Shown: one piece after another, positions 1-24,754 of the stretch
Numbering within the stretch: the first letter of the stretch is position 1
How the letters are laid out: every line of letters begins with the position of its first letter
From: a virus
Taxonomy: Duplodnaviria > Caudoviricetes
Length of the DNA stretch: 24,754 nt
Reading direction: 5' to 3' (one strand)
Virus record (IMG/VR): IMGVR_UViG_3300004776_000009
Span: 1 to 24,754 of that record
Notes under the pieces: generated by a model
What the model saw: the letters and a program-made list of their open reading frames with translations, nothing else
The model's database searches: none
What the model was told of the DNA's origin: nothing
Position numbers and translations under genes: made by a program

Positions 1-555
1 TTTAATACCTCCACCGCACGTTGGGAGAAAAGGGCAAGTGTTCCCGAAGACAACGTGGAGTGGAAGGTTACGTCAAGACTTACCCAAACAAACCAGGCTT
101 ACGTTCAGGTTTCAATTAACTTCATCCCAAGCCAAGTACCGGGGAATCTTGTAGCTCCTTTTGTGACACCATCCGAAACTAGAGACACTGAGTATCAATC
201 CCAGGACAGGGATGCGAGCGGTCACGACTACTTCAGCCGTTATTATGGCAATCCTATCGCCACAAGAAACGGTTTATCATATAACCGTCTATTTAGACGA
301 AAAAACATTCCTTACGCTCGTGATGATTACTTTTACACTACCTCCTATAAAGACACATGGCTTTATATCTCTAACGATCACTATAGTGACATCCGATTTT
401 GGTGGATCATAGCAAGAATGTATATCCAAGACCAAGCAAGGGTCGGCGCATCTAGGTCGATAATGAATCCTAACAGGGAAATACCAATTGGTTTAACTCT
501 AAGGATGCCGTCCAGGGGCAGATTACTTAATCAACTTTCTGTAAATAATTTCTAA
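1..555 (+). CDS. 5'-truncated baseplate protein: gp25/GpW-like C-terminus fused to a LysM-like (T4 gp53/P2 gpX-type) domain
   Basis: Frame 1 is open from base 1 (FNTSTARWEKRASVPEDNVEWKV...), so the GTG at 55 is probably internal. RWEKR...GNLVAPF resembles the gp25-family RWEPR...NLVxPF motifs. DTWLYISNDHYSDIRFWWIIA...NP...IPIGLTLRMPS is LysM/gp53-like. It lies directly upstream of baseplate J. Confidence 0.7.
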   Translation, partial: FNTSTARWEKRASVPEDNVEWKVTSRLTQTNQAYVQVSINFIPSQVPGNLVAPFVTPSETRDTEYQSQDRDASGHDYFSRYYGNPIATRNGLSYNRLFRRKNIPYARDDYFYTTSYKDTWLYISNDHYSDIRFWWIIARMYIQDQARVGASRSIMNPNREIPIGLTLRMPSRGRLLNQLSVNNF

Positions 556-571
556 GGACAAGTAAATAAAA

Positions 572-2014
572 ATGGCAACAACCGCTTATACAACTTTTGT
601 AGGCCGCGACTTTACGGCTAGGCTTGAAGCCATTATGACGGCGATACGAACTGAACTTCCTGATCTGACTGACCTAAACTATTCGGGGATTGCTAATGTC
701 TTGACAAGACTACTTGCGAGTGAATCTGACTACTTGGCGCTTTACCAGGACGAGGCTTATAACGAGACTTCTATAAAGTATGCGATTTTTAAGCAATCTA
801 TAATAGATGCCGCAGCTACAGTTGATGAAAGAGCTACGTTAGCAACTGGCGCTACAGGTTATTTAACTGCGACCAAAGGGTCAAACTTCCCTGTTAGCAC
901 AGATTTAAGTATTGCCCAATATACAAGCTTCTCCCGGTCAGACGCTTTATCTTATTTAGCTAGTGACAACACTACATTTGCTGTTTCCCAATCTTCAGTT
1001 CAAATCCCCGTAATACAGGGGTCACTACAGACACTGACAGTCACCAGAAATGACCTAGAGACTTTAGGGAATACTGAATATCTAACCTATAACTTAGGCC
1101 CCCTGGTTGCCAACGGCACCGTAACCGTTACACACACAGAAGATAATGTTGTTACTACAACATGGGAGCAGGTAGAGAGTTTTTGGCGAAGCCTTCCTAC
1201 AGATTACCACTTCTTATTAGACTTGGTTGCTGACGAAATTGACGGGGAAGAAGACACTGTTAACCTTGTTATTGGCAATGGGATACATGGTTTTAATAAT
1301 TTCTTAGGGACCATGACGGTAACATACGTCAAAACAGACGGAGCCGAGGGGAATTGTGGGCCTGGAGTAGTCGTAGATGTTCCTTCTAGTTTATCAGGGA
1401 TAATCAGCGTTACCAACACAAATGCGCTCACAGGAGGGGGAACAGCCGAAGGCATAGAACCATTTAGGGATAGAATACCGGCAGCGTCCAGAATACAGAG
1501 ACGAGGATTAAGTGTGGAGGACTACGAGGCGCTGATAATGAGCAACGTCCCTAGCGTTAAGTATGTTCAAACGGCTGACAGGACAACGCTTACTGATTGG
1601 CCTCATCTCTATCTTGCTATCTATGTTGTTCCCAAAGGTGGAGGCTTAATTACTGACATATTAACTGCGGAAGTACTAGCAGTTCTCGTAGAAAAAGGAC
1701 ACCTTGGCCCGTGGGAAGGCAGATATATTATAAACGATGTTACACAGAGACCTGTAGATGTTACGGTAAGAATTGGGATTGAAACGGGATATGTTTCGTC
1801 CAGTGTTGTGAACCAAGTTATTTTAAAAATTCAAGAATGTTTGTCGGTAGATAACCAAATAATAAACGGCACTTTTGATTTCGCAGAGATGTCTACCTCT
1901 GTCAATCTAACTCCAGGGGTAAGATACGCTGTTTTTACAACACCAACGGCAGATATTGAATCGGGGATAGGAGATTTTTTTATCCCTGGGACCATAGCTG
2001 TAACAGTAGGATAA
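572..2014 (+). CDS. Baseplate wedge protein, baseplate J / T4 gp6-like
   Basis: N-terminal RDF...TDLNYSGIANVLTRLLA; YVKTDGAEGN; TNTNALTGGGTAEGIEPFRDR...RGLSVEDYE; IYVVPKGG. AAGGA lies upstream. Confidence 0.9.
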   Translation: MATTAYTTFVGRDFTARLEAIMTAIRTELPDLTDLNYSGIANVLTRLLASESDYLALYQDEAYNETSIKYAIFKQSIIDAAATVDERATLATGATGYLTATKGSNFPVSTDLSIAQYTSFSRSDALSYLASDNTTFAVSQSSVQIPVIQGSLQTLTVTRNDLETLGNTEYLTYNLGPLVANGTVTVTHTEDNVVTTTWEQVESFWRSLPTDYHFLLDLVADEIDGEEDTVNLVIGNGIHGFNNFLGTMTVTYVKTDGAEGNCGPGVVVDVPSSLSGIISVTNTNALTGGGTAEGIEPFRDRIPAASRIQRRGLSVEDYEALIMSNVPSVKYVQTADRTTLTDWPHLYLAIYVVPKGGGLITDILTAEVLAVLVEKGHLGPWEGRYIINDVTQRPVDVTVRIGIETGYVSSSVVNQVILKIQECLSVDNQIINGTFDFAEMSTSVNLTPGVRYAVFTTPTADIESGIGDFFIPGTIAVTVG

Positions 2015-2017
2015 TCA

Positions 2018-3196
2018 ATGAAATACCCTTTGATAGCTAGAGTCCCAGAGATATGGAGAAGACTTGATACTGATAATGTGTCAAGGAAACTCTTTGGCGT
2101 TATAGACGAGGAACTAGAGCGCATTGGGGACGGGGTTAACGATTATCTAAATGTTACTAACATTGACAAGATACCAGACAAGTTCCTGTCCTTTCTGAGT
2201 GACCTCACAGGACATGTATGGCGACACGATAAAACTATAGAGTGGAATAGAGACAGAATAAGGTTTGGACTAAAACGTGCGTCGTATAAGGGGACTACGC
2301 TTGCCATAAAAGACTTAGCCATAGAAAATGGTTCCATAGTTAACCAGATCCAAGACAACGCATCGAAGTTATTAATCCTCGGCAAACAGGGCAGATTAAG
2401 TTGCGACGACGCTTATCTGGTTAGTAAAGACTATTGGCACGATGGCGCCTTTGTCGCTGAGTTTTCTAATACTGGTGATACAGAAGAAATAATAAACGAA
2501 TTACCCAAATACATACCTGCGGGCGAAATTTGGACTATAAACTTTGTTTATGTATCTCAGGGGATATTCGATACTGATTGCCAGATTATATTTACTGGAA
2601 CACTAACCTTCACGGAAGCATTACAGGGAACCATTGGCTACGGAACATTAGGTGGCAATTTACTTCTATCTTCTGAGCCTAACGGTCGATGTGACATTAC
2701 ATATAGAGATACTGTTTGGGGCGACCTATTCTCGAAACGTATGGGTTCAGTTGGCTTAGGCTTATTAGGTAACGATGTTTACCTATCAGACGAACCAGCT
2801 ATTGCTCCTGAGATGTCATATAACCCTATTGGCTGGCATAGTGTTCTCATAGATAGGTCATTAGGGCATGGCATGTTGGGGTATGACCTTTTCTTATCAG
2901 TTGAACCAGCGACCACAGGGATACGAGACATTGACGACATAGTTATAGTCCCGATTCAGATTGGGCCAATAGTTGTTGAAATGTCTGATGGTGGGATTAA
3001 CCCTAACTATACAGAAGCATTTACTGGCACGGAATTTGAACTAACCTCTGGTGGATTAAGTGTAGTTGCACCTATTAACGTCACTAGCACAGAACTAGAA
3101 GTAACACAATCCACGATAGAAATAGCACGATTAGAGATGGGTTCAATTCACTATACACTAGCCGATAACATAACCCTCGATGAGGTTAATAGATAA
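2018..3196 (+). CDS. Baseplate wedge protein, P2 gpI / T4 gp7-like N-terminus with internal Gly-Leu repeats
   Basis: NIDKIPDKFLSFLSDLTG...YKGTTLAIK and a later KYIPAG motif; canonical position after baseplate J. Confidence 0.8.
   Translation: MKYPLIARVPEIWRRLDTDNVSRKLFGVIDEELERIGDGVNDYLNVTNIDKIPDKFLSFLSDLTGHVWRHDKTIEWNRDRIRFGLKRASYKGTTLAIKDLAIENGSIVNQIQDNASKLLILGKQGRLSCDDAYLVSKDYWHDGAFVAEFSNTGDTEEIINELPKYIPAGEIWTINFVYVSQGIFDTDCQIIFTGTLTFTEALQGTIGYGTLGGNLLLSSEPNGRCDITYRDTVWGDLFSKRMGSVGLGLLGNDVYLSDEPAIAPEMSYNPIGWHSVLIDRSLGHGMLGYDLFLSVEPATTGIRDIDDIVIVPIQIGPIVVEMSDGGINPNYTEAFTGTEFELTSGGLSVVAPINVTSTELEVTQSTIEIARLEMGSIHYTLADNITLDEVNR
2627..2908 (+). repeat. Three 18-aa protein repeats in the gpI-like protein
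   Basis: GTIGYGTLGGNLLLSSEP, GSVGLGLLGNDVYLSDEP and RSLGHGMLGYDLFLSVEP, spaced about 37-39 codons apart. Confidence 0.8.
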
Positions 3197-3840
3197 TGAC
3201 ATACGATTTTAATCCTGAAGTTTTAGATTACGTTGCGCCAGCAGATACCTTGGCTCAAATGTCGGTTAAAGTAAATACAAACTTTAGCACAATTGCAGCA
3301 TGGGGCGCAGCCGTTGAGAGTGTATCTGGAGAAGGGACTGCTGGAGAAACTCTAGGACAATACAAGCTGGTTTACTCAGACGTTAACAATAGCGGTAAAT
3401 TCTATCTTGCAACCAACAATGAAACCTCTGCAAAGGCAGACGTAGTTGGTATAACCCTTGATGCTATTAGTGTAAATGCTACGGGAACAATACAACTTGG
3501 TGTTGGTATCGTGACTAACGGTAGCTGGTCATGGACTATAGGTTCACAGCTTTTTTTAGGGACAAATGGAGATATTACAACTTCTCCAACCAGCAACTAC
3601 TGGTTCAAGCCGATTGGTTTTGCAATCTCTGCTACTGAACTATGGTTCCAACCTATGCTTGGGTGGTCTATAGGGGATAATGGCTTTGAGGTTGATACTG
3701 ACCAACTAGAGGTTGCATATATCCCGACAAACTATACTCGAACTATCACCTCTGAGGTTGCAGCCACTACACAACTATCGGCTCACCTTAAAGGAATAGA
3801 CGAAAAACTAGCAGAAATAATAGCTATGATACCTTCATAG
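3196..3840 (+). CDS. Virion structural protein with a DUF2190/cement-like beta-clip domain
   Basis: AGETLGQYKLVY...ADVVGITLDAISVNATGTIQLGVGIVTNGSWSWTIGSQLFLGTNGDIT...IGFAISATEL; TAATG overlap with the upstream gene. Confidence 0.6.
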   Translation: MTYDFNPEVLDYVAPADTLAQMSVKVNTNFSTIAAWGAAVESVSGEGTAGETLGQYKLVYSDVNNSGKFYLATNNETSAKADVVGITLDAISVNATGTIQLGVGIVTNGSWSWTIGSQLFLGTNGDITTSPTSNYWFKPIGFAISATELWFQPMLGWSIGDNGFEVDTDQLEVAYIPTNYTRTITSEVAATTQLSAHLKGIDEKLAEIIAMIPS

Positions 3841-3850
3841 GAGTCAGATA

Positions 3851-4384
3851 ATGGGACTAAGTATGTATGATGGAGCAGTTTTTAGGGCGATGCAATTCAA
3901 GACTGAAAGTACTTTGTGGACGGCCATTGGTAGAAATACAGTTTGGACAGATGAGTTTAGTCCAGATGCCGTTGACCAAACAGCCCACGATATTGAAGAG
4001 GTAGTAACTTACGTTAAACCTTACGTTGTAAGCCTATGCAAATGGGCTGGACCAGGTGGCGACATTCTTGTTGATGGCAGTTACTATGACTTAGTGGCTG
4101 ACCTAGATGCTATTGATATAAACGGTGTGGTGCTAGACCAGGATGCCCGTTATTTGTATATAGGAACAGAACTGGACCCTAACTTGGGACAGTTATACGG
4201 GGATTTTAGACAGATTGCTCTCTATGTAAATACTGTTCCTGTAGGTGGGCATGAATCAGATGATTGGCTAAATCCAACCAATGTAAGTGACCCTGGGACA
4301 CTCTGCTACTTGCATAACGATGTAGTTACACAGATGTCACCCGTAAGACGACAAATAATCGAATTAGTTTTAGAGTTTAAATAG
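3851..4384 (+). CDS. Baseplate protein, gp8-like wedge component, paralog 1
   Basis: LWTAIGRNTVWTDEFSP...ARYLYI...FRQIALY...LVLEF. This family typically precedes DUF4815-type genes in large myoviruses. AGGAG RBS. Confidence 0.7.
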   Translation: MGLSMYDGAVFRAMQFKTESTLWTAIGRNTVWTDEFSPDAVDQTAHDIEEVVTYVKPYVVSLCKWAGPGGDILVDGSYYDLVADLDAIDINGVVLDQDARYLYIGTELDPNLGQLYGDFRQIALYVNTVPVGGHESDDWLNPTNVSDPGTLCYLHNDVVTQMSPVRRQIIELVLEFK

Positions 4385-4392
4385 AGGTTAAA

Positions 4393-4905
4393 ATGGCAGT
4401 TTCAACGTATCAGGGTAGAGCGAACAGATGTAAATTATTATATGAATCGGCAGACTTTTGGATGGGGGTTGGTAGAACTACGGCATGGCCTACTGAGTTG
4501 GCTCCACCTTCACCTACGGTTTCTGCCACTACACTAGAAGAACCAATTGTTTATGTAAAAGCTGAAGTTGTTAGTATGTGTAAAACAATCAATGCAAATC
4601 CTGATGTTACAGTTAGAGGACAGGGATATAAATATGTATTACCCGCTGACGCTGTAGCTGAGTTTGCTCGGTTCCTTTATATCAGGGCTAGATTCGACCC
4701 TAGTGAAGACCAGCCTTATGCTACATTCCGACAAATAGCAATCTTTTCTAATTTAGAACCTACTCAGGCACATTCGGCTGACTTATGGTTAGCACCTGCT
4801 AACGTATTGGATGTAGGTATATGTGAATATATAGAAAACAACGCACCAACAGTCATGAACTTGAACCGCCAAGAAGTAATTCAAGTCATCATAGAATTTA
4901 GATAA
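4393..4905 (+). CDS. Baseplate protein, gp8-like wedge component, paralog 2
   Basis: FWMGVGRTTAWPTELAPP...ARFLYI...FRQIAIF...VIIEF; aligns end to end with 3851-4384. GAGGT RBS. Confidence 0.7.
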   Translation: MAVSTYQGRANRCKLLYESADFWMGVGRTTAWPTELAPPSPTVSATTLEEPIVYVKAEVVSMCKTINANPDVTVRGQGYKYVLPADAVAEFARFLYIRARFDPSEDQPYATFRQIAIFSNLEPTQAHSADLWLAPANVLDVGICEYIENNAPTVMNLNRQEVIQVIIEFR

Positions 4906-4914
4906 GAGGTAAAA

Positions 4915-7900
4915 ATGGCGTTAACTGATAAACTTTTTGAGTATAATTTAAGGGCTGGCGATAGCTTGGCGGTTCCCGTTTTATTGGCACCAGTAGCAAG
5001 AAACACTACTGGCGGCACATCGTTAAGCTATGTAGCCACTTTTATGACACTTGTAGGCGAAACTACCCCAACTTCAGTTTCCACAGTAACTAACGCTAAT
5101 GCTACACTATCAGGTAGTCAAACTGGAAGTGGCAATTGTGTAAAACTAGAGGTTAGTTCGGTTCCTGCTGCTGCATTAGCTACTCGTTTCTATAAACTGA
5201 GTGGCGGCACTTATCAGCTATTGGCTGAAGTAGATTCACCAACAAAGATATATTATGACACAGGAACCACTCTACAAAGTTCAGTATTGGCTCCTAGTGT
5301 TGACACCTCTGGTAGACCTGAATGGAAAGCACTTCTGTTCAACCACGGCAAGTATCTACAACGCCAAGAGTTAATGGACTTACAGTGGATATGCCTTAGA
5401 GGTGTTCGTGACCTTGGTGATACCATTTACAAGAATGGCGATATAATTTCAGGTTCAACACCAGCGTTTGTTTCTGGAACTACATGGAGATTCCCTGACC
5501 TAAAGGTGTATCTTGATGGACAGGTTGTTGCGGTTCCTGGTGACGATGTTACGATAACAGGTAGTGGTGAAGAGGTTGTTGGGGTGACTATTACACCTAC
5601 TGCTGAATCTGACCTTACAGACCCCGTAATGAGGAATCAGGATGAAGGTATTGACCTAGCCTACGCACAGCCTGGAGCTGACAGATTAGTCTATACATTC
5701 GCGTGGGGCATTGACCAGGACAGTCAACTAGATATTCAAGCATTTGTTGATAATGTTCCCAAAATGGTAACAGTTATTCCCGAAGCTACCATGCAGCAAA
5801 TGATGCTTGCTCGAAGGACTCACGACGTTAGTGGCTCGTTCTCGGTTAAACCCTTTGCCGTTGAGGTTCAAGCTAACCATACACCTGCTAACCAAGAGAC
5901 TATGTTCGAGTTGAAAGTCGGTGCTGGCAAAGCCTATCCAATGGGTTACGAAGTTGAAACGATTGGGCCTAGAATAATAGATATAGAGAAGGCTAGGGAC
6001 ACAGCATTTGTTAATAATGGCACCACAGGCGCATACGACACTCCTGGTGGGTATGTTGTTGCTGGGAATGAGGAGAATTATAACCTTAGCGGCTTAAAAA
6101 TTAAGTTTTCAGTTGATGGTGGGACACAGCATACTATTACGTTTCCTAGTCCATTTTCATCCAAGACAGCGGCACAGGTTGCAACTGAAATAGAAAGACA
6201 AATAGTATTAATCTATGACCCAGGTAGTGCAGGTGACATCTATCCTACAGCCAACTCACCACAGATTCTTTTTGCTGATGACGCTAGTGGTTATTTGAAG
6301 CTACAGGCTAAGGATGGCGCATACCTTACTATCCATGCTATAACGGGCGATGCCTATACAATATTGGATATAGATGCAGCGACTTATGCTCTGGATGATA
6401 CAGAGAGTGGAACCAGAATTTATGAGATAAATGATAGCTACGTTTCTGATGTTAACGATATGCTGTTTACAACTGAGGTAACTGCGCCTGTAACCCATAA
6501 TGGAACTTTAGACAGGGACTTACTCCATACAGGACTGAATAGTATTCTAGGCGCAGCAACTACAGAAGCAAGATGTATTGATGGTCAGTTTGATTGGTTT
6601 TATCAGGATGGTGGTGTAGGCGACTTTGTTAGAGACGGAAACTACATTGATTTTAATGTTACTCCAACATCAGCTACCCCACAACCTGGAAGTGGCGTAG
6701 TTTATTATGTGAAATATCGTTACTCAAGAGAAGCGACTAAGGGTGTTCGGACGCTAACAACTGTAACGGATGAAGAAGTGATAAGAAGGGATAGAACCGT
6801 ATATCCGACAGATTTACTAGCTCACTCTGACGTTGTAGAAATAACAAAGGTTTCAGCTACCTCTAATGGTGTAGATGATTATACTTACCTATTAGCTAAA
6901 AATTCTGATGACATTAGTCATTCCCTTTCTGCTGTTTATTGGAAACTTTTTGCTGTAAATTCAGACCAACCATCGACAGGACAACACTATTTTGTGTCTT
7001 ACACCTATTGGGCACACGCTACAGAGGGTGATTACGTTACGGCTGATTGCTACTCGTCTTATGATGATATTGAGTTGGCCCCTGATGGTGAAACAAATCT
7101 CAGGGATTGTGTGGATTTCAGAACTACAACCACGACTAAGCCTGTTAACGGGACAAGCCCTAGTTTTGAATACAACTTCTATCTGGCTAGACGAGACAAG
7201 TTGTTGTTAGACCAATATGGCGGGATGGAGCTGGTTCAAGGGAACCCGGCTATTAGCCCACCTGTCCCTAACGACCAGCCAACTAAACTGACATTGGCAA
7301 TGTTTTATGTGATGCCATATACCTATACTCCCAGTGAAGTATTGTATCAGTCTGTTGAGCCAATCAGGACTACCCAGATTGGTATTACTGATTTGAGACA
7401 TAGGATAGAGAGATTAGAGTATTGGCAAGCAGTTAATGATTTGGAAAACCAAACTAAATACTCCGAAGCTGCGGTAGGAGCACAGGGACTTTTTACTGAC
7501 CCTATTACTGGTCAGAATAGAATATCAACTCAGTTTAATGTGAATGGTATTATACATACAGCGGCTATTGATGCGATTAACGGGGAAGTCAAATTGCCAG
7601 TGACGCAAACATTTGCCAAGATTGCAGTTGATGTAGACCATTGTGTAAACGTAAAAACCTACACAGGCAAGGAATGGGAGACTGTTACAACTGGGGTAAC
7701 GGTTGGTTCAAACCTGGCAATGGATTTTACGGCCACATTGTATCAGGAGTCCAAGTCAGCTTCGAGACGAATGAACGTCAATATAGACAACATTTGGTCA
7801 TTTGACAATGGCAAGCTAACACTAAGCCCCGAATCAGACTTGTTTTTTGACCAAACACAGATTCCTAGACTAACCGTTGATTATGACAATAACATGGCTG

Positions 7901-9858
7901 CGGTGGCTAATTATGTGTCAGCCATACAGCCAGGAACAATTACTTGGGGGAACTGGAATTATACTGGAGAGACGCAACGTATATGGAGAGCTAGGTGGGT
8001 CTATCAAGACTATGCCTTTGCAACACGAACAGGGGTTCAATATAATGGGATAGTCCCTGACAAGCAGCTACTTGACTTGGGTGACAGAGTTGTTGACTTA
8101 ACAGCTATTCCTTATATGAGAACAAAGAACTCTGATAATAGCGACTTCGAGATAACTATCGAAGCCAACTCCCTCATGCCTAACGCTGACCATAGGTGTT
8201 ATATCCACAATATAGCTGTAGACCTTACAAAGACAGGCACATACTCACAAGGAACTGCGGCTGATGGCTATACCACCGTTACTACCGATACTACTGGTAA
8301 GCTAACAGCTAAGTTTAAAATGCCAGCAGGTGTCCCTACAGGCACAAGTCTTGTAGAGATAGTCCATGCTACGTTAGATGATACGAGTGCTGCGAAGGCC
8401 AATTTCTTTGGTGGCGGAATACGGTCAACAACCCAAGGAACAACGCTTGGTATGACCTCTGGTAGAGTATGCACAACAGAAATAACGTCTGGACCTGGCA
8501 CCTCTACATGGATAAATACTTATAACTATTGGGACCCTATCGCACAGTCTTTTATCGTTGATACCGACTATGTTCCTTTATGTTGTATGGATGTTTACTT
8601 TGCAGCCAAGTCTCAAACTAAACCAATAACACTTGAAGTTAGAAGGATGAGTAACGGCCAACCTACTAAGGACATCGTTACAAGCGCAACACTTCAGGCA
8701 TCAGATATTACCGCATCATCAAGTGCAGCTACAGCTACACGATTCTGGTTCCCAGAGATAATTAGTTATAAAGCTGATTCGTTTAGTTTTGTTTTGGTAA
8801 CTGATTGCACAGAATACGAAGTATGGATAAGCGAGATTGGTGATACCGACATAATCACAGGTTCGGTTATTCAGTCACAGTCTGCCCCTGGTGTGATATT
8901 CCATAGTCCTAATGGTCAGTCATGGGAACAGTTATCCAAACAGGACATGAAGTATAAACTATATCGTGCAGATTTTGAGACTTCAGCTACGGTTATGTTC
9001 GAGAATACCACAATAAATAGTTCGAGTATCATTTGCCCTAAACTAGAAGACTTTGCTGGACCTGGGACTAACGTAAGGTATTTCTATAGCCTAGATAATG
9101 GTGTTAACTGGATTGCCTTCAGACCTTGGCAGGACCAACCTCTAGGTGGCGCATATACAGCGGTTAGGGTTAAGATAGTGATAACTGCCGCTGGCACAGA
9201 CATTACCAGAAGCTACTCTATGAATCCACAAAGTTGTGGGCTTGTGACACTTATTCATCAGGCAAATGCTAACTACATTGGCAATGCTATTACACTTACA
9301 GATGCGTTAAATTACCCTGATGAGGTTAAGATTATAATTGACGCAGACTGTGATGGCTTTAGTGGGTCTGGCGTAAGGTCATTGACACCTTACTATTCGA
9401 TAGACGATGGAGAAACGTGGGCAGAGGCGAAAGTGCCTACGACTTACACAGCAATTGCCAAGGATAATGGCAAGTATGAGTGGGAATTTGTTACTCAGCC
9501 AGAAGCCAAAGCCATTACAGGTATAACAGCGGCAACACCTATGGTTGTTACTTCTGGAACACATGGTTTCCAAGATAATGATATAGTAACTATTGCTGGT
9601 GTTGTCGGAACAATAGCATCGGTAGTCAATGGAACATGGAGAGTTAAACTTGGCACAGACCCAACCAACAAATATGCACTAGTTGACCCAACCACGGGAG
9701 CAGATAGTGTAGGTAGCGGTTCATGGAGTTCAGGTGGAACTGGAACCATAGCACCATTCACTACAGCAAGGGCAAGGGTTTACCTAGAAACAACTGATGT
9801 CTCACAGACACCTATATTCGGTAATGTAAGATTAATTTGCAATAAGCGGAGTGTATAA
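4915..9858 (+). CDS. Large virion/baseplate adsorption protein, DUF4815-type
   Basis: WKALLFNHGKYLQRQELMDLQ, AQPGADRL, RRTHDVSGSFSVKPF, GKAYPMGYEV, LRDCVDFR, FYLARRDKL, RIERLEY, LTLSPESDLFFD, DPIAQSF and QDMKYKLYRADF motifs. GAGGT RBS. Confidence 0.85.
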   Translation: MALTDKLFEYNLRAGDSLAVPVLLAPVARNTTGGTSLSYVATFMTLVGETTPTSVSTVTNANATLSGSQTGSGNCVKLEVSSVPAAALATRFYKLSGGTYQLLAEVDSPTKIYYDTGTTLQSSVLAPSVDTSGRPEWKALLFNHGKYLQRQELMDLQWICLRGVRDLGDTIYKNGDIISGSTPAFVSGTTWRFPDLKVYLDGQVVAVPGDDVTITGSGEEVVGVTITPTAESDLTDPVMRNQDEGIDLAYAQPGADRLVYTFAWGIDQDSQLDIQAFVDNVPKMVTVIPEATMQQMMLARRTHDVSGSFSVKPFAVEVQANHTPANQETMFELKVGAGKAYPMGYEVETIGPRIIDIEKARDTAFVNNGTTGAYDTPGGYVVAGNEENYNLSGLKIKFSVDGGTQHTITFPSPFSSKTAAQVATEIERQIVLIYDPGSAGDIYPTANSPQILFADDASGYLKLQAKDGAYLTIHAITGDAYTILDIDAATYALDDTESGTRIYEINDSYVSDVNDMLFTTEVTAPVTHNGTLDRDLLHTGLNSILGAATTEARCIDGQFDWFYQDGGVGDFVRDGNYIDFNVTPTSATPQPGSGVVYYVKYRYSREATKGVRTLTTVTDEEVIRRDRTVYPTDLLAHSDVVEITKVSATSNGVDDYTYLLAKNSDDISHSLSAVYWKLFAVNSDQPSTGQHYFVSYTYWAHATEGDYVTADCYSSYDDIELAPDGETNLRDCVDFRTTTTTKPVNGTSPSFEYNFYLARRDKLLLDQYGGMELVQGNPAISPPVPNDQPTKLTLAMFYVMPYTYTPSEVLYQSVEPIRTTQIGITDLRHRIERLEYWQAVNDLENQTKYSEAAVGAQGLFTDPITGQNRISTQFNVNGIIHTAAIDAINGEVKLPVTQTFAKIAVDVDHCVNVKTYTGKEWETVTTGVTVGSNLAMDFTATLYQESKSASRRMNVNIDNIWSFDNGKLTLSPESDLFFDQTQIPRLTVDYDNNMAAVANYVSAIQPGTITWGNWNYTGETQRIWRARWVYQDYAFATRTGVQYNGIVPDKQLLDLGDRVVDLTAIPYMRTKNSDNSDFEITIEANSLMPNADHRCYIHNIAVDLTKTGTYSQGTAADGYTTVTTDTTGKLTAKFKMPAGVPTGTSLVEIVHATLDDTSAAKANFFGGGIRSTTQGTTLGMTSGRVCTTEITSGPGTSTWINTYNYWDPIAQSFIVDTDYVPLCCMDVYFAAKSQTKPITLEVRRMSNGQPTKDIVTSATLQASDITASSSAATATRFWFPEIISYKADSFSFVLVTDCTEYEVWISEIGDTDIITGSVIQSQSAPGVIFHSPNGQSWEQLSKQDMKYKLYRADFETSATVMFENTTINSSSIICPKLEDFAGPGTNVRYFYSLDNGVNWIAFRPWQDQPLGGAYTAVRVKIVITAAGTDITRSYSMNPQSCGLVTLIHQANANYIGNAITLTDALNYPDEVKIIIDADCDGFSGSGVRSLTPYYSIDDGETWAEAKVPTTYTAIAKDNGKYEWEFVTQPEAKAITGITAATPMVVTSGTHGFQDNDIVTIAGVVGTIASVVNGTWRVKLGTDPTNKYALVDPTTGADSVGSGSWSSGGTGTIAPFTTARARVYLETTDVSQTPIFGNVRLICNKRSV

Positions 9859-9859
9859 T

Positions 9860-10075
9860 ATGCCGAGACCAGAAGTATCATTTGACAAACCGCCTAGTGG
9901 CTTCTCACGTAGAGGACAACAGCAAGGCGCATTGATTGTAGCCAAGAATCCTCAAACAGCAGTAACGAATAAGTTACAAGAGAAGTTGTTGGCACAGGAA
10001 GCCCAAATAGCTGAACTAAAAGCTATGGTCGAGGAATTGGCATCGGCTAAGAAAGGCAAAAAAGCTAGTGCATAG
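9860..10075 (+). CDS. Small coiled-coil protein (possible assembly chaperone)
   Basis: ATG at 9860 follows the stop of the upstream gene. QGALIVAKN is followed by the heptad-like LLAQEAQIAELKAMVEEL. Small genes like this often follow DUF4815 genes. Confidence 0.6.
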   Translation: MPRPEVSFDKPPSGFSRRGQQQGALIVAKNPQTAVTNKLQEKLLAQEAQIAELKAMVEELASAKKGKKASA

Positions 10076-10982
10076 TGTTAACATCTATGACAAATCGGGT
10101 GAGGTGGTTCAAACATTAGAGTTTAATGAGCCTCTCACCCACGTATCGGGTAGGGTTAGTAAGTCCGAATCAGGTGTTTACTACAAGGGTGCTGGTGTTC
10201 CTTATCGAAGCCAATTATCCCTTGACCCTAACCTATACCCTGTAATCAAAGAAGATGAAGTATTTTATTGTGGGTATAACGTAGCTAACCCTAACTTTGT
10301 TGGGAAGATAGGTATCTTCCAAGAGACGTATCAGCCATACTTTAGTGACTTTATTGGTTCATGTGGCCCTAAAGAATTAAACATAATCCGTAACTCAAGG
10401 GAATTTAAACGCTCATCGGTAGAAGTGCTAGATTGTATCAACTATGATGAGACTAATAAGCAATTCTATTTTGTTATGGATTATAGGTGTGGGCGTAAGG
10501 GCTACTTGTGGGGTGGACAACCGAAAGACCTATATGAATTGCTAGAGTATATGGTTACTGAAGGTTGGAACTTTCCGTGGGATAAGACGAGCATAAAGGA
10601 TATTTCGAGAGGTGGGCTAGTCTCTGATGTGGCTGACCTGTTTAGGTCAAAGGAATTAGTTCATCAGATAGGGACAGTTTACTCAGCTATCTATTCCCTA
10701 TTTAAACTATACCAACGCAGTTTCAATGAATTCACAGAATACGTTGGGGCCAACACTATATCTGATAGGCACATCCCAACACTAATTATATTCCTGTTAG
10801 AGAAGTTTGGGGTAGACACTGAAGAAGTGTTCCGTAACTCAGAAGAACAATATTTCTATAATCACATCATTGGCGACTATCTAATACAGGGCCGTAACTG
10901 TGCTTATGTTGAGGATTTTAATTATGGTGATATAGTTAAACGGCAATATATAGACAAGTTTAGCCAGAGATTAGGAGTGTAA
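10068..10982 (+). CDS. Hypothetical protein, 304 aa
   Basis: Long ORF that overlaps the upstream gene by 8 nt; no motif recognised. Confidence 0.75.
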   Translation: MHSVNIYDKSGEVVQTLEFNEPLTHVSGRVSKSESGVYYKGAGVPYRSQLSLDPNLYPVIKEDEVFYCGYNVANPNFVGKIGIFQETYQPYFSDFIGSCGPKELNIIRNSREFKRSSVEVLDCINYDETNKQFYFVMDYRCGRKGYLWGGQPKDLYELLEYMVTEGWNFPWDKTSIKDISRGGLVSDVADLFRSKELVHQIGTVYSAIYSLFKLYQRSFNEFTEYVGANTISDRHIPTLIIFLLEKFGVDTEEVFRNSEEQYFYNHIIGDYLIQGRNCAYVEDFNYGDIVKRQYIDKFSQRLGV

Positions 10983-10987
10983 GTAGC

Positions 10988-11284
10988 ATGACAACGCCAG
11001 CAGGCCCACCTCTTGTAGTTAACAACCCACACCCTCCTATTTTTCAAATAAAATGGCCTTGCGATACAACAAGCCAAGGTTCTGACGGAAGCATAGATTA
11101 TTTTGTTAAAAACCTTACTTGTTGGTACGTGGGTGGTTTACCTATTTTGCCTATAAGAGTAGACCCTGTGTTTAACAACATAATGGAAGCTGCAATGATA
11201 ACGAACTTGAACATGGGGATTTGGTTAACTCCAGTTCAGGCAACGTCTTCTACCCTTCCGTCATCAGGTTGGGGTTTGGTGTAG
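10988..11284 (+). CDS. Hypothetical Pro-rich protein, 98 aa
   Basis: AGGAG lies upstream; the ORF fills the gap between its neighbours. Confidence 0.65.
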   Translation: MTTPAGPPLVVNNPHPPIFQIKWPCDTTSQGSDGSIDYFVKNLTCWYVGGLPILPIRVDPVFNNIMEAAMITNLNMGIWLTPVQATSSTLPSSGWGLV

Positions 11285-11286
11285 AA

Positions 11287-14200
11287 ATGTTAAAAAGCCT
11301 CTTCATTTCTAATTATTATGCGTGGGTTAAGGATTATTGGACTCAGGCATTTAATAGTGCTGAAACTAATATTGAGGCTGATTTTGCTAATTTCTGTCTA
11401 AGCAGTCTGTCTGACCAAATTTTGAGAGACGATACAAGTGAAAACCAAAATCTAGTTGATGCAGAACAAAACCATTTAAGCACATATCTGGCAGTATATC
11501 AAGGTCTATTGTCTAACATGAATACTGTCAACGAACTAACATCTGCTTTGTCTGATTATCAAGAGTCCAAAGCAAATCGCAAGGCTATTTTACCTAAAAT
11601 AGATTCATTTGTAACTGTAATTAATAAACAAGCCAGTAATATTTATGACACATACCACGCATATTCTAACGTGGACATTTACCCAGACTATCGACCAAGC
11701 GTTTTAGCTGCACAAAGAATATCTACATCAGTTAAGACTTTTTTGACACAAGTTAGTCAATATGTCTCTCTATCTGAGACTGAGATTGACAACATGGAAA
11801 CCACTAAACAAGTTCCATTATCTTATCAAGATATTTTAGATAAGTCACCTTACGTCTTTGATGGAACATATAGTGATAATATAAATCACGTCTCACCCGA
11901 AGGTAATTTATACGGTCAAACAACGACAGTTCAGGTAGTTGAGCATCTATATTGGTGGACAGGGGCAGAATGGGAATTAGTCCCTGATGTTTTAGACCAG
12001 GCCGCATCTGTTGACCTATTACCTAATGGTGAAGACTTTGGAACAATATTTAGAATACCTAAAGTAAACGCAACAGGTGATGGTTATATCTATGATTATT
12101 ATTACTCAACAGGTTCAGCTTGGGTATTAATGAATGAGTATTGGGCCGTTGAGGGTGTTAGCGAATTACCTAGCCCTGGATATAACATTGGAGATTATCA
12201 TAAAGTTATTGAAAGGTCAGTTACCGTTAAGTGGGATGGTTATGAGTGGCAACGATTAAATATGTCAGAGTTTGCCGACAACATTGGGTTAGCTGCTGGT
12301 ATTGCTGGACTAACAACTAATCAGACTACATTAGAGAATTCACACAATGAATTACTAGCATCTTACCTTGGCGACACCAATACAGGTAATACATTATTAG
12401 ATGCTATTGCTGTAGAGAAAGCAGCGTTTATAGATTTACTCGATTCATTCTCTGATTCTGGTTATATTACTCTTGCAGAGTCATTTGAACTAAAGAAACA
12501 CCTTGCTGGTGTAGTCTCTGAGTCAGTGACATTAATTGCAACTGCTCGAACATTAGAAGGTTTGGTTGCAGAGTTAGACCTATCTGAATTAACGGATGAT
12601 TACTCAGAAGCTATTACAGACTTAGATACGGCCCTTGATAGTTGGGTAGATGCTACGGCTTACCCCGTAGAGATTACAGGTGCGGTTAGTTCAAGGGCTA
12701 CTATTGATGCAGCTATAGAGGCTGTTAGGGTAGCAAGGGCGGCTCTATTTACAGCTATACAAAACTCAAATGTGGATTATGTAGATGCTCAAATATTAGA
12801 GGTTGGTGGCGCAGTTTCGGATGTTCAGGATGCCGTAGACCTATATGCCAATGACGGCTATATCTCCTTAGCGGAAGCCAATGAATTAACCAGGCTTAAC
12901 GCTCACCTAGATGCTGAATCAGACGACATAATTGCAATAGCTGTAGGCTTGGCTCCTGTTCCTGAACCTAACCCCAAGAGTGCTATTACTCTTGCTAAAG
13001 AAGCATACTCGGCAGCTTTATTGGCTCTAACTAATGCCCTAACAAGCTGGACTACAAATGTTACTTATCCACTAGAGATAAAAGACCTGGTTACGACTAA
13101 AGCAGCAATGCAGTCAGCATTAGCTGATGTTGCTTCAACCAAAGCTGCATTGACTGTAGAGATTCAAGGGGTTAACGCACAAAACCTCTCAGACGTAAGT
13201 GGTGACTTGGGTGAGCTTCAGAGTGATGTAGATGATTTTTCAACAGACCTAACGCTTATGTTATCGGAAGCTAATTCCCTAACAGCTTCGTTTAATACAC
13301 TTACCATTGGATATAATAATATTGTTAGTGCGGCAGGGGCATGTGACCCTGTTGTAAACACAGATTTGATTACCGCTGCATATAACGCTTTACACTCCGC
13401 AATAGACACTACATGGATAGGGCAAGCATCTTATCCTGTGACTCTAGCCGCTGGTGATAGAGCCGCATTACAGTTATTGCTTCAAGACTATGAGGAACAT
13501 CGTTTCTTAACTGAGAGTGATATAGCCGCAGCTAATGTTGGCGACCCTACAGCAGCAATTAGTCAAGCGATAACTGACTTTAGACTATCAATATATAATG
13601 GCTTTATTAAAGGGTTTACCCCTGACTTAGAGTTGGTTTACGTTAATAAGAATGAATTAACCCTACGCCCTAAAGAGACAGGGGATTACGACCTTAAAGA
13701 GATACTAAAGAAGACTGCGGTTTTTACCTATACTCCTATATTAGACTACACAACTCCTGGTGGAGTAATCACATTAGCGCAATCAGAGATAATTGAATCG
13801 AATAACGAAGTAGGTAATCCACCACCGTATAATGTTTATCTAGCCAACCAACACGCTGACTTTGAAACGTCTATCTATGATTATCGTGGCAAGCTATTCT
13901 GCTCAAACCATACCCATAGTAACAATTACTGGGTAGATGACGATGGTGATTTCGAGGCTATACTTGTTGGGACAGTAACCACTATCCCTGAAACTATAGA
14001 TGGAATCACAAAGATAATATTTGAGCAGGGGATAAACACTTCTTTAATCAGCCAGGAATCAGATGTTAAAGAAACATTCCGTGAATATAGTGACTTCGAT
14101 TTAGAATATACTGACGAGACAACATTAACCCTAGCCCGAATATACGGCGCTAGAGGCCAAATGTATGTCCCCGAAAGCCTTTATTACCTTGGTGAGAGCC

Positions 14201-16266
14201 GAACATTAAGTAACTCTGATTGGATTATAAACGTAAGTGGGGTTGACGGGACACTATCATTAGGTTCAGAAGGCGCAGCAGCATCTACTTTATATTATGT
14301 TTATATCGGTTCAGATACAGATATCTATAACTTTAATACCTTGGCAGGGACAACACCCGATAGACCATTACACCCAGGCGAAACAGGTTATGTTGCTGGT
14401 AAAGACTTTAGACTGTCAATGTTTTTGTCTACAACAATACCTGATAACGGTAGGCTGGCCCAAACTTATTATGGATATTGGGCAAGACATATCGGACAGA
14501 TATTAACTGACGCTGGTGGTAAATTTGTCTATTCAGGTAATGTTTCAGCTATTAGACAAGCCACATTAAACCCAACATATTTAGATGGCTTGGCAGAAGT
14601 GAGTATTGAATCTGGCTCGTCTACCTCATTCAAAGTAGTTAAGAAACGAGGCACATCAGGTGTTGTAATGGTTGGGGCAAGGGGTGTTGTAACGCCTACT
14701 GCTGGCTATACAATAACAACATCTGACCCTATTTATACTTATGATGAGGAAGATGTAAACTTTGACCCTACAGACCCATTAGTTGATACGACAACCATAC
14801 TAGATACATTTATTGGAACAGAGAAATACCTCTACCTTGCTAACGATAGACCCTGTTGGGGAGCATTAGCAGGTCAAACATTCCTGTGTAATGTAGACCA
14901 TACAGCAGGTTATTTGAGCCAAAACTATCCTGGCAACAATGCAAGGTGGATTGCTACTATTAAATTGGCAGTTGGGACCAAGGGTTTAGACCTAGTTACT
15001 AATGGGAACTTTATGGAAGGTGTAGAAGATTGGGTTTCAGAAGGCTGGACTTGGGTAGAAGCAGACCGCAACGTAACCTGTGATGCAGATGGTGTTCCTT
15101 TAGAACAAGAAGCCATGACGGTTGAAGCAGGTTCAATATATGAAGTTGCATTAACAGCGTCTGGTTTTGCTTCGGGTTGCATTACACCTAAAATTGGTAA
15201 TACATTAGGAGATGCAATAACTTCAGCACAACGGAGTGTTCAGTATATAAAAGCCACTAATACTGATGTGTTAAAGATTGTTCCTGACCCGCTTTTCAGT
15301 GGCGCAGTTGATACTGTTACAGCGTTTAAGATTGAATCGGGGGCGTTTAGTGGGAATTACATTACCGATTCCATTACTAAAGAAGTTCCAGTAATAGATA
15401 ACTACGACATTGGCACAAACATCCTTTGGGATAGTGTTAAAATAATGCAAGTCATTAATGACGCATTAGGGGTATCAGGGACAACATCAGTATTAAATGC
15501 CCAAAAGACAGGTGGTTTGAACCTTAGATTAGAATACGTTAACACAACTACAGTAAGGCTAATACCCTCGTCAGGGACAGATAGCTATGTTGTGTTCCCT
15601 GACCTTTCTGCCGCTACAATACCTGCCGCTGGTATAACAATGACCGTGGCTGGAGCAGCTAACACTAGATACTATGTCTACCTATCAATAGGAACTGGTT
15701 CAGGCGCATTGAGTATGTCATCAGCAAATGCTCCGAATGATCTATACACAAAACTAGAGACATACGGGACAGCCAACATACAAGTTGGCGATATTTGTAT
15801 GACAGCTCCAAATGCCATGACTGGCGCTTGGAATGTATGTAGTAGCCATCAAGAAATTCCACTATCTTGGTCAACGGCGATAAATGCAGCGGATGTTGTG
15901 GCGATAAATGTTGTGTTGAATTTGCCCGGATTGATAGTCGGCAGACGAGCAAAAACCACGGTGACGCGGACAGGGTCTACAACATTATACGCATCGTTTG
16001 TATGGAATGTATATTGGGGGTCATATTACAACACTTGCACAGTAACAGTGGGGTCAAACTCCTGCGATGCTTATCCTGACTACGTAATCTGGCGCGGTCA
16101 TATCACAGTTGCGTTAAGTGAAGCGCCTGGTGTGGGAATAGCAGCGGGGAACCCAACGTACTCTGAAACGATATATGGTGAAAGGGTTGGGGATTACCCC
16201 TCCTGTTATGGACACGAAGTGCATATATCCGCACGTGACGGGAACTTGGTCCTAACCAGAAGCTAA
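11287..16266 (+). CDS. Large modular tail fibre/receptor-binding protein
   Basis: Likely start is ATG 11287 (MLKSLF), just after the upstream stop. Contains WxGxxW hairpin motifs, three ~131-aa helical repeats, four beta-domain repeats, a CBM4/9-like domain (DLVTNGNFMEGVEDW) and a divergent aromatic/Cys-rich C-terminus. Confidence 0.75.
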   Translation: MLKSLFISNYYAWVKDYWTQAFNSAETNIEADFANFCLSSLSDQILRDDTSENQNLVDAEQNHLSTYLAVYQGLLSNMNTVNELTSALSDYQESKANRKAILPKIDSFVTVINKQASNIYDTYHAYSNVDIYPDYRPSVLAAQRISTSVKTFLTQVSQYVSLSETEIDNMETTKQVPLSYQDILDKSPYVFDGTYSDNINHVSPEGNLYGQTTTVQVVEHLYWWTGAEWELVPDVLDQAASVDLLPNGEDFGTIFRIPKVNATGDGYIYDYYYSTGSAWVLMNEYWAVEGVSELPSPGYNIGDYHKVIERSVTVKWDGYEWQRLNMSEFADNIGLAAGIAGLTTNQTTLENSHNELLASYLGDTNTGNTLLDAIAVEKAAFIDLLDSFSDSGYITLAESFELKKHLAGVVSESVTLIATARTLEGLVAELDLSELTDDYSEAITDLDTALDSWVDATAYPVEITGAVSSRATIDAAIEAVRVARAALFTAIQNSNVDYVDAQILEVGGAVSDVQDAVDLYANDGYISLAEANELTRLNAHLDAESDDIIAIAVGLAPVPEPNPKSAITLAKEAYSAALLALTNALTSWTTNVTYPLEIKDLVTTKAAMQSALADVASTKAALTVEIQGVNAQNLSDVSGDLGELQSDVDDFSTDLTLMLSEANSLTASFNTLTIGYNNIVSAAGACDPVVNTDLITAAYNALHSAIDTTWIGQASYPVTLAAGDRAALQLLLQDYEEHRFLTESDIAAANVGDPTAAISQAITDFRLSIYNGFIKGFTPDLELVYVNKNELTLRPKETGDYDLKEILKKTAVFTYTPILDYTTPGGVITLAQSEIIESNNEVGNPPPYNVYLANQHADFETSIYDYRGKLFCSNHTHSNNYWVDDDGDFEAILVGTVTTIPETIDGITKIIFEQGINTSLISQESDVKETFREYSDFDLEYTDETTLTLARIYGARGQMYVPESLYYLGESRTLSNSDWIINVSGVDGTLSLGSEGAAASTLYYVYIGSDTDIYNFNTLAGTTPDRPLHPGETGYVAGKDFRLSMFLSTTIPDNGRLAQTYYGYWARHIGQILTDAGGKFVYSGNVSAIRQATLNPTYLDGLAEVSIESGSSTSFKVVKKRGTSGVVMVGARGVVTPTAGYTITTSDPIYTYDEEDVNFDPTDPLVDTTTILDTFIGTEKYLYLANDRPCWGALAGQTFLCNVDHTAGYLSQNYPGNNARWIATIKLAVGTKGLDLVTNGNFMEGVEDWVSEGWTWVEADRNVTCDADGVPLEQEAMTVEAGSIYEVALTASGFASGCITPKIGNTLGDAITSAQRSVQYIKATNTDVLKIVPDPLFSGAVDTVTAFKIESGAFSGNYITDSITKEVPVIDNYDIGTNILWDSVKIMQVINDALGVSGTTSVLNAQKTGGLNLRLEYVNTTTVRLIPSSGTDSYVVFPDLSAATIPAAGITMTVAGAANTRYYVYLSIGTGSGALSMSSANAPNDLYTKLETYGTANIQVGDICMTAPNAMTGAWNVCSSHQEIPLSWSTAINAADVVAINVVLNLPGLIVGRRAKTTVTRTGSTTLYASFVWNVYWGSYYNTCTVTVGSNSCDAYPDYVIWRGHITVALSEAPGVGIAAGNPTYSETIYGERVGDYPSCYGHEVHISARDGNLVLTRS
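12448..13470 (+). repeat. Three ~131-aa helical repeats in the tail fibre
   Basis: FSDSGYITLAE (12448), YANDGYISLAE (12844) and FSTDLTLMLSE (13237), ending respectively in SWVDATAYPVEI, SWTTNVTYPLEI and TWIGQASYPVTL. Confidence 0.85.
13624..15800 (+). repeat. Four degenerate beta-domain repeats in the tail fibre
   Basis: DLELVYVNKNELTL..YNVYLAN..LVGTV; DFDLEYTDETTLTL..YYVYIGS..HIGQI; EVSIESGSSTSFKV..KYLYLAN..WIATI; NLRLEYVNTTTVRL..YYVYLS..QVGDI. Confidence 0.7.
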
Positions 16267-16327
16267 TAAGTATTGTGGATTATTCTAGGCACCGAAATAC
16301 AAAAACAGGCCGAATAACGGAGGCTCC

Positions 16328-16387
16328 ATGCCATACGATAGAATGACACCCGGATACAATATAATCTCAAAATTTACAGGTGACTAA
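16328..16387 (+). CDS. 19-aa mini-ORF (MPYDRMTPGYNIISKFTGD), possible gene remnant or coupling peptide
   Basis: GGAGG lies 4 nt upstream of ATG 16328; its TAA overlaps the next ATG (TAATG). Confidence 0.35.
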   Translation: MPYDRMTPGYNIISKFTGD

Positions 16388-17556
16388 TGGCAAACATACC
16401 TCAGACAACATATAGCAATATACCAGCATACCCTCGCTCATGGTATCAAGCATCTTCAAATTGGTCTGCCAAATCAGTATCAGTGGCAGCCGACCGTTAC
16501 AAACTAACCTCACCTACTGCTATGCAAATTGATGTTAATAGCCTTAGCCTTACATCCACTATAGCTACTGAACCTGATTTATCGTTGGATGCTACATGGG
16601 ATACGATTACACCCACAGATTATACTGAAGGCGCAGCACGGGCAGGTAAAGATTTCTATATTTATGCTTGTATCGGGACAACGACAGTCCCTGTAATAGT
16701 TATTTCTGCTAATGCTACATATCCTTCAGGCTACACAGCATTAACATCACGTAAAATAGGTGGGTTTCATTGTCTATGTGCTAGTGCCGGAACGATAGCA
16801 TCATACCCACTGTCAGGATACCTCACAGGTGATATATTACCTACATCAGTATGGGACTTAAAGAAACGATGTAAAAATATAGGTTATAATAATAATGGCC
16901 TAGCATACATAGCTGAACTAGATTCATGGGCATATATTTACCTACCTTCAGGCACTTCTGGTGCCCCTGTAAGTGTCTATAATGGGACAATATTGGATAC
17001 CATAGATTGGAACACATGCGTAGACGCAGGTAGAGTAGTAGGTATGAAGCTATTTAGAGATTATGAGTTTCAAGTAGCTGCTGGATTGAGTAACGAACAG
17101 ACTAACATATATGGTTCAACCGACCCCGTTACAACTGGTGGGCATGTTGATACTGCTGGTAGACGTATGATTAGCAAGCATGGGTTGGAAGACTGCTGTG
17201 GGGTTGTTTCACAGTGGCTAGACGAAGGTAGTTGGAAGTTTGACGGTGCCACAGCACATTATCATAAGATTGTAACCATAACAGGAAATGCCGAAACTGA
17301 TACGTCCGGTAATGCAGTAGCTGTAAACGGCAGCACAGCACAAGATATCGCCCCTGCATGGGCTTGGTATAACCTACCTTTAGATAAGGGACAACTATAT
17401 AGACAAGGGACAAATGGAGACGTTAAGGCTGTGGCAGGGGGGATATGGAATGATGGGACATATTCCGGTTCACGAAGTAGATTTTTGTGGTGCCTTCGGG
17501 ATTCCGTTTATAATTATCACGGCTTCCGTCTCATCGCCCCCAACGTGTGGAGGTAA
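16387..17556 (+). CDS. Mtd-like (major tropism determinant) receptor-binding protein 1: Mtd_N plus C-type-lectin/FGE-like fold
   Basis: AGKDFYIYAC...SANATYPSGYT...SRKIGGFHC, GDILPTSVWDL, DTAGRRMISKHGLEDCCGVVSQW and C-terminal GGxWNDG...GSRSR...GFR. Confidence 0.85.
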   Translation: MANIPQTTYSNIPAYPRSWYQASSNWSAKSVSVAADRYKLTSPTAMQIDVNSLSLTSTIATEPDLSLDATWDTITPTDYTEGAARAGKDFYIYACIGTTTVPVIVISANATYPSGYTALTSRKIGGFHCLCASAGTIASYPLSGYLTGDILPTSVWDLKKRCKNIGYNNNGLAYIAELDSWAYIYLPSGTSGAPVSVYNGTILDTIDWNTCVDAGRVVGMKLFRDYEFQVAAGLSNEQTNIYGSTDPVTTGGHVDTAGRRMISKHGLEDCCGVVSQWLDEGSWKFDGATAHYHKIVTITGNAETDTSGNAVAVNGSTAQDIAPAWAWYNLPLDKGQLYRQGTNGDVKAVAGGIWNDGTYSGSRSRFLWCLRDSVYNYHGFRLIAPNVWR

Positions 17557-17561
17557 CAAAT

Positions 17562-19433
17562 ATGTCAATACTTCAGAGAATAACTACATCGCCTTCTACC
17601 TCCTATCTCCAAAATTGGTATTGGGCATCGGACCGTTTCCTACCTAAAACAGTAGTCACCGCAGCGGATAGATATACAGTCCTATCACCAGCAATAATGC
17701 AAGTTGATGTAGGAGGGACTTCGTTAACTAACCTAACACAACAAACATTGGACCTTAGCTTAGACACTAATTGGGACCACGGGCAAGGTATTGGCACATG
17801 GACTGCTAATCACGCTTATAGCGTGGGCGACTTAGTTAGACCAACTGCGGCATGGCTGGCTGACGGTGCGAATAATGCCTCCACAGCTTATGCTACTGAT
17901 AAGATGCTAAGCAATACTATACCTGGGCCTGGGGTGGTTGGCGTAGACGCTTATTATAGTGGCCAGTTTGGTTCTTATTTATTTTCTCAATCTACCTCTG
18001 ATTTATGGTGGGTGAATACGGCATATCCACACTATGTTACATATGATTTTGGGAGTGGAAATACAAAAGTAATAAGTAAGTTTAGATATTATGGATATCC
18101 AGGCTTAAGCCCTAAAACATGGGTATTGCAGGGTTCAAATGTAGCCTCACCCGGAACTGCTGGAGATAGTACAGATTGGAACAATGCAGACCCAACGATA
18201 GGGAAAACACTTTATACTGGAACAGATATTGCTAACCCAGGGAATAATTGGACAAGCTATTTTACCTTTAGTAACTCTACAGCATATAGACACTATAGGC
18301 TATACATGACAGTAGGATGGTCAGCAGTCCAAGTAATGTTTCGGGAAATCCACCTAGTATCCACACCCTCCCTAGTCTATCGTTGCTCCTCAATTACGAC
18401 AGGCATCTCAGGTGGAACTTCACCAGCATTCCCTGCAACTGAAAATGCAACTGTAACAGATAGTGGTGTCACCTGGACTGCATATCTAGATAACACTGTA
18501 GCAGTTAACCGAAAAGGTCAGGATTATTACGTCTATGCTTGCACACCAACTAGCGGAACGACACCCAAGCTACTATTATCGAAACAATCAACTTACCCAT
18601 TAGGTTATACAGCTAGTAATAGCCGTAAGATTGGTGGTTTCCATTGCCTATGTGAATATGTTGGTGCTAATACCTATGGCACTACTGCTCACTCACTATA
18701 TGGCTATGTTGCTGGTGATGTGTTGCCACAATCAGTATGGGATTTAAGGTGGAAATCAAACTCACTCATTGGCAATGTGGGCCAAGTTTATGACGCTGGT
18801 AGACAAATATGGTGTGCTATATATCACCCAAGTGGGACTAGCACCGCACCGACAATAGTATTAGGTGGGACTATACTTGACACTATAGACTGGAATAACT
18901 CAGTAGACGCATGTGCTGTGTTGGGTATGAGATTAGCTAGAGATAGTGAGTTTCAGAGTATAGCTGCTGGTAGTAACGAGAGAACTAATATTTATGGTAG
19001 TGCTGACCCTGTAACAGCCCAAGGAGCAGTTGATACCGCAGGGACTAGAATGATTAGTAATATTGGTGTAGAAGGGGCATGTGGACAGATGTATCAATGG
19101 ATTGACGAGCAGTCATACCAATTCGCTGGAGCAGCCTCACATACTCACGCATGGACGGTGGATGGAAATGCCCAGAGTAATATTGTAAGTGCCGCAGCAT
19201 CCGGTGATTTAGCCCCTGCCTGGGGTTGGCAAGCCGCTAGTGGCTCAAAGGGTTCAATCTATAAGCAGGGGACGTATGGTGATGTTAAGTTACTATCAGG
19301 TGGGTTATGGAATGATGGTTCTTTATGTGGCTCTCGTAATAGGGGGTTATTCAACTATAACCATAGATGGCATTCTGGCTCACAAGTATCCTTCCGCCCC
19401 GTAGCACGCCACATCGTGAAGGAGGTAGTTTAA
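17562..19433 (+). CDS. Mtd-like receptor-binding protein 2 with inserted CBM5/12-like and F5/8 type C (discoidin) domains
   Basis: ATG 17562 follows GGAGGT. Same Mtd motifs as protein 1. Insert: WTANHAYSVGDLVRP...YPHYVTYDFG...SPKTWVLQGSN...AYRHYRLY...VTDSGVTW. Confidence 0.85.
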   Translation: MSILQRITTSPSTSYLQNWYWASDRFLPKTVVTAADRYTVLSPAIMQVDVGGTSLTNLTQQTLDLSLDTNWDHGQGIGTWTANHAYSVGDLVRPTAAWLADGANNASTAYATDKMLSNTIPGPGVVGVDAYYSGQFGSYLFSQSTSDLWWVNTAYPHYVTYDFGSGNTKVISKFRYYGYPGLSPKTWVLQGSNVASPGTAGDSTDWNNADPTIGKTLYTGTDIANPGNNWTSYFTFSNSTAYRHYRLYMTVGWSAVQVMFREIHLVSTPSLVYRCSSITTGISGGTSPAFPATENATVTDSGVTWTAYLDNTVAVNRKGQDYYVYACTPTSGTTPKLLLSKQSTYPLGYTASNSRKIGGFHCLCEYVGANTYGTTAHSLYGYVAGDVLPQSVWDLRWKSNSLIGNVGQVYDAGRQIWCAIYHPSGTSTAPTIVLGGTILDTIDWNNSVDACAVLGMRLARDSEFQSIAAGSNERTNIYGSADPVTAQGAVDTAGTRMISNIGVEGACGQMYQWIDEQSYQFAGAASHTHAWTVDGNAQSNIVSAAASGDLAPAWGWQAASGSKGSIYKQGTYGDVKLLSGGLWNDGSLCGSRNRGLFNYNHRWHSGSQVSFRPVARHIVKEVV

Positions 19434-19434
19434 A

Positions 19435-21237
19435 TTGAGCATGTTACAAAAGATAATAACATCAGGCACTACGCTAACATATCCTAGCATGTGGTATCAT
19501 CAAGATACTAATTGGTCGGCTAAGGCTGTAACCACTGCGGCTGATAGATATACTTTGGTTTCCCCGGATGCGATACAAGTAGATGTAGGTGGGGTATCGC
19601 TAACGCAATACTCGAAACAGATGTTGGATTTATCACTCGACACCAATTGGGACTTTGGGCAGAATATAGGGACATGGACTGCTGAACATACTTACGCAGT
19701 AGGTGATTTAGTTAGGCCGCAAGCGGCAACTATTGCTGATGGTAGTAAGAATAATAATACGGCTTATGCTACTGGTGTGGCTAATGCTAATGTAATGGCT
19801 AATGGGGTTACGATAAGTGCGGATAGTGTGTATGACACTCAGTATGCGTGGAAGGGGTTTAATCAATCAATTGGCGGAGGGGATAATTGGGGTCCAAATA
19901 ATTCGGGTTTTCCTCACTGGCTAAAATATGACTTTGGTATAGGTAAATCTACTGTGATAAATAAATTCAAATTTCACAGTTCCAATACTTATAGCCCAAA
20001 GACATTCACGCTTGATGGTTCAAACAACAACACTGATTGGACTACGCTATATACTGGGACCAATGTGGCAGACCCTGTAAGTAACTGGACACCGTATTTT
20101 ACTTTTAGTAATTCAACGGCATACAGATATTATCGCCTTCATATTACTGTTGGTTGGTCGGCAGAATGGATAGTGTTAAACGAACTCCACCTCGTCTCCC
20201 AACCTTCCCTCATCTTCCGTGCATCAGCCATCACTACAGGGGTGTCTAACTCAACTGAACCATCATGGGCTGTAACTGGTGATACAACTGATTCAGGTGT
20301 CACTTGGACTGCATATACTGATTATACTAATGCTCAGAACAGAGCAGGTCAGGACTTTTACGTTTACGCAGTTGCTCGTTCAGAAGGCAGTATTCCTAAG
20401 TTACTCGTATCAGCTAATGCTACCTACCCAATTAACTATACAGCTAACACAAGCAGGAAGATAGCTGGATTCCACTGCCTCTGTAACTCAGTAGGCACAG
20501 TAGCAGGTAACTCACTCACAGGTTATGTTACTGGAGATATATTACCATTATCAGTTTGGGACTTGCATAAAAAGAGCCAAGCAGTATCCGGCAATGTAGG
20601 GCAAGTATATAATAGCGAAACTGGTAAATGGGCAGGTATATACCCTGTTAGTGGTAGCAAAACAGCACCTACTATAGTTTATGGTGGGACGATATTAGTC
20701 TCAACTGACTGGAATGATGCTGTTGATGCAGGTAAAGTAGCAGGGATGTTTCTACCGTCAGACGCTGGCTTTCAATCACAAGCAGCAGGTAGTAATGAAC
20801 AGACTGTAATTAATGGTGCAGCATTACCCACTACAGCTATTGGCGCAGTTGACTCAGCCGGGACTAGGATGATTTCTAACATAGGTTGTGAACTATGCTG
20901 TGGGGCACTGGATTACTGGTTGGATGAACAATCATACAGGTTTGATGCAGCAACAGCGCATACACACGCAGTTACGCTGACAGGCGAGGCTGGAACATTT
21001 ACAAGTGCCGTAGCAAGTGCCAACGTAGCTCCTGCATGGGGATGGCAAGCCGCCAGTGGCTCAAAAGGTTCAATTTATAAGCAAGGTAGCTATGGTGATG
21101 TTAAACTAACAGCAGGTGGGAAAGCAACAGGAACAGCCGCTAATGCTGGTTCAAGAGGCAGAGACGCAAGTAATTGGCGCTGGGCGACAAGCACGGGAAT
21201 CGGTGTAAGATTAATAGCAAATTCAATAGAGAAATAG
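19435..21237 (+). CDS. Mtd-like receptor-binding protein 3 with inserted CBM5/12-like and F5/8 type C domains
   Basis: TTG start after AGGAGGT; MSMLQKIITS parallels MSILQRITTS of protein 2. Contains FPHWLKYDFG...PKTFTLDGSN...AYRYYRLH and C-terminal GSRGRDASNWRWATSTGIGVR. Confidence 0.85.
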   Translation: MSMLQKIITSGTTLTYPSMWYHQDTNWSAKAVTTAADRYTLVSPDAIQVDVGGVSLTQYSKQMLDLSLDTNWDFGQNIGTWTAEHTYAVGDLVRPQAATIADGSKNNNTAYATGVANANVMANGVTISADSVYDTQYAWKGFNQSIGGGDNWGPNNSGFPHWLKYDFGIGKSTVINKFKFHSSNTYSPKTFTLDGSNNNTDWTTLYTGTNVADPVSNWTPYFTFSNSTAYRYYRLHITVGWSAEWIVLNELHLVSQPSLIFRASAITTGVSNSTEPSWAVTGDTTDSGVTWTAYTDYTNAQNRAGQDFYVYAVARSEGSIPKLLVSANATYPINYTANTSRKIAGFHCLCNSVGTVAGNSLTGYVTGDILPLSVWDLHKKSQAVSGNVGQVYNSETGKWAGIYPVSGSKTAPTIVYGGTILVSTDWNDAVDAGKVAGMFLPSDAGFQSQAAGSNEQTVINGAALPTTAIGAVDSAGTRMISNIGCELCCGALDYWLDEQSYRFDAATAHTHAVTLTGEAGTFTSAVASANVAPAWGWQAASGSKGSIYKQGSYGDVKLTAGGKATGTAANAGSRGRDASNWRWATSTGIGVRLIANSIEK

Positions 21238-21251
21238 ATAGGAGATATATT

Positions 21252-21641
21252 ATGCAGGGTATCACAAACACGTGGAAATTAAATTCAAAACAGGACTTCG
21301 AGAATAACTATCAGGCTAGATTGGCTAATGGAGAGTCTGACCCACTGATTGACTACAGGCTAATATATTCATGTATGGATAATTGGTTTAACGAAACAAC
21401 CACCGAAGAGCAAATGATTATGGACCCTATCACAGAAATCGAAGTTGCAACACAGGTTGAGGTTCCTATAATTGTAGAGAATATTGAAGCTGGAGTAACA
21501 GATGCTACTCACCGAATCATAAATGGTGGAAGTGAAGAAGAGCCTGTATTCTACCAACAGATTTTACGATACGACAATAATTGTTATGCAGCATTAAAGG
21601 GCTTTACACCAGCGGAACTAGAATCAATCTTGGGCCTATAA
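21252..21641 (+). CDS. Acidic protein, probable Mtd-associated fibre assembly factor
   Basis: ATG 21252 follows AGGAG. LNSKQDFE...GVTDATHRII...GFTPAELE resembles, from recollection, small genes found after phage Mtd-like genes. Confidence 0.6.
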   Translation: MQGITNTWKLNSKQDFENNYQARLANGESDPLIDYRLIYSCMDNWFNETTTEEQMIMDPITEIEVATQVEVPIIVENIEAGVTDATHRIINGGSEEEPVFYQQILRYDNNCYAALKGFTPAELESILGL

Positions 21642-21642
21642 C

Positions 21643-21789
21643 GTGAAAACCGATTTATCGTGTCTCGCTTGTAAGTGGTATGGGCGGTGTAAGTATTACC
21701 TAAAGCTACTAACTGAGGGTGCTACACCTCCCGATGATTGTAAGGACTTAGCGGAAGATAGGATACGATGCTTACAAAAATCTGTATAG
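21643..21789 (+). CDS. 48-aa Cys-rich peptide, possible metal binding (absent from ORF track)
   Basis: GTG 1 nt after the upstream stop. MKTDLSCLACKWYGRCKYYLKLLTEGATPPDDCKDLAEDRIRCLQKSV has a CxxC-x5-C...C pattern and fills the intergenic gap. Confidence 0.5.
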   Translation: MKTDLSCLACKWYGRCKYYLKLLTEGATPPDDCKDLAEDRIRCLQKSV

Positions 21790-22034
21790 GCTTGTTATTA
21801 ACCGTGGCGTTATACGGTTGTGGTCCAACGAAGGAATCAATTACAGACCTACGGGAATATAATGTTGATGGATACCTGGCATTTGTGGGTGTCGGCTCAT
21901 TCGACGGTGATAAATTTGTTATTAATGATTACCGTGGCGTTAAACATGATATTCCAGCCGGGGCAGTAATTCTCGAAGGGCCAATATCCTTAGAATCTTT
22001 TGAGCGTGCTAGGATGCGGATTACCCCTGAGTAA
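21768..22034 (+). CDS. Small lipoprotein
   Basis: Signal peptide MLTKICIGLLLTVA followed by lipobox LYG-C. Confidence 0.7.
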   Translation: MLTKICIGLLLTVALYGCGPTKESITDLREYNVDGYLAFVGVGSFDGDKFVINDYRGVKHDIPAGAVILEGPISLESFERARMRITPE

Positions 22035-22064
22035 TTTGGTGACGAAACAGATTTCATTACCAAA
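22035..22064. promoter_or_regulatory. Imperfect 13-bp inverted repeat (hairpin or operator)
   Basis: TTTGGTGACGAAA-caga-TTTCATTACCAAA, 11/13 Watson-Crick, immediately after the lipoprotein stop codon. Confidence 0.5.
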
Positions 22065-22097
22065 ACGAAATGGCCTCGCAACCTATGGACATAATTT

Positions 22098-22379
22098 ATG
22101 AATAGAGTGTTTATGGCGATTATTGTGGTAATTCAGGCAGCGATACTTGCCTTACTTACGCAGCAGGTTGTTGAACTCAAAGCACAGGCGTTGTTGCTAC
22201 CTCAGCAAATAGACTTACTCATAGCCGCAGGTGATAAAGTAATCAACCTGGACTGCCCCGAATGTCCGGGGTGTCCGCCTTGTAAAGATTATGCACCGGA
22301 GTTTGATAAGTTACGCAAGCAACTCAAATCAGATAACGCCCCACAAGGTTATTATTATTACTACGGGGGATGCAGGTGA
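22098..22379 (+). CDS. Membrane-anchored protein with a CPxCPxCPPC motif
   Basis: N-terminal hydrophobic helix VFMAIIVVIQAAILALL; DCPECPGCPPCKD; C-terminal YYYYYGGCR. Confidence 0.65.
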   Translation: MNRVFMAIIVVIQAAILALLTQQVVELKAQALLLPQQIDLLIAAGDKVINLDCPECPGCPPCKDYAPEFDKLRKQLKSDNAPQGYYYYYGGCR

Positions 22380-22561
22380 TAGAAACAATACTACCTTACA
22401 TCCATATTTACTTAACACGTCCGACAGTAGTTGCCGTGGATTTATTAATATTGTCTGTAGCAGTTACTTGTGGTTTGGGTATTTTTATTCTTAAACGAAA
22501 AGTTGATGCCTTAACCGGAGCAATAAGACTACTCAACGAAAGATTAGATCGTGATACCTAA
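22370..22561 (+). CDS. Small single-pass membrane protein
   Basis: VVAVDLLILSVAVTCGLGIFIL followed by KRK and a short amphipathic tail; overlaps the upstream gene. Confidence 0.55.
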   Translation: MQVIETILPYIHIYLTRPTVVAVDLLILSVAVTCGLGIFILKRKVDALTGAIRLLNERLDRDT

Positions 22562-22578
22562 CATACTTGAGATATAAT
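22551..22578 (+). promoter_or_regulatory. Putative sigma70-type promoter for the RNA/HNH unit
   Basis: Perfect TATAAT at 22573-22578; GTGATA (4/6 match to TTGACA) at 22551-22556 with a 16-nt spacer; the RNA stem starts about 10 nt downstream. Confidence 0.5.
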
Positions 22579-22587
22579 ACAATAAAA

Positions 22588-22641
22588 TAGCTGGATAGGG
22601 TAGCTCCCGACAAGTTGGAAATCTCAGCCAACTTCCAGCTA
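22588..22641 (+). ncRNA. Three-stem structured RNA, C4/CI-antisense-like architecture
   Basis: Outer stem TAGCTGGA/TCCAGCTA encloses GGG-TAGCT-CCC and AAGTTGG-aaatctcag-CCAACTT. The loop TCTCAG is complementary to CTGAGA (22651) and to TGAGA (22664), which overlaps the SD. Confidence 0.6.
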
Positions 22642-22675
22642 ATAAACAAACTGAGAATTACTATGAGAGGTAATT

Positions 22676-23491
22676 ATGGGAAAGATAATAGACATTACTG
22701 GTCAGAAGTTTGGAAAGTTAACAGTGATTAGCTTGACAGATAAGAAGAAAAACGACGGGTGTGCTATTTGGGAGTGCCAATGTGAATGTGGCAATATGTT
22801 TGAGGCAAAATCAACTCAATTAAGAGGTGGTTTTGTGACGAACTGTGGGTGTGATAATCCTAATAGGGGTAAGTTAGAAAACCAAAGATTCAGTCGTTTA
22901 ACAGTTAAAAGATTCTTTTGTATAGACAAACATGGAAAAGTAGTTTGGGAGTGTTTATGCGATTGTGGGAATATCAGTTTTGTTAATACCAGTAGTTTAA
23001 CTACGGGCAACACCAAGTCATGTGGATGTATAAATAAAGAACATCCTGGTAGGACTAAGCACAACATGAGCCATACGCCTGAATATAACTCTTTTGCCGC
23101 AGCTAAAGAAAGATGCAACAACCCCAACACTCCTAGTTATAACAATTATGGAGGAAGGGGAATAAAGTTTTTATGGGATACATTTGAGGAATTTTATAGA
23201 ACAATGGGGCCACGCCCAGCAGGGACTAGCCTGGACAGAATAGACAATAATGGAAACTATGAAAATGGTAACTGTAGATGGGCCACGAACACAGAACAAA
23301 CAAACAATGCCAGAAGTAACATAAAAATCAATATAGATGGAGTTTTAAAGACTTTAGCTATGTGGGCTGATGAGTTTAAGTTAAACAAACAGACTGTCTA
23401 TACTAGATATTCAGAGGCTAAGGATAGAGACCCTGAAATATTGTTTAGACCTTCTGTTGGCTCTAAACACAGAAGTAGGCGTAATTGTTAA
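22676..23491 (+). CDS. HNH homing endonuclease with two N-terminal Cys-rich DNA-binding repeats
   Basis: DITGQKFGKLTV...WECQCECGN...NCGC and ENQRFSRLTV...WECLCDCGN...SCGC; RCNNPN..SYNNYGGRGI; SLDRIDNNGNYENGNCRWAT. GAGGT RBS. Confidence 0.92.
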   Translation: MGKIIDITGQKFGKLTVISLTDKKKNDGCAIWECQCECGNMFEAKSTQLRGGFVTNCGCDNPNRGKLENQRFSRLTVKRFFCIDKHGKVVWECLCDCGNISFVNTSSLTTGNTKSCGCINKEHPGRTKHNMSHTPEYNSFAAAKERCNNPNTPSYNNYGGRGIKFLWDTFEEFYRTMGPRPAGTSLDRIDNNGNYENGNCRWATNTEQTNNARSNIKINIDGVLKTLAMWADEFKLNKQTVYTRYSEAKDRDPEILFRPSVGSKHRSRRNC

Positions 23492-24054
23492 TGATACCCA
23501 ACATACTCGAAATTGGAAAATTTCTATCGGACTACGGCATTTTTGCTTTTATTATTGTGCTATTAGCTATAGTGGGAACTTATTTCATTGGCAAGTTCTT
23601 TTTATCATTACACTCCAAGATAGACGCAGCCTCGTCAATCACCCAACAGTTAGGAGAAAGGATAGTTACCAGTAGTGGCGACCCTACTGTCCATTATACA
23701 ATATTAAAAGAAATAGAGAACGAACTACAGGAACTAAGACAAGATGCAGAAGCACACGCAGCTAACGCTAATAAACATTACGAGGATGTAATACGGCTCA
23801 ATTCACAGGAAGTATATGCCCGATGTAATATAGATAGATGTCCACATTTAGTGACTATTCGTAACCAAATAAAAGATGTGGGTAGTCTATTTGCAGATTT
23901 CAATGTTAAGGCGGAGGAATCAAGGAACGCATCAGGCGCATCCTTAAAAGACATTCAGAGTCAAATGACAACACTTGCAGCAGAGGTCTCAGCACAATCT
24001 AAACAAGTGGTTCAACTGTTAGGAGACGTGCTTGTGGGGCGCAAAACCAAATGA
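23491..24054 (+). CDS. Holin-like single-pass membrane protein with a long coiled-coil tail
   Basis: ATG overlaps the HNH stop (TAATG). FLSDYGIFAFIIVLLAIVGTYFIG resembles BhlA/UviB-type holin N-termini. The helical C-terminus contains CNIDRCPH. The holin function is inferred. Confidence 0.5.
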   Translation: MIPNILEIGKFLSDYGIFAFIIVLLAIVGTYFIGKFFLSLHSKIDAASSITQQLGERIVTSSGDPTVHYTILKEIENELQELRQDAEAHAANANKHYEDVIRLNSQEVYARCNIDRCPHLVTIRNQIKDVGSLFADFNVKAEESRNASGASLKDIQSQMTTLAAEVSAQSKQVVQLLGDVLVGRKTK

Positions 24055-24754
24055 GTAGCACATGCGAAACACTAAAACATAATATGTCGGACAGGCACCA
24101 ATCATTGTTCGCCACGATGCCGATAGGTTGCATAGTGATTGACCTAAATGGTGATACAATTGACGTAAATCCCAAAGCATTGGAGATACTAGGCTCTCCC
24201 TCAGCCGAAGCTACTAAACAGATTAACATGCTCACGTTTCAACCTCTAATTGATGCAGGTGTTTCGGCTATTGCTATTAGGTCTCTTGGTGGTGAATCCA
24301 AGATTGTCCACGACATTTACTACACAAGCTGTTGGGGAAAGACAGCCGCCGTCAGGTTTACAGCTACACCAATCTATGATGAACAAGATTATGTGTGTTT
24401 GACGTTGATTATGATGGAAGACATGACGGATTATACCTCTTTGAAGTGCGAACTAGAACGCAACAATAAGATGCTTAAAGCCATAATTGATAATATACCC
24501 AGCATGATATGGCTAAAGGACGTTGACGGTCGTTATTTATTCACCAACAAATCATTCGATGAATTTAATCAATTCACCAATACAGACCCTATTGGTAAAA
24601 CTGATGCTGAGATATGGCCCAAGGACCAGGCTGATTCCTTTACCGTAGAGGATATATCGGTTAGAGAATGCGAGTATCTCTTAGAAAAGACTGACGCAAT
24701 TATTCATCCTGTTTACGGCCCTAAACACTATCACACTATAAAGGTGGGCGTATG
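24051..24754 (+). CDS. Tandem PAS-domain protein, 3'-truncated (absent from ORF track)
   Basis: ATGA overlap at 24051 and open to the window end. PAS1: SLFATMPIGCIVIDLNGDTIDVNPKALEILG...TPIYDEQD...IMMEDMTD. Linker: LKCELERNNKMLKAIIDNIP. PAS2: SMIWLKDVDGRYLFTNKSF...IGKTDAEIWP. Confidence 0.88.
   Translation, partial: MSSTCETLKHNMSDRHQSLFATMPIGCIVIDLNGDTIDVNPKALEILGSPSAEATKQINMLTFQPLIDAGVSAIAIRSLGGESKIVHDIYYTSCWGKTAAVRFTATPIYDEQDYVCLTLIMMEDMTDYTSLKCELERNNKMLKAIIDNIPSMIWLKDVDGRYLFTNKSFDEFNQFTNTDPIGKTDAEIWPKDQADSFTVEDISVRECEYLLEKTDAIIHPVYGPKHYHTIKVGV

Follow-up and report, generated by a model that had tools for sequence, protein, structure and literature searches.

The window analysed here, a 24,754-nt stretch of DNA from a freshwater phage, carries on its plus strand a series of tail genes in which the skewed tracts described below sit. 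The first of these, an open reading frame at 11287–16266 that aligns with 17 homologues, encodes a tail-fibre-like protein of 1659 aa, and is followed by three Mtd-family paralogues, with PF21916, found in all three, denoting the Mtd/C-type-lectin kind of DGR target gene. Mtd1 (16387–17556; PF21916, E = 3e-20; phrog_11262) has no inserted domain, Mtd2 (17562–19433) carries an F5/8-like insertion and has a tip that varies, and Mtd3 (19435–21237; PF21916 and PF00754) combines an F5/8 insertion with a tip that is conserved. The cassette inserted in Mtd2 (17844–18392) shares 46% identity with the Mtd3 domain.

Polar third-position skew in the tail genes

The initial annotation claimed, from hand counts, that codons ending in G or T precede the putative ligand-binding segments of these genes and codons ending in C or A follow them. 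All of the counts checked reproduce, with significance assessed by amino-acid-conditioned, window-wide tests comprising ~40 statistic/width combinations in all. The strongest signal lies at the start of the Mtd3 F5/8 cassette (19729–19860), where 39 of the 42 codons at 19735–19860 end in G/T (26 T, 13 G; z = 5.2, matched by 0 of 2000 nulls), and the cassette ends (20179–20238) in a tract with 17 of 20 codons ending in C/A (12 C, 0 G), the C enrichment of which (z = 6.0–6.4) is matched by 0 of 1000 nulls. The Mtd3 F5/8 bracket is far beyond chance. Compared with real phages (67 loci, 299,087 codons), a stronger G/T run is present in one of the 66 other loci, a stronger C run also in one of 66, and a stronger ordered G/T-then-C pair in none, placing the window first of 67. 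The Mtd2 cassette shows an initial G/T excess that grades into a C/A excess at its end (18303–18392), and, with boundaries taken from protein alignment, its slope (z = 3.98, compared with 4.16 for the Mtd3 cassette) falls in the top 0.5% of same-length windows; its 3′ tract at 18348–18392 (13/15 C/A) reaches p = 0.06–0.07 as a run.

The permutation test divides the remaining runs. The 5′ tract of the fibre tip (15865–15924), which starts at the boundary between conserved and variable sequence, is real, with 9 G and 0 C among the 19 codons at 15868–15924 (G-minus-C z = 4.8, p = 0.001). The rest of the proposed fibre bracket did not hold, as the tip slope is z = 1.44, no significant 3′ partner was found, and the tract at 16390–16440 (p ~0.9) falls in the Mtd1 N-terminus, 120 nt beyond the fibre stop. 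The polarity is moreover reversed in the fibre tips of two relatives, G001 (slope −2.04) and L098 (−1.78), with reversed or absent slopes also seen in an internal insert of the window fibre (−2.01) and in the inserts of locus L307 (−0.74 and −1.42). In the Mtd2 tip (19260–19415), one of 30 codons at 19260–19349 ends in C and all 13 at 19377–19415 end in C/A, giving a slope of z = 3.47, with the 5′ run not significant (p = 0.99 at W = 9). Nor is the G-rich run of the Mtd1 tip (17425–17474) significant as a run (p = 0.77–0.99); at the end of this tip (17518–17544), 8 of 9 codons end in C. The three highest nine-codon C-minus-G peaks of the window are Mtd3 20191 (p = 0.002), Mtd1 17518 (p = 0.009), and Mtd2 19389 (p = 0.026), the last two p values being uncorrected and such as would fail correction for 40 tests. 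Signals in the Mtd1 and Mtd2 tips are weaker, and can be explained in part by ordinary causes. The Mtd3 tip, put forward as an internal control, is a fair one (slope z = 0.8), and is nearly identical in P0003, whose insertion site carries Kelch repeats. The paralogue codons reported upstream of the tip (caa/ggt/aaa/cta in Mtd3 versus cag/ggg/aag/tta in Mtd2) are present in the sequence.

The strand symmetry of the bias, with G/T on the strand entering each segment, was confirmed, and the composition of that strand is mostly of A>G plus C>T type. At fourfold sites of the 5′ arms the purine share is held (40/79 versus a background of 49%; 15/30 versus 54% in G001) with G/(G + A) increasing from 27% to 68%. 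The 3′ arms are not purely transition-type, since they are somewhat pyrimidine-rich (27/43 and 22/35). The bias works on DNA and not through wobble decoding, with Leu and Ser codons in the 3′ tracts taking the C form in 8 of 8 informative cases when the third base is fixed (3.25 expected), and with the same choice following the local skew in the F5/8 gene of G001 (rho = −0.31, p = 0.002). For lag-1 autocorrelation, the Mtd genes give 0.09 (SE 0.025) and the G001 F5/8 gene gives 0.136 (SE 0.035), compared with ~0 in core genes. The bias is strongest at the cassette edges and weakens inward. Within the Mtd3 5′ tract, 13 of 16 same-residue codons are identical to those of Mtd2, compared with 42–48% in the N-terminus, core, and body; the 3′ arm of the two paralogues is not homogenised (6/13).

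The skew is not a general property of F5/8 domains, with 47 unrelated domain rows, a set that omits domains lacking the anchor motif or lying too near an end, having no bracket (mean z of 0.2 at the 5′ and +0.4 at the 3′ side). At the amino acid level, the F5/8 proteins of the family, excluding the window's own two domains as duplicates, show no gradient relative to 50 unrelated domains (p = 0.10, wrong sign). An arm-to-arm hairpin was also rejected, as the whole Mtd3 cassette folds at z = −0.12 and cognate arm duplexes score no higher than shuffles (p = 0.17–0.93; G001 run pairs, p = 0.10–0.93). No k-mer (k = 4–8) is shared by the arms beyond their composition (family-wise p = 0.17–1.0), and a 10-mer scan allowing up to 2 mismatches gave 33 matches versus 17 expected, scattered over the window and not concentrated at the arms. 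Among the 25 longest of 46 inverted-repeat pairs, none brackets the segments as would be expected of site-specific inversion (a shufflon).

Modules and recombination genes in related phages

That the bracketed segments vary among relatives was borne out at both the F5/8 site and the fibre tip. The VRP...Y.C insertion site is empty in P0017, P0020, P0021, P0031, P0072, and L021, and holds F5/8-like domains in P0004, P0007–11, P0013, P0014, and P0032, Kelch in P0003, P0026, and P0029, and a LamG-like domain in P0024. The fibre is conserved to approximately position 15860 and has a hypervariable C-terminal tip beyond, with identity to the four closest relatives of 0.75 over 15400–15860 versus 0.40 and 0.26 in the tip. 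The arrangement expected of RecET/Red exchange, in which homologous borders flank divergent modules, is the one observed. Assembled contigs, which drop rare variants, revealed neither a donor of exchanged modules nor breakpoints, with those of six 2017 runs containing 2 differences in 15000–21700 and those from 7 runs holding no informative variation, the small share of X7 covering little of the tail genes. A degenerate-pattern scan for DNA relatives returned 22 loci, none with a tblastn match, and a fibre-tip scan returned none; GenBank phages contain one distant Mtd, and the 401 genomes around G007 contain 2 matches to the fibre and, against the Mtd alignment, 16 weak ones.

The relative G001 is complete and of temperate type, and encodes RecT (PF03837, E = 1.5e-17) with an adjacent PD-(D/E)XK exonuclease (PF12705), RuvC, and two tyrosine integrases. 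Of the recombinase, deaminase, and RT genes proposed as ones to look for alongside the signature, G001 supplies the first, with a dCTP deaminase as its only deaminase match and no RT found by a search that detected 3 of 3 positive-control records. Two tandem F5/8 cassettes, 34% identical to each other, have a common G/T 5′ arm (23/24 nt) and C/A 3′ arm (25 nt identical). Their flanks are the top G/T (W 20–42) and top C-minus-G (W 9 and 20) peaks of the locus, L253, which ranks second of the 67 phage loci for the ordered pair. Individually these peaks have p = 0.07–0.08 within L253 and are not significant genome-wide, the reverse-order pair is as high as the forward (3.58 vs 3.55), and with fixed boundaries the slopes reach only z = 1.38 and 1.70 in two copies that are paralogous. 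Relative to the cassette edge, the skew is internal in the window and external in G001, and a Desulfobacterota F5/8 gene (G302) has the 5′ arm only. No silent F5/8 donor array was found, with the only two F5/8 matches of G001 both in open frames, and no F5/8 match other than those of Mtd2 and Mtd3 in either the window or L083.

DGR ancestry of the locus

The initial annotation held that DGR mutagenesis does not predict the skew. For the 5′ half of the tips this does not hold, as variable regions are themselves G/T-ending, with those of 80 DGR-linked Mtd relatives 70–79% G/T-ending over most of their length and 61% at the 3′ end. The Mtd1 G-rich run aligns to an orphan template repeat (TR) retained by G001 (74% over 43 nt, E = 3.6e-4), and is likely, on the strength of this alignment, a relic of a DGR variable repeat (VR). 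At this locus the close relative L098 carries Mtd together with a TR and an RT, and part of the G/T excess of the Mtd1 and Mtd2 tips was likely inherited from a DGR once active there. To judge from their sequences, however, the window tips are not live DGR targets. In place of third positions free of adenine across the variable region they keep 6, 10, and 15 A-ending codons, compared with fewer than 3 in 156 of 166 tips compared (46 skipped). No TR/VR pair or RT was found in the window or 6.5 kb beyond (about 31 kb of this phage), and no template repeat with adenine-only mismatches in the window or L083, such a pair being present in 105 of 230 sequences. The lineage has likely lost its DGR.

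Known DGRs (BPP-1 Mtd/TR/RT), as far as the available text of PMC12875486 describes them, resemble the present locus in their Mtd-family targets, the Mtd-TR-RT arrangement of L098, the G/T-ending variable regions, and the probable VR relic in Mtd1. They differ in that the window shows no TR or RT and keeps its adenines, in that C>T and an opposite-strand 3′ arm are not DGR products, and in that whole ~500-nt domains differ here, with indels.

Origin of the skewed tracts

We interpret the tracts, with a probability of roughly 0.45, as the G-T mispair footprint of repeated two-ended homologous recombination in a lineage likely without its former DGR. A module would be replaced between two short homology arms over repeated rounds of recombination, with a break in the module leaving the left top strand and right bottom strand ending in 3′ tails, which would pair with a diverged donor (a co-infecting phage, prophage, or paralogue) and be extended inwards. 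Because G-T mispairs would be tolerated by such pairing and made by uncorrected synthesis, each round would tilt the entering strand towards G at the expense of A and towards T at the expense of C; the arms would survive many rounds and gather bias, and the interior would be replaced and lose it. The source of the bias may be polymerase errors or a filter on pairing, with polymerase error alone requiring, by our estimate, very many rounds to saturate sites. The observations pointing to this reading are the modular variation, the A>G/C>T composition, the action on DNA, the elevated identity between paralogues of most of the skewed arms, and the set of RecT, exonuclease, and RuvC without RT in G001.

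In the available text of PMC4702332, most uncorrected replication errors occur where G or T serves as template for the leading strand, so that a newly made strand becomes richer in G/T. Replication-strand keto skew of this kind involves the same two transitions and a G/T-rich continuously synthesised strand, and converging synthesis yields G/T then C/A; the tracts here, in contrast, span 30–150 nt inside genes, not replichores, and are tied to variable modules. Phage RecT/Red-type recombinases join diverged sequences, according to the accessible part of PMC3945230, and exchange by Rad52-like recombinases (Red-beta, RecT, Erf) is matched here by the gene set of G001 and by diverged modules between short conserved arms. 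Literature searches returned no account of a strand-symmetric G/T footprint for such exchange, and it differs in that the bias here is confined to accessory tail genes. Borrelia vlsE (PMC3585125) and Neisseria pilE (10.64898/2026.06.30.735570), in the portions of these sources available, likewise have a variable segment between constant regions and G-biased strand-specific DNA, but unlike them the present loci (G001, the window, and L083) have no silent donor array that could be found, the skew switches strand between sides, and T is enriched along with G. Literature searches, covering few subscription papers, returned no description of this signature.

A patchwork of ordinary causes, namely a DGR relic behind the G/T excess of the tips, local mRNA structure (anti-Shine-Dalgarno) behind some C runs, mosaic donors of unlike composition, and chance, with the Mtd3 cassette the sole true outlier, survives best of the alternatives and is unlikely. 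The G/T-ending variable regions and the template-repeat match of Mtd1 suit it, as do the tracts that are not significant, the reversed slopes in relatives, and the ability of the Mtd2-tip C run to pair with the Mtd3 Shine-Dalgarno (4 of 5 bases at p of at least 0.96, with no shuffle control). It leaves unexplained the slopes of both window F5/8 cassettes, the arm polarity of G001, the gene-specific autocorrelation, and the lack of a terminal C/A excess in all 156 A-free DGR-type tips.

Selection for the arms as signals is decidedly unlikely. Inverted G/T-rich arms would here direct breaks towards module replacement, either by loading a recombinase or by forming G-quadruplex or Chi-like sites, and Chi-type sites in convergent orientation have a polarity like that of the arms. 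For a preference of RecA for GT-rich DNA, a literature search found no paper. The 10-mer at 20198–20207 reappears in the G001 3′ arm in a different reading frame, and 9 of 15 arms have four GG runs within 28 nt, but these clusters are about as frequent in arm-wise shuffles, and the k-mers of the arms reflect composition only. G-runs mark the Borrelia vls conversion locus in the available text of PMC3585125, all of them, however, on one strand. Selection for G would also not be expected to raise T with G at a constant purine share.

Deamination (C>U, A>I) of single-stranded recombination tails, hitting the top strand to the left of a break and the bottom strand to its right, would give the two transitions and their polarity, and resection leaves exactly these strands single-stranded. 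It is nevertheless improbable, as exposure should be greatest beside the break, mid-cassette, and the bias instead peaks at the edges; the sole deaminase match of G001 acts on dCTP; and A>G matches C>T in strength, unlike spontaneous deamination, which affects mainly C according to the available text of PMC4702332. Remote targeting by a DGR, encoded by the host or at another site in the phage genome, would suit the L098 locus, the orphan TR of G001, and the incomplete record of the window phage, and is very improbable given the failure to find an RT or TR/VR pair in the regions above, the A-ending codons kept by the tips, and TR>VR changes that fall almost wholly at A (1429, versus 6 C>T, 3 T>C, and 3 G>A). 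Minimal tRNA sets read G/T-ending codons by wobble and C/A-ending codons by Watson-Crick pairing, and a pacing of inserted-domain folding by this split, whilst fitting the position of the tracts at domain borders, is barely credible given the presence of the bias also at codon positions one and two once the third base is held constant and the lack of a bracket in the 47 unrelated F5/8 domains.

Beyond the two-ended recombination footprint itself, it is possible, but unlikely, that an RT-free, recombinase-driven system replaced the DGR of this family, swapping receptor-binding domains (F5/8, Kelch, LamG, and Mtd tips), with the inverted G/T wobble-tolerant arms both footprint and targeting device and usable to find such sites from sequence. 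The three relatives form a series at one locus. L098 has Mtd and an intact DGR, G001 lacks Mtd and retains an orphan TR, with its two F5/8 cassettes in tandem, and the window carries cassettes within a set of three Mtd paralogues, with no sign of a DGR. The skewed edges are likely the scar of repeated recombination that would swap tail domains, predicted to be host-binding domains. If the footprint reading is true, the sites and direction of repeated recombination can be read from a single genome, converging G/T-to-C/A tracts would offer a way to search phage tails for hidden hot spots of module exchange, and the locus would illustrate one possible sequel to DGR loss.

Third-position bias in the tail module

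The window is the tail module of a phage known from freshwater metagenomes, with a 1659-aa fibre-like protein (11287-16266) followed by the tandem Mtd-family genes Mtd1 (16387-17556), Mtd2 (17562-19433), and Mtd3 (19435-21237), alongside baseplate genes and a DUF4815 protein. Mtd3 carries an F5/8 domain (Pfam), its Mtd2 counterpart being 46% identical, and judging by family names alone these domain types are predicted to bind host receptors. A longer contig from this phage, L083, continues for 6.5 kb downstream of the window; the added sequence holds PAS-domain genes, a further tail protein, and an NlpC/P60 protein, and no reverse transcriptase (RT). A tandem pair of PAS-like genes, the first a Pfam PAS match, lies in the lysis region (window 24051-24754 and L083:14617-16249) and also occurs in the complete relative genome G001. 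The final 300 nt of the window do not match L083 or other contigs at several sites, and the HNH gene region at 22381-23738 is likely mobile, as contigs of related phages skip it. A predicted hairpin at 17549-17604, in which the Mtd2 Shine-Dalgarno pairs with C-rich sequence at the start of Mtd2, is a possible translational coupling device, and a cluster of NCG codons at 19537-19626 (z 6.9, p 0.002) falls in the N-terminal part of Mtd3, before the inserted F5/8 cassette.

The initial annotation proposed that the putative ligand-binding segments are bracketed by G/T-ending codons at the 5' edge and C/A-ending codons at the 3' edge, and all of its hand-counted codon endings were reproduced on recount. 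In amino-acid-conditioned, window-wide run tests (~40 statistic/width combinations), some of the claimed tracts stood out and others did not: the Mtd3 cassette has clear 5' (19729-19854; z 5.2, 0/2000 nulls) and 3' (20179-20217; z 6.4, 0/1000 nulls) tracts and the fibre a clear 5' tract (15865-15924; p 0.001), but 16390-16440, the G-run of Mtd1, and the 5' run of the Mtd2 tip did not reach significance in the window-wide scan. The top three short C-minus-G peaks mark the ends of the Mtd3 cassette, Mtd1 tip, and Mtd2 tip, with uncorrected p values of 0.002, 0.009, and 0.026 respectively. Using boundaries from protein alignments, for window segments picked after seeing the window, the left-to-right slope of third-position skew gave z values of 4.16 and 3.98 for the two F5/8 cassettes, both with bias maximal at the edges and weaker toward the interior, and 3.47, 1.53, 1.44, and 0.83 for the Mtd2, Mtd1, fibre, and Mtd3 tips. 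Since real phage genes are patchier than shuffles, 67 real loci, the window among them, were scored (at least 12 kb, at most 50% GC, 299,087 codons; window and G001 duplicates excluded), with the window ranking 1 of 67 for an ordered G/T-then-C pair within one gene, and its pair score unmatched by any other locus in either order.

Run-like autocorrelation is present in the Mtd genes and the G001 F5/8 gene, and absent from core structural genes. At fourfold sites of the 5' arms the purine share is unchanged, with G replacing A and T replacing C; the 3' arms mirror this, plus some pyrimidine excess. Holding the third base constant, the C form appears in the 3' tracts at 8/8 informative codons against 3.25 expected, ruling out wobble decoding, although the 5' tracts fall short at 3/13 against 5.0 expected. 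Arm-to-arm pairing as the cause was ruled out by pairing tests in the window and G001, and a k-mer comparison ruled out a motif shared across arms. Paralogues agree better within most skewed tracts than around them, with identical codons at 13/16, 7/9, 11/14, 20/21, and 22/22 against 38-48%, partly a product of the shared bias.

Variable modules and relatives

The bracketed segments vary among relatives. Among the best 120 of 269 Mtd3 homologues found, the VRP–Y.C insertion site is empty in 5 proteins and locus L021, and filled by F5/8-like domains in 9 other relatives, Kelch repeats in 3, and a LamG-like domain in 1. Fibre identity to the four closest relatives is 75% up to ~15860, the border at which the G tract begins, and 26-40% after. 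The bracket-free Mtd3 tip is near-same in homologue P0003, which has Kelch repeats in place of F5/8.

G001 (70,181 bp, terminal repeats) encodes RecT, a PD-(D/E)XK exonuclease, RuvC, two tyrosine integrases, and a beta clamp; no RT was found by family and protein searches that detected three other DGR-bearing records. A single tail gene holds two tandem F5/8 cassettes with interiors 34% identical, sharing a G/T 5' arm at 23/24 nt and a C/A 3' arm identical over 25 nt. No peaks of the same type rank higher than these flanks in G001 locus L253 at several widths (each p 0.07-0.08), but genome-wide the flanks are not significant. The 134-nt block L253:15595-15728 has the same sequence in both of the gene's repeats; it falls at the end repeat of the contig, and assembly may have affected it. 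In this block, and at L308:1035-1133 of G001, a G/T run passes directly into a C/A run without an insert. L309:2623-5895 of G001 encodes a helicase-methyltransferase fusion with an intein-like region inside.

Several observations weigh against generality. Slopes are reversed at the fibre tips of G001 (-2.04) and L098 (-1.78), a close relative sharing the fibre and downstream genes with the window and carrying a single Mtd, then a template repeat (TR) and RT, and also in an internal fibre insert of the window (-2.01). In a Desulfobacterota F5/8 gene the 5' arm occurs alone, the arms lie outside the cassette in G001 but on its edge and inward of it in the window, and no amino-acid-level gradient was found in family F5/8 proteins. 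The bracket is absent from 47 F5/8 domain rows of unrelated phage proteins.

Origin of the tracts

G-T mispairs, either tolerated in heteroduplex or made by uncorrected synthesis, would give A>G and C>T on one strand, and G/T on the left top and right bottom strands would fit a pair of 3' ends directed inward at the module, the arrangement of two-ended gap repair. One report on mismatch-repair-deficient Pseudomonas lines finds that most mutations fall at G and T in the leading-strand template (PMC4702332), and another describes RecT-type phage proteins recombining diverged sequences (PMC3945230). Mispair product, inward geometry, and RecT-type recombination together therefore suggest that the tracts may be the accumulated trace of repeated module replacement (probability roughly 0.45). 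Across contigs from six 2017 runs, 15000-21700 shows differences at 2 sites, and no breakpoint, donor, or polymorphism was observed.

Third positions across the variable region (VR) of 80 Mtd relatives whose locus includes a TR are 1-2% A and 70-79% G/T (61% at the 3' end), and the most frequent change is A>G (814/1429 changes at A), so a DGR history predicts G/T-ending tips, contrary to the initial annotation; its view that DGR does not predict the bracket holds for the 3' C/A arm, because G is still 40% at live VR ends and a C/A-excess end occurs in 0/156 A-free tips. An in vivo DGR study reports that the base misincorporated opposite A is chiefly C (PMC12875486). The Mtd1 G-run can be aligned to an orphan TR in G001, and the C run of the Mtd2 tip may also base-pair with the Shine-Dalgarno sequence of the following gene (without a control). 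The window tips are not current DGR targets, as each has 6-15 A-ending codons; A-rich tips elsewhere, in L089 and L158, slope in the window's direction (z 1.8 and 1.4), and five tips with 3-4 A-ending codons have mixed slopes (-1.7 to 1.0).

L089:10100-11062 is itself an Mtd homologue with an adenine-containing tip and G/T-then-C/A slope, in a stretch holding no RT or other tail genes. The orphan TR (L308:1380-1470) is truncated, 87% identical over 92 nt to the L098 TR, in a complete genome with neither Mtd target nor RT. The L098 TR (L098:11134-11249) is mostly adenine-depleted and near-equal to its VR over the 5' two-thirds, as if overwritten by mutagenised sequence. Its leader (L098:11103-11140) shares a 10-mer and an upstream 7-mer with the G001 5' cassette arm (L253:15860-15890; without a control), a likeness that may be chance in G/T-rich DNA.

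Chance and local structure acting together with a DGR relic, as a patchwork, form a rather doubtful alternative. Chi polarity and RecA sequence preference can be invoked for selected signals (G/T, G4, or Chi-like), an unlikely explanation. It draws on comparison with vls (PMC3585125) and pilE (10.64898/2026.06.30.735570). Deamination of tails is less likely again, a remote RT improbable, and translation pacing scarcely credible.

The evidence comes from two genomes, strong in one and moderate in the other, and fibre tips supply counter-examples. No description of G/T and C/A tracts that converge on receptor-binding modules was found in full-text literature of incomplete coverage. The footprint appears undescribed so far, and the machinery likely behind it is already known.
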